Positions 1 to 51,437 of a DNA stretch of 51,437 bases are shown here, one piece after another. Positions within the stretch are counted from its first letter, which is position 1, and each line of letters begins with the position of its first letter. Source of the DNA: Candidatus Omnitrophota bacterium (GTDB lineage Bacteria; Omnitrophota; Gorgyraeia; Gorgyraeales; Gorgyraeaceae); contig JAHIYJ010000021.1 in NCBI GenBank assembly GCA_018814825.1, positions 1 to 51,437 of the forward strand, written 5' to 3'. Made by a program: the position numbers and the translations under genes. The notes under the pieces are model-generated. The model was not told the DNA's origin. It worked only from the letters and a program-made list of their open reading frames with translations, and ran no database searches.

Positions 1-1
1 C

Positions 2-649
2 TGTTTTGAAGTCGATAATCCCAGTAGGCTTCCCGAACCTCAGAATATAATCGAGACAATGGAGCCCTACGCCAGGACATATCTCATGATACCGCAGGAC
101 GCCCTCAGCTCTATCATTGATTTCTGCAAGACAAAACGCGGAGAATATAAATCCACGGAATACATATCCCTGGGTAAGATAAAATTAATTTTTGAGATGC
201 CTCTTTCCGAAATCGTCGTGGATTTTTACGATAAGATCAAATCAATGACAAAAGGGTACGGCTCGCTTGACTATGAGGTGATAGGTTACCGGGCTGAAAA
301 TCTTGTAAAGCTTGATATACTCATAAACGGTCAGCCGTGCGAGGCGCTTTCGTCCATAGTGCACGAAAGCAAGGCTGAATACAAAGGCAGGGCGCTTGCC
401 GTAAAACTGAAGGAACTTATACCGAGACAGCTCTTCGAGGTAATAATCCAGGCCGCCGTGGGTAGCAAGATACTGACCAGGACAAGGGTAGGGCCGCTGT
501 CAAAGAACGTGACAAGTAAATGTTATGGCGGCGATATTACCAGGAAACGTAAACTGTGGGAAAAACAAAAAGAAGGCAAAAAGAGGATGAAGCAATTCGG
601 CAGGGTTCAGATTCCCCAGGAAGCCTTTCTGGCAGCGCTGAAAATATAA
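2..649 (+). CDS. lepA: Elongation factor 4 (LepA), C-terminal part, truncated by window start
   Basis: Frame is open from nt 2. Motifs GYGSLDYE, LIPRQLFEV and KCYGGDITRKRKLWEKQKEGKKRMK are diagnostic of the LepA C-terminus; lepB follows. Confidence 0.98.
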   Translation, partial: CFEVDNPSRLPEPQNIIETMEPYARTYLMIPQDALSSIIDFCKTKRGEYKSTEYISLGKIKLIFEMPLSEIVVDFYDKIKSMTKGYGSLDYEVIGYRAENLVKLDILINGQPCEALSSIVHESKAEYKGRALAVKLKELIPRQLFEVIIQAAVGSKILTRTRVGPLSKNVTSKCYGGDITRKRKLWEKQKEGKKRMKQFGRVQIPQEAFLAALKI

Positions 650-665
650 AAAGACTGGAGAGATT

Positions 666-1223
666 ATGCTGAAGATCAAGATGAGTGACAGGATGCGGTA
701 TTTTATGAAAGAATGGGTTGAGCCGGTAATTATAGCCGTAGTGCTGGCGTTGATTATACGCACGTTCGTGGTTCAGGCCTTTAAGATACCTACCGGCTCC
801 ATGCGCCCCAGCCTGATAGAAGGGGACAGGATACTGGTCAATAAATTCATCTACAAGTTTAAAGAGCCTGCCCGCGGGGATGTCATTGTTTTTGTCTCGC
901 CCGAGGACAAGAAAAAGGATTTTATAAAAAGGCTTGTGGGCCTGAGCGGTGAGGAAATAGAGATATCAAACGGCACGGTATTGATTAACAAAAAGGCCGT
1001 TGACCCTGACTCCGTGATAAGGGAGCGCTATTATTATAACAGGGGCGATTTCGGCGCAGAAGGCCGGACAGTGACAGTCCCTGACGATGCTTATTATGCG
1101 CTCGGCGATAACAGTATTTCCAGCAGGGATTCGAGATACTGGGGGTTTATGCCAAAAAAATATCTTATAGGCAAGGCCTTTCTGATATACTGGCCATTGA
1201 CACGGATAAGGATTATAAGGTAA
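666..1223 (+). CDS. lepB: Signal peptidase I
   Basis: N-terminal TM segment, IPTGSMRPSL (catalytic Ser), FIKRLVG (catalytic Lys), GDNSISSRDSRYWG; lepA-lepB synteny. Confidence 0.97.
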   Translation: MLKIKMSDRMRYFMKEWVEPVIIAVVLALIIRTFVVQAFKIPTGSMRPSLIEGDRILVNKFIYKFKEPARGDVIVFVSPEDKKKDFIKRLVGLSGEEIEISNGTVLINKKAVDPDSVIRERYYYNRGDFGAEGRTVTVPDDAYYALGDNSISSRDSRYWGFMPKKYLIGKAFLIYWPLTRIRIIR

Positions 1224-1243
1224 CTTCTTTCTTTGTTATTTGA

Positions 1244-1271
1244 TTGACCGCAGCTTGAAAAGTGTTATAAT
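1244..1271 (+). promoter_or_regulatory. Sigma70-type promoter of the lipoprotein gene
   Basis: TTGACC-16 nt-TATAAT with extended TGn; AGGAGG SD before ATG 1294. Confidence 0.7.
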
Positions 1272-1293
1272 ATCCTAAAATAGGAGGTGCGCT

Positions 1294-1596
1294 ATGAAAA
1301 GGTATGGTATTCTTGTTGTTCTGGTTTTAATGGTGTTTGTGGTTGGCTGCACAGGCACGCAGAAAGGCGCCGGCATAGGTACGCTGGTAGGCGCCGGGGC
1401 AGGCGCTATCATAGGCCACCAGTCTGGACACGCGGCTGAAGGCGCTCTTATAGGTGGAGCAGCAGGCGCAGCGGGCGGCGCACTGATAGGCGACGCGTCC
1501 ATGACCAAATTCTGCCCAGTATGCGGCAAGAGCTTTAGTTCGGGTGTTCAGTATTGCCCAGCAGACGGCACAGAGCTGAAAGTCATCCAGAAATAA
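1294..1596 (+). CDS. Glycine-zipper lipoprotein with C-terminal CxxC...CPxDG Zn-ribbon-like tail
   Basis: Lipobox VVGC, GxxxG repeats (GTLVGAGAGAIIG, GALIGGAAGAAGGALIG), tail CPVCGKSFSSGVQYCPADGTELK. Confidence 0.85.
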   Translation: MKRYGILVVLVLMVFVVGCTGTQKGAGIGTLVGAGAGAIIGHQSGHAAEGALIGGAAGAAGGALIGDASMTKFCPVCGKSFSSGVQYCPADGTELKVIQK

Positions 1597-1617
1597 AGCC
1601 TTAAGGACCATTTTGAC

Positions 1618-1652
1618 AAAAAAGGCTCCGCGAAAACAGCGGGGCCTTTTTT
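1618..1652 (+). terminator. Rho-independent terminator, probably bidirectional
   Basis: AAAAAAGGCTCCGC-loop-GCGGGGCCTTTTTT after the lipoprotein stop. Confidence 0.85.
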
Positions 1653-1659
1653 ATTGTGC

Positions 1660-1688
1660 TTGACCGCTATTTTTTAGCGTGTTAAAAT
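1660..1688 (+). promoter_or_regulatory. Sigma70-type promoter of the acs cluster
   Basis: TTGACC-17 nt-TAAAAT, 10 nt before ATG 1699, no SD. Confidence 0.7.
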
Positions 1689-1698
1689 TAAATCTATT

Positions 1699-3630
1699 AT
1701 GAATGAGTTCACTATCACATTTCTTCCCGAAAAAAAGACTATTTCCGTTGATAAAGGCACAGACCTCCTGACAGCCGCTATTAAATCTGGCATACATATA
1801 TATAATAGCTGTGGGGGAGAGGGCGTATGCGGTAGATGCAAGGTAATAGTTAAAAAAGGGGAATACATAACCGAGCGCAGCGGCAGGATCCCTGAAAAAG
1901 AGCGGAAAAAAGGATACGTCATGGCCTGCAGGACCACGCCCGAATCCGACATGACCGTGCTTGTGCCCGAGGAATCCAGGCTCGGTGACATAGAAGTGCT
2001 TACTGAGGAAGCAAAGGCCAGGCGGCTGGCTGGATTATATACTCCGGCCGAGAGGATAGAGGAAGAGAGAACTGAGCTAAAAGAAAAAATATTCAGGCAC
2101 GGCCCTTTATCGACAAAACTGTTCCTGAGGCTGCCGGGACCGTCCAGTGACGATAATTGCGGAGACGCGGAGAGGCTTTTCAGGGAAATAAGAAAAAACA
2201 GGGACATCCCGGTGATGCAGATGGGCCTTGCCAACATAAAGAAACTGCCGCGGCTCCTGCGCGAAAGCGGATGGGAAGTCACCGTAACCTTGGGCAACAG
2301 GAACGGTACCGCGGAAGTAGTGCTGATAGAGCCGGGAGACCGCTCCGAAAAGAACTTTGGCGTGGCTCTGGACATAGGCACTACGACCATAGTAGCCTAC
2401 CTGGTGGACTTAAAGTCCCAGAAAGTCCTCGGCGCGAAGGCCAGCTATAACCCACAGGTTGATTTCGGAGAAGACGTGATCTCCAGGATAATATACGCGC
2501 AGGAACAGGGAGGGCTGGAAAAGCTTCATCACGCGGTGATAGACACCATAAACGTATTTATATACAGCCTGACAAAAGAACAGGGCCTTACACTGGACGA
2601 TATCATCGCTGTCATGTGCGCGGGCAATACCACCATGACTCACCTGCTCCTAAAGATAGACCCGTCGCACATAAGGAAAGACCCCTATGTCCCGGCGGCG
2701 AACTTTCTGCCTGTGGTAAGGGCCGCCGAGGCTGGAATAAAGATAAATCCCCGCGGGCTTTTGGCTTGCCTCCCGTCCGTAGGTAGCTATGTGGGAGGCG
2801 ATATAACGGCCGGCATACTCTCTTCCGGCATGGACGATATGGATGAGTTATCGCTTTTTATAGACCTCGGCACCAACGGCGAGGTAGCGATAGGCAATAA
2901 GGAGTATTTTATGGCGTGCTCCACGTCCGCCGGGCCGTGTTTTGAGGGAGGAGGTCTGAAATCAGGAATCAGGGCCATGAAGGGCGCCATACAGAGCGTT
3001 TCTGTTAAAAATGGAAAACTTAGTTATAAGACTATCGGCAAAGAACGCCCCAGAGGCATCTGCGGCTCAGGCATTATCGATGCGCTTAGTGCTTTCCTCA
3101 AGCACAGGATCATAGACCGCTCCGGAAAGATAAAAGAAAACGATATATGCGGGACCAGAGACGCGGGCGGCGTAAAAGAGATAGTGCTTGTCGCTAAAAA
3201 AGATTCGGCCATCGGCATGGACATTACCATAGATGAAAACGATATAAAAAACCTGATACACTCAAAAGGCGCCATTTACACAGGCATAGATGTCCTGCTG
3301 AAAGAGTCCGGCTACAAGAAGGAGCACCTGAAAAACGTCTTTATAGCCGGGGGGCTTGGCACCGCGCTGGACATACGCTCCGCGATCAATATAGGACTCC
3401 TGCCGGATCTTCCGGAAGACAGGTTTAAGTTCATGGGGAACACTTCTATAACCGGCGCGAAACTGTGCCTGCTCTCGCAGGAGGCCATGGAAAAGGCCTC
3501 TCTTATCGCGAATAAGACGACGTATCTGGACCTCAGCGTTAATCCTTCTTTTATGAATAATTACAGCGCGGCGTTGTTCCTGCCGCATACGGACATAGAA
3601 TTATTTCCGTCTGTGAAAAAGATTTTATAG
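1699..3630 (+). CDS. acsV: Corrinoid reductive activator (AcsV/RACo; 2Fe-2S plus ASKHA domains)
   Basis: N-terminal CGGEGVCGRC...C ferredoxin; DIGTTT, DLGTNGE, SAGPCFEG and GICGSG motifs; adjacent to acsD/acsE. Confidence 0.9.
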   Translation: MNEFTITFLPEKKTISVDKGTDLLTAAIKSGIHIYNSCGGEGVCGRCKVIVKKGEYITERSGRIPEKERKKGYVMACRTTPESDMTVLVPEESRLGDIEVLTEEAKARRLAGLYTPAERIEEERTELKEKIFRHGPLSTKLFLRLPGPSSDDNCGDAERLFREIRKNRDIPVMQMGLANIKKLPRLLRESGWEVTVTLGNRNGTAEVVLIEPGDRSEKNFGVALDIGTTTIVAYLVDLKSQKVLGAKASYNPQVDFGEDVISRIIYAQEQGGLEKLHHAVIDTINVFIYSLTKEQGLTLDDIIAVMCAGNTTMTHLLLKIDPSHIRKDPYVPAANFLPVVRAAEAGIKINPRGLLACLPSVGSYVGGDITAGILSSGMDDMDELSLFIDLGTNGEVAIGNKEYFMACSTSAGPCFEGGGLKSGIRAMKGAIQSVSVKNGKLSYKTIGKERPRGICGSGIIDALSAFLKHRIIDRSGKIKENDICGTRDAGGVKEIVLVAKKDSAIGMDITIDENDIKNLIHSKGAIYTGIDVLLKESGYKKEHLKNVFIAGGLGTALDIRSAINIGLLPDLPEDRFKFMGNTSITGAKLCLLSQEAMEKASLIANKTTYLDLSVNPSFMNNYSAALFLPHTDIELFPSVKKIL

Positions 3631-3658
3631 AGATTACGGATCAAAGGAAGTGGAAGTT

Positions 3659-3759
3659 GGTTTATGGGTATGGAAGCTGGTTAGGAAGATAGAAGTAGAA
3701 GATAGGCGTTGGATATCAAGTTTCCGTTAGCCACTTCCAGCCTCCTAACCAGTTTCTAC
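3659..3759. repeat. Dispersed 101-nt hairpin-forming repeat, copy A
   Basis: Gapless match to 47172-47272 (about 17 mismatches counted by hand); purine-rich left arm is complementary to the pyrimidine-rich right arm. Confidence 0.85.
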
Positions 3760-3789
3760 AACATTAAACCAGCTTCTATAAACAACGAA

Positions 3790-4608
3790 ATGCCATACAT
3801 AATAGCTATCGCGGGCAAAGGCGGGGTAGGCAAGACAACTGTCGCAGCTCTCCTGGCGCAGAGCCTGTTGAAAGTCGACAAGCCTGTCCTGGCCGTTGAC
3901 GCAGATCCAAACTCCAATCTCAACCTGCTGCTGGGGCTGGATTATTCGGAAACAGTTTCCGATATACGGGAAGAGGCCAGGAACCTTTCCTCGGTCAGTA
4001 TATCAAAAAGCGATTTCTTTAACATGCGGCTCGAGGAGATAATCGCTGAGGGAAACAGGATTGATCTTTTAGTCATGGGCAGACCTGAAGGCACCGGCTG
4101 TTATTGCGCCGTAAACAATATCCTCAGGGAGTATCTTTCTAAGTTGAGCAGGAATTATAAATTTGTAGTTATAGACAATGAGGCCGGAATGGAACATTTG
4201 AGCAGGCGCACGGCGAATCACGTGGATACGCTTCTTCTGGTGAGCGATTCTACTACTGTCGGAGTCCAGGCCGCGGTTAACGCGTTTAATACCGCCAAAA
4301 AGGCCGGGCTGAAAGTAAAGGACTTCAGGCTGGTAATAAATAAATCCAGGACTGAACTGAGAGAGGATAAGGTAAAATTATTGGAAAAAGCCGGATTGAC
4401 GGTGGCCGGCTATGTGCCTTATGACGAAGCTATAGAAAAAAACAGCGAACAGGGCAAAGAACTGGGAAAACGCTTAACAGATATATTCAATCTTGATTGC
4501 ATAGGCCTGTTGAATGCAATCAAGGAAAGGGGTCTGGGGGAAGATTTCCCCCAGGCTTTCGGGGTAACAGGGAGCGAAGCGACCGTCATAGGGGCAGAGC
4601 CCCTTTGA
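3790..4608 (+). CDS. cooC: CODH/ACS nickel-insertion ATPase (AcsF/CooC)
   Basis: IAGKGGVGKTT, VDADPNSNL, MGRPEGTGCYC, DNEAGMEHLSR. Start moved to ATG 3790 because the upstream part of the ORF is repeat DNA. Confidence 0.92.
   Translation: MPYIIAIAGKGGVGKTTVAALLAQSLLKVDKPVLAVDADPNSNLNLLLGLDYSETVSDIREEARNLSSVSISKSDFFNMRLEEIIAEGNRIDLLVMGRPEGTGCYCAVNNILREYLSKLSRNYKFVVIDNEAGMEHLSRRTANHVDTLLLVSDSTTVGVQAAVNAFNTAKKAGLKVKDFRLVINKSRTELREDKVKLLEKAGLTVAGYVPYDEAIEKNSEQGKELGKRLTDIFNLDCIGLLNAIKERGLGEDFPQAFGVTGSEATVIGAEPL
4526..4605. repeat. REP/MITE-like palindromic element overlapping the cooC 3' end
   Basis: Hairpins CTGGGGGAA-gat-TTCCCCCAG and AGGGGC-aga-GCCCCT, plus a GAGCGAAGCGAC motif. Confidence 0.6.
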
Positions 4609-4716
4609 AAAAATCTGCAGGATAAAGTCTCTGCCCGAAAGACAGATTTTTCTTGACCTTGTTCTTGATCCAGGATACGCAGACAAGACAGGCCTTAAAA
4701 CAAAGACGGGGCAATA

Positions 4717-5682
4717 ATGGAAAGAGTAATCGAAAAATGGCAGGATAGTATAAGCGAACTTACGCTTGGCGCGGCCAAAGAGTCAGGAGGTACCCGCGCC
4801 AATACGGTTAAAATAGGAGGAGAGACAGGGATTTATTTTCTAAAAGGCGAGGACGCATGCCCTAATCCGCCTGTTATAGCCATGGAAGTCTGGGATATGG
4901 AGCCTGAAAACTGGACTGACGCGCTCAAGTCCAATTTTGGCAGCGCCCTGAAAGATCCGGCTGAGTGGGCCAGGATGTGCGTCGAAAAATTCAAGGCCGA
5001 TCTTATATGCCTCCGCCTGGCTAGCGTGCACCCGGACACAAAGGATTCATCGGCCGAGGAAGCGGGCAAGACGCTGGAAAAGGTCCTTAAGGCCGTAAGC
5101 GTCCCCCTGATTATCGTAGGCAGCGGTTCGCACGAGAAAGATAACGACGTGGTCGTGCGATGCGGTGAAGTGGCGCGCGGCGAAAACTGCCTGTTCGGCA
5201 TAGCCGCCCGGGAAAACTACAAGACCCTGACAGCCGCCTGCCTGAGCGGAGGGCACTCTATCATCTCCGAGGCCCCCATAGATATTAATATCGCGAAACA
5301 GCTTAATATACTTATATGCGACATGCAGTTTCCGCCCGAAAAAATAGTCATACATCACGCGACCGGCGCCCTGGGGTACGGCCTTGAGTATACCTATTCG
5401 ATAATGGAGAGGACCCGCCTCGCCGGGCTTTCCGGTGACAGGATGCTCTCCATGCCTATGATAAATTTCGTGGGGCAGGAAGTATGGAAGACAAAAGAGG
5501 CGAAAGCCGGCGACGAGGTCGCTTCTGATTGGGGCCCTACCAGAGACAGGGGCGCTTTACTCGAAACAGCGACTGCCTGTTCTTATCTCAACGCCGGCGC
5601 CGACATCCTGGTGATGAATCACCCGAAGGCCGTGGAAAAGACCAAAGAAATAATCAAAGATCTATGTAATGTAAAAAATTAA
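4717..5682 (+). CDS. acsD: Corrinoid iron-sulfur protein small subunit (AcsD/CdhD)
   Basis: GGTR..TVKIGGE, DINIAKQLN, GALGYGLEYTYSIMERTRLAGL.GDRML, GADILVMNHP. Confidence 0.95.
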   Translation: MERVIEKWQDSISELTLGAAKESGGTRANTVKIGGETGIYFLKGEDACPNPPVIAMEVWDMEPENWTDALKSNFGSALKDPAEWARMCVEKFKADLICLRLASVHPDTKDSSAEEAGKTLEKVLKAVSVPLIIVGSGSHEKDNDVVVRCGEVARGENCLFGIAARENYKTLTAACLSGGHSIISEAPIDINIAKQLNILICDMQFPPEKIVIHHATGALGYGLEYTYSIMERTRLAGLSGDRMLSMPMINFVGQEVWKTKEAKAGDEVASDWGPTRDRGALLETATACSYLNAGADILVMNHPKAVEKTKEIIKDLCNVKN

Positions 5683-5691
5683 GGAGCGGAT

Positions 5692-6489
5692 ATGTTTGTT
5701 ATAGGCGAAAGAATCAACGGAATGTTCAAGGACGTCGCGGAGGCCGTGAAAAAAAAGGATAAGGAAGTCATACGGTCTCTGGCTAAAAAACAGGTAGCCT
5801 CAGGCGCGAACGCGCTCGACGTAAACGTGGGCCCGTCATCGGATAACCCAAAAGAAGTCATGGAGTGGCTTGTGAAGACCATCATAGAGGCGGTCGGCGA
5901 CGTACCGCTGGCCATAGATACGACAAAAAAGGATGTCATGGAGGCGGGGTTAAGTCTGTGCAGGAGGAAACCTATAATAAACTCTGTAAACGCCAACGAG
6001 GACAAGATGAAACCTCTCTTCGCGCTCGCCAAAAAATACAAAGCCTCGGTCATTGGCTTGACAACTGACAAATCAGGCATACCAAAGGACTCTGAGGGCA
6101 GGCTGGAGCTGGCAATGAAGATAATAGCGTCTGCCATGGAGCATGGCATAGACACCTCGGATATCTATATCGACACAGTCATACTGCCCGTAAACGTGGC
6201 TCAGGCCCACGTGAAAGAAGTCTTAAAAACAATAAGGGAGCTTAAGGTGCTGGCAGACCCCGCTCCTAAGACTATCCTTGGGCTCTCAAATGTCTCGCAG
6301 GGTTCTCAGGCGCATCTCAAGCCGCTCATAAACAGGACTTTCCTGGCCATGGCGATCGCGTCAGGGCTTGACGCGGCCATAATGGACGCGAACGACAAGG
6401 ATTTGTTAGACACTGCCATAACAGCGGAATTATTAATGGAAAGACAGCTCTACTGCGACTCGTTCCTTGACGCCTACCGCAAAAAGTAA
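5692..6489 (+). CDS. acsE: Methyl-THF:corrinoid iron-sulfur protein methyltransferase (AcsE)
   Basis: IGERING, ALDVNVGP, IINSV, GLSNVSQG, LINRTFLAMA..GLDAAIMD (pterin-binding TIM barrel); directly follows acsD. Confidence 0.93.
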   Translation: MFVIGERINGMFKDVAEAVKKKDKEVIRSLAKKQVASGANALDVNVGPSSDNPKEVMEWLVKTIIEAVGDVPLAIDTTKKDVMEAGLSLCRRKPIINSVNANEDKMKPLFALAKKYKASVIGLTTDKSGIPKDSEGRLELAMKIIASAMEHGIDTSDIYIDTVILPVNVAQAHVKEVLKTIRELKVLADPAPKTILGLSNVSQGSQAHLKPLINRTFLAMAIASGLDAAIMDANDKDLLDTAITAELLMERQLYCDSFLDAYRKK

Positions 6490-6492
6490 CCT

Positions 6493-6566
6493 GGAAAATA
6501 GGGGACAGCGACCTATTTTTTCCAGAAAACATAAGAAAGAAAATAGGTCGCTGTCCCCTATTTTCC
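6493..6566. repeat. Perfect 27-bp inverted repeat (GGGGACAG...CTGTCCCC type)
   Basis: GGAAAATAGGGGACAGCGACCTATTTT / AAAATAGGTCGCTGTCCCCTATTTTCC with a 20-nt loop. Confidence 0.9.
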
Positions 6567-6596
6567 CCAGAAAAGTGTAAAGTTAGGGAGAATAAG

Positions 6597-7016
6597 ATGA
6601 CAGTTGTTAGTAAAACGATAAAATTGAATACAAAAGGGGACACGGATATAATCAATATAACCGACCAGGTCGCGGCTGCTTTATCAAAGTCAGGCCTGAT
6701 CGACGGCGTGGTGACAGTATTTGTAAGCGGCTCAACAGGAGCGCTAACCACGGTTGAGTACGAACCGGGGCTTGTCCAGGATCTCAAGGCTTTTTTTGAG
6801 AAGATCGCGCCCAAGACAGGCTCGTACGAGCATAATACGCGCTGGCACGACGGCAACGGTTACGCGCATGTGCGCTCATCGCTCCTTGGCCCGAGCGTTT
6901 CAGCGCCTTTCGCTAAAGGCCTTTTGATGCTCGGTACCTGGCAGCAGATTATTTTTATAGATTTTGATAACCGGCCACGCTCAAGGGAATTAATAGTGCA
7001 AATAATGGGAGAATAA
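6597..7016 (+). CDS. yjbQ: YjbQ/UPF0047 family protein
   Basis: GSTGALTTVEYEPG, YEH...DGNGYAH, LGTWQQIIFIDFD..PRSR. Confidence 0.93.
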   Translation: MTVVSKTIKLNTKGDTDIINITDQVAAALSKSGLIDGVVTVFVSGSTGALTTVEYEPGLVQDLKAFFEKIAPKTGSYEHNTRWHDGNGYAHVRSSLLGPSVSAPFAKGLLMLGTWQQIIFIDFDNRPRSRELIVQIMGE

Positions 7017-7029
7017 AACAATACATTTA

Positions 7030-7079
7030 TTGTATGGAATTTCAATAATTCCATACAACTTACCCGAACGAAGTGAGGA
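7030..7079. repeat. 12-bp hairpin plus CCGAACGAAGTGAGGA motif, related to the accB-flanking repeats
   Basis: TTGTATGGAATT-tcaat-AATTCCATACAA followed by a motif whose halves also flank the 16648 and 17447 hairpins. Confidence 0.6.
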
Positions 7080-7086
7080 TTAAATT

Positions 7087-8373
7087 GTGAAACCGGTATT
7101 GCAGGTAGCCTTGGATTTTGTGGATTTGAAACGCGCCGTAAAATGCGCCGGAGAGGCTGTTGCGGGCGGCGTAGACTGGCTTGAGGCGGGGACCCCGCTT
7201 ATCAAGAGCGAGGGGCTTGACGTCGTGCGTGAGCTCCGCAGGTTATTCCCTAAAAAAACCCTTGTGGCTGACATGAAGATAATGGATGCCGGACGCGTGG
7301 AAGTTGAGATCGCCGCCAAGGCCGGGGCTAATGTCGTGTGTGTCCTGGGCGCCGCGAGTGACGCCACGATAAAAGAGTGCGTTGAGGCCGCCCATAATTA
7401 CGGGGCGAAGATACAGGCGGACCTTATTGCTGTCAGAGACGCGAAGCAACGCGCCATAGAGATAGAAAAGCTCGGAGTGGATTATATAGGCGTACATTGC
7501 GCGATCGATGACCAGATGAGGGCAAAGGACCCATTCAGACAGTTAAAGGACATAAGAAAGGCTGTGAGTCTGCCGATTGCTATAGCAGGCGGGATAAATT
7601 CCGAGACCGCGCCTCAGGCTGTCAGATCAGGGGCCAGTATCGTGATAGTGGGAGGGGCCATAAATAAATCGAGCGACGCGAAGAAGGCTACCTCGGAAAT
7701 AAGAAGCTCCATGCTGACATTAAAGGGAATAAAGACAGATCTTTTTAAAAGGGTCTCGGAAAAAGACATCGGCAGTGTCCTTAAAATAGTATCGACCGCG
7801 AATCTCTCGGACGCGATGCACAGGACCGGACATCTCAGGGGGCTACAGGCTATTTCTCCCGGGGTAAAGATGCACGGAAAGGCTCTAACGGTAAGGACGT
7901 ATCCTGGAGACTGGGCCAAGGCGGTAGAAGCCATAGATCTGGCTGAGGAGGGCCAGGTCATTGTTATTGATGCAGGAGGGGTGGCTCCGGCTGTATGGGG
8001 AGAGCTTGCCACGCACGGCGCTATTCAAAAAAAATTAGCCGGGGTTGTGATAGACGGCGCGATAAGGGATTCACATGAGATAAGGGCATTGAGATTCCCC
8101 GCGTTTGCCAGGATAATATCCCCGGCGGCCGGCGAGCCTAAAGGTTTCGGCGAAATAGGGGTCCCTGTCAGCGTCAGCGGGACCAGGGTTTTTACCGGCG
8201 ACTATATAGTCGGGGACGATGACGGAGTTGTTGTTATTCCGGGGCAGAACGCCGCGGAGATAATAAACAGGGCCATGAGCGTCCTCGAGACAGAGAACCG
8301 CCTGAGAAAAGAAATAGACTTAGGCAGCACGCTCGCGAAAGTGGCCGAATTATTAAAATGGGAAAAAAAATAA
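7087..8373 (+). CDS. hxlA: 3-hexulose-6-phosphate synthase (HPS) fused to an RraA/MenG-like domain
   Basis: LQVALD, EAGTPLIKSEG, ADMKIMDAG (HUMPS barrel); C-terminal STANLSDAM, AVWGELA, IDGAIRD, GDDDGVVVIP (RraA fold); GTG start. Confidence 0.85.
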   Translation: MKPVLQVALDFVDLKRAVKCAGEAVAGGVDWLEAGTPLIKSEGLDVVRELRRLFPKKTLVADMKIMDAGRVEVEIAAKAGANVVCVLGAASDATIKECVEAAHNYGAKIQADLIAVRDAKQRAIEIEKLGVDYIGVHCAIDDQMRAKDPFRQLKDIRKAVSLPIAIAGGINSETAPQAVRSGASIVIVGGAINKSSDAKKATSEIRSSMLTLKGIKTDLFKRVSEKDIGSVLKIVSTANLSDAMHRTGHLRGLQAISPGVKMHGKALTVRTYPGDWAKAVEAIDLAEEGQVIVIDAGGVAPAVWGELATHGAIQKKLAGVVIDGAIRDSHEIRALRFPAFARIISPAAGEPKGFGEIGVPVSVSGTRVFTGDYIVGDDDGVVVIPGQNAAEIINRAMSVLETENRLRKEIDLGSTLAKVAELLKWEKK

Positions 8374-9497
8374 AACACGGCAAGATTTTTGTAGCAGCGA
8401 CCAGGCAGAATGACGGCAAGACCACGGTATCGCTGGGGCTTATACACGCCTTTAAAAAAAGATTCAAAGGGGTGGGGTTCATAAAACCTGTCGGGCAAAG
8501 GTATGTCATAGAACATGGGTATAAAGCGGACGAGGATTCCGTTCTCATAGAAAAGGTCTGCGGCATAAGGTCCCGCCTTAAGGACATGAGCCCTGTCGCC
8601 ATAGAACGGGGCTTCACGGAAAAATACATAAAAAAAGGCAGCTCCGAAGTATTGGCGCACGACATCAAGGCCTCATTCGAGCGCGTATCAAGGCATAAAG
8701 AGCTTATAGTAATAGAGGGCACAGGCCACGCGGGCGTCGGCTCCGTGTTTGACCTCTCGAATGCCAAGGTAGCGAAGCTCTTAGGCGCTAAAGTCATATT
8801 GGTCACCTCAGGTGGGATAGGCAAACCCATAGACGAGATAGAGCTGAACCGCGCGCTGTTCGAGAAAGAAGGTGTTGAAGTGATCGGCGTTATCGTAAAT
8901 AAAGTCCTGACAGCAAAGTACGATAAAATCAAGAAAATTATAAATCTCGGATTTAAAAGAAAAGGTATCGATGTCCTGGGCATAATACCCTACACTCCAC
9001 TCTTGTCCATGCCCATGATACAGGATATCCTGGAAGAAACAGATATAGAGCTTATATCGAAAAAAGTAGGAATGCGCAACAGGGTGCAGAACATACTCGT
9101 AGGGGCCATGGAGCCGCACGATGCCCTGGACTACATAGAAAACGGCACATTACTGATAACCCCGGGAGATAGGGAAGATATGCTGATGACCATTCTCAGT
9201 GCGCACCTGCTTAAAAAACCAAAAAAAGATGTCTTCATATCAGGCATTGTCCTTACAGGAGGAATAGTCCCCAACAAAAAAATAATGATGCTTATAGAAA
9301 AGGCCAGGATACCTGTCCTCCTCAGCCAGAAGCACACATACAAGGCGGCCTCACAGATACACGACCTTGCCATAAAGATAACACCCGAAGACAGGGATAA
9401 GACTCAAATGGCCGCTAAGCTGGTCGAGAAATATGTGAATATAGACGAGTTGCTTAAGAAAATCTCCAAAAAAGGAGGTCAAATATGTTCGGCATAG
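8358..9497 (+). CDS. Stand-alone BioD-like/DRTGG protein (Pta N-terminal region without the catalytic domain)
   Basis: DGKTT P-loop, [20 protein letters not shown] and VLTGG motifs; no Pta C-terminal domain. Confidence 0.85.
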
Positions 9498-9646
9498 GCA
9501 TGCCAGAATTAGTCCTAATACTTCTTATATGCCTGCTTGTGTTCGGGGCGGCAAAGCTTCCTGAGATAGCGAGAAACCTCGGAAAAGGCATAAAGGAATT
9601 CAAAAAAGAGATGAAGGGCGGCGAAAAAGAAAAAAAGGAACAGTAA
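9485..9646 (+). CDS. tatA: Twin-arginine translocase subunit TatA (missing from the ORF track)
   Basis: [41 protein letters not shown]; AGGAGG SD. Confidence 0.95.
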
Positions 9647-9669
9647 GCGCAAAAACTGCCTGATATTCC

Positions 9670-9698
9670 TTGACAACTGCCCTGAATTTGTATAAAAT
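9670..9698 (+). promoter_or_regulatory. Sigma70 promoter of rpsU
   Basis: TTGACA-17 nt-TAAAAT. Confidence 0.8.
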
Positions 9699-9744
9699 GC
9701 CCTTACTCTAATTAACCAATAGGCTTAAAGGGGTGATAAATAAT

Positions 9745-9921
9745 ATGTCTAGAATAGAGATCACGCCGGGCGAACCTTTGGAAAAGGCCCTCAGGCGCTT
9801 CAAGAAAAAAATAGAGCGCGAAGGGACCCTCAAACAGTTAAAGGCGCGCAAGCATTACGAAAAACCAAGCGAGAAAAAAAGAAGAAAACAGAGGACTGCC
9901 AAGTCCGGTAAATCCAGATAA
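9745..9921 (+). CDS. rpsU: 30S ribosomal protein S21
   Basis: EPLEKALRRFKK...RKHYEKPSEKKRRK. Confidence 0.96.
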   Translation: MSRIEITPGEPLEKALRRFKKKIEREGTLKQLKARKHYEKPSEKKRRKQRTAKSGKSR

Positions 9922-9923
9922 CA

Positions 9924-9957
9924 TTTACCCCGCCGGCCGTCCTTAAGGCGGGGTAAA
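9924..9957. repeat. 11-bp hairpin (ACCCCGC...GCGGGGT type) after rpsU
   Basis: TTTACCCCGCC-12 nt-GGCGGGGTAAA; no + strand T-tract. Confidence 0.6.
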
Positions 9958-9971
9958 AATAACAAAGCCCA

Positions 9972-12566
9972 ATGCCCAAGATAAGAAAAAGCGTCTTTAT
10001 ATACATCTTGGTTTTTTTTATTTTAGAGGCCTTTGTACTGCCTCGGTCATCCAGGGCCCAGACTGTAAACAGGCTGGATAACGGATTACGCGTAATAGTC
10101 AAAGAAGACCACAAAAACCCGATCGTGGTCTTTTCTGTTTTTCTGAGGGTCGGGTCTGCTTATGAAGGGCGATATCTTGGCAGCGGGATAAGCCATCTCA
10201 TAGAGCATATGCTATTCAAGGGCACCAAAAAATATCCCAGGCTCGCCATTGAGGAGACGCTAAACAAGTATGGCGGCAAGATAGACGGCTTCACCACTTT
10301 TGACTACACGGGATACAGGATAACGATACTGAGAGAACATGCCGATATCGCGATCGACATATTAAAGGAGATGCTCACCTCCCCGGTTTTTGACCCCGGA
10401 GAATTAAAGAAAGAAAAAGAAGTAATAAAAAGGGAGATGGACCTCTCGAAGGATGACCCCGCGAAGCGCCTTTCCAGGTTGACCTTTTCCAGCGCCTATA
10501 TCGTTCATCCATACCGCGTCCCTGTCATAGGCTACAGGGAAAACTTTGACAGGCTGGGACAGAAAGACCTTATTGATTTTTTCAAGGAAAACTACACCCC
10601 TGAAAAAATGGTGTTCTCGGTTGTCGGGGATATCGACGCGGAAGAGATCTCCGGAAAAATCCGGGAAAGTTTCGGGACGATCCCCAGGGGTAACAACAAT
10701 ATCCCTGTATTGCCCGAAGAACCGAGGCAGGCGGCGGAGAAACGCGTGGAAGAGGCCATTGACATAGACGGCGCTTATCTTAATATCGCGTTCCATTCAG
10801 CCGCTTTCACAGCCCAGGACCTGTATGAGCTTGACCTTTTGTCTTTTATACTCGGACAGGGCGAGAGTTCTGTCCTGAACAAAAAGATACGCCTGGAACA
10901 GGGGCTTGCATTGTCTATCTCGTCATATAATTACACGCCCAAATACCCTGGCCTCTTTGTTATTTCAAGCGTGCTAAAAGAGAATAAGGCCGCGGAAGCG
11001 CTTGTCGCTATACTGAAGGAACTCGAAAAGGTTAAGCAGACGGGCGTACAGGAAGAAGAGCTCATCAGGGCTAAAAATAATTTCCTGGCCGGATATATAT
11101 ACCAGAAAGAGACCGTGGAATCGCAGGCCAACGATCTCGCTATAGGAGAATTATTGACGGGTGATCCGGGTTTCTTTGAGGCCTACATAGAACGCGTAAA
11201 ATCAGTGAGCGCCGATGAGATAAAGGCCGTTGCCGATAAATACCTGGATACGCGAAACATGACTGTGATCGCGTTAAGTAAATCAGGCAGCGTTATTGAG
11301 GGTAAAAAAGAAGCTGAAGAAGCTGCAGGGGACAGGAGTATCAAAAGGATAGAGCTAGAAAATAAGCTTCCCGTCTTGATATCGGAAAATCCGTCTCTCC
11401 CCATGGTATCAATAGCACTTCTCCTAAAAGGAGGGCTTTTATTGGAGAAGCCGGACAATAACGGCATCTCCATGTTAACCAGTCTTATGCTGATGGACGG
11501 CACGGACAATATGACCAGGGAAGACATCGCGCGGCTTTACGAGTCAAGAGGCATGGCCATAGGTACTTATTCGGCTAACAACAGTCTGGGGATCACCATA
11601 ACCTGCCTGAAAGAGCATACGGAGCTAGCCTTTGATATAGCATCCGAACTTTTCCGGAGATCCGTTTTTCCCGAGACAGAACTCCGCCGGGAAAAAGACG
11701 AGATGGTCTCGGCCATAGACATGCAGGATAACCGGCTCTTCAACCACGGCCACAGGCTCCTCAAGGAACTGCTTTTCAAAGCGCACCCCTACGGGCTCCA
11801 GGCAACCGGGACGCGCGGGAGCGTGGAGGGGCTTGAAAGAGAGGACGTGGTTGACTTCTTTGATGCCGTACTGAGGCCGGACAATATGGTGTTGGGCGTG
11901 TGCGGCGACTGTGAGACAGGTGACATACAGGCCCTGGCTGAAAAATATTTCTCAAATATCCAGGCTGGAAAACCGGGATTGCCTCTGCCTGAACAGGATC
12001 CCCTGGAACAGGGCGTAAAAGAAAAAACAGCCGAGACGCAGAAAGAGCAGTCTCTTGTCCTTTACGGTTTTCGGGGTATAGACGTATATGATAAAAACAG
12101 GTACGCGGCGGAAGTCATGGTAGACATGCTGTCCATGGAATCAGGAGTACTGTTTAAAAGCATACGCGAGCGGGAAGGGCTCGCCTACGCCACCGGGGCC
12201 TTCCTGGTCATGGGACTCGAACCGGGCCACATAGCCGTCTACGCCTTGACCTCCAGAGAAAATATAGCCAAAGTCAAAGGTATCATATCGAAAGAAATAA
12301 AGGCTTTTCTCAGGCAAGGCGCCACGGAGCAGGAGCTGGAAAAGACAAAAAACCATCTAAAGGCGATGCGGCGGATAGACACGCAGACGAACTCCAGCTT
12401 TATATTCAACGCCTCTATAGACGAACTCTACGGCCTGGGTTATAATAATTACAAAGGGTATGACAACAATATAGATGCTGTTACTCTTAAGGACGTAAAG
12501 GACATCGCTAACAGGCTCCTGAGGCTGGACAAATGCGCTATCGTGCTCATGAAAGGCAAAGACTGA
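9972..12566 (+). CDS. M16 family zinc peptidase (PqqL-like, four subdomains, exported)
   Basis: Signal peptide, LDNGL, HLIEH (inverted zincin), IREREGLAY in the inactive C-terminal half. Confidence 0.92.
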   Translation: MPKIRKSVFIYILVFFILEAFVLPRSSRAQTVNRLDNGLRVIVKEDHKNPIVVFSVFLRVGSAYEGRYLGSGISHLIEHMLFKGTKKYPRLAIEETLNKYGGKIDGFTTFDYTGYRITILREHADIAIDILKEMLTSPVFDPGELKKEKEVIKREMDLSKDDPAKRLSRLTFSSAYIVHPYRVPVIGYRENFDRLGQKDLIDFFKENYTPEKMVFSVVGDIDAEEISGKIRESFGTIPRGNNNIPVLPEEPRQAAEKRVEEAIDIDGAYLNIAFHSAAFTAQDLYELDLLSFILGQGESSVLNKKIRLEQGLALSISSYNYTPKYPGLFVISSVLKENKAAEALVAILKELEKVKQTGVQEEELIRAKNNFLAGYIYQKETVESQANDLAIGELLTGDPGFFEAYIERVKSVSADEIKAVADKYLDTRNMTVIALSKSGSVIEGKKEAEEAAGDRSIKRIELENKLPVLISENPSLPMVSIALLLKGGLLLEKPDNNGISMLTSLMLMDGTDNMTREDIARLYESRGMAIGTYSANNSLGITITCLKEHTELAFDIASELFRRSVFPETELRREKDEMVSAIDMQDNRLFNHGHRLLKELLFKAHPYGLQATGTRGSVEGLEREDVVDFFDAVLRPDNMVLGVCGDCETGDIQALAEKYFSNIQAGKPGLPLPEQDPLEQGVKEKTAETQKEQSLVLYGFRGIDVYDKNRYAAEVMVDMLSMESGVLFKSIREREGLAYATGAFLVMGLEPGHIAVYALTSRENIAKVKGIISKEIKAFLRQGATEQELEKTKNHLKAMRRIDTQTNSSFIFNASIDELYGLGYNNYKGYDNNIDAVTLKDVKDIANRLLRLDKCAIVLMKGKD

Positions 12567-12570
12567 CGCC

Positions 12571-13374
12571 ATGATAAGAAAACCTGTTGTCGCAGGCCAA
12601 TTTTATCCGCAGACAGAAGCGAGCCTTAAAAAAATGCTCGCGAGCCTGGTGGATACTGCTTCTGAAAAACAGGATGCGAAAGGCCTCATACTTCCTCATG
12701 CGGGTTATGTGTATTCAGGCCCGGTGGCCGGGGCAACGATCTCAAAAGTGGCTGTCAAGAAGACGGTCGTTATCCTTGGGGCCGACCATACAGGGTCAGG
12801 GAGTCCGTTCAGCGTGGCGAGGAAAGACAGCTGGCTCACCCCTCTCGGCGAAGTCAAAATAGACACCGAGATAGCCGAAGCCATACTAAGGTCAGGCGAC
12901 CTGCTGAAAGACGACAGCCAAAGCCACGCGAATGAACATTCAATAGAGGTGGAACTGCCGTTTTTGCAATACGTGAGGAGCGACGTAAAGATAGTGCCCA
13001 TAATCGTCTCAAGGGCCGACGTAAAAAAATACCAACAGCTAGCCGCTGATATAACCGAGGGCTTAAAAAAAGTCGGGCGTTCAGTCACCCTTGTCGCGAG
13101 CACTGATTTCACGCATTATGAGTCAAGGGAATCGGCCGAGGCGAAAGACAGACTTGCCATAGAGGCCATACTCTCGCTGGACGAGGAAAAGCTCTCCAGG
13201 GTAGTCCAGGAAAACAGGATATCGATGTGCGGCGCGGCTCCGACGTGCGTCCTTCTGGCCGCGTGTAAAAATATCGGCGCGAAACACGCCGGGCTTGTCA
13301 AGTACCAGACAAGCGGCGACATCACGGGCGATTATTCGTCCGTCGTCGGATACGCCGGGATGGTAATATGGTAA
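12571..13374 (+). CDS. amrB: MEMO1 family protein (AmmeMemoRadiSam protein B)
   Basis: RKPVVAGQFYP, PHAGYVYSG, EHSIEV.LPFLQ, STDFTHY, SMCG, SVVGYA. Confidence 0.93.
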   Translation: MIRKPVVAGQFYPQTEASLKKMLASLVDTASEKQDAKGLILPHAGYVYSGPVAGATISKVAVKKTVVILGADHTGSGSPFSVARKDSWLTPLGEVKIDTEIAEAILRSGDLLKDDSQSHANEHSIEVELPFLQYVRSDVKIVPIIVSRADVKKYQQLAADITEGLKKVGRSVTLVASTDFTHYESRESAEAKDRLAIEAILSLDEEKLSRVVQENRISMCGAAPTCVLLAACKNIGAKHAGLVKYQTSGDITGDYSSVVGYAGMVIW

Positions 13375-14333
13375 ATAAAAAAACTCTATCGATGGGCCTG
13401 CGTTTTATCGTGAGCTTCGGGCTTTTCGCGGCTCTCCTTTGGATAATGCGCAAAGACATAGGGGCTATAGGCTCGATACTGAAAAATTGCGACAAGTCTT
13501 TCCTGGCCGCGGCGCTTGCCATAAATATCTCTTCAGCGGTCCTTATGGGCCTGCGGTTAAAGTTGCTTCTGAAGGGCCAGAAAATAGTCATGGGCATAAA
13601 AGATACTGTCTACCTGACGTTTATCGGGTTCTTTTTCAATAATTTTCTGCCGACGGCCATAGGCGGGGACATTGCGAAGGCGTATTACACTTCAAAAAAA
13701 ACGGACAACAAGCTGGGGTCATACGCCGCGGTATTGTCTGACAGGCTTTTCGGGTTTATCGCGACTATGCTTATTGCCACCATAGGCCTTGTATTTATCG
13801 GGAGGACCCTGAACAATAACGCCCTGTATTACAGCATACTGGCTGTTTTTATAGCGTCCAGCGTAGTGACTTTTTTATTGCTTAACAGAAAAGCCGGACC
13901 GCAGATGTTCAGCGGGACCGGGATTGTCAGTAAAATAAAAGAGAAATTCTACCAGCTCTACGGCGCCATAAACCTGTACAGGGACCACCCTATCCTCCTG
14001 ATCAGGACCATGCTGTTGTCGATATTCATGCAGGTCTGCGCCATAGTCAGCATATATTTATTCGTGCTGTCCATCGGGGGGAATATGTCGCTGTTAAAGC
14101 TATTTCTGATAATCCCCCTTGTATGGGCCATAAGCATGATCCCTTCCATTAACGGCCTGGGTGTAAGAGAAGGGGCGTTTGTGTACTTTTTAAAGGCTGA
14201 CATAGGCCCCGAGAGGGCATTTACCATCTCTCTTTTGTGGCTCGGGGTGATAATAATCTATAGCATTGCTGGCGGTATACTGCATTTGATCTATCCGGTT
14301 AAGGTGAAGATAAGCGAAAACATGGAGGCGTAA
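13368..14333 (+). CDS. Lysylphosphatidylglycerol synthase TM / flippase-like membrane protein (UPF0104)
   Basis: Multiple TM segments, FNNFLPTAIGGD.AK and PSINGLGVREG motifs. Confidence 0.85.
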   Translation: MVNKKTLSMGLRFIVSFGLFAALLWIMRKDIGAIGSILKNCDKSFLAAALAINISSAVLMGLRLKLLLKGQKIVMGIKDTVYLTFIGFFFNNFLPTAIGGDIAKAYYTSKKTDNKLGSYAAVLSDRLFGFIATMLIATIGLVFIGRTLNNNALYYSILAVFIASSVVTFLLLNRKAGPQMFSGTGIVSKIKEKFYQLYGAINLYRDHPILLIRTMLLSIFMQVCAIVSIYLFVLSIGGNMSLLKLFLIIPLVWAISMIPSINGLGVREGAFVYFLKADIGPERAFTISLLWLGVIIIYSIAGGILHLIYPVKVKISENMEA

Positions 14334-14334
14334 C

Positions 14335-14490
14335 ATGATAGATAAGGAACTTCTCGAGATACTCGCGTGTCCCGCGTGCAAATCAGGGGTCGAGCTTAAG
14401 GATAATAAGATCTGCTGTACCGGATGTAAGAAAAAATATCCCATAAGAGAAGGCATACCCGTGATGCTGATAGAGGAAGCGGAGAATTAG
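14335..14490 (+). CDS. Trm112/YcaR family protein (missing from the ORF track)
   Basis: MIDKELLEILACPACK...YPIREGIPVMLIEEA; GGAGG SD. Confidence 0.92.
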   Translation: MIDKELLEILACPACKSGVELKDNKICCTGCKKKYPIREGIPVMLIEEAEN

Positions 14491-14546
14491 TTCGTAGCTC
14501 TTGGCTGGCAAGAATCCTATGAGCTATCAGCCATGAACTATGAACT
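14488..14546. repeat. Heptamer tandem repeats forming an imperfect hairpin
   Basis: ATGAGCT ATCAGCC ATGAACT ATGAACT, complementary to upstream TAGTTCG TAGCTCT TGGCTGG. Confidence 0.6.
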
Positions 14547-14560
14547 AAACTGGAGGACAT

Positions 14561-15001
14561 ATGAAAAAGATTCTAGTGATTCATGGGCCTAACCTGAACC
14601 TCCTGGGCAAAAGAGAACCTGAGATATACGGCAAGGTCACGATAGACCAGATCAACAAAAAATTAAAAGAGATTGCCGCGAAAAAAAAGGTAACTCTTGA
14701 GATATTCCAGTCAAATCATGAAGGCGAGATTGTTGACAGGATAGGCAAGGCCAAGAAGACATGCGCCGCCCTCCTGATCAATCCAGCCGCGTACACGCAT
14801 ACCAGTGTCGCCATACGCGACGCCATACTGGCCACTGATATACCGACTGTGGAGGTCCACCTCTCCAATATCTACTCCAGGGAAGATTTTAGGCATAACT
14901 CCCTTGTCGCGCCTGTCGCCAGGGGCCAGATATCCGGCTTTGGCCTGGATAGCTACGTCTATGGCCTGGAAGCGGCGATAAAACTGACAAAGGCCAGATA
15001 G
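14561..15001 (+). CDS. aroQ: Type II 3-dehydroquinate dehydratase
   Basis: [47 protein letters not shown]. Confidence 0.98.
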
Positions 15002-15011
15002 CTTTAAAAAC

Positions 15012-16088
15012 ATGCGTTACCTAATCCGCCAGAAAAAACTAAGGGCCCTCTTGGCGTCAAACAGCCTTGACGCCTTGCTTGTCAGGAAAAGAGAGAATAT
15101 CTTTTACCTTACGGGTTCAAGAGGGGAAGACTCTGTCCTGGTAATAGCACGATCCGGGAATTTTGTCGTCACGGACGCCAGGTACGCCCTGGAATATAAA
15201 AAAAGCGCCGTAAACACCTCTATTGTAACAGCCGGCCCGGGTAGCGCCCTTCCGCGCGTTCGCTACATATTAAATAAGGCGCGCGCCAAGCGGGTAGGGT
15301 TTGAGGCCGATAGCCTTACTTATTCCGAATTTGCCGCGTTCAAAAAACAACTGAAAAAGGCCAGGCTAGTGCCAGCGAAAAAGCTGGTTGAGTCTTTGAG
15401 AATGATAAAAGACTCTTATGAGATAGGGCTTATCAAAAAGGCCTGTACTCATGGCTGCCGGACAATGGCCTATGGCCTGAGAAACCTCGCGGAGCCGCAT
15501 ACTGAGAAGTCCCTGAAAACAAAAATAGAGAGCTATATGCTGAAAAGAACTTTCTGGCCACCGAGCTTTGACCTTATAGTCGCCTCTGGCAAGAATTGTT
15601 CCATGCCGCACGCCGTCGCCACGGATAAGAAAATAAGAAAAGGGGAAATGGTCGTAATAGATTTAGGCGTAAGGAATTATGGTTACAATTCTGACTTGAC
15701 AAGGACGGTTTATTTAGGTAAAATTGAGCGCGAGTATTCCCGTGTATACAATATAGTACTTGGCGCTCAGAAAAAGGCCATAGACGGCATCAGACCGGGC
15801 GTTAGGGCAAGCTTTATAGATAGTATATCCAGGAAATATATAAGCGAGAAGGGACTTGGTGGGTATTTTGTTCATAGCCTTGGCCATGGGATCGGCCTGG
15901 AAACGCACGAGGCCCCGGGCCTTTCAGGCAGAAATAATACAGCGCTCAAGCCCGGGATGACTGTGACAGTTGAGCCGGCTGTTTACATACCAGGCTGGGG
16001 AGGCGTCAGGATCGAAGACGTTATATTGGTCACGAAGAACGGTTGCGAAATATTAACGGGAAGCAGCGGGAAGACATTATGCAGGTAG
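15012..16088 (+). CDS. pepQ: Xaa-Pro aminopeptidase (M24)
   Basis: YNSDLTRT, HSLGHGIGLETHE, TVEP, GVRIED. Confidence 0.93.
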   Translation: MRYLIRQKKLRALLASNSLDALLVRKRENIFYLTGSRGEDSVLVIARSGNFVVTDARYALEYKKSAVNTSIVTAGPGSALPRVRYILNKARAKRVGFEADSLTYSEFAAFKKQLKKARLVPAKKLVESLRMIKDSYEIGLIKKACTHGCRTMAYGLRNLAEPHTEKSLKTKIESYMLKRTFWPPSFDLIVASGKNCSMPHAVATDKKIRKGEMVVIDLGVRNYGYNSDLTRTVYLGKIEREYSRVYNIVLGAQKKAIDGIRPGVRASFIDSISRKYISEKGLGGYFVHSLGHGIGLETHEAPGLSGRNNTALKPGMTVTVEPAVYIPGWGGVRIEDVILVTKNGCEILTGSSGKTLCR

Positions 16089-16639
16089 ACATCAATCAGA
16101 TAAAAAAAGGGCACGCGGTAGATCTCGGAGGGGAAGTATACTACGTCATAGACCGTCAGCATGTCAAGCCGGGGAAAGGCGGGGCTTTTGTGCGCCTGAA
16201 GCTAAAGAACGTAAAACTGGGCACCGTAGTGGACAGGACGCTGAGATCGGGCGAAAAAATGGAGATGGTGTATATAGAAAAGAAAAACATCCAGTACCTG
16301 TATTCTTCCCACGACATGTACGAATTCATGGACCGCGATACATTTGACCAGATATCCCTTCGTAAGGATCAGCTCGGGGAAGTCATAAATTACCTGAAGG
16401 AAAATATTGAGGTTACAGCCCTTGTGTATAATAAAAAAGTGATAGCGCTTGAACCGTCTATCTTTGTGGACATGAAAATAGCGTCCACAGAACCAGGCAT
16501 AAGGGGTGACACGTCAAGGGCCGGCAACAAACCCGCTGTAACCGAGACAGGGATGAATATCATTGTGCCTCTTTTTATCAATAAGGGTGACGTAGTGCGC
16601 GTAGATACTAGGACAAAAGAATACACAGGCCGGGTCTAA
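16079..16639 (+). CDS. efp: Elongation factor P
   Basis: HVKPGKGGAFVR, PGIRGDT, VPLFINKGD.VRVDTR; likely start ATG 16079. Confidence 0.98.
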   Translation: MQVDINQIKKGHAVDLGGEVYYVIDRQHVKPGKGGAFVRLKLKNVKLGTVVDRTLRSGEKMEMVYIEKKNIQYLYSSHDMYEFMDRDTFDQISLRKDQLGEVINYLKENIEVTALVYNKKVIALEPSIFVDMKIASTEPGIRGDTSRAGNKPAVTETGMNIIVPLFINKGDVVRVDTRTKEYTGRV

Positions 16640-16640
16640 G

Positions 16641-16695
16641 TGAGGACATAAGTTACGGAAATCTTTAATTTCCGTAACTTATCCGTCCGAACTTA
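16641..16695. repeat. 55-nt REP-like element, copy 1 (15-bp perfect hairpin)
   Basis: TGAGGAC-ATAAGTTACGGAAAT/ATTTCCGTAACTTAT-..GTCCGAACTTA. Confidence 0.85.
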
Positions 16696-16780
16696 CCCCG
16701 TACCTTTTTGGTATTTGAATAAACTTGGGCTTTTGTAGCGAGCAGTTCAAAAGACGATGAATATATAAAAGGTGCGGGGT
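16695..16780. repeat. 86-nt MITE-like element with 14-bp terminal inverted repeats
   Basis: ACCCCGTACCTTTT ... AAAAGGTGCGGGGT (one wobble); internal CTTTTG/CAAAAG stem. Confidence 0.65.
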
Positions 16781-16815
16781 TAATTCGCACCTTCAAAGAA
16801 GAGAATCAAAGGAGA

Positions 16816-16850
16816 TGTAGTTACGAAAATCTCTGATTTTCGTAACTACA
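16816..16850. repeat. REP-like hairpin, copy 2 (16-bp perfect stem)
   Basis: TGTAGTTACGAAAATC-tct-GATTTTCGTAACTACA. Confidence 0.85.
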
Positions 16851-16874
16851 GTGCTCATTAAAAGGAGCCTCGCC

Positions 16875-17336
16875 ATGAATTTAAAAGAGCTTAAAGAGTT
16901 GATCAACCTGATGAACGAAAACGACCTTTCAGAGCTGGAGATCGAACGGGAAGGGGCAAAGATACGGATAAAAAAGTCTTTGTCCGGGAAATTCGAAGCT
17001 GTTTCCGAAGAGCCCGGCGCGAGAAGAGTAGTTGAGACCATAAGGCCCGATGTCTCTTCAGGGGCCGCGAAGACAGAAGCGGCTCCGGACAAGAAACTGG
17101 TTGCCATAAACGCCCCGATGGTAGGTACCTTTTACAGGTCGCCTTCCCCGGAAACCAAGCCTTATGTGGAAATCGGCCAGCAGATTGAGGTCGACCAGAC
17201 AGTATGCATTATCGAGGCCATGAAGCTGATGAATGAGATAAAATCAGAGATAAAAGGCAAGATAATGGAGGTAATAGCAGAAAGCGCCGCACCCGTAGAA
17301 TACGGCCAAGCCCTGTTCATGGTAGAACCGGCATAA
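16875..17336 (+). CDS. accB: Acetyl-CoA carboxylase biotin carboxyl carrier protein
   Basis: APMVGTFYRSPSP, EAMKLMNEI biotinylation motif; SD AAGGAG before ATG 16875. Confidence 0.98.
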   Translation: MNLKELKELINLMNENDLSELEIEREGAKIRIKKSLSGKFEAVSEEPGARRVVETIRPDVSSGAAKTEAAPDKKLVAINAPMVGTFYRSPSPETKPYVEIGQQIEVDQTVCIIEAMKLMNEIKSEIKGKIMEVIAESAAPVEYGQALFMVEPA

Positions 17337-17347
17337 ATTAATAGTAA

Positions 17348-17434
17348 GTCATTGGAGGGAGCCTTGCCGAAGGCGGGCGACCGAAGCAATCTTAGAGATC
17401 CTGAGGATGCTCCTCTTAGTTGCATCCTCAGGAT
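17348..17434. repeat. GTCAT...CGAAGCAATC-type palindromic element with a 13-bp hairpin
   Basis: GTCATTGGAGGGAGCC..GCGACCGAAGCAATC then ATCCTGAGGATGC/GCATCCTCAGGAT. Confidence 0.6.
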
Positions 17435-17488
17435 AAATTCGGACATACGACTTACGAAAATCTTTGATTTTCGTAAGTCGTGTCCTCA
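17434..17488. repeat. 55-nt REP-like element, copy 3 (16-bp perfect hairpin)
   Basis: TAAATTCGGAC..ACGACTTACGAAAATC/GATTTTCGTAAGTCGT-GTCCTCA; flanks are the reverse complement of the copy 1 flanks. Confidence 0.85.
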
Positions 17489-17491
17489 GTT

Positions 17492-18838
17492 ATGTTCTCA
17501 AAAATATTGATAGCGAATCGCGGGGAAGTGGCCGTAAGGATAATACGCGCCTGCAAGGAAATGGGCATAAAGACAGTGGCCACGTATTCCGAGGCCGACA
17601 CTGAGTCCCTCCACGCCAGGATGGCGGACGAGGCAGTTTGTATTGGCCCGCCATCCCCGTCCGAGAGTTACCTGAATATACCCGCCATAATAAGCGCCGC
17701 GGAAATAACCGACGTTGACGCCATCCATCCCGGATACGGTTTTCTGGCGGAAAACGCGCATTTCGCCGAGATCTGCGAATCGTGCGATATCACATTTATC
17801 GGACCCACGCCCGAAAACATGAGGCTTCTCGGGGACAAGATGACCGCGCGTCAGACCATGCAAAAAATAGGCATCCCCGTTATACCCGGCAGCCCCGAGA
17901 TAATAAAGACAAAAGAAGAGGCTATAAAAATAGCGAAGAGACTAAAGTACCCCGTTATCATAAAGGCGTCGGCCGGCGGCGGAGGCAAAGGCATGAGGGT
18001 GTGCCACAACGACGTGAGACTGATCAGTTCTTTTATAACGGCCCAGCAGGAGGCGGAGGCGGCTTTCGGGAATCCCGACGTATATCTTGAAAAATACATA
18101 GAACAGCCCAGGCACATAGAGATACAGGTCCTGGCCGATAAATACGGGCATATAATACATCTGGGAGAAAGGGACTGCACGATCCAGAGGCGGCATCAGA
18201 AGCTGATAGAGGAATCGCCTTCTCCGGCCATAAACTCAAAGCTGAGGAAAAAAATAGGCGACATGGCCGTCAAGGCTGTGAGGGCCTGTAATTATGTAAA
18301 CGCCGGAACAGTGGAATTTTTGATGGACAGGTACGAAAACTTCTATTTCCTGGAGGTCAATACCAGGATACAGGTAGAACACCCTGTCACTGAGATGGTA
18401 ACCGGCGTGGACCTGGTCAAGGAACAGATAAAGATAGCGGCCGGTCTAAAGCTTTCTTATAAACAGGATTCCATAAAGTTAAACGGCTCGGCCATTGAAT
18501 GCAGGATAAACGCCGAAAACCCCGATAATAATTTCATGCCTTCGCCCGGCAAGATAGACATTTTCCTGCCGCCCGGCGGGCCTGGCGTCAGGGTGGATTC
18601 GCACGTCTACTCAGGGTACACTATTTCCCCGTATTATGACTCCCTGATAGCAAAGATCATATGCTACGGCAAAAACAGGCAGGAGACCATAAGAACAATG
18701 CGAAGGGCCCTGGACGAAATTATGATTTCCCCCATAAAGACCACTATACCTTTCCACAGGCATGTCATGGGGGATTCCCTGTTCCTTAGAGGAGATTTTA
18801 CCACAGATTACGTAGAAAAGATGAGCGCGAGCGACTAA
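17492..18838 (+). CDS. accC: Acetyl-CoA carboxylase biotin carboxylase subunit
   Basis: [50 protein letters not shown]. Confidence 0.98.
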
Positions 18839-18857
18839 CCCGCGCAGGAGGTGAGAT

Positions 18858-19454
18858 ATGAAGATTTTTAGCGTTGTCGCCATTTTTATATATACACTGT
18901 TGTTCTCTATAGTCGGCGCCATATTGATAGCTCTGTCCTTGCGCACCGAGTCCCTGGATGTCATCGTGAAAATGGTCAGCTCGCTGTCCCACGCGGACAA
19001 TGTGAGGCTCGGGATGGCGCTGACAGGCCTTATCCTTATTTTTGTCAACATATCGATCGCCCGTATATCGCTGGGCAAGATGCACAGGCTTAAGACTATC
19101 GCGTTTGACAACCCATACGGCAGGGTCACTGTATCGCTCGCCGCGATAGAGGATTACATAAAGAAACTCACAAATAAGATGCCCGAGATAAAAGAGCTCA
19201 AGTCCAGCCTCTCTGCCAGTAAAAAAGGAGTGGAGGTATCCACTAGGGCGATACTGTATTCAGGGTACAATATACCCGAAATAACCGAGAAGATACAGAA
19301 CGCTATAAGGATAAAGCTGCAGGAGATGCTCGGGTTGGAAGAAAAAGTGACTATCAAAGTGGACGTGACAAAGATAGCTCACCTGGACCCTAAAAGCCCT
19401 GTAACGGCGCCGGCGGACACTGGTTTCAAAGGCGAAATAGAGTACGGTAAATAG
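18858..19454 (+). CDS. AmaP-like membrane anchor with Asp23/Gls24-like C-terminal domain
   Basis: Two N-terminal TM segments, then G.V.VS..AIED and NIPEITEKIQ..I...L.EMLG; lies after accC. Confidence 0.7.
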   Translation: MKIFSVVAIFIYTLLFSIVGAILIALSLRTESLDVIVKMVSSLSHADNVRLGMALTGLILIFVNISIARISLGKMHRLKTIAFDNPYGRVTVSLAAIEDYIKKLTNKMPEIKELKSSLSASKKGVEVSTRAILYSGYNIPEITEKIQNAIRIKLQEMLGLEEKVTIKVDVTKIAHLDPKSPVTAPADTGFKGEIEYGK

Positions 19455-19477
19455 ATAAAGACATAACCTAATTATAT

Positions 19478-19514
19478 CAAACCCGCATTGCAATTTAATT
19501 GCAATGCGGGTTTG
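19478..19514. repeat. 37-bp palindrome upstream of pfk
   Basis: CAAACCCGCATTGCAATT-T-AATTGCAATGCGGGTTTG. Confidence 0.92.
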
Positions 19515-19550
19515 GATGGAGTGTAATTTAATTTTTTCAAGGAGGAAATA

Positions 19551-20579
19551 ATGAAAAAAGTGGGAGTGCTGACGGGAGGAGGGGATTGCCCTGGCTTAAA
19601 CCCCGTTATAAGAGGGGTGGTCAGGTGTGCTATTAAAGAAGGTTACCAGGTGATAGGGATAAAAAATGGATGGAAAGGCATGGTCGATTGCGACACAGTG
19701 AATCTGGATCTGGCGACAGTTTCAGGTATCCTGTCCAAGGGCGGCACCATAATCGGCACTTCCAGGACCAACCCTTACAAGAAAGAAGGGTCTGTCCAGA
19801 AGGTAAAGGATAATTTCAAAAAATTAGGCCTGGAGGCTCTTATAGCCATAGGCGGGGAGGACACCCTGGGCGTGGCCGCAAAGCTCTGCGACGAGGGGCT
19901 CAATGTTGTAGGCGCCCCAAAGACCATTGATAATGATCTCTCGTGCACTGACGTGACATTCGGCTTTGATACCGCGATCAATATTGCCACCGAGGCCATT
20001 GACAGGCTGCACACAACAGCTGAATCACACAACAGAATAATGGTGGTCGAGGTGATGGGAAGGCATGCCGGCTGGATAGCGCTTGAGGCAGGGATAGCCG
20101 GAGGGGCGGACGTGATCCTGATACCGGAACTGCCCATAGACCTCATAGAAGTATGCGACCTTATTAAAAAACGCCACGAGAGGGGCAAGAGCTTCAGTAT
20201 AGTGGTGGTCGCCGAAGGCGCCAAGTTCAAGGAAGGTACCATGGTCATACAGGAAGAGAAACTCGACCAGTTCGGCCATGTCAGGCTTGGCGGCATAGGC
20301 CACATACTCGGGGACGAGATAGAGAAAAACACCGGCTATGAGACAAGGGTTACGGTGCTGGGCCACATACAGAGAGGCGGGACTCCTACGGCCTTTGACA
20401 GAGTGTTAGGCACGAGATTCGGCGTAAAGGCCATGGAGCTGGTGCTTAAAAAAGATTACGGCAAGATGACAGCGCTGGAGGGGCTCAAGATAAAGGCCGT
20501 GCCGATCAAGGCAGCCATCTCTAAATTAAAGACAGTTGACATGGAACTCTACGAGATAGCCAAGATATTCTTTGGATAA
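19551..20579 (+). CDS. pfkA: 6-phosphofructokinase, probably PPi-dependent or mixed-substrate type
   Basis: TGGGDCPGLN, GGEDT, PKTIDND, EVMGR, LGHIQRGG. Confidence 0.93.
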   Translation: MKKVGVLTGGGDCPGLNPVIRGVVRCAIKEGYQVIGIKNGWKGMVDCDTVNLDLATVSGILSKGGTIIGTSRTNPYKKEGSVQKVKDNFKKLGLEALIAIGGEDTLGVAAKLCDEGLNVVGAPKTIDNDLSCTDVTFGFDTAINIATEAIDRLHTTAESHNRIMVVEVMGRHAGWIALEAGIAGGADVILIPELPIDLIEVCDLIKKRHERGKSFSIVVVAEGAKFKEGTMVIQEEKLDQFGHVRLGGIGHILGDEIEKNTGYETRVTVLGHIQRGGTPTAFDRVLGTRFGVKAMELVLKKDYGKMTALEGLKIKAVPIKAAISKLKTVDMELYEIAKIFFG

Positions 20580-20596
20580 TTAAATATAGTTTTTAT

Positions 20597-20633
20597 CAAA
20601 CCCGCATTGCAATTAAATTGCAATGCGGGTTTG
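20597..20633. repeat. 37-bp palindrome downstream of pfk (second copy)
   Basis: CAAACCCGCATTGCAATT-A-AATTGCAATGCGGGTTTG; identical arms and the same flanks. Confidence 0.92.
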
Positions 20634-20646
20634 GAGTGTAATTCTT

Positions 20647-21210
20647 ATGAAAAATAAAATAGAAGCATCTATAAAGGAAGACATACAGGTAAAAGAGGAA
20701 CTCCTCAAGAACCAGGCCTCGAACATATATAAGCTGGCCAGGATGATGCTTGAGACCGTGAAAAAAGGGAACAAGATACTTATTTTCGGAAATGGCGGCT
20801 CGGCGGCCGATAGCCTGCATATCGCCGCGGAACTTGTCGGAAGGTTCAAGAAAGAAAGACGCTCTCTCCCGGCCATCGCCCTCTCTTCCAATGTAGCCAT
20901 CCTCACGGCCCTGGCAAATGACTATAGCTTCGAGCGCATCTTCGAGAGGCAGGTCGAGGCGCTGGGCGAAAAAGGGGACATGGCCCTGGGGATATCCACA
21001 AGCGGAAAATCCGAAAACGTGTTCCGAGGAATACTAAAGGCGTCAAAGATAAAAATGAAAACCGCTGTGCTGACAGGTAAATACAAGGGAAGGCTATCCC
21101 GGATAGCTGACCTATCCGTCTGTGTACCTTCAGACAATACGCCGCGCGTGCAGGAATCTCACATTACAATAGGCCATATCGTGTGCGAGTTAATAGAAAA
21201 TGGGTTATAA
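20647..21210 (+). CDS. gmhA: D-sedoheptulose-7-phosphate isomerase
   Basis: [38 protein letters not shown]; likely start ATG 20647. Confidence 0.96.
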
Positions 21211-21691
21211 CAAGATAAAGACCCTGACGGGGCTTAAGAGGGATTTAAAGGCTCTTAGGGCGAGAAAAAAGAAGATTGTCTTTACTAACGGGTGTTTTGA
21301 TATCCTTCATCCTGGTCACGTGGACTACCTCGCTAAGGCAAAGTCGCTGGGAGATGTGCTTGTCGTAGGGCTGAACAGCGACTCTTCTGTCAGGAGATTA
21401 AAAGGTAATGCCCGGCCGATCATGTCTCAGGACAGCAGGGCGAAGGTATTGTCCGGCCTTGAAAGTGTGGATTTTATCGTCATATTCTCAGAACCAATTC
21501 CCATAAAGTTGATCAAGGCCGTAAGCCCGGACGTCCTCGTCAAGGGCGGGGATTGGGCTGTAAAAGATATAGTGGGTGCTGATTTTGTCCAGCGCGAGGG
21601 CGGAAAGGTAAAGAGCCTGCCGTACCTGAACGGCCATTCAACAAAGGCCGTTATAAAAAAAATCCTCTTGAATTGTCAGGCTGGGCGATAG
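21200..21691 (+). CDS. rfaE2: D-glycero-beta-D-manno-heptose-1-phosphate adenylyltransferase (RfaE domain II/HldC)
   Basis: [37 protein letters not shown]. Confidence 0.95.
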
Positions 21692-21692
21692 C

Positions 21693-22112
21693 ATGAAAAA
21701 GATACTTCGAATTATAGACGCGAACTTAAACAGGGCCAGGGAAGGGCTCAGGGTCTGCGAGGACATATCCAGGTTTACCATGCCAAAAAAATCTCTCGCG
21801 GGATTATTAAAAAATGCCAGGCACTCCGCGACCAGGGCTGTTTTAAGCTCCAAAAACCTCGCTTTGAAAAAACTTGTCAGCTCAAGAGATGTAAAAAAAG
21901 ACCTCATGAAATTCAGTGACCTGAAAAGATCAAAAGGCAACGGCCTGTCCGGCGTATTCATGGCCAACATAGAACGCGCGAAAGAATCCTTAAGGGTCCT
22001 TGAGGAATGCACTAAGGTAATTGATGAAGCCGCAAGCCGCAGATACAGAAATATAAGATTTAAAGTATACGAAATCGAAAAAAAATACAATGACTCAGCT
22101 AGAATACGCTAA
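21693..22112 (+). CDS. ThiD2-like protein (N-terminal domain of extended ThiE)
   Basis: RIIDANLNRAREGLRVCED..RF, AN..RAKESLRVLEE..K, RFKVYEIEK; overlaps thiC. Confidence 0.8.
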   Translation: MKKILRIIDANLNRAREGLRVCEDISRFTMPKKSLAGLLKNARHSATRAVLSSKNLALKKLVSSRDVKKDLMKFSDLKRSKGNGLSGVFMANIERAKESLRVLEECTKVIDEAASRRYRNIRFKVYEIEKKYNDSARIR

Positions 22113-23367
22113 ACTGAATAAGACGTCTCCCGAGATGCGCTATGTCTCAAAGAAGGAAGGCGTCCCGCCCGAGGTTTTAAGGAAACGCGTCAAGAACGGC
22201 AGCGTGGTTATCCTGAAAAACTCCAGGCGAAAGATACGGCCATGCGCTGTCGGAGAAGGCCTTGCCACCAAGGTAAACGCTAATCTCGGCACGTCCATGG
22301 ACAGGGTAAATGTTAATCTCGAACTAAAAAAACTGCGAACCGCCATACAGTACGGCGCGGACACGGTCATGGATCTCAGCACGGGCGGTGACATAAGAAA
22401 GATCCGCAGGGCTATATTGAGAAACTCGACAGTCCCTGTGGGCACTGTCCCTGTGTATCAGGCGGTGATAGAGGCCTGCTCCAGAAAAGGTAAGATATCC
22501 CTGATGACAAAAGAGGATATCCTGTCCGTATTGGAGGAACAGGCCCAGGACGGCGTTGATTTTTTCACTGTCCACTGCGGCGTGACTCAGGATGTACTGA
22601 GCCGCCTGAAAAAAAAGAAAAGGCTCATAGAAATGGTCTCGAGAGGCGGCGTCTTTCTCGCGGAATGGATGATATTAAACAAAAAAGAGAACCCTTTTTA
22701 TGAGTATTTTGATGATGTTGTAAAAATAGCGAAAAAATACGACATAGTCCTGAGCCTCGGGGACGGTATGAGGCCGGGCGCGCTTGTGGACGCGACAGAC
22801 AGACCTCAGATCCAGGAGCTGATTATCCTCGGGGAGCTGGCGGCAAAGGCTAGGAAAAATGACGCGCAGGTTATTATCGAGGGCCCCGGACATGTCCCCA
22901 TTGACCAGATAGAGTCAAACGTAATGATACAGAAAAAAATATGCGACAATGCGCCCTTTTATGTCCTGGGCCCCCTGGTTACGGATATCGCCCCGGGATA
23001 CGACCATATAGTAGGAGCCATAGGAGGGGCGATGGCTGGAGCTTACGGGGCTGACTTCCTGTGTTACGTAACCCCTTCCGAACATCTCAGGATACCGGAC
23101 GAAAACGATGTGAAAGACGGAGTCATTGCGTCGAGGATAGCGGCGCACGCGGCCGATATAGCAAAGCGTGTGCCCGGCGCGCTGGAGAAGGATAGAAGGA
23201 TGTCTTTTTATCGCGCGCGGCGCGACTGGAAATCTCAGATAAAAGAATCCATAGACCCCGTAAAAGCCGCCAGATACAGGAAATCAGCCATGCCGAAGAA
23301 AAGCGACGTCTGCACCATGTGCAGTGATTACTGCTCCATGAAAATAATAAAGAGGTACTTTAGATGA
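22090..23367 (+). CDS. thiC: Phosphomethylpyrimidine synthase ThiC (short form)
   Basis: KVNANLGTS, DTVMDLSTG, SRGG, SLGDGMRPG, EGPGHVP, YVTPSEHL, CTMCSDYC. Confidence 0.9.
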   Translation: MTQLEYAKLNKTSPEMRYVSKKEGVPPEVLRKRVKNGSVVILKNSRRKIRPCAVGEGLATKVNANLGTSMDRVNVNLELKKLRTAIQYGADTVMDLSTGGDIRKIRRAILRNSTVPVGTVPVYQAVIEACSRKGKISLMTKEDILSVLEEQAQDGVDFFTVHCGVTQDVLSRLKKKKRLIEMVSRGGVFLAEWMILNKKENPFYEYFDDVVKIAKKYDIVLSLGDGMRPGALVDATDRPQIQELIILGELAAKARKNDAQVIIEGPGHVPIDQIESNVMIQKKICDNAPFYVLGPLVTDIAPGYDHIVGAIGGAMAGAYGADFLCYVTPSEHLRIPDENDVKDGVIASRIAAHAADIAKRVPGALEKDRRMSFYRARRDWKSQIKESIDPVKAARYRKSAMPKKSDVCTMCSDYCSMKIIKRYFR

Positions 23368-24269
23368 AAAAGATACTTGTGATAGGTTCCGTGGCGCTTG
23401 ATACCATAACTACCCCGATGGGCAGTTCCAGGGAAGTGCTCGGGGGCTCGGCTACCTATTTTTCCATAAGCGCGAGTTTTTTCGCGCGGGTTAACCTGGT
23501 GGCCACCGTGGGCATGGATTTCCCGGACAGGCACCGCTCGCTGATAAAATCTTTCGGCGTGGACACTAAGGGGCTGGAAACGAAAAAAGGCAAGACCTTC
23601 AGGTGGAAAGGCTCTTACGTGGAGGACCTGAACTGCGCGAAGACCATAGAGACGCAGCTGAACGTATTCGCCGACTTCAGGCCGAAGATACCCGGGGTTT
23701 ACAAAAACAGCGAGTTTATTTTCCTGGCCAATATAGACCCGGACCTCCAACTTTTCATACTAAAGCAGTTTAAGGGCAAGAGGTTTATCGGCTGCGATTC
23801 CATGAACTACTGGATCCAGAACAAGGGACCCGCGCTTAAAAGGCTCATGAAAAAGGTCTCTTTCGTGTTCTTAAACGACGCGGAGGCGAGGCTGTTTTCG
23901 GGAGAGTCAAACATAATGAAGGCCGGGAAATACCTGCTCTCGCTGGGTCCGCGCTTAGCTATCATAAAGAGAGGGGAATACGGCGCCATACTCTTTGCTA
24001 AAGACAGGCTGCTTCTTTTGACGCCAGCGTACCTGCTGGAGACTGTCTGTGACCCGACAGGCGCCGGCGACACGTTCGCCGGAGGGTTTATGGGGTATCT
24101 GGCCAGGTCTGGCAGAATAAATGACGAGACCGTGCGTAGCGCATTGCTCCACGGTTCCGTGATGGCGTCTTTTACGGTCGAGGATTTCAGCGTAAACAGG
24201 TTTCTTAAGCTGAAAAAGAAAGATATAGAAAAGAGGTATAATAATTTCAGGAAATTGACAATGGCGTAA
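23364..24269 (+). CDS. PfkB family carbohydrate/nucleoside kinase
   Basis: GSVALD, LGGSATY, DPTGAGDTFAGG. Confidence 0.92.
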   Translation: MKKILVIGSVALDTITTPMGSSREVLGGSATYFSISASFFARVNLVATVGMDFPDRHRSLIKSFGVDTKGLETKKGKTFRWKGSYVEDLNCAKTIETQLNVFADFRPKIPGVYKNSEFIFLANIDPDLQLFILKQFKGKRFIGCDSMNYWIQNKGPALKRLMKKVSFVFLNDAEARLFSGESNIMKAGKYLLSLGPRLAIIKRGEYGAILFAKDRLLLLTPAYLLETVCDPTGAGDTFAGGFMGYLARSGRINDETVRSALLHGSVMASFTVEDFSVNRFLKLKKKDIEKRYNNFRKLTMA

Positions 24270-24342
24270 GACCCCTCGCAGCATATACTGAAACACAAAG
24301 GCTGCTCGGGGCTGGGCGCGCAATCAAAAAGACGAGTTGGCC

Positions 24343-24416
24343 GCGGGTGTAGTTCAATGGTAGAACTCGAGCTTCCCAAGTTCGCAGCGTGGGTTCGATT
24401 CCCATCACCCGCTCCA
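24343..24416 (+). tRNA. tRNA-Gly (anticodon CCC)
   Basis: GCGGGTG/CACCCGC acceptor stem, anticodon loop TTCCCAA, GGTTCGATTCC T-arm, encoded CCA; 74 nt. Confidence 0.97.
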
Positions 24417-24594
24417 AAATACTGTTGGGAAGAGGACCCAAAAAAGGGGTTTTAGGGGAAAAGAGTGTTTTCCCCTATCGGCGCACTACACTTCTTTGCG
24501 GAAGGAAGAAAAACATTAAAAAGAAACCATCAAGGGTTTCTTTTTAAGGAGTGAGCGGAGCGAACGACGGGTTCGATTCCCATCACCCGCTCCA
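24391..24594 (+). mobile_element. tRNA-linked mini-element: 152 bp between 26-bp direct repeats of the tRNA 3' end
   Basis: GGGTTCGATTCCCATCACCCGCTCCA at 24391-24416 and 24569-24594; three internal hairpins; no ORF. Confidence 0.75.
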
Positions 24595-24645
24595 TGGTTC
24601 GACGCGGCCGTCAAAGACATACTAATATCATTAGGGTATAAAGAG

Positions 24646-24948
24646 ATGGATATAAAGAGATTCGTTAACAAATTTTCCATGAGAAAGCAAAGAAACGTAT
24701 TTCGCGCCGTGGTGAAATGCTCCGAGTGCGGGGAAGAGGTGCGCGTAAGGATAGAGTTCTCATCCGACTTCCAGGCCGAGTATAATCAAACTAATCCCGA
24801 ACATTGTTATACCATAAAAAAAGAGATCATAGGCAAAAACTGCTACAACCTTATGAAGCTCTCCCTGGCGCTTACTAGAGAGGCGAAACTGTTGTTTGCC
24901 GATAAGCAGGGCTGTGAATTTATAACGTTCGAAAGAGAGACCGGCTGA
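24646..24948 (+). CDS. Hypothetical protein with CxxC motif
   Basis: VKCSECGEEVRVRI...KKEIIGKNC; tightly spaced to the next gene. Confidence 0.7.
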   Translation: MDIKRFVNKFSMRKQRNVFRAVVKCSECGEEVRVRIEFSSDFQAEYNQTNPEHCYTIKKEIIGKNCYNLMKLSLALTREAKLLFADKQGCEFITFERETG

Positions 24949-24950
24949 CT

Positions 24951-26570
24951 ATGTCACACAGCAGGACATCCATACTGAATCTGCTCGCGCGCCGAATCAA
25001 CTCCTTTTCAGAGGGCTACAGGCAGAATATAGCCATCCTGGGCGAACCCTGCATAGGGAAGACCTCCCTTATTAAACAGCTACTCGACTCAGGGGACGTA
25101 AAAAAAGAATCCGTCATCCCTGTCTACATAGAGGTCAAGATAGAGCCCTTTGAGTTTTACGCTAAGCGATTCATAAAATCCGCCCTTTTCCAGCTGTTCC
25201 ACTCAGACCCCCTGGCGGCGCAACCCACTGACGCCATGGTCCTGATAGAGGACCTCGCGAGGCAGTATCCAAAGACGGCCGAGGCGTGTCAACGTGTCCT
25301 GCGTGACATAGAAAAAGGCCGTCTTGACGAGGCCTATTCGTATCTATTGGACATACCCGCGGCCATGTGCGAAGAGAGCAAAAAAAGATGCCTCTTGATC
25401 ATGGATGAATTCCATAACCTTGACAACTTCACGCTCAAGCACGCGTTCGGGACACTGGCGAAAAAAATAATGATCCAGAAAGACACGATGTTCCTCCTTA
25501 TCAGCTCCAAAAACACGCTGTCCCAGCGCCTCTTGTCCGAAAAGCTCTCGCTTCTTTTCGGAAATTTCGAGAAGATACTCATACCGCCTTTTGACGCCGA
25601 CATGAGCAGGTCTTTTCTGCAGGATATCTTAAAGGACATACCCCTGCCGCAGGCCTATATAGATTTTATAGCCTCGTTTACCGGCAATAAGCCCTTTTAT
25701 ATGCGCGTGATATGTGACGAGATAGAGAAAGCCGTGTTTTCGGACAAGGTCCGCCGGGATGATTATCCCGGCCTTATAGAGCATGCTGTCACCGCGTCAC
25801 TATTCAGGAAAAACGGGGTACTGAATAACTTGTTCTCGAGTTTCTTCTTTAAGATTTCGGACGGTAAGCTTCTCTCACGCTCAGCCGCGGCCCTTATAGC
25901 GCTCTCATCCGAAAACAAGAAGCAGCATGAGATAGTAAAGTCAGCGCGGCTTCAGGCCCGCGACTGTTCCAGGATATTGAACAGGCTCGTGGAGATGGAT
26001 ATAATCGCGCGGAACGGGTCGCTCTACAGGTTCAGGGAAAAGCTATTCGCCTTCTGGCTCAAATCCGTGTACATAAAAAGGATAATGTCCTTCAGCATAG
26101 ACGAGACTGTCGAGGAAAAGTGTTTCATAAAAGACGTGTCCGGGCATCTTAACGTCTTCATGGCGGAATTCGAGAAAGAGCTTTCGGCGAGGATCACTGA
26201 CCTGTTTAAGCTGTTCAAGAACGACGTAATACAGTTGAATGGGCGGCGGCACAAGTTTATTTCTTTCAACTCTGTCCAGAGGCTCGAAAACGCCTCGCTG
26301 AACGGGACGAGTTTTATGGCGGAAAGCGGCAAGCTCAACTGGCTCTGCACCGTCAAAAAAGAACCTGTCACTGAAAACGACATATCTGACCTTGTGAATG
26401 GCTCCAAAAAGAAAAACGGCAAGACCAGGATAAACAGAAATATCGTAATCGCCCTGGCGGGCATAAACGAGAACGCTTACCTAATGGCCAAAGAGGCCAA
26501 ATTCTGGGTGTGGGACCTGGACAGCCTCAACGTGCTGATGGAGCTGTATGGTAAGCCGCATGTATACTGA
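24951..26570 (+). CDS. Archaeal-type AAA+ ATPase with winged-helix and degenerate nuclease-like C-terminus
   Basis: Walker A GEPCIGKT, Walker B LIMDEF, FTGNKPFY, wHTH-like LNRLVEMDII...YRFREKLFAFWL. Confidence 0.75.
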   Translation: MSHSRTSILNLLARRINSFSEGYRQNIAILGEPCIGKTSLIKQLLDSGDVKKESVIPVYIEVKIEPFEFYAKRFIKSALFQLFHSDPLAAQPTDAMVLIEDLARQYPKTAEACQRVLRDIEKGRLDEAYSYLLDIPAAMCEESKKRCLLIMDEFHNLDNFTLKHAFGTLAKKIMIQKDTMFLLISSKNTLSQRLLSEKLSLLFGNFEKILIPPFDADMSRSFLQDILKDIPLPQAYIDFIASFTGNKPFYMRVICDEIEKAVFSDKVRRDDYPGLIEHAVTASLFRKNGVLNNLFSSFFFKISDGKLLSRSAAALIALSSENKKQHEIVKSARLQARDCSRILNRLVEMDIIARNGSLYRFREKLFAFWLKSVYIKRIMSFSIDETVEEKCFIKDVSGHLNVFMAEFEKELSARITDLFKLFKNDVIQLNGRRHKFISFNSVQRLENASLNGTSFMAESGKLNWLCTVKKEPVTENDISDLVNGSKKKNGKTRINRNIVIALAGINENAYLMAKEAKFWVWDLDSLNVLMELYGKPHVY

Positions 26571-26576
26571 CGCTGT

Positions 26577-27068
26577 ATGAAAATAGGGGTAATATCAGAT
26601 ACGCATATCCCGATTAACTGCTGCGACCTTCCTTCTGAGCTTATCAGTGCTCTTAAGGGCTGTGACCTCATCGTGCACGCCGGAGACCTGATAGACCTCT
26701 TTGTTCTGGAAGAACTTAAAAAGATATCGAAGGTAGAGGCTGTCTGCGGCAATATGGACCTGCCAAGGGCGCAGGCGGCGCTGGAAAAGAAGAAAATCAT
26801 TAAGGTGGCAGGGAAAACAATATGCGTTATGCACGGATACGGAAATCCTGACATGCTCGTATCCATCCTGAAGGAGGAGTTTTTAAGCCAGAAGCCGGAT
26901 ATAATAATCTTCGGCCACTCGCATATGCCTATGAGCGAATACATAGATAACGTCCTTTTCTTTAACCCAGGGAGTGCCACGGACACCACGTTCGCTCCTT
27001 ACAGGTCATACGGCATGATTGAGATAGAAGACGGGGAAATAAAGGCAGCTATACATAAGCTAAGCTAA
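26577..27068 (+). CDS. YfcE-like metallophosphoesterase
   Basis: SDTH, HAGD, GNMD, HG, FGHSH, NPGS. Confidence 0.93.
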   Translation: MKIGVISDTHIPINCCDLPSELISALKGCDLIVHAGDLIDLFVLEELKKISKVEAVCGNMDLPRAQAALEKKKIIKVAGKTICVMHGYGNPDMLVSILKEEFLSQKPDIIIFGHSHMPMSEYIDNVLFFNPGSATDTTFAPYRSYGMIEIEDGEIKAAIHKLS

Positions 27069-27087
27069 CTTTACGGGAAGGTATGTT

Positions 27088-27549
27088 ATGGATCGATTAT
27101 GGGCTCCATGGAGAAGTAAATTCGTGAGAGGGAAGAAAAAAAAGAAATGCATATTCTGTGTCAAAAAAACCGGGGCCGCGGAATCTCGGATTGTTAAAAA
27201 ATCAAAATTCTCATTTGCTATGTTAAACACATACCCCTATAATAATGGTCATGTGATGGTGAGCCCTTACAGGCATGTAAAAGACCTCAAGGGGCTTGAC
27301 GACAGGGAACTCCTTGACATCATGAATCTTGTCCAGGACATGCAGCGTCTGCTGGAGAAGAAACTGAAACCCCATGGGTTCAATATTGGCATTAATACAG
27401 GCACGGTGGCGGGGGCGGGATACAAGGACCATATTCATATACATATAGTGCCCAGATGGAGCGGGGACACAAATTTTATGCCTGTCACAGGCACTACAAA
27501 GGTGCTCCCGCAGTCCCTGAAAGAACTGCGGAGGCTCTTAAAAAGTTAA
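27088..27549 (+). CDS. HIT family hydrolase (Ap4A phosphorylase-like)
   Basis: LWAPWR, CIFC, NTYPYNNGH, HIHIHIVPRW.GD.NFMP. Confidence 0.93.
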   Translation: MDRLWAPWRSKFVRGKKKKKCIFCVKKTGAAESRIVKKSKFSFAMLNTYPYNNGHVMVSPYRHVKDLKGLDDRELLDIMNLVQDMQRLLEKKLKPHGFNIGINTGTVAGAGYKDHIHIHIVPRWSGDTNFMPVTGTTKVLPQSLKELRRLLKS

Positions 27550-27556
27550 GGAAGAT

Positions 27557-28711
27557 ATGCTGACGCGCAAAGACATAGAGGAAAAGGAAAGCAAACTGCT
27601 CGCTCCTTACGCCATGCGCAGTAAGGACACCAAAGGCAGGAGATACCCTGAGGCGCAACCAAAATACAGGTCCTGCTACCAGAGAGACAGGGATAGGGTC
27701 ATACACAGCGCGGCGTTCCGCAAGCTCGAGTATAAAACACAGGTCTTCGTAAACCACGAAGGAGATTATTACAGGACAAGACTGACGCATACCCTTGAAG
27801 TCAGTCAGATAGCGAGATCTATAGCGAGGGTCATGACATTAAACGAGGACCTGGTGGAGTCCATCGCGCTCTCCCATGATATAGGCCATCCGCCATTTGG
27901 GCACGCGGGAGAAGAGACCCTGGGCCATCTCATGAAAGACAGGGGCGGCTTTGACCATAACCTCCAGGGGCTCAGGGTAGTAGACGAGCTGGAGCAAAGA
28001 TACCCGAAATTCTCAGGACTGAACCTCACCTGGGAGGTCAGGGAAGGCATAAACAAACACACCACGATGTTTGACAAGGCCGATAGGCTGGTCGAGCTGG
28101 AACCCGAGTTCTCGCCCACACTGGAGACCCAGGTCGTGGACGCCGCGGACGAGATAGCGTATGACAATCATGACATCGACGACGGCCTTACCTCAGGCCT
28201 GATAGACGAGAAACAGCTGTCCAGGCTGGAATTATGGCGGGCCGCGAGACTTGAGGTAAAAAAAAGGAGCTCGAGCCTCCCTGATAAGATAAGGAGGTAC
28301 CAGATAATAAGGTCTCTGATAGACCAGCAGATAAAGGACCTCCTTAAAGCGTCCGAAAAAAACATCAGGGAAAAGGACATAAAAAAATTATCTGACGTGA
28401 AGAAGTGCCCCGAGAAGCTTATTTCTTTTTCAGGGGACATGAAAGCCAAGCGCTCTGAATTCAGGGTGTTTCTCATGAAGAACCTGTACAGTAATTTCAG
28501 GGTAATACGCATGTCGGATAAGGCCAGGAGGTTTATCACCGAACTTTTTAACGTCTATTTGGAAAAGCCCGAACAGCTTCCGCCTTCTGACCAGGGAAAG
28601 ATAAAAAAATACGGCATCCACAGGGTCGTATGCGATTATATAGCCGGAATGACGGATAGGTATGCCCTGAACGAGTACAAGAAATTATTCGACCCTTATG
28701 AACGAGTTTGA
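27557..28711 (+). CDS. dgt: dGTP triphosphohydrolase-like protein (short type)
   Basis: RDRDRVIHS.AFRKL.YKTQVF, RTRLTHTLEV, HDIGHPPFGHAGE, DYIAGMTD. Confidence 0.95.
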   Translation: MLTRKDIEEKESKLLAPYAMRSKDTKGRRYPEAQPKYRSCYQRDRDRVIHSAAFRKLEYKTQVFVNHEGDYYRTRLTHTLEVSQIARSIARVMTLNEDLVESIALSHDIGHPPFGHAGEETLGHLMKDRGGFDHNLQGLRVVDELEQRYPKFSGLNLTWEVREGINKHTTMFDKADRLVELEPEFSPTLETQVVDAADEIAYDNHDIDDGLTSGLIDEKQLSRLELWRAARLEVKKRSSSLPDKIRRYQIIRSLIDQQIKDLLKASEKNIREKDIKKLSDVKKCPEKLISFSGDMKAKRSEFRVFLMKNLYSNFRVIRMSDKARRFITELFNVYLEKPEQLPPSDQGKIKKYGIHRVVCDYIAGMTDRYALNEYKKLFDPYERV

Positions 28712-30173
28712 CAAAAAACAGAAAAAAGATTTTTTGATGAAATTCTGCAAGTCCGCCTCTATCGTCGGGCTCAAACAGGTTTTCTCGGAGATCATGGGCA
28801 ATAAGAGGATGAAATGCCTGTTCCTGGACCAGGACTGCGAGCCCGTAAAGAACAACCAGAAGACTCACCCGGAAATAGTGGAAGAGCTCAAGCGGAAACT
28901 GCCGGAAGATGCGGAGAGCTTTACATGTTCATGCGGCAAGTATTGCATAACCATACCTGTAAAACAGGGCGATAACCTATATGGTTACATAATCGGGATG
29001 CACCTGAACCAGCCACTGGATAAGATCACCACCGCGTTCGTTAAGATGTACATAAGCGTTGCCCTGAAGGAGTTCCAGAAAGAGCAGGAGCTCACCAAGC
29101 TTTATGATACCATAAGGCCGAGGGCGATAGCGTTATCTACCATCCATACTATCCATAGGCTTCTTTCGTCGACACTGGATATGGATGAGCTTATAGAAAG
29201 GATGGCGAGGCTTTCATTGCAGGTAATGAGGTGCAGGGGATGCTCCATAATGCTCATTGACGAATCCGGGAAATACCTGACTCCGAAAGCCGTTATTGAC
29301 CTTAACCATAACGGCAATAAAGAAGGGAAGAAGCGCCGAAAAATTAGGATCGGGTCAGGGATGATAGGCAAGGTCGCCAAATCAGGCAAGGCCCACATAT
29401 CCCACAGTTTTATATGTGTGCCGCTCATAGAAGAGGACATAATGGGCGTCATATGCGTCAAGCACAAGACAAACAGGGTCTCTTTTAATAATTTTGACCT
29501 TGAGATACTGCTGACACTCGCGGAACAGGCCGTAATCGCCATAAGGAATGCCCAACTCTACGAGGAGCAGGAAAAAGCGGCTTATGGAAGCATTAAATCC
29601 CTAGCCGTGCTGCTGGACGCGAAATACCCCAACATGTACACCCACTCCGAGAGGTTCATAAAGATCACTCTTGCCGTGGCCGAGGAAATGAGGCTGTCGA
29701 GGGAAGAAATAAAGAGCCTGCATTACGCCGCGCTTCTCCCTGATACGGGAAAATTCGGCATACCAGACAAGATACTGAGAAAACAAGGCGGCCTGTCAAG
29801 CGGGGAATACAATATCATAAAAAAACAACACATTGAGAGTCTCAAGATACTTCAGCCTCTGGAATTTCTCAAGCCCGCCATGCCCATTATAATACACCAC
29901 CACGAGAGATACGACGGTAAAGGCTATCCGAACGGATTAAAGGGCGAGCAGATCCCCCCGGGGGCCAGGATCATGGCGGTGGTCGAAGCGTTTGAGGCAA
30001 TGGTCTCCCTGAGGCCCTATAAAAACAGGCGGATAACGATATCTCAGGCGATAAAAGAAATAGAGAGAAACAAAGGGTCTCAGTTCGACCCCGAAGCGGT
30101 AGTGGCCTTTATCTCGGCCTTAAAAAAACTAGACCTGAAAAAAATGTTCTATAACCTCCTGATCAAGAGATGA
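28698..30173 (+). CDS. Sensor-GAF-HD-GYP protein with degenerate HD motif
   Basis: GAF (LAEQAVIAIRNAQLY), HHHERYDGKGYP; LLPDTGK replaces LHDxGK and VVEAFEAM replaces VADxFDAM. Confidence 0.85.
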   Translation: MNEFDKKQKKDFLMKFCKSASIVGLKQVFSEIMGNKRMKCLFLDQDCEPVKNNQKTHPEIVEELKRKLPEDAESFTCSCGKYCITIPVKQGDNLYGYIIGMHLNQPLDKITTAFVKMYISVALKEFQKEQELTKLYDTIRPRAIALSTIHTIHRLLSSTLDMDELIERMARLSLQVMRCRGCSIMLIDESGKYLTPKAVIDLNHNGNKEGKKRRKIRIGSGMIGKVAKSGKAHISHSFICVPLIEEDIMGVICVKHKTNRVSFNNFDLEILLTLAEQAVIAIRNAQLYEEQEKAAYGSIKSLAVLLDAKYPNMYTHSERFIKITLAVAEEMRLSREEIKSLHYAALLPDTGKFGIPDKILRKQGGLSSGEYNIIKKQHIESLKILQPLEFLKPAMPIIIHHHERYDGKGYPNGLKGEQIPPGARIMAVVEAFEAMVSLRPYKNRRITISQAIKEIERNKGSQFDPEAVVAFISALKKLDLKKMFYNLLIKR

Positions 30174-30427
30174 AAAAGCTGCTGAAGAGCGAAGTCACAA
30201 GGAAAATATTGCTTTTTTTAAACGAGAACCCTCATTCTATCGATACGGCCAAAGGTATATCTGTATGGATAGGTTGTGACTCGGCCAAGGTCCAGAAGGC
30301 CCTTGCCCAGCTGGTAAAAAAAGGCATGGTCGTTAACCACAAGACCGCGTCCACGGACGCGTACTCATACACGACGGAAAAGAGAGTAATAAAACAGATC
30401 GAGAAACACATAAAACCATTAGTCTGA
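30170..30427 (+). CDS. Small winged-helix-like protein
   Basis: 85 aa, ATGA overlap with the HD-GYP gene; ILLFL..NPHSIDTAKGISVWIG...VQKALAQLVKKG pattern. Confidence 0.65.
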   Translation: MKKLLKSEVTRKILLFLNENPHSIDTAKGISVWIGCDSAKVQKALAQLVKKGMVVNHKTASTDAYSYTTEKRVIKQIEKHIKPLV

Positions 30428-30454
30428 CAAATGCAGTGATCTGTGATATAATTT

Positions 30455-31000
30455 ATGAGCGCGAAATTTCAGGGAAGACAGGAAAAAGACCTTTTCGAGC
30501 AATTTCAGGGCACGGAAAAAAAAGTACAGACAAAAACGAGGTTTTTGATTCCCCGCATAAAAGACAGTATTACGGTCTCTTATGAAAACATTATATTTCT
30601 CTCGATAAGCCTGCTGATAGTGTGCATTATATGTTTTTCCCTGGGAGTGGAAAAAGGCAGGCGGGAATCCGGCCTCCTCACGCCTGCTGGTAACATAGCG
30701 GTGCTAGATATAAGTCGGGATAATGAAAAAGTCTCAAGAGAGCCTCCTGTCTCCGTAGAAACACCTGCCAGGACAGAAGGGAAGCATGTCCTGCAGCTGG
30801 CAGCCTTCAAGGGCCTGGGGCCCGCGGAGAGAGAAAGAGACGATCTTCGCAGGGATGGATACAACGCGGACATAAGAAAATCAGGGGAGTATTATCAGCT
30901 TTACGTGGGAGGCCTTGCCACGAAGACAGAGGCCGGGCGTCTTAAGGAAAAACTCAGAAACAGGTATAACGATTGTTACGTTTACGATAAAGAATTATAA
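30455..31000 (+). CDS. SPOR-domain membrane-anchored protein (start uncertain)
   Basis: TM with FSLGVEKG; C-terminal LQLAAFK...YYQLYVG...A..LKEKL SPOR pattern. Confidence 0.8.
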   Translation: MSAKFQGRQEKDLFEQFQGTEKKVQTKTRFLIPRIKDSITVSYENIIFLSISLLIVCIICFSLGVEKGRRESGLLTPAGNIAVLDISRDNEKVSREPPVSVETPARTEGKHVLQLAAFKGLGPAERERDDLRRDGYNADIRKSGEYYQLYVGGLATKTEAGRLKEKLRNRYNDCYVYDKEL

Positions 31001-31010
31001 AGGAGGTAAA

Positions 31011-31304
31011 ATGTCACTGCACCCAAGTCTAAAGAGCTCAAAGGTAGGAAAAAAATTAAGATCTGTCCTTAAAAGATATGAGAGGTTTTTTACCCTGAAA
31101 GACAAAGGTCTTCTACGGGACGAGTCTTCGGTCTTCGGCCTGCCCAAGCTGAAGATAGTAAGGACTAAAGTAAAGAAAGAAAAAGCAGCTGAGAAGCCCG
31201 AAGAAGGAGCAGTAACTGCCGCCGGAGCGGAGGGAACCCCTGCCGCCACCCCGCAGAAAGAAGCTGCCCCAAAGGCCGATAAAAAAGCCGAGAAGAAAAA
31301 ATAA
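31011..31304 (+). CDS. PVC-superphylum small basic signature protein with low-complexity tail
   Basis: MSLHPSLK...RSVLKRYER...SVFGLPKLK; AGGAGG SD before ATG 31011. Confidence 0.85.
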   Translation: MSLHPSLKSSKVGKKLRSVLKRYERFFTLKDKGLLRDESSVFGLPKLKIVRTKVKKEKAAEKPEEGAVTAAGAEGTPAATPQKEAAPKADKKAEKKK

Positions 31305-31322
31305 TAAAAAGAAGGAGATGAT

Positions 31323-31811
31323 ATGCGTTTCATCAGAGTGCTTTCTCTTTTAATGATAGCGTTTTTCCTGTTGTCAGGGACATGTTTCCCGCAGGATGGA
31401 TATGAGGACCTCTCCAAAATCGGTTTCGTGAAAAACGACGGGACTAATATCAGGGCCGGGGATAACGTAAACTTCACGAGCCTGTGCACACTGGAAAAAG
31501 GCGACCCCGTAAAGATTATCGGGAAACGCTACAGCTGGTACAAGATCAACCTGCCCAGGAAGGCCTATGTATACATAAAAAGTGATTTTGTCGGGGAAGT
31601 TTCCGAAAAAGGAGAGGCTGAGGTGACTAGTGAGCGCGTAAACCTGAGGGCAGGCCCTGACACAAAATACGCCATACTCGGGCGGGTCTCTAATCCCAAA
31701 AAGATATACATAGTGGGGGAAGAGTCCGGCTGGTATAAGATATTCCCTCCCGAAGGCACAAGTGGGTGGATACACTCAAGCCAGCTGCGGTTTTCCATTG
31801 AGGATGAATGA
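31323..31811 (+). CDS. Exported protein with two bacterial SH3 domains
   Basis: Signal peptide; NIRAG..WYKI..YIKSDFV and VNLRAGP..WYKI..GWIHSS. Confidence 0.88.
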   Translation: MRFIRVLSLLMIAFFLLSGTCFPQDGYEDLSKIGFVKNDGTNIRAGDNVNFTSLCTLEKGDPVKIIGKRYSWYKINLPRKAYVYIKSDFVGEVSEKGEAEVTSERVNLRAGPDTKYAILGRVSNPKKIYIVGEESGWYKIFPPEGTSGWIHSSQLRFSIEDE

Positions 31812-32422
31812 TGAATCTGGCTATAAGCTTGGTTCTTTTTTTTCTAGCAGTAATAATACACGAGTACTCGCATGGCTGGGTAGCCTGGAAGCTCGGCGAC
31901 TCAACCGCGAAGATGGCTGGCCGCCTTACCTTGAATCCCGCCGCGCATATCGATCCCATAGGCACCATATTGCTCCCGTTAATACTGCTGGTGACCCATT
32001 CTCCCGTATTATTCGGATGGGCAAAGCCTGTCCCCGTGGATTTTCAGAGCCTACATAACCCTAAAAAGGACATGGTATGGGTAAGCCTGGCGGGTCCGGG
32101 CGCCAATATCCTGTTAGCCGTTATCCTGTCTTTTATACTAAAACTCGCTGGAGCGGCAGGCAATCCTTTATTCGTTGCAGTGACAAGCTCTGCCATAATA
32201 ATAAACCTTGTCCTGGCCATATTCAACATCCTGCCCATACCGCCCCTGGACGGATCCAGGGTAGTGATGGGCCTCTTGCCGATAGAGCTAAGCGTGAAAT
32301 ACGCGAGGATAGAGCCTTACGGCCTTGTCATAATCTTTGGACTGCTTTATCTCGGCCTTATAGGAAACTTTATATGGCCGTTGGTAACGCTCATGGCGCG
32401 GTTCCTGGGAGTCAGTATATGA
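31808..32422 (+). CDS. Site-2 protease (M50)
   Basis: HEYSH, GRLTLNP, GWAKPVP, AGP, FNILPIPPLDG. Confidence 0.95.
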   Translation: MMNLAISLVLFFLAVIIHEYSHGWVAWKLGDSTAKMAGRLTLNPAAHIDPIGTILLPLILLVTHSPVLFGWAKPVPVDFQSLHNPKKDMVWVSLAGPGANILLAVILSFILKLAGAAGNPLFVAVTSSAIIINLVLAIFNILPIPPLDGSRVVMGLLPIELSVKYARIEPYGLVIIFGLLYLGLIGNFIWPLVTLMARFLGVSI

Positions 32423-33525
32423 GAAAAACCCGAGTAAATCTAGGCGATAGAAGTTATGAAATAATGATATGCCGGAATGAAACAGCTAAACTCGGCCGGA
32501 TAATAAAACAACTGGATCTCGGGACAGATGCCGTGATTATCACAAACTCCCGGGTGAAAAAACTATTCGGCCCAGGCGTGAAAAAATCCCTATTATCCGC
32601 CGGGCTCAATGTGAGGTTCGAAATTGTTCCTGACAGCGAAGCGGCGAAATCGGAAAAACACTGCCTGAGGCTATTGAACAGGATCTCGAGATTCGACGGA
32701 CTGGGCCGCAGGGTATTTATAGTGGCTCTCGGGGGAGGGGTAATAGGCGACCTCGCCGGTTTCGTGGCCAGCATATACAAAAGAGGCGTCCCGTATGCGC
32801 AGGTCCCCACAACGCTTCTCGCGCAGGTAGACTCATCTATCGGCGGGAAAGTGGCCATAGACCTGGACATAGGCAAGAACCTCGCGGGTTCGTTCTACCA
32901 GCCCAGGCTTGTCTACAGCGACGTGTCTTTTCTTAAAAAACTCCCTGAAAAAGAGCTGGCCTCAGGCCTCGCTGAAGTGATAAAGTACGGCGTCATAAAA
33001 TCGGCCGCGTTATTTTCTTTTATCAGGAAAAACCTTAAAAAGATATTAAGGCGGGATCCGGCGGTGCTTGAGCGCGTAGTCTATGAATGCGGCTCCATTA
33101 AAGCGGGCGTGGTGGAAAAAGACGAGCGTGACAATAAAGACGCGCGGATAATCCTGAACTTCGGCCATACAGTGGGGCACGCCATAGAAACAGCGGCCGG
33201 ATACGGCAAAAGATATAATCACGGCCAGGCAATAGCGCTCGGCATGCTCGCGGCCTCGTTTATCTCGATAAAATTAAATCTGCTGGCAGAGGCTGACTAC
33301 CTGAAAATAAGGGCCCTCATAAAAAACTCAGGCCTTCCGGTTGCCTTAAAAGGCGTGAGCGAGGGGAAGATCATGCGCGCCCTGGGCCATGACAAAAAAT
33401 TCATACGCGGCAAAAACAGGTTCGTATTGCCCGTCAGCATAGGGGAAACCGTAATAAAAGAGAATATCCCCGAATCTTTAATAAGAGGCTCCATAAAAAC
33501 CTTATATGGACTTAAAAAAAGATAA
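32419..33525 (+). CDS. aroB: 3-dehydroquinate synthase
   Basis: ALGGGVIGDLAGF, PTTLLAQVDSSIGGK, LNFGHTVGHAIE; real start ATG 32419 (ATGA overlap). Confidence 0.97.
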   Translation: MRKTRVNLGDRSYEIMICRNETAKLGRIIKQLDLGTDAVIITNSRVKKLFGPGVKKSLLSAGLNVRFEIVPDSEAAKSEKHCLRLLNRISRFDGLGRRVFIVALGGGVIGDLAGFVASIYKRGVPYAQVPTTLLAQVDSSIGGKVAIDLDIGKNLAGSFYQPRLVYSDVSFLKKLPEKELASGLAEVIKYGVIKSAALFSFIRKNLKKILRRDPAVLERVVYECGSIKAGVVEKDERDNKDARIILNFGHTVGHAIETAAGYGKRYNHGQAIALGMLAASFISIKLNLLAEADYLKIRALIKNSGLPVALKGVSEGKIMRALGHDKKFIRGKNRFVLPVSIGETVIKENIPESLIRGSIKTLYGLKKR

Positions 33526-34237
33526 GGCCCGCTTAAAAAAACTCAAATCCATCGAAAAGACTATAGGCTATAGATTCAGAAACAAATCCCTCCTGAACCA
33601 GGCCCTGACGCATAAATCCTATGCCAATGAAAAATACAAATCCCGCAGCGGAGACAACGAGAGGCTGGAGTTTCTGGGTGACTCCGTGCTTGGTATTATA
33701 ATAAGCGGGGTGCTCTACAACGATTACCCGGATAAAGACGAAGGAGTCCTGACCAGGTACAAGTCACAGCTGGTGAGCGGGGCGACGCTCGGCAGGATAG
33801 CGAAAGAACTGCATATCGGGGAATCTATGCTGCTGGGTAAAGGCGAAGAGGCTTCAGGCGGGAAAAAACACGCCTCAAATCTTCTGTGCGCGCTGGAGGC
33901 TTTGATAGGCGCGATATATTTAGATGGAGGCCTGAAGCCGGCATCCAGGTTCATAAACAGGATTTTCAAACTAGAACTGCGGCTCGTGAAAGAAGGCAAG
34001 GGGACCAAGGATTACAAGTCCGTTCTCCAGCAGATTGTCCTTAAAAGGTTCAAGACTATCCCGTCGTACAAGGTCATCTCCGAAATAGGCCCTGACCATA
34101 AGAAACATTTTATAGTTGAGGCGCTGATAACGGGCAAGAGGTTCGGCATAGGCTCAGGGCCGAACAAAAAGGCCGCGGAGCAGGCCGCGGCCAAAGAAGC
34201 TATATCCACCATAGGAACGGACGAGGCCTCATTTTAG
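33506..34237 (+). CDS. rnc: Ribonuclease III
   Basis: ALTHKS, NERLEFLGDSVL, EALIGAIYLD, C-terminal dsRBD. Confidence 0.98.
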   Translation: MDLKKDKARLKKLKSIEKTIGYRFRNKSLLNQALTHKSYANEKYKSRSGDNERLEFLGDSVLGIIISGVLYNDYPDKDEGVLTRYKSQLVSGATLGRIAKELHIGESMLLGKGEEASGGKKHASNLLCALEALIGAIYLDGGLKPASRFINRIFKLELRLVKEGKGTKDYKSVLQQIVLKRFKTIPSYKVISEIGPDHKKHFIVEALITGKRFGIGSGPNKKAAEQAAAKEAISTIGTDEASF

Positions 34238-34726
34238 ATCCAGGACTATCTCCTCGCCGTCATCTTTTTCTATCTTCACAAAATCCTTCGCTATAAGGGT
34301 GATTTCGCCTCCCAGGAGAGAATCGCCTTCCCTTACTATCTTGTCATTTATAATGGCCCATTTGCCTTCAGGGCCGTATACTATCCCGTTCAGCTCAATG
34401 GCGTTCCTTACCTCGGATGAGGGCAGGACCTGCTTCTGAAAAGGCATATTAAAACCAGGAGAGGAGACATTGGATATTTCGCGCGCCGCTTTATCATACG
34501 CCGCGGTAGACCTTGAAAAATGCTTGTAGAGGGCAAGGGAACCTAAAAGAGAAACTATCATGACCAGGGAAGCGACGACCACAACAGTCCATTTGACATC
34601 AGACCCCGTTTGCTTAGGCTCAGCGACGTCAGGAGTGTTTTCACGCAGCACGCAGGAAGGTGCGACCTTATTTTTTATCTCAAATTCTTTTCTCGCCTTC
34701 TTGATCGCGTCATTAATGATGCTCAT
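34229..34726 (-). CDS. ExeB/GspB-like membrane protein
   Basis: MSIINDAIKKA start, one TM, LNGIVY...AIINDKIVREGD; coupled to exeA. Confidence 0.78.
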   Translation of the reverse strand: MSIINDAIKKARKEFEIKNKVAPSCVLRENTPDVAEPKQTGSDVKWTVVVVASLVMIVSLLGSLALYKHFSRSTAAYDKAAREISNVSSPGFNMPFQKQVLPSSEVRNAIELNGIVYGPEGKWAIINDKIVREGDSLLGGEITLIAKDFVKIEKDDGEEIVLDLK

Positions 34727-35535
34727 TCGAACACGCCCTCGATTTCCTTAGAGCACTTTTTTATCGTGTCTTTGTCTATAGTTTTTTTATTGGCGACGAA
34801 GCCCGCCAGGAGCGCCTTGTCGCACACGATATTGACCAGCCTCGGGACGCCGTTTGAGAACCTGTAGATTTCATCGATGGCGCCTTCCGTAAAGAACTTG
34901 TTCCCGTTGGATCCGGCTATGCTCAGCCTGTGAGAGATATAGGCCTTTGTCTCGTCCCTGTCAAGCGGCAGTATATGGTATCTTATGGCTATTCTCTGCC
35001 TAAGCTGGGCCAATTCCCTTGACGCGAGTTTTTCCTTAAGCTCGGGCTGCCCCACCAGGATTATCTGCAGCAGTTTTTCCTTTTCAGTCTCCAGGTTGGA
35101 CAGGAGTCTTACCTGTTCCAGGAGAGAGGGCTTTAGGTTCTGCGCCTCGTCGATTATAAGCACGGTATTGTTATTGCACCTGAGCTGCTCGAGCAAAAAC
35201 TTGTTAAGCTCGCTTAGCATCGTTATCTTGTTCTTGTTTTTGAGTTTTATCCCGAAATCCGTGACAATGGCCTCCAGGAGCTGTATCTCCGAAAGGTTGG
35301 AATTTAGTATAAAAGCTGTCTTGGTGTGCTCATCCAGGGTATTCAGGAGAGCTTTGGATACAGTAGTCTTGCCCGTGCCGATCTCGCCCGTTATTTCCAG
35401 GAAACCCATTCGCTCCTCAATGCCATACTGCATGTGAGATATGGCCTCCCTGTGCTTCCTGCTGAGGTATAGGAAGTTAGGGTCAGACGTGACGCTGAAC
35501 GGTTTTTCTTTTAGACCATAGAATTCAAGGTACAT
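34723..35535 (-). CDS. ExeA/GspA/MshM-type AAA ATPase (no peptidoglycan-binding tail)
   Basis: MYLEFYGLKEKPFS, GEIGTGKTT, IIDEAQNL, ILVGQPEL, QLRQRI, GVPRLVNIVCD; start ATG 35535. Confidence 0.9.
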   Translation of the reverse strand: MYLEFYGLKEKPFSVTSDPNFLYLSRKHREAISHMQYGIEERMGFLEITGEIGTGKTTVSKALLNTLDEHTKTAFILNSNLSEIQLLEAIVTDFGIKLKNKNKITMLSELNKFLLEQLRCNNNTVLIIDEAQNLKPSLLEQVRLLSNLETEKEKLLQIILVGQPELKEKLASRELAQLRQRIAIRYHILPLDRDETKAYISHRLSIAGSNGNKFFTEGAIDEIYRFSNGVPRLVNIVCDKALLAGFVANKKTIDKDTIKKCSKEIEGVFE

Positions 35536-35545
35536 ATCAATGAAA

Positions 35546-35574
35546 ATTATAGCACCTTTATAACTAACTATCAA
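35546..35574 (-). promoter_or_regulatory. Sigma70 promoter of exeA
   Basis: Minus strand TTGATA-17 nt-TATAAT, 10 nt before ATG. Confidence 0.75.
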
Positions 35575-35625
35575 AGAAAAAATACCTTTACACTTTTGTG
35601 ACACACAGAAAAGTGTAAAGGTATT
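35572..35625 (-). terminator. 17-bp hairpin with minus-strand T-tract
   Basis: AATACCTTTACACTTTT/AAAAGTGTAAAGGTATT, followed on the minus strand by TTTTCTTTG. Confidence 0.55.
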
Positions 35626-35777
35626 GAGAATTATGTAATCCTTGCAATATTTCGTTACGCTGTACACACTCCGTTTCACTATCTTTTCGCTCTCGCAGGG
35701 CCTTCGAAAAGACAAGCACGTAACATAAGCGTAACCTAACTATTCGGGTAGTAGATTATTTGAAAAGATAATTCTTG
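35626..35777. ncRNA. Candidate rod-shaped structured RNA or MITE
   Basis: Four nested stems: AGAATTAT/ATAATTCT, TAATC/GATTA, GTTACGCT/AGCGTAAC, TCTTTTCG/CGAAAAGA. Confidence 0.4.
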
Positions 35778-35803
35778 AATCAGGCTGGGATTTAGCTTAT
35801 AAT
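35775..35803 (+). promoter_or_regulatory. Sigma70 promoter of the first pilZ gene
   Basis: TTGAAT-17 nt-TATAAT; AAGGAGG SD before ATG 35848. Confidence 0.75.
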
Positions 35804-35847
35804 ATTAAAAACAAGAGAGTTACTTTATATTTATAAGGAGGCCTGAT

Positions 35848-36204
35848 ATGTGGAGCGGGATAAACAGAAGAAAGTTTCCAAGGGCGAATTATCCTTGCGT
35901 GATCTCTGTAAAGAGAAAGGACCAGGATGACTCAGTATCCGCCAAGACAGAGAACATAGGGATAGGGGGCATATGCGTCATGCTGCCTAAAGACCTGGGG
36001 ATCTTCGCTCCCGTGGAGATACAGCTTGACCTTATGGACGGCCAGCCTGTGATAAGATGTGACGGCGCCATCGTGTGGGTAGTGGCGAAAAAAACGGACA
36101 AGAACAAAATATTCGATACCGGCATAGAGTTTACCGACATAAAAAGAAAAGACGCCATGCGCATAAACGACGTGGTGGAGAAGATACTCAGTAATAATGA
36201 ATAA
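35848..36204 (+). CDS. Stand-alone PilZ domain protein 1
   Basis: RRKFPR, NIGIGG, IVWV, GIEF. Confidence 0.9.
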   Translation: MWSGINRRKFPRANYPCVISVKRKDQDDSVSAKTENIGIGGICVMLPKDLGIFAPVEIQLDLMDGQPVIRCDGAIVWVVAKKTDKNKIFDTGIEFTDIKRKDAMRINDVVEKILSNNE

Positions 36205-36208
36205 ACCT

Positions 36209-36237
36209 TTGACAAAGTACAGGTTTTCTAGTAAACT
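36209..36237 (+). promoter_or_regulatory. Sigma70 promoter, leaderless layout
   Basis: TTGACA-17 nt-TAAACT, then 6 nt to ATG 36244; no SD. Confidence 0.75.
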
Positions 36238-36243
36238 AATAGT

Positions 36244-36543
36244 ATGAACAGTGAGCGGAGAATAGCCAAAAGGTCCGCCTTAGCGGTTTCGGTGCGTTAT
36301 CAGCAAAAAGGCAGCCAGGCCTTTTCAAATACCCTCGGCAGGGACATAAGCGAGACAGGGATAGGCTTTGTCTCGACCGAATTTTTCCCCATATCAACCC
36401 AGCTGGTCTTCGAGACCCAGCTCCCTGAAAGCCGCGACTTCATAAAAGCGGTAGGTGAGGTAGTATGGGTTTCAAAATACCCTCATTCAGAAAGATTTTC
36501 AGTAGGCGCCAGGTTTTTAGGCCCGTCCTTACCTCTTAATTAA
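36244..36543 (+). CDS. Stand-alone PilZ domain protein 2
   Basis: ERRIAKR, DISETG, GEVVWV, GARF. Confidence 0.9.
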   Translation: MNSERRIAKRSALAVSVRYQQKGSQAFSNTLGRDISETGIGFVSTEFFPISTQLVFETQLPESRDFIKAVGEVVWVSKYPHSERFSVGARFLGPSLPLN

Positions 36544-36565
36544 TTATAATCCTAAACATTACTTA

Positions 36566-36594
36566 TTGAATTTTCAGCCAATGTAGTGTATAAT
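36566..36594 (+). promoter_or_regulatory. Sigma70 promoter of the HD-GYP gene
   Basis: TTGAAT-17 nt-TATAAT. Confidence 0.7.
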
Positions 36595-36642
36595 TATATT
36601 GGATAACACCTTTTTAAAAGATAATAATAAGGGTAATACCCT

Positions 36643-37206
36643 ATGAGCAAAAAACTATACTATCAAATAGCGAAAGCTCTTATCCTGGCTCTTGAGGCAA
36701 GGGCTTATTGCCTGAAAGGTCACAGCTACAGAGTCACTAAATACGCTTTAGAAATAGCGAAGAGTCTGGAGTTACCAAGATCAAAGCTGAAAATAATGTC
36801 CTCCCTTGGCAAGCTCCACGACTTGGGCAAAATAGCTTTATCCGACGCTATACTAAATAAAAACGGCCCTCTCACAAAGGCCGAAAGGTTACAGATAAAC
36901 CTGCATCCTGTCATAGGCTCCATGATACTCAAAAACCTCGGATTTGTTCATAAGGATATCTCCATAGTCAGAAACCACCATGAACGGTACGACGGCAGAG
37001 GCTATCCTGACGGCTTGAAAAAGGAAAAAATTCCGCTTCTGGCCCGTATATTTACGGTAGCTGACGCCTTTGACGCCATGACGTCTGATCGGCCCTACAG
37101 AAAGAGCCTGCCTTTAAATATAGCTATAGACGAACTTTTAAGAAACCGAGGTACTCAGTTTGACCCGCGAATAGTAGAGGTCTTCATCCCGAAAATACCC
37201 CGGTAA
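36643..37206 (+). CDS. Stand-alone HD-GYP cyclic-dinucleotide phosphodiesterase
   Basis: GHSYRV, LHDLGK, HHERYDGRGYP, VADAFDAMTSDRPYR, GTQFDP, all intact. Confidence 0.93.
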   Translation: MSKKLYYQIAKALILALEARAYCLKGHSYRVTKYALEIAKSLELPRSKLKIMSSLGKLHDLGKIALSDAILNKNGPLTKAERLQINLHPVIGSMILKNLGFVHKDISIVRNHHERYDGRGYPDGLKKEKIPLLARIFTVADAFDAMTSDRPYRKSLPLNIAIDELLRNRGTQFDPRIVEVFIPKIPR

Positions 37207-37212
37207 CCCCCC

Positions 37213-37241
37213 TTGACAAAATAAACATCAGCAGGTATACT
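37213..37241 (+). promoter_or_regulatory. Sigma70 promoter
   Basis: TTGACA-17 nt-TATACT, 10 nt before ATG 37252; no SD. Confidence 0.8.
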
Positions 37242-37251
37242 TTTTAACACT

Positions 37252-37644
37252 ATGTCAGGAAGAAAACAACCTTACAGCATCAATAAAGTAATGGCCCTGC
37301 TGAGCGTATTCGATAAAGACAAAAGATACGATCCTGAGGCTTATTCCTTCGTAATGTCCGCGCTAGGATTTACGACTAAGAAACTCGAGAGAAAAGGCCA
37401 TGTCTCCGGAGGAGAGCTCCTCGAGGGGATCAGGGAATACGCCCTTGAAGAATTCGGTCCCATGGCCAGGCTTGTCCTTGAGCACTGGGGAGTCAAGAAG
37501 ACAGACGATTTCGGGGAGATAGTATTTGTCATGATAAACGCGGGTATTCTCGGCAAGACCGAAAAAGACACAAAGAAAGATTTCGCCGACAGATTCGACT
37601 TCAAAAACACGTTTGACAAAGGCTGCAGATACACCATTCATTAA
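37252..37644 (+). CDS. Minf_1886-like (Verrucomicrobia/Planctomycetes-type) conserved protein
   Basis: D.RY..EAY.FV..AL, HVSGGELLEG.R.YA.EEFGPMA..VL.HWGV..T.DFGEIVF. Confidence 0.82.
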   Translation: MSGRKQPYSINKVMALLSVFDKDKRYDPEAYSFVMSALGFTTKKLERKGHVSGGELLEGIREYALEEFGPMARLVLEHWGVKKTDDFGEIVFVMINAGILGKTEKDTKKDFADRFDFKNTFDKGCRYTIH

Positions 37645-37717
37645 TCCTTCCTAAGCATTCCTTTTGTAAAAATTTTTCTTGTTTTCTTTTTGGATTTGTA
37701 TTAAAATACAAACTAGG

Positions 37718-38461
37718 ATGAGAAAAATTATATGTCTTTTTTTATTTTCCCTGCTCGCGTGCCAGATATCCGGCTTCTCCGAAGAGATAGAGATAAATTC
37801 CACCGTATTTATCGCGAATACTGACCAGGATTTCTTTGTGATAAAGGCCGGTGAGGACGATGGGGTGGAAATAGGGGACGGCCTGATAGTCCATAGGGGA
37901 GGAAAGAAGATAGCCGAAGCGTATATTATCGAAGTCAGACCCGACGTCTCAGCCGCGGAAATACTGGAAGCTGAAAGCGGCGAAGAAATACGGGAAAACG
38001 ACGAGATATTAATCGTCAAAAGGACCGAGGCTTATACTGCGGAAGAGGACGCCGGCGTATCACATATCCTATCAGAGGCAATTATCGGGGGAGATACCAT
38101 AAGCCTGGAAATATACAATACCAAAAATTCTGTTTTTTCCTATGCGGGCATGATCCTCAGGGAAAACGGGTTTTCGGTGATCTCGTCGAACAGGGCGGAC
38201 GGCCTGATACTCGCTAGTAAACCCATAGAGCTCTCAGTGTTAAAAGAGCTGTGGGCCGACGCGAGAGCAGCTATAGGCCACAGCCTCATTACCTCATTCG
38301 AGATAAAAGACGAGGGCCGCTCGTCTCTATTGACAGCCTCGTCCTTCAAAGAGCATTTTCAAAAAAGAAAATACGTAAAGCAGCCCGTAAAGAGAGACTC
38401 GAAATATTACAACGAGATCATCGATGTGGCCTCGCAAATAAAAGAACGTTCAGAACGTTGA
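37718..38461 (+). CDS. Hypothetical exported protein
   Basis: Signal-like MRKIICLFLFSLLAC; FFVIKAGEDDGVEIGD beta-domain; upstream TTGTTT-17-TAAAAT, 10 nt before ATG 37718. Confidence 0.7.
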   Translation: MRKIICLFLFSLLACQISGFSEEIEINSTVFIANTDQDFFVIKAGEDDGVEIGDGLIVHRGGKKIAEAYIIEVRPDVSAAEILEAESGEEIRENDEILIVKRTEAYTAEEDAGVSHILSEAIIGGDTISLEIYNTKNSVFSYAGMILRENGFSVISSNRADGLILASKPIELSVLKELWADARAAIGHSLITSFEIKDEGRSSLLTASSFKEHFQKRKYVKQPVKRDSKYYNEIIDVASQIKERSER

Positions 38462-39120
38462 AAAAGGCGAAAAAAACCGAAAAGTTATTAAGGATATATG
38501 AACTGTTATTTGAAAAATTCGGGCCCAGACACTGGTGGCCTGGCGACACCAGGCTGGAAATAATAGTGGGAGCGATACTGACCCAGAACACGGCCTGGTC
38601 AAACGTCGAGAAAGCAATAGTTAACCTGAAAAAGGAAAAGGCGCTTAATGCGCGCCGGCTTTCAGGTATTTCTGAAAAAAGGCTTTCTACGCTCATAAAA
38701 CCAGCCGGATATTTTAACGTAAAGGCCCGAAGGCTAAAGAACTTTTTGAGTTTCCTAAACCTGTCTTATGGCGGGAGTCTGGACAGGATGTTCAAGACAG
38801 ACACCTGGGAACTCAGGGAGCAGTTATTAAAAGTAAGCGGTATAGGCCCTGAGACGGCTGACAGTATCCTGCTCTACGCCGGTCATAAACCTGTGTTTGT
38901 GGTCGATGCCTATACAAAAAGAGTCTTTTCGAGGCACGGTTTTATAAATGACAGCGCCGCGTACGAGGAAGTGCAGGGCCTGTTAATGAAAAACCTGCCG
39001 GCGGAAGAAAAACTATTCAATGAGTTTCACGCGCTGATAGTTGAGCTGGGCAAAAATATATGCAGGCCCGCAAAACCATTATGCCACGAATGTCCAATAC
39101 GGAGGATTAAAAATGGCTGA
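38458..39120 (+). CDS. Endonuclease III-related HhH-GPD protein
   Basis: WWPG, GAILTQNTAWSNV, GIGPETADSILLYA, FVVDAYT, C-terminal Cys cluster; TTG start overlapping the upstream stop. Confidence 0.92.
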   Translation: MKKAKKTEKLLRIYELLFEKFGPRHWWPGDTRLEIIVGAILTQNTAWSNVEKAIVNLKKEKALNARRLSGISEKRLSTLIKPAGYFNVKARRLKNFLSFLNLSYGGSLDRMFKTDTWELREQLLKVSGIGPETADSILLYAGHKPVFVVDAYTKRVFSRHGFINDSAAYEEVQGLLMKNLPAEEKLFNEFHALIVELGKNICRPAKPLCHECPIRRIKNG

Positions 39121-39328
39121 GGAAACAAAAGAAGCGGCTAAAAAAGCCCCTGTCGAGAAACCTACTAACTGTGTAAAATGCAATAAGAGGCTGCAGAAAA
39201 AGCGCTGGTATTACAGGAACGGCGGTTATTACTGCGGTAAGAGATGCTGGAAGCTGGCGAGCCAGGCTGCCGCCAAAAAGGAAGCCGAAGCTAAAAAAGA
39301 GGCGGAAACCAAGAAAAAGGGATCCTAA
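39113..39328 (+). CDS. Small basic Zn-finger protein (CxxC-x17-CxxxC)
   Basis: GGAGG SD, ATG 39113; CVKCNKRLQKKRWYYRNGGYYCGKRCW. Confidence 0.75.
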   Translation: MAEETKEAAKKAPVEKPTNCVKCNKRLQKKRWYYRNGGYYCGKRCWKLASQAAAKKEAEAKKEAETKKKGS

Positions 39329-39334
39329 AGTATC

Positions 39335-39721
39335 ATGATAAAAGAACGTCGCAAACACCTGCGGGCAAAAAAACAGCTTCCTCTTAAGATAGCGGACAAG
39401 TCTTTTGACGTTATCACCGAGACAGTAGACATCAGCCCGTCAGGCATATACTGCAGGATTACGAGGCTCCTGCCTGTGATGTCGAAGATAGAAGTGATAA
39501 TGCTGGTCCCTGTAAAAGGTAATGGCAGGTATACGAAAAAGATAAGGGCCAGAGGAGTGGTCGTAAGGTCGGAACCGGTGATACTGGAAAACACTGACAG
39601 GGCGCATTACAACGTAGCCATATTTTTCACCGACATATCCAAAAAAGACCAGAAAGCCGTTGAGGCCTATGTCTCATCAGGTAACGCGGACCAGCCGGAA
39701 TTACAGATAATAAAAAATTAA
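39335..39721 (+). CDS. Stand-alone PilZ domain protein 3
   Basis: ERRKHLR, DISPSG, GVVVR, AIFF. Confidence 0.88.
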   Translation: MIKERRKHLRAKKQLPLKIADKSFDVITETVDISPSGIYCRITRLLPVMSKIEVIMLVPVKGNGRYTKKIRARGVVVRSEPVILENTDRAHYNVAIFFTDISKKDQKAVEAYVSSGNADQPELQIIKN

Positions 39722-39766
39722 AGTAAGGAAGGAACTTTTAAGAAAGATAGGGTATAAGTTTTAACT

Positions 39767-40312
39767 ATGGGAAAGCCAGGGAGACCTAAGCAGGTAAAAT
39801 TAATAATCGGATTGCTCGCGAAAAACAAAAAACTCCTCAATGAAATCGAGGAGTTTTTTGTTAAGGAATTCGGCGACATAGATTACAGAAGCAAGGACAT
39901 ACCTTTCGATTATACGGACTATTACAAAAAGGAAATGGGCCAGCCGATCACTAGAAGGTTCATATCTTTTAAGAGACTCATCTCTCCGGGCTATATCGCG
40001 AATGCCAAGACAATAACAAACTCCCTTGAGAAAAAAACCTCGACTAAAAAAAATGGTGAAGTAAAACGCTCCGTCAATATAGATCCGGGGTATATATCCG
40101 ACTCGAAACTGGTGCTTGCCACGACAAAGGACTATTTTCACAGGATTTATCTTAAAAAAGGCATCTGCGCGGAAGTGACGCTCGCGTGGCAGAAGGGCGG
40201 ATTCAGGCCTTTTGAATGGACGTATCCTGACTACAGGTCAACCGAATACGCGGCTATACTGAAAAAAATAAGAAACTCCTATATGAAGGAAAGGAACCAT
40301 GTTGCAGGATAA
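39767..40312 (+). CDS. DUF4416 family protein
   Basis: FDYTDYYKKEMG, R.VNIDPGY, LATTKDYFHRIYL..GI, WTYPDY. Confidence 0.85.
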   Translation: MGKPGRPKQVKLIIGLLAKNKKLLNEIEEFFVKEFGDIDYRSKDIPFDYTDYYKKEMGQPITRRFISFKRLISPGYIANAKTITNSLEKKTSTKKNGEVKRSVNIDPGYISDSKLVLATTKDYFHRIYLKKGICAEVTLAWQKGGFRPFEWTYPDYRSTEYAAILKKIRNSYMKERNHVAG

Positions 40313-41408
40313 GGCAAAAGCATACTCAAGGCAAAAACATCGCCTCGCGATAGCCGGGCTGATCCTGCCACCTGTTATCCTATCCGTCTTCCTGGCTTCA
40401 GGGCTCTCTTCTTATATAAAAAACATGTCCATGGCCATCCCGGCCAATGATTATCTAAGCCTTGTCATTTTCTCTCTCCTGACAGGGGCCGCTTACTACG
40501 CGGTTAACCTGCCTTTGAAGTATTACTCGGGGTTCACGCTGGAACACAAGTACGGCCTCTCAAATCAAACCCAAAAAGACTGGATCAAAAGAGAGGCGAA
40601 AAAGTCTGTCATATCCTTTATTATAAGCATGCCGGTCGTCATCTCGGTTTACTCGTTTATAAGGCACTGGCCGCTCCACTGGTGGCTCCTTACAGCCGCG
40701 CTGTGGTTTTTTATCTCTGTCCTGCTGGCCAAATTCGCGCCTTTATTAATCGTGCCGCTTTTCTATAAATACTCCCCCATAAAAGACTCATCCCTGAAGG
40801 ACAAGCTGGTCCGCCTTGCCGCCAGGGCCGGGTTCAGAGCTGAAGGCGTATACGAGATAGACATAAGCAGGGACACAAAAAAGGCCAATGCCGCGGTCAT
40901 AGGGCTGGGGAAACAGAAAAGGATAGTATTGTGCGACACCTTGCTGCGAAACTTTACTGAGCCTGAGATAGAAGCTGTAATGGCCCATGAACTCGGCCAC
41001 CACAAAAAACAGCATAATCTCAAGTTTATCATCTTCGGCGGCGTCTCTATCCTCGCAACATTTTTCATAACCAACCTGCTATTTCTAAAATTACACGGGG
41101 TTTTCTGGAATGACCTCTTATTGAGTGGCTTTGAGTCGCTCGTCCTTATTTACGCTATTATCGCGGCGCTGAACATAATCAGCCTGCCTTTACAGAACAT
41201 GTTCTCAAGGAAGCTGGAAAAAGAGGCGGACCAGTTCGCGCTTGAGACCACGGGCGATAAGGACGCCTTCATATCCACCATGAAAAAACTCGCTAGCCAG
41301 AACCTGGCGGACACGGCCCCGGGCAGATTCTGTGAGATAGTGCTGTACAGCCATCCGCCGATATCAAGGAGAATTTCTTTTGCAGAATCATTCCAAAGAA
41401 AAAAGTAA
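40299..41408 (+). CDS. Ste24/M48 membrane zinc metalloprotease
   Basis: Multiple TMs, ANAAVIGLG, IVLCDTL, HELGH, EKEAD.FA, SHPP...RI. Confidence 0.93.
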   Translation: MLQDKAKAYSRQKHRLAIAGLILPPVILSVFLASGLSSYIKNMSMAIPANDYLSLVIFSLLTGAAYYAVNLPLKYYSGFTLEHKYGLSNQTQKDWIKREAKKSVISFIISMPVVISVYSFIRHWPLHWWLLTAALWFFISVLLAKFAPLLIVPLFYKYSPIKDSSLKDKLVRLAARAGFRAEGVYEIDISRDTKKANAAVIGLGKQKRIVLCDTLLRNFTEPEIEAVMAHELGHHKKQHNLKFIIFGGVSILATFFITNLLFLKLHGVFWNDLLLSGFESLVLIYAIIAALNIISLPLQNMFSRKLEKEADQFALETTGDKDAFISTMKKLASQNLADTAPGRFCEIVLYSHPPISRRISFAESFQRKK

Positions 41409-42456
41409 GGTATATATCAGGAGGATCAGCGATTGGTCATCGGCGGAGGCCGTAAGCGAGGCCCTCGCGTCAGTATGGCTTAAAATGGACGGGAACAGCC
41501 TTGTGAAAAAAGATGACTTCCTGGGCATCAAACTGACTTTCGGCGAAGAAGGGGCGTCCGGATACATAAAATCAGGCTGGCTCAAGGGGCTCACGGCATT
41601 ACTGAGGGAGAAGACAGAGAATCTCTTTACAATAGAGACGAATACGCTCTACAGGGAGAAGAGATCCAACGCTGTCGGCCACCTGCAGGTGGCGTACGCC
41701 CATGGATACGGCATAAGCCAATCCGGCATGCCCGTGATAATAGCGGATGGCTTGCACGGCAGAAACAGCCAGAACATAGCCATAAGGGCGGAACATTTCG
41801 AAAACGTCAAGATCGCCAAGGCTGTATGCGAGACAGATTTCCTTTTATGCCTTTCCCACGCCACAGGACATTGCCAGACAGGTCTGGCGGCCGCTCTTAA
41901 GAACCTGGGCATGGGCTGTGCGGCCCGCGCCGGGAAACTAGCCCAGCACTCAAAGACCCTGCCGGAGATAACAGTCGCTAAGTGCATAGGCTGCGGGGAA
42001 TGCATGAAGATATGCCCGGCCAACGCAATAGGGATCAAAAAGAAAAAGGCCATACTGGTCAAGGAAAGGTGTATCGGCTGCGGGGAATGCACGGTAATAT
42101 GCAGGTCCGGCGCCATAGAAATTAAATATGACGAAAACGCTATAAAGCTGCAGGAAAAAATGGTAGAATATGCTTTAGGGGTAAAAGAGGCCCTTGGGTC
42201 AAGGCTGGCTTGCCTGAACCTTTTGTACGGCGTTACGAAAAACTGCGACTGCATGTCAAAAGGCGAAGAACCCATAGTGCCCGACATCGGTATCCTGGGC
42301 AGCTTGGACCCTGTGGCAATAGACAAGGCGACTCTAGACCTCTTAGGCGAAAACACCTTAAAGGGTATATACCCTGAGATCGACCTGGAAGCCCAGATAA
42401 GGCACGCGGAAAAAATAAAGCTAGGACTTTCCGATTACGAACTTATAGAGTTATAG
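41380..42456 (+). CDS. DUF362 protein with a 2x[4Fe-4S] ferredoxin domain (start uncertain)
   Basis: KLTFGE.G, IIADG, KNLGMGC, CIGCGECMKICP, CIGCGECTVIC, CDC, DPVAID. Confidence 0.88.
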   Translation: MQNHSKEKSKVYIRRISDWSSAEAVSEALASVWLKMDGNSLVKKDDFLGIKLTFGEEGASGYIKSGWLKGLTALLREKTENLFTIETNTLYREKRSNAVGHLQVAYAHGYGISQSGMPVIIADGLHGRNSQNIAIRAEHFENVKIAKAVCETDFLLCLSHATGHCQTGLAAALKNLGMGCAARAGKLAQHSKTLPEITVAKCIGCGECMKICPANAIGIKKKKAILVKERCIGCGECTVICRSGAIEIKYDENAIKLQEKMVEYALGVKEALGSRLACLNLLYGVTKNCDCMSKGEEPIVPDIGILGSLDPVAIDKATLDLLGENTLKGIYPEIDLEAQIRHAEKIKLGLSDYELIEL

Positions 42457-42458
42457 CC

Positions 42459-42932
42459 ATGTATCTGATCTATACTTTGGTCCTGATGGTGCTCCTGGTA
42501 ATACTGTTACTCCTTTTCGATGAGGAAAGGAGATTCAGAAATAGCATAACGCATGGGCTCGCGAGTAAATTCTGGATATTGAGGGAGAGGAGACGTTTTG
42601 TAAGGTTTAAGGAAGAGATGAAGATACGCTATGCCTTCAAAATAAACCCCTCTACTGTACTTGAATCAAAGACAGCGGACGTGTCAAGAAAAGGCCTCTG
42701 TATCGTCACCTATGAAAAGCTCAAAAAGAACACGGCTATGGACATGGATATAGAGGTGCCCGGCTTCTCAAAGCCTATACACATGGCCGGACAGGTCATG
42801 TGGACAAAAGAGCTCAAGGCATTTGACGAAAAAGGAAGGCGTCTTTTCTACGCCGGCATAAAGTTTTTTAAGATAAGCCCTGAACATGAAGCTGTATTTT
42901 TGGCGCATCTGAATAACCTGAAGCCATATTGA
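42459..42932 (+). CDS. Membrane-anchored PilZ domain protein 4
   Basis: N-terminal TM, ERRRFVR, DVSRKG, GQVMW, GIKF. Confidence 0.88.
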   Translation: MYLIYTLVLMVLLVILLLLFDEERRFRNSITHGLASKFWILRERRRFVRFKEEMKIRYAFKINPSTVLESKTADVSRKGLCIVTYEKLKKNTAMDMDIEVPGFSKPIHMAGQVMWTKELKAFDEKGRRLFYAGIKFFKISPEHEAVFLAHLNNLKPY

Positions 42933-42946
42933 GGCAGCGTTCTCTT

Positions 42947-43717
42947 ATGGAAATAACCCTGATAGGCACTGGAACAGGAACACCGTCCATACGCAGGAAC
43001 CCGGCGTGTGTGTTGTTCAGGCTCGGCGACAAAAACGCGGTTTTTGACAGCGGTCCGGGCACGCTCAGGAGCCTTTTGTCAACGGGCGTGGAGCATAAAA
43101 ATATAGACCTTCTATTTTATACCCACCTGCACCTGGACCATATCTCGGATTTCTCGGTAATCCTTTTCGCCGCGAAAATACCCCCTGAAATAAGAAAAAA
43201 CCCTCTCTATGTCTACGGCCCCACAGGCCTGAAAGACTACCATAAGAAAATAAAAGCTCTCTATGGGGACACGCTCTCCGCGGATTCATATAAACTTATC
43301 CTTGAAGAGATAGAAAATAAAGAACTGGGCATCGAAGGTTTTACGATCCTGACAAAAACCCTGGAGCACCACGGTGGAGGCATGGGCTACAGGATAACCG
43401 CGCCGGGCGGGAAAATAGCTGTCTATACAGGCGATACGGATTATTGCGAGGCCGCGGTGGAGCTCTCCAGAGACGCCGACATCCTGATAGCCGAGTGCTC
43501 CTTCCCTGAGGAAATGAAAATGAAAGGCCACCTGACGCCTGAAAGCGCTGCCAGGATCGCGAACGAAGCAGGAGTTAAAAAACTAGTCCTCACGCATATG
43601 TATCCCATTTGCGACAATTACGACCTGGTCTCCGCCTGCGAGAAGGCCTTCAAAGGAGAGATTATTGTCGGAGAAGACCGGATGAAATTCGAACTGAAAC
43701 AGGAGGTCCTGCTGTGA
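42947..43717 (+). CDS. MBL-fold hydrolase, RNase Z-like
   Basis: GTGTGTP, DSGPG, THLHLDH, YTGDT, GHLT, LTH. Confidence 0.88.
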   Translation: MEITLIGTGTGTPSIRRNPACVLFRLGDKNAVFDSGPGTLRSLLSTGVEHKNIDLLFYTHLHLDHISDFSVILFAAKIPPEIRKNPLYVYGPTGLKDYHKKIKALYGDTLSADSYKLILEEIENKELGIEGFTILTKTLEHHGGGMGYRITAPGGKIAVYTGDTDYCEAAVELSRDADILIAECSFPEEMKMKGHLTPESAARIANEAGVKKLVLTHMYPICDNYDLVSACEKAFKGEIIVGEDRMKFELKQEVLL

Positions 43718-44073
43718 TAGAGGAAAGAAGGAGATACTTCAGGTTGGATACTGACATCGGCTTTACCTATAAGATAAAGGACATTTTAACTCCATGGGAG
43801 AAAGCCATAACCAAGAACATAAGCCCGGGCGGCATAAGGGGCCTGGTGGGCCGCTCCATAAAAAAGGGCGACTGGTTGGAGCTGAATATAACCTTGCCTT
43901 CCATGGAAACCCCCATGCCGGCCATAGGGAAGGTCATATGGACAGCGGACGAAAAAGCTGGTAAAATAGACGCTGGTATCAAGTTTGAGGAAATAGAACC
44001 GGAACTGAAAAATAAATTTCTTGAACACATATGCGAACTCATGTTTTCCGAGTTAGAAAGGCTCAGGATGTAA
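43714..44073 (+). CDS. Stand-alone PilZ domain protein 5
   Basis: AGGAGG SD plus GTG 43714; ERRRYFR, NISPGG, GKVIW, GIKF. Confidence 0.88.
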   Translation: MIEERRRYFRLDTDIGFTYKIKDILTPWEKAITKNISPGGIRGLVGRSIKKGDWLELNITLPSMETPMPAIGKVIWTADEKAGKIDAGIKFEEIEPELKNKFLEHICELMFSELERLRM

Positions 44074-44074
44074 T

Positions 44075-44395
44075 ATGATATCTTTCGATGATTTCAAAAA
44101 AATAGGGCTGAAGATCGCGCGGATAAAAGAGGTAAAAGATCATCCTAACGCAGACAAGCTCTATATATTAAAAGTAGACCTGGGCAGTGAGGAGAGAGAA
44201 GTTGTAGCCGGGATAAAAAAGGCTTATTCCCCTGAGGAACTAAAAGGCAGGCTCGTGATCATGGTAGATAACTTGCAGCCAGCCACTATAAGGGGAGTAG
44301 AGAGTAACGGCATGGTGCTGGCCAGCCAGGACGGGGATAAATTGGCCATCCTGAGCCCGGACAAAGATATTTCTCCGGGGTCGATAGTAAAGTAA
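44075..44395 (+). CDS. tRNA-binding OB-fold protein (MetG beta subunit/Trbp111/CsaA-like)
   Basis: ISFDDFKK, HPNADKL, VVAGI, NLQPATIRGVESNGMVLA. Confidence 0.9.
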   Translation: MISFDDFKKIGLKIARIKEVKDHPNADKLYILKVDLGSEEREVVAGIKKAYSPEELKGRLVIMVDNLQPATIRGVESNGMVLASQDGDKLAILSPDKDISPGSIVK

Positions 44396-44937
44396 TGGTC
44401 ATAGGTCTTACTGGCCCAAATGCCTCGGGTAAAGACGAGGCTGCGAGATATCTGAAGGAAAAAGGTTTTGAGTGCCATTCTCTCTCCGACATACTGAGAG
44501 AGGAAGCGGACAGGTCGGGAATAGAGCCTGTGCGGGAAAATCTCATCCGCCTCGGGAATGACATGAGGCGGGAAAAAGGCCCGGCAGTGCTGGCTATCCG
44601 CGCGATAAAAAAACTCTCCGGCGGGAAAAATCATATAGTGGATTCCATCAGGAATCCCGCGGAGATAGAGGCGCTCCGGGGCGTTAAAGGTTTTACGCTT
44701 ATTATAGGAATAGACGCCCCCGCGGAGATCAGGTTTAAAAGGAGCCTTGAGCGTGGAAGGTCCGGAGACGCCCTGACCCTGGAAGAATTTATCGAAAAAG
44801 AGGAAAAGGAAAACAGGTCAAGCGCTGAGAACCAGCAGCTTAAAAAATGTCTCGGGATGGCGGATATAGTGCTAACGAACGACTCCACTGTCAACGAGCT
44901 GCGCAAAAAAATAGATGAAGCAATCAAGAAGGCCTGA
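44395..44937 (+). CDS. P-loop nucleotide kinase (dephospho-CoA/NMP kinase-like)
   Basis: IGLTGPNASGKD, SLSDILREE, VDSIRNPAE, DAP.EIRF.R...RGR.GD. Confidence 0.85.
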   Translation: MVIGLTGPNASGKDEAARYLKEKGFECHSLSDILREEADRSGIEPVRENLIRLGNDMRREKGPAVLAIRAIKKLSGGKNHIVDSIRNPAEIEALRGVKGFTLIIGIDAPAEIRFKRSLERGRSGDALTLEEFIEKEEKENRSSAENQQLKKCLGMADIVLTNDSTVNELRKKIDEAIKKA

Positions 44938-45397
44938 CTGGGACGAGTATTTCTTAAAACTGTCATACCTTGTGGCTGAGCGGTCCACATGCGTAAGGCA
45001 TCATGTGGGAGCCGTGATAGTAAGGAATAAGCGTATACTGACCGCGGGCTACAACGGCGCGGCTAGCGGGGTAAAAGATTGCCTCCAGCTTGGCTGCATG
45101 AGGAACGAAAAAGGCATACCGTCCGGGGAACGCCATGAGATATGCCGGGCGATCCACGCTGAGCAGAACGCGATAATACAGGCGGGCCTGCACGGTATAA
45201 ACATCGCGGACAGCACGGTCTATTGCACTCATTCGCCCTGTATCCTGTGCGCGAAGATGCTGGTGAACTGCAGGATAAAGAGATTTGTCACCAGCGGGAA
45301 ATACTCGGACAATAGCTTCCGACAGCTTTTTAAAGAGGCCGGAGTGGAGTTTAAGGTAATAAAACGGCCGAAACTTAGCATAACAAACCTGGACTGA
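44915..45397 (+). CDS. dCMP deaminase (ComEB-like)
   Basis: RPDWDEYF, RSTC, GYNG, HAEQNA, PCILC. Confidence 0.95.
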   Translation: MKQSRRPDWDEYFLKLSYLVAERSTCVRHHVGAVIVRNKRILTAGYNGAASGVKDCLQLGCMRNEKGIPSGERHEICRAIHAEQNAIIQAGLHGINIADSTVYCTHSPCILCAKMLVNCRIKRFVTSGKYSDNSFRQLFKEAGVEFKVIKRPKLSITNLD

Positions 45398-45400
45398 GCC

Positions 45401-45757
45401 ATGAGAGAAAAAAGAAAATTCATAAGGTTTAATATCTCGCTGAAGACAATCTACATCCTTCAGAGGGAGCCAAAGGTTGAGAAGATGGGCATTACAAAAG
45501 ACGTCAGCGCGGGCGGCGTACAGCTCTTAACCGAGGAAAAGCTCAATGTAGGCGATAAGATAGGGCTCAAGTTTTTTATACCCGAGGCGTTAAACCCGGC
45601 TCACCTGAACGGGATCGTCCTGTGGTCAAAGCTGGTATCGACCGGGACAAAGCCCTCTTACGGCGCCGGCATAGAATTTATTGACATAGAGGAAGACAAT
45701 AAGAATACTTTTTTAAAATTCCTGTGTGATCTGATGTATAGAAAGATAGGAAAATAG
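45401..45757 (+). CDS. Stand-alone PilZ domain protein 6
   Basis: EKRKFIR, DVSAGG, GIVLW, GIEF. Confidence 0.9.
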   Translation: MREKRKFIRFNISLKTIYILQREPKVEKMGITKDVSAGGVQLLTEEKLNVGDKIGLKFFIPEALNPAHLNGIVLWSKLVSTGTKPSYGAGIEFIDIEEDNKNTFLKFLCDLMYRKIGK

Positions 45758-45773
45758 TCCGAGAGGAGACACA

Positions 45774-46226
45774 ATGGGGGATATCAGTAAAAAAATAGCG
45801 AATGACCTGAAAGAGGCCATAAAAAATAAGTTTGCGGCAAAGACGTCCACCCTTCGCATGGTCACGGCCTCTATCCAGAACCTCCTGATAGAGAAAAAAG
45901 TAACTGAGCTGGAGGACAGCGACTTAATGAAGATACTGGCTAAACAGATAAAACAGCACCAGGACTCCATAGAAAGCTTTAAAAAAGGAGGGAGGGCCGA
46001 CCTGGTGAAAAAAGAGGAAGAAGAGCTCGTGATATTGAAATCATATTTGCCCGAAGGTTTGAGCGAGGAAGAAACAAAAAAAATAGCCCAGAAAGTAATA
46101 ACTGAAACAGGGGCGAGCTCCAAGGCGGACTTCGGCAGGGTCATGAAGGCTGTCATGCAGGAATCAAAAGGCAGGGCGGACGGAAAACTCGTCAGTTCGA
46201 TCGTACAGAGTTTGCTAAAGGGATAA
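45774..46226 (+). CDS. yqeY: GatB/YqeY domain protein
   Basis: DLKEAIK, KQIKQHQDSIE.FKKGGRADL, YLP, GRVM, GRADGK.V. Confidence 0.93.
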   Translation: MGDISKKIANDLKEAIKNKFAAKTSTLRMVTASIQNLLIEKKVTELEDSDLMKILAKQIKQHQDSIESFKKGGRADLVKKEEEELVILKSYLPEGLSEEETKKIAQKVITETGASSKADFGRVMKAVMQESKGRADGKLVSSIVQSLLKG

Positions 46227-46227
46227 A

Positions 46228-47136
46228 ATGCGCTTAAAACTTTTTCCAGCGGTTATTATATTGGCATTCTCCTTAACGGGCTGCGCCACAATGTACAACC
46301 CCGCGACGGAGCAGAAAGAGTTTATTTTTATAACGACTCCTGTCGAGGTGTCCCTGGGCAATATGCTCGCGTCCCGGGTATCCAGGGATTTCAAGATAAG
46401 CAAAGACCCTCTGATGAACAGCCGCGTGAAAGAGATAGGCGATAAAGTCGCGGCCGTATCGGACAGGAAGGACCTGAAATATAAGTTTGCCGTAATAGAC
46501 GATGACAGCCTGAACGCCTTCACTACTCCCGGAGGCTATCTTTATGTAAACTCGGGTGTCCTTGAAAAGTCCACTGACGATGAACTGGCGTGTGTTATAG
46601 GCCATGAGATAGGGCATGTCGCGGCAAGGCACGTCGCTAAGAAACTGCAGGCCCAGATAGGGTATGATATCTTAATGAATATCGCGGCCAGAAAAACCGG
46701 GATAGCGGAACTGCGTAAGGCTGCGTCCATAAGCTATGATCTCATTATGCTCGGATACTCAAGGAAAGACGAGCTCTTGAGTGACAGACTGGGCGTAAAA
46801 TACGCCTACAAGTCCGGCTATGACCCGTACGCCATGATATCTTTCCTGAAAAAGATCCAGGACGCCAAGGAAGAGCAGATGGGGTTCGTTTTTCTGCGCA
46901 GCCACCCTTATACGGCGGACAGGATAAAAAAGCTTCAGCAGCAGATACCCTTTATAATAGAAAGGGCACGGAAACAAACCGGTAATATCTCCGTTGCTCG
47001 GAACCAGAAAGACACGGTGTCATCATCCGCGGAACCGGAAGAAAAAAGGCCGTTAAAGGTCATGTGTCCGGTATGCAGGAGAATATACCCGGGCAGCACC
47101 AGGTATTGCCCTTATGACGGCACGGAGTTGAAATGA
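46228..47136 (+). CDS. M48 family metalloprotease lipoprotein with C-terminal CxxC...CPxDG tail
   Basis: Lipobox LTGC, NAFTTPGG, HEIGH, YSRKDE..SD, SHP; tail CPVCRRIYPGSTRYCPYDGTELK. Confidence 0.92.
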   Translation: MRLKLFPAVIILAFSLTGCATMYNPATEQKEFIFITTPVEVSLGNMLASRVSRDFKISKDPLMNSRVKEIGDKVAAVSDRKDLKYKFAVIDDDSLNAFTTPGGYLYVNSGVLEKSTDDELACVIGHEIGHVAARHVAKKLQAQIGYDILMNIAARKTGIAELRKAASISYDLIMLGYSRKDELLSDRLGVKYAYKSGYDPYAMISFLKKIQDAKEEQMGFVFLRSHPYTADRIKKLQQQIPFIIERARKQTGNISVARNQKDTVSSSAEPEEKRPLKVMCPVCRRIYPGSTRYCPYDGTELK

Positions 47137-47171
47137 AGGTTGTAGGCCACACAGTAGCCTTCAAAGAGGAT

Positions 47172-47272
47172 GGTTTACGGGTATAGAAACTGGTTAAGAA
47201 GTTAGGAGGAGAAGATAGATGCTGGATATCAAGCTTCCAGCATCCACTTCCAGCCTCCTAACCAGCTTCCAC
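47172..47272. repeat. Dispersed 101-nt hairpin-forming repeat, copy B
   Basis: Gapless match to 3659-3759, same orientation. Confidence 0.85.
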
Positions 47273-47311
47273 TGTGACGCCCTAAAAAGATGTACAGAGA
47301 GGGGGTAGATT

Positions 47312-47677
47312 ATGCACCTAAGTATTGATAATAGGCTCTTTGCCCGCGTGGACGGGGAACTTGGAGTCAGGTACAGCCCGCAGGGCAGCGACAGGGAATA
47401 CTGCACCACGACCAAAAATATCAGCGGAGGAGGGGTGAGGATGTCCCTGCTGAAAAAGCTGGAGCCCGGGACCGTGCTTGACCTTGAGATATTCAAATAT
47501 AACACTGACCTTAAGGCGGTATGCAGAGGCAAAGTCGCCTGGATATGGGGCGAGCCCATGAGCAGGGAAAAAAATCAGCTCTTTGAGGCGGGTATAAGTT
47601 TCCTTAATCAGCAGCTTCTGTATATAGGGAGGCTTATAAATCATCTGGAGACGCAAAATACCGGCAATATACTATGA
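47312..47677 (+). CDS. Stand-alone PilZ domain protein 7
   Basis: NRLFAR, NISGGG, GKVAW, GISF. Confidence 0.88.
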   Translation: MHLSIDNRLFARVDGELGVRYSPQGSDREYCTTTKNISGGGVRMSLLKKLEPGTVLDLEIFKYNTDLKAVCRGKVAWIWGEPMSREKNQLFEAGISFLNQQLLYIGRLINHLETQNTGNIL

Positions 47678-48033
47678 AACTTCTATCAAGATTATTCGAG
47701 TTCACGAGAAAAGAAAAAGACATGTTTGTCAATGACCGCAGGGAGGCGAAGAGATACGGGATTCCTCTGAAGCTGAACTACTCAGACCCGCTCACCAAGA
47801 TTCACGGAGAATCTATCGCCAGGGATATATCGAGGCATGGCCTTAGGTTCCCCGTGAGTTCTCTGATACCAAAGGGGTCCGCGCTTGAGCTCGTAATAGA
47901 AGACCCTTACAGCAACGTGCCCATAGTTTCAAGGGCAAAGGTCACCTGGGCGGAAAAGTTCGTAGCGGGCGATGACGCTGAGGACACCTTTTACGAGATA
48001 GGGGTAAGGCTTCAAAAAAAAGGTCTTTATTGA
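47674..48033 (+). CDS. Stand-alone PilZ domain protein 8
   Basis: DRREAKR, DISRHG, AKVTW, GVRL. Confidence 0.88.
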   Translation: MKLLSRLFEFTRKEKDMFVNDRREAKRYGIPLKLNYSDPLTKIHGESIARDISRHGLRFPVSSLIPKGSALELVIEDPYSNVPIVSRAKVTWAEKFVAGDDAEDTFYEIGVRLQKKGLY

Positions 48034-48039
48034 CAGATA

Positions 48040-48771
48040 ATGAAAAAGTTCTTTAGCCTGGTCCTTATTATAATAATACTGACAGCCGGAGCGGTCATAG
48101 CCCGTGACGCGATTATAAAGAGCTTTGCAGAGAAACTGGTCTTCGCCACCACAGGCATGAAGATGACCATAGGCCAGCTAAAAATGAGCGTCCCTAAGAC
48201 GTTCGTTAGCATAAAGGACATGACAGTCATGAACCCTGCTGGTTTCAAGGACAGGGTAATGCTGGACATGCCTGAGGTATACGTTGATTACAGCCTCCTC
48301 TCCCTGCTCAGAAAAAAGGTCCAACTGCGGGAACTACGCATAAACCTGAAAGAGTTTATGGTGGTAAAAAATAAAGACGGTAAGACAAATCTCGAATTTA
48401 TAAAACGCCTCAAAGATAAAAAGAAGAGCCCCAGTGAGCAAAAAAAGAAACCTGCCTCCGCGCCCGGAATGGAGATTGACACGCTCTCCCTTAAAATAGG
48501 AAAAGTCATATATAAGGACTATTCCGGCGGCGGAAATCCAATAGTGTCCGAATATAGCGTAAACATAGCCTCAAATTATAAAAACGTGAACAACCCTGAG
48601 GATCTTGTCAGGATCATAGTGGCAAAGGCCCTGATGAACACGGCGCTCGGCCGGCTTACGGATTTCAACCAGCTGAAAGACATGCCCTTAAACACGCTGG
48701 AACAGGGTAAAAACATCCTCAAAAACACAGCGGATGACCTGAAAAACATCATAAAATCGCCTTTTAAATAA
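48040..48771 (+). CDS. AsmA-like N-terminal domain protein
   Basis: N-terminal anchor, V.NPAGF, VVKNKDGKTNL, IDTLSLKIGKV pattern. Confidence 0.65.
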   Translation: MKKFFSLVLIIIILTAGAVIARDAIIKSFAEKLVFATTGMKMTIGQLKMSVPKTFVSIKDMTVMNPAGFKDRVMLDMPEVYVDYSLLSLLRKKVQLRELRINLKEFMVVKNKDGKTNLEFIKRLKDKKKSPSEQKKKPASAPGMEIDTLSLKIGKVIYKDYSGGGNPIVSEYSVNIASNYKNVNNPEDLVRIIVAKALMNTALGRLTDFNQLKDMPLNTLEQGKNILKNTADDLKNIIKSPFK

Positions 48772-48806
48772 CGAGAGGAAGAAGCTACCCAAAAAAGACA
48801 AATAGC

Positions 48807-49052
48807 GTGCGTTTTATCTCTTATCATACATCAGGTTTCTGGCATTTCATGGTTCTGGCTATCCCGGTACTGGTCTTTTTCTTTTTTTACCTGTGCTGGT
48901 TTAAAAAATACGGCAAAAAGATAGAACAGTTTCACACGTATTACCTGGCCTCGCAGGTCATTATAGTCTATGTATTCGTTTTTTTTACCTATCTTTTTTT
49001 CGGCTTGAGGCTTTTGTATATATTTAACCTATGGAGGCAGGCCTATGAATAA
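48807..49052 (+). CDS. Small hypothetical membrane protein (2 TM)
   Basis: GTG-start ORF with two aromatic hydrophobic segments; overlaps the next gene. Confidence 0.45.
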   Translation: MRFISYHTSGFWHFMVLAIPVLVFFFFYLCWFKKYGKKIEQFHTYYLASQVIIVYVFVFFTYLFFGLRLLYIFNLWRQAYE

Positions 49053-49617
49053 GACATTTCTATTAACGCTGATAAAGATATCTATATTGGCGTGCTTTAT
49101 TACAGGTTTATTCAACGTGGGGTATGCGCAGGACGAGCAGGGGCGCGTGCTCCTTATTCGGGAAGCGCAGCAATTTCAAAACAACACGGTTGCTGTGGAA
49201 GGCTACCTGATGGACAATATCCTGGAAGTCAAGGTAACAGCCAGGATGATGCACGCCACAAAGCCAAAGATATACAACGCGCTTGTGGTAGGGTCGCGTC
49301 TGGGGCGATTGGAGATCGAATCTAAAGAGATCCTTCTTGCCTCAGTAGAAGAGGAAGAGCCTTACCCGACATCCAGAAAAGACAAGGGTTTTGTAAGTTT
49401 CAGCGGCGGCAAAAAGAACAAAAGGGCAAGGGGGACACTGACAAGAGAGTTGTTGGTGTTTAAGATCCCGCGAGACAAGGTAGTAAAGGGCAAAAGATAC
49501 AGGCTTTGGGTCCAGATCACGAGCTTACAGCAAGGCGAAAAATACAAGACCTTTAAATTCGATCTTAAGGATCTGTATGAAAAAATGTCCAAAGTGCAAC
49601 AGGGAAATACACAATAA
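49045..49617 (+). CDS. Hypothetical exported protein
   Basis: GGAGG SD; signal peptide ending GYA-Q. Confidence 0.7.
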   Translation: MNKTFLLTLIKISILACFITGLFNVGYAQDEQGRVLLIREAQQFQNNTVAVEGYLMDNILEVKVTARMMHATKPKIYNALVVGSRLGRLEIESKEILLASVEEEEPYPTSRKDKGFVSFSGGKKNKRARGTLTRELLVFKIPRDKVVKGKRYRLWVQITSLQQGEKYKTFKFDLKDLYEKMSKVQQGNTQ

Positions 49618-49990
49618 AGCGTTGAGTTGTCCTTATTGCGAGCCCGAGCATGCAAATAAGACCATTGATAAGAGGGTCTTTCCCAGGCATGACTATAAGT
49701 GCCTAGTGGCCTATAAAATGGCGAAAGACCCTGACGCGCCATGGAAAGAGGCCATGGCTGAGAACATAAGCATGGGTGGCATGCTCTTTAAGACACAGGG
49801 AAAACTGGCAAGCTCAACCAGGATCACTGTAAGTTTCGAGGCCTTTTTAGGCCAATTCATCCAGATACAGGCCAAGGTGGTCGAGAGCGAAGAGGATTTC
49901 GACGGCTATAATACAAGGATCAAGTTTATCAACTTTGACGCAGAAACAAAAAATAGACTAAGAGCCTTCCTCGACCCCCTAAAACCCTAA
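49577..49990 (+). CDS. Zinc-ribbon-PilZ fusion protein 9
   Basis: MKKCPKC...CPYC, then DKRVFPR, NISMGG, AKVV, IKF. Confidence 0.85.
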   Translation: MKKCPKCNREIHNKALSCPYCEPEHANKTIDKRVFPRHDYKCLVAYKMAKDPDAPWKEAMAENISMGGMLFKTQGKLASSTRITVSFEAFLGQFIQIQAKVVESEEDFDGYNTRIKFINFDAETKNRLRAFLDPLKP

Positions 49991-50004
49991 TTTTCTACCG
50001 GATC

Positions 50005-50997
50005 ATGAATATTGACGCATTATTCTTAGGCGGTACGTCCATTGACCTTATCCAGGAGAGGCGTTACCCTGAAAAGTTCTCAGCCTCAGTAGGCGGCTCT
50101 ATAACCAATTCCGCCATTATATCAGCGAAACTAGGCCTTAAGACAACCCTATTAAGCAGGATAGGCAAGGACCCCATGGGTGACTTCGCTATCCGGACTT
50201 TAAAATCATACCAGGTCAATACCAGTGGCATAATACAGGACCCTGGTATCAGGACACCCTTAGCAATAGCTAAAGTAGATAAATCAGGTAATTCAGTCTA
50301 CACGTTTTATAAAAACCCGGCCAGTTTATCCATTGTCCCGTTAAAAACAGCCCCAAAAAGCCTTTTAGATAGCTGTAAGTTCCTTCATTTCGGCTCAAGC
50401 TTTTCCTATCAAAAAGAGACATTCCAGGAGGCCTTAAAATACATAAATTACCTTAAAAAAAGGCGCGTATTTGTATCTTTTGACCCAAACCTCAGGCCGT
50501 ATGTTATAAAGGACAAAATGGAGGCAAGAAAACGGGTCCTAAGGCTCCTTAAACTGGTAAACATGGCGAAATTAAGCGGTATGGACCTGGAATTTCTGAC
50601 AGGCTGTAAAAACCCTGAAAAAGGCCTGAAAAGGCTCAAAAAACTAGCCAAATGCGAGGTGATCCTGACACTTGGCCCAAAAGGCTCAAGATATCTGGAT
50701 AAAAAAGGTAACCTAATAAAAGTCCCAGCCTTTAAAGTCAAAGTAGCAGACACAATAGGCGCAGGAGATGCCTATACAGCAGGGATACTTTATAAAATAG
50801 CCAAACTAGGGAAAAGGGAGGTATTTGACAATATAAGGCCTGCCATGGTCTTCGCCTCGGCAGTATCTGCCATAATCTGCACCAAGCGAGGCGCAAACCA
50901 AGGATTAAAAGATATAAAACAGATTAAGACATTTCTTGCCAAAAGGGAGTGCGAGTCCGCGGTGTTGACAATGAAAAGATTACGGAAGAATTACTAA
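50005..50997 (+). CDS. PfkB family kinase (fructokinase-like)
   Basis: GGS..N.A...AKLG, IGKDPMG, SFDPNLRP, TLGPKG, DTIGAGDAY. Confidence 0.92.
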   Translation: MNIDALFLGGTSIDLIQERRYPEKFSASVGGSITNSAIISAKLGLKTTLLSRIGKDPMGDFAIRTLKSYQVNTSGIIQDPGIRTPLAIAKVDKSGNSVYTFYKNPASLSIVPLKTAPKSLLDSCKFLHFGSSFSYQKETFQEALKYINYLKKRRVFVSFDPNLRPYVIKDKMEARKRVLRLLKLVNMAKLSGMDLEFLTGCKNPEKGLKRLKKLAKCEVILTLGPKGSRYLDKKGNLIKVPAFKVKVADTIGAGDAYTAGILYKIAKLGKREVFDNIRPAMVFASAVSAIICTKRGANQGLKDIKQIKTFLAKRECESAVLTMKRLRKNY

Positions 50998-51052
50998 ATA
51001 ATATCATATTCTCCTGCCCAATATTCCCCTGTTTCCACCTCACTGTTACACC

Positions 51053-51081
51053 TTGACTTTTAGCTATATATAGTATATACT
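51053..51081 (+). promoter_or_regulatory. Sigma70 promoter of the long leader and downstream ORF
   Basis: TTGACT-17 nt-TATACT. Confidence 0.8.
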
Positions 51082-51117
51082 TATCATAGGGTTTATAAAA
51101 GTATTAAGTATAGATAG

Positions 51118-51291
51118 TTAGAGAAATTTGCCATGGGTTTCTAAGTTTACATAGCCGGGTAACTGAAACCTGGCTATTTTATTAAATTGAGGTTATTTTC
51201 TCGGGCATTGCCTCTTGTTTGAATTTGAATAGGGTCCTCGCTCCCATGGCAGAGGATTGTCCTAGATGAATTCAAAGAGACATGCCCGGGA
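51118..51291 (+). ncRNA. Candidate structured cis-regulatory leader RNA with loop-loop complementarity
   Basis: Long hairpin 51199-51291 whose apical loop CCCATGGCA (51243-51251) is the exact reverse complement of TGCCATGGG (51129-51137). Confidence 0.55.
51151..51183 (+). terminator. Terminator-like hairpin inside the 5' leader
   Basis: ATAGCCGGGT-7 nt-ACCTGGCTAT followed by TTTATT. Confidence 0.6.
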
Positions 51292-51310
51292 TATTCTAAG
51301 GTGTGAAAAT

Positions 51311-51437
51311 ATGTTAAGCTGGCAAAGAGGAAAAACCAGGATATTTATGAAGGCGGTTGCGCTTGTGGTAGTGCATACATTTTTCCTTACAAGCACAGTC
51401 TATCCTGCGCCTTCCACCAGGAGCCTCTTTAAGAACA
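51311..51437 (+). CDS. N-terminus of an exported protein, truncated by window end
   Basis: AAGGTG SD; MLSWQRGKTRIFMKAVALVVVHTFFLTSTVYPAPSTRSLFKN is open to the edge, with a basic then hydrophobic signal-like segment. Confidence 0.7.
   Translation, partial: MLSWQRGKTRIFMKAVALVVVHTFFLTSTVYPAPSTRSLFKN

What the first reader, a model, noticed from the sequence alone, without database searches (positions are those of the whole stretch)
51053..51437. Structured 5' leader with an internal terminator and a 9-bp kissing-loop match ahead of an exported-protein gene
Seen, in order: promoter TTGACT-17-TATACT; a weak hairpin AGAAATT/GGTTTCT presenting TGCCATGGG (51129-51137); a terminator-like hairpin 51151-51177 plus TTTATT; a ~93-nt hairpin (TCTCGGGCAT/ATGCCCGGGA, CTCT/AGAG, TTGAATT/AATTCAA, TAGG/CCTA, GTCCTC/GAGGAT) whose loop CCCATGGCA (51243-51251) is the exact complement of the first motif, both containing the palindrome CCATGG; then SD and ATG 51311 within 20 nt of the stem base. 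It matches no riboswitch I recognise. Inference: a new cis-regulatory RNA. Either the long-range pseudoknot bridges the terminator (attenuation or processive antitermination), or the short terminated RNA pairs in trans with the read-through leader. The ORF's N-terminus resembles, from memory, those of very large exported Omnitrophota proteins, which would need such control; its length cannot be seen here.
Basis: partly seen in the sequence, partly recalled or inferred. Interest (0 to 1): 0.8.

Follow-up and report, generated by a model that had tools for sequence, protein, structure and literature searches.

The report
Conserved leader RNA of giant gene
Ahead of a giant secreted-protein gene of an uncultured Omnitrophota bacterium lies a previously undescribed, evolutionarily conserved folded RNA leader with built-in transcription stop signals and two hairpins whose loops match each other, which probably controls how much of the enormous gene is transcribed.

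Summary
Alone, the 9-nt loop match is not significant: 8.9% of 1000 shuffles give one. Comparison makes it real.

The leader is conserved in one Candidatus Omnitrophota family. The long-hairpin model matches 30 of 38 genomes, against 1 of 145 other genomes of the class and one chance hit in 147 of the phylum. Rfam has no match. All three helices covary.

All 37 leaders examined carry at least one intrinsic-terminator-like element before the start codon. All 36 leaders with both loops keep 7-11 complementary nucleotides. One lineage shows a compensatory double change and one a G.U intermediate.

The downstream gene family reaches 15,948 codons in a relative. There a second copy of the long hairpin sits 6 nt after the stop codon.

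Best reading: a new attenuator-type leader whose small hairpin, in cis or as a terminated ~100-nt RNA, kisses the long-hairpin loop. The regulatory outcome is inferred; no RNA data exist.

The parts
51053..51081 (+). Sigma-70-type promoter: TTGACT, 17 nt, TATACT
   Evidence: 10 of 12 matches. TTGAC(A/T)-N17-TATACT stands at the same place in 37 of 37 relatives' leaders.
51082..51105 (+). Conserved A/U-rich initial transcribed segment (TTATCATAGGGTTTATAAAAGTATT). It is shared with the short leaders of paralogous genes.
   Evidence: Conserved. In the own genome it occurs after a promoter only here and at the paralogue on C31; a third, reverse-strand copy lies on C80.
51118..51144 (+). Hairpin 1 (hp1): stem TTAGAGA/TTTCTAA, 13-nt loop ending in GCCATGGG (motif 51130-51137; 9-mer TGCCATGGG 51129-51137)
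   Evidence: Stem arms covary across 37 distinct sequences. Best stem with a sequence's own arm averages 5.65 pairs, against 4.80 +/- 0.17 for permuted partners, 0 of 2000 permutations as high. CATGGG is invariant in A5.
51151..51183 (+). Intrinsic terminator T1: 10-pair hairpin 51151-51177 plus TTTATT
   Evidence: Present in 32 of 37 leaders. Helix 87.8% paired, 7 of 10 pairs changed on both sides.
51199..51291 (+). Long hairpin (~93 nt); the apical loop carries CCCATGGCA (51243-51251)
   Evidence: z = -5.3. Model R1 scores 76.5 bits here. Over 42 homologues: 93.8% of cells paired, 17 of 24 pairs changed on both sides, 0 of 500 shuffles as high, slid controls at most 57.5%.
51298..51303 (+). 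Shine-Dalgarno-like AAGGTG
   Evidence: Sequence only. Not conserved in relatives, some of which have the start codon 9-15 nt after a U-run.
51311..51437 (+). Start of the exported or anchored giant-protein-family gene (MLSWQRGKTRIF...); cut by the contig end
   Evidence: The N-terminus aligns with relatives of 1,063 to more than 6,500 residues and a 15,948-codon ORF.

Best explanation
This is the 5' leader of the mRNA for a giant exported or membrane-anchored protein. It belongs to a previously undescribed structured-RNA family confined, as far as searched, to one family of Candidatus Omnitrophota.

Layout. Transcription starts at the near-consensus promoter (51053-81). The RNA carries, in order:
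- a conserved A/U-rich 5' segment;
- a small hairpin (hp1) displaying GCCAUGGG;
- a canonical intrinsic terminator (T1);
- a ~93-nt hairpin displaying the complementary CCCAUGGC.

Proposed working.
1. No second promoter fits between T1 and the gene, so the gene is transcribed only by polymerases that read through T1. In many relatives they must also pass a U-tract after the long hairpin. The leader is therefore a transcription-attenuation gate.
2. Polymerases that stop at T1 release a ~100-nt RNA carrying hp1.
3. The hp1 loop base-pairs with the long-hairpin loop in a kissing complex. This happens in cis on read-through transcripts, in trans from the short RNA, or both. It includes copies of the long hairpin that end the same giant gene in some relatives.
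4. This pairing tunes termination at, or stability of, the long-hairpin-bearing transcript, and so sets the amount of full-length giant mRNA.

Shown: the conservation, the three covarying helices, a terminator in every leader, and the conserved loop complementarity. Inferred: the transcript ends, the pairing itself, and its regulatory effect.
For: - Conservation. Noncoding DNA of 51040-51437 matches 19 of 24 other family genomes and 0 of 16 outside the family. R1 matches 30 of 38 family genomes, 20 of 22 of the high-quality ones. hp1+T1 model R2 gives strong hits (E < 1e-7) in 26 of 38 genomes, always at these leaders.
- The leader travels with the gene. The upstream neighbour is a PfkB kinase here, a dCTP deaminase in L012 by Pfam and by reading in most other relatives, and other ORFs, not run through Pfam, in further loci.
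- Structure. Long hairpin: 17 of 24 pairs changed on both sides, 93.8% paired. T1: 7 of 10 pairs. hp1 arms covary.
- Gate. 32 of 37 leaders have T1. The 5 without it all have U6-7 directly after the long hairpin. So 37 of 37 have at least one terminator-like element before the start codon.
- No room for a second promoter. The T1-to-long-hairpin distance tabulated is 6-37 nt in 30 of 32 leaders.
- Loop pairing. 36 of 36 leaders with both loops have at least 7 contiguous complementary nt, and 33 of 36 have at least 8. Genus g2 (G003, G019) has GUCAUGGG with CCCAUGAC. This destroys each loop's palindrome but keeps inter-loop pairing. The G005 lineage has the G.U intermediate. Loop duplexes are -14 to -19.5 kcal/mol.
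- Distant copies. In G003 a second long hairpin with the matching CCCAUGAC loop and U8 lies 6 nt after the stop of the same 15,948-codon ORF. In G007, hp1+T1 abut the start codon and the long hairpin lies 9 nt after the stop of an ORF of at least 2,536 codons on another contig.
- Co-loss. G014 has no giant gene and no hp1+T1 match, and its leftover long hairpin has a decayed loop, CCCUAGAG.
Against: - No transcript data. No RNA run is listed, so the transcription start, termination at T1 and the short RNA are all predictions.
- The loops are almost invariant. Pairing rests on one compensatory event, whose three hairpins are related by descent, plus one wobble lineage.
- The CCAUGG core is a palindrome, so 6 of the 8 complementary positions come for free whenever both loops keep the core.
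- No conserved antiterminator alternative to T1 was seen by eye in the aligned leaders, so how read-through would be regulated is unknown.
- Some leaders lack parts. L111 has no hp1. L057 keeps hp1 but its long hairpin is cut down to the basal stem. L060 and L061 genes of the same N-terminal type lack the elements or keep only remnants.
- 8 of 38 family genomes have no R1 match, two of them 92% and 97% complete.
- Six complete shorter genes have no 3' long hairpin.
- In the 3' copy L122 the predicted fold buries the CCC of the motif in a stem.
- In the window itself the model fold partly pairs GGG of hp1 and GGC of the long-hairpin loop.
Confidence: 0.6

Rival explanations
1. RNA-based processive antitermination, in the manner of phage HK022 put or Bacillus EAR. 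The nascent hp1, with or without the long hairpin, binds the elongating polymerase. The polymerase then resists T1, the second U-tract and terminators inside a 20-48 kb gene. The leader terminators filter out unmodified polymerases.
For: - The element sits directly after the promoter and directly before one or two terminators in 37 of 37 leaders.
- The genes served are exceptionally long.
- Only one NusG-family gene is present, so a protein-paralogue system of the RfaH or LoaP type is not evident and an RNA-only system would fit.
Against: - No match to any Rfam family, so nothing from Rfam's described families, antitermination RNAs included, is recognised here.
- Conserved complementarity between the two loops points to RNA-RNA contact rather than RNA-polymerase contact.
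- Complete genes of only 1,063-1,275 residues also carry the leader. The 2,020-residue paralogue in the same genome lacks it.
Confidence: 0.15
2. The two conserved loops are binding sites for a protein, for example a dimeric RNA-binding regulator recognising CCAUGG, rather than partners of each other.
For: - Both loops are nearly invariant and contain the palindrome CCAUGG.
- Sequence on the 5' side of the long hairpin is more conserved than pairing alone requires.
- Long hairpins far from hp1 keep the loop.
Against: - The loops are reverse complements, not the same word: G...G against C...C at the outer positions.
- In genus g2 the change lies at mirrored positions (position 2 in hp1, position 7 in the long hairpin). 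This breaks both palindromes yet keeps inter-loop pairing.
- No candidate protein was identified.
Confidence: 0.1
3. hp1+T1 is an independent small-RNA gene that merely lies upstream. Its complementarity to the long hairpin reflects ordinary trans regulation of this and perhaps other targets, with no attenuation role.
For: - Promoter, hairpin and terminator form a typical small-RNA gene layout.
- In G007 the long hairpin is on another contig from hp1+T1.
Against: - The spacers between T1 and the long hairpin or the start codon are too short for another promoter: 6-37 nt in 30 of 32 leaders, and ATG follows the T1 U-tract directly in L028. The gene therefore depends on read-through.
- Five leaders have hp1 but no T1.
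Confidence: 0.07
4. A DNA-level switch (inverton). The 8-11 bp inverted repeats GCCATGGG and CCCATGGC are recombinase sites, and inversion flips T1 to turn the gene on.
For: - Inverted repeats flank T1.
- A compensatory change is equally expected for DNA inverted repeats.
- Surface-protein genes are often phase-variable (established knowledge).
Against: - T1 is in the forward orientation in 32 of 32 leaders from many genomes and metagenomes.
- Five leaders have no T1 between the repeats, and inversion there would only break two covarying RNA helices.
- The repeats sit exactly in hairpin loops.
- The G005 lineage has a mismatch between the repeats that is a G.U pair in RNA.
- No recombinase is among the last five genes of the window.
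- No strand-changing joints appear in the contigs laid, though contigs are weak evidence.
Confidence: 0.03

Closest known systems
Intrinsic-terminator attenuators in 5' leaders (riboswitch, T-box and leader-peptide expression platforms; recalled knowledge)
   Same: A strong promoter is followed by a GC-rich hairpin plus U-tract before the start codon, so expression needs read-through.
   Different: No competing antiterminator helix, leader peptide, tRNA-binding or known aptamer features were found, and Rfam has no match. Many leaders carry two terminator-like elements. The second is a ~70-95-nt hairpin with a conserved loop.
Antisense kissing-loop control and countertranscript-driven attenuation (ColE1 RNA I/II, R1 CopA/CopT, pT181 and pIP501 rep leaders; recalled knowledge)
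   Same: There is loop-loop complementarity of 7-9 nt between a small hairpin RNA and a hairpin in a leader that ends in a terminator. A short terminated RNA is a possible effector.
   Different: Both partners are encoded on the same strand and transcribed from the same promoter, not from an antisense promoter. The setting is a chromosomal giant gene, not a plasmid replication gene.
Processive antitermination RNAs: HK022 put, Bacillus EAR (recalled knowledge)
   Same: A promoter-proximal structured RNA precedes terminators at the head of a very long transcription unit.
   Different: There is no sequence or structure match, and the inter-loop complementarity has no counterpart in those systems.
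RfaH/LoaP-type leaders served by NusG paralogues (recalled knowledge)
   Same: A leader element plus a leader terminator precede long operons for surface or secreted products.
   Different: Only one NusG-family gene was found in the 92%-complete genome.
Small RNAs made by premature termination in 5' leaders that act in trans (for example riboswitch-derived SreA/SreB of Listeria; recalled knowledge)
   Same: A terminated leader fragment with a hairpin loop is complementary to sites elsewhere, here including hairpins at the 3' end of the gene.
   Different: The predicted target lies in the same transcription unit, and no ligand-sensing domain is recognised.

Membership tests
Any Rfam 15 family | Covariance-model match at or near the gathering score | tested here: not met
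   Window 50900-51437: the best hits are GibS at 18.5 bits against a cut-off of 115 (E = 4.1) and a snoRNA at E = 9.9. Fifteen relatives' loci gave only a tRNA at E <= 0.1.
Intrinsic-terminator attenuator | GC-rich hairpin followed by a U-tract between promoter and start codon | tested here: met
   T1 in the window. At least one such element in 37 of 37 leaders. The T1 helix covaries.
Intrinsic-terminator attenuator | Mutually exclusive antiterminator structure, or a sensed signal | tested here: inconclusive
   No conserved sequence complementary to the T1 arms was seen by eye in the aligned leaders. No formal search was run.
Intrinsic-terminator attenuator | Transcripts that end at the terminator, and regulated read-through | not testable with these tools
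   No RNA run is listed for this DNA.
NusG-paralogue (RfaH/LoaP) antitermination leader | A second, specialised NusG-family gene in the genome | tested here: not met
   PF02357 gives one match in G000, which is 92.1% complete.
Antisense kissing-loop control | Complementary hairpin loops | tested here: met
   7-11 contiguous complementary nt in 36 of 36 leaders; one compensatory change and one G.U lineage.
Antisense kissing-loop control | Regulator transcribed from the opposite strand of its target | tested here: not met
   Both elements lie on the + strand behind one promoter.
DNA inversion switch (inverton) | Both orientations of the segment between the inverted repeats occur | tested here: not met
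   T1 is forward in 32 of 32 leaders. No strand-changing joints in the contigs laid.
Giant-protein genes of Omnitrophota | Omnitrophota origin, an N-terminal signal or anchor, and ORFs of many thousands of codons | tested here: met
   Record titles name Omnitrophota. The N-terminus is conserved. Relatives have at least 6,090, at least 6,518, 4,565 and 15,948 codons. The window's own ORF length is unknown because the contig ends.

The most novel reading that the evidence does not exclude
The small hairpin of the 5' leader, or the ~100-nt RNA released at T1, base-pairs with a dedicated long terminator hairpin at the far end of the same giant mRNA, as well as with the copy in the leader. In G003 that far end is about 48 kb downstream. 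This would be an RNA-only 5'-to-3' communication or termination-control system that evolved for giant genes. It could, for example, mark or stabilise completed transcripts, or feed back on initiation-proximal termination.
Probability: 0.2. Interest if true: 0.9.

Novelty: new variant of a known kind. Interest (0 to 1): 0.74.

Why it matters
Giant genes of Omnitrophota, tens of kilobases long, are a recognised curiosity, but how such genes are transcribed and controlled is unknown. The passages found in three papers on these genes hold no promoter, terminator or leader.

This leader gives a concrete, testable handle:
- a strong promoter;
- obligatory read-through of one or two terminators;
- a conserved RNA-RNA contact that in some genomes also involves the terminator at the gene's 3' end.

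It adds a covariation-supported RNA family from an uncultured phylum. If the loop pairing controls termination or stability, it would be an unusual same-strand analogue of plasmid antisense control.

Tried and rejected
- Extending the ORF. The window is the whole contig. tblastn with relatives' giant proteins found only the complete 2,020-residue paralogue on C31 and a methyltransferase piece on C10. The source run's contig stops even earlier, at 51326.
- Expression. No RNA holder is listed. Read laying on three DNA runs gave contigs only. X2 and X3 cover only part of the kinase gene. There were no joints.
- Metagenome and species-genome scans with the N-terminal protein profile added only four new leaders (L066, L067, L077, L081) and several paralogues. 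The loop-covariation sample therefore stayed small.
- The CM-based alignment of hp1 (A6) kept the register errors of its MAFFT seed, with 59% paired. I replaced it with an anchored arm-matching test.
- A 9th loop pair: a U before GCC always co-occurs with an A after GGC, in 8 of 8 cases read. A G would also pair with U, so this says nothing.
- Tiny ORFs starting at the AUGs inside the two motifs are not conserved.
- The upstream in-frame ATG at 51266 is not a conserved start; its apparent peptide conservation (KRHARD) is the hairpin's 3' arm.
- Pairing of the conserved 5' segment with the long hairpin's 5' arm gave only 4 bp by eye.
- The phylum-level hit in G202 lies inside an open reading frame and lacks all leader features.
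- The class-level hit in G108 resembles genus g7 leaders and sits on a short contig of a bin with 8% contamination.
- The protein's conserved N-terminal ~600 residues have no Pfam, PDB or named Atlas relative.

Full report
**Observation.** The window is an entire contig of a 1.30-Mb, 103-contig genome. The finding lies at its last 385 bases.

- TTGACT-17-TATACT at 51053-81, 10 of 12 consensus matches;
- TGCCATGGG at 51129-37;
- a 10-pair hairpin at 51151-77 followed by TTTATT;
- a long hairpin at 51199-51291, -42.3 kcal/mol, z = -5.3, 0 of 200 shuffles as stable, whose apex carries CCCATGGCA at 51243-51;
- AAGGTG, then ATG at 51311, opening an ORF that runs off the contig.

The whole leader is only mildly more stable than shuffles (z = -2.6). 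A perfect 9-nt inverted match somewhere in such a leader arises in 89 of 1000 dinucleotide shuffles. So the single sequence proves little. The region is single-copy in its genome. It matches no Rfam family: the best hit has E = 4.1, at 18.5 bits against a cut-off of 115.

**Relatives.**
- DNA of 51040-51437 matches 19 of 24 other genomes of the same family and 0 of 16 outside it. That is striking for noncoding sequence.
- Record titles of matching contigs name Candidatus Omnitrophota.
- In the relatives the downstream ORF begins with the same N-terminus (MLxWQxGKxRIF...AAPSxRSLFKNK, alignment A2) and is very large. It is open at the locus end at 6,090, 6,518, 3,997 and 2,979 residues. Complete examples have 4,565, 2,535, 1,991, 1,275 and 1,063 residues.
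- In G003 the ORF is continuous for 15,948 codons.
- The upstream neighbour differs. It is a PfkB kinase here. It is a dCTP deaminase in L012 by Pfam and, by reading the ORFs, in most relatives. Other ORFs, not run through Pfam, occur elsewhere. So the leader travels with the giant gene.
- The protein's conserved N-terminal region has no Pfam, PDB or named Atlas relative. One 4,565-residue member carries ARMT1-like and methyltransferase domains.

**Anatomy from comparison**. The order is conserved:
1. promoter;
2. an A/U-rich initial transcribed segment;
3. a variable stretch;
4. hairpin hp1, with its loop ending in GCCAUGGG directly against the 3' arm;
5. intrinsic terminator T1;
6. a spacer;
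7. the long hairpin, with apical CUCCCAUGGC(A/G);
8. 9-170 nt further in most leaders (more in L086), the start codon.

**Structure tests.**
- *Long hairpin.* A covariance model (R1) collected 42 homologues, 40 of them distinct. 93.8% of cells pair and 17 of 24 pairs changed on both sides. 0 of 500 shuffles reach any of the five measures. Slid controls pair at most 57.5%.
- *T1.* 87.8% paired, 7 of 10 pairs changed on both sides.
- *hp1.* The CM alignment kept register errors (59% paired), so I anchored on the motif instead. The arm sets are diverse: UAGAGA/UCUCUA, GUAGA/UCUAC, UUUGAGG/CCUCAAA, ACAGGGG/CCUCUGU, AGGAUA/UAUCCU and UAUAGG/CCUAUA. A sequence's own arms give a mean best stem of 5.65 pairs, against 4.80 +/- 0.17 for permuted partners, 0 of 2000 as high. 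Relatedness inflates all such tests.

**Distribution.**
- R1 matches 30 of 38 family genomes, 20 of 22 of the high-quality ones. The eight without a match include two that are 92% and 97% complete.
- In the class sample, 1 of 145 non-family genomes matches: G108, a short contig in a bin with 8% contamination, resembling genus g7 leaders.
- In the phylum sample, 1 of 147 matches, weakly, inside an ORF; this looks like chance.
- R2 (hp1+T1) gives strong hits in 26 of 38 family genomes, only at these leaders.
- Copy number is one to three per genome.

**Terminators.**
- Of the 42 long hairpins, 37 lie in leaders behind the promoter. Of these, 32 have T1. In 13 of those 32 the long hairpin is also followed directly by a run of at least five U.
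- The 5 leaders without T1 (L100, L111, L112, L115, L118) all have U6-7 directly after the long hairpin.
- Hence 37 of 37 leaders place at least one intrinsic-terminator-like element between promoter and start codon.
- The distance tabulated between T1 and the long hairpin is 6-37 nt in 30 of 32 leaders. In L028 the ATG follows the T1 U-tract directly. No second promoter fits there, so the gene depends on read-through.
- The window has T1 but only a weak U-tract after the long hairpin (GGGAUAUUCUAAGG).

**Loop complementarity.**
- hp1 is present in 36 of the 37 leaders; L111 lacks it. All 36 have at least 7 contiguous complementary nt between the loops, and 33 have at least 8.
- Six of the eight positions are the palindrome CCAUGG and pair automatically. 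The outer positions (G...G against C...C) make the loops complements rather than copies.
- Genus g2 (G003, G019) has GUCAUGGG with CCCAUGAC. This is a mirrored double change that destroys both palindromes and keeps inter-loop pairing.
- The G005 lineage (L015, L077) has the one-step G.U intermediate.
- Three leaders have only 7 pairs (L022, L100, L118).
- This amounts to one compensatory event and one wobble event. It supports pairing but is thin.
- Loop duplexes are predicted at -14 to -19.5 kcal/mol. In isolation the model partly pairs some motif bases within their own loops.

**Long hairpins away from hp1.** The five remaining R1 matches are not ordinary leaders.
- *L121* lies 6 nt after the stop codon of G003's 15,948-codon ORF. 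It has U8 and the same CCCAUGAC loop as that gene's leader. It is 70-74% identical to the two g2 leader hairpins, so it shares the variant by descent.
- *L027 and L119* are identical. They lie 9 nt after the stop of an ORF of at least 2,536 codons. In the same genome (G007), hp1+T1 directly precede a giant-family gene that lacks a 5' long hairpin. Whether the two contigs carry one gene is not shown.
- *L122* lies 104 nt after the stop of an ORF homologous to giant proteins. It is only 59% identical to its genome's leader hairpin. It keeps CUCCCAUGGC, but its fold buries the CCC.
- *L026* is a leader remnant in G014, where the giant gene is gone and R2 finds no hp1+T1. Its loop has decayed to CCCUAGAG.
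- Six complete shorter genes have no 3' long hairpin.

**Exceptions among genes of this family.**
- Paralogues of a second class share the promoter and the A/U-rich 5' segment but have no hp1, T1 or long hairpin. These are 14 loci, including the complete 2,020-residue gene on C31 of the own genome.
- Within the first class, L060 lacks the elements, L061 keeps remnants, and L057 keeps hp1 and T1 with a truncated long hairpin.

**Mechanism.** The shown parts are:
- a conserved promoter;
- three covarying helices;
- an obligatory terminator;
- conserved loop complementarity.

The most economical reading is an attenuation gate that yields a short hp1-bearing RNA and limited read-through. hp1 then kisses the long-hairpin loop in cis or in trans. 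The long hairpin is itself terminator-like in many loci and serves as the 3' terminator in some. So the contact most plausibly tunes termination at, or stability of, hairpin-bearing transcripts. Direction and signal are unknown.

**Rivals.**
- *Processive antitermination by the nascent RNA* fits the position and the gene length, and only one NusG-family gene exists. It does not explain loop complementarity or the leader's presence on 1,000-residue genes.
- *Protein recognition of the loops* is disfavoured by the mirrored g2 change.
- *An inverton* is disfavoured by 32 of 32 forward T1 and by the five leaders with nothing to invert.
- *An unrelated sRNA gene* is disfavoured by the spacing.

**Literature.** I saw passages only.
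- The giant-gene preprint 10.1101/2023.11.21.568195 does not contain the words promoter, terminator, UTR or antitermination.
- Preprint 10.64898/2026.06.07.730766 does not contain promoter, terminator, leader or NusG.
- PMC10066038 annotated RNA motifs with Rfam only. [quoted passage not shown]
- Full-text searches for Omnitrophota with riboswitch, and Omnitrophica with 'RNA motif', gave nothing relevant.
- Supplements were closed.
- The comparisons with put, EAR, LoaP/RfaH, plasmid antisense systems and SreA/B rest on my own knowledge.

**Verdict.** This is a real, new, family-restricted structured leader of a giant-gene family, and its exact working is still to be shown.

Noticed in passing
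G000 C31:11740-17911 and C80 near 6549 (minus strand); relatives L043-L055, L063, L068-L072, L075, L084, L085: Paralogous exported-protein genes have a highly conserved promoter whose spacer itself is conserved (TTGACAGGAAAACGTTTACGTGGTATACT). One is the 2,020-residue gene after a prolyl-tRNA-synthetase-like gene on C31. They share the same A/U-rich initial transcribed segment (AGTTTATAAATATATTT) as the window's leader. They lack hp1, T1 and the long hairpin. This may mark a common regulator or a special promoter class for this gene family.
   Followed up: partly
L154+L155+L017 (G003:C45:5162-53005): A single uninterrupted ORF of 15,948 codons, flanked by the leader at its 5' end and by a long-hairpin terminator 6 nt after its stop codon.
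   Followed up: yes
window 47674-48030 and 49577-49987: Two small PilZ-domain proteins (Pfam E = 3e-8 and 2e-11) and an AsmA/DUF748-like protein (48040-48768) lie just upstream. A figure legend of the giant-gene preprint (passage seen) mentions conserved pilZ genes near giant genes, so c-di-GMP signalling may be linked to this locus.
   Followed up: partly
Spacers of relatives' leaders and neighbouring intergenic regions, e.g. L029, L040, L041, L050, L059: There are recurrent palindromic intergenic elements of the type AAGTTGACA...TGTCAACTT, about 35-45 nt long. They are inserted between leader parts or upstream of promoters. They look like a family-specific REP-like repeat.
   Followed up: no
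window 51214: The source-type run's contig reads T instead of C here. The base pairs with a G in the long hairpin, so the variant keeps the pair as G.U.
   Followed up: no
L130 and L119 (G042) against L028 and L027 (G007): Two genomes assigned to different genera carry identical hp1+T1 and long-hairpin sequences, with nearly identical flanking ORFs. G042 also has a separate full leader (L090). This suggests a mixed bin or a recent transfer.
   Followed up: no
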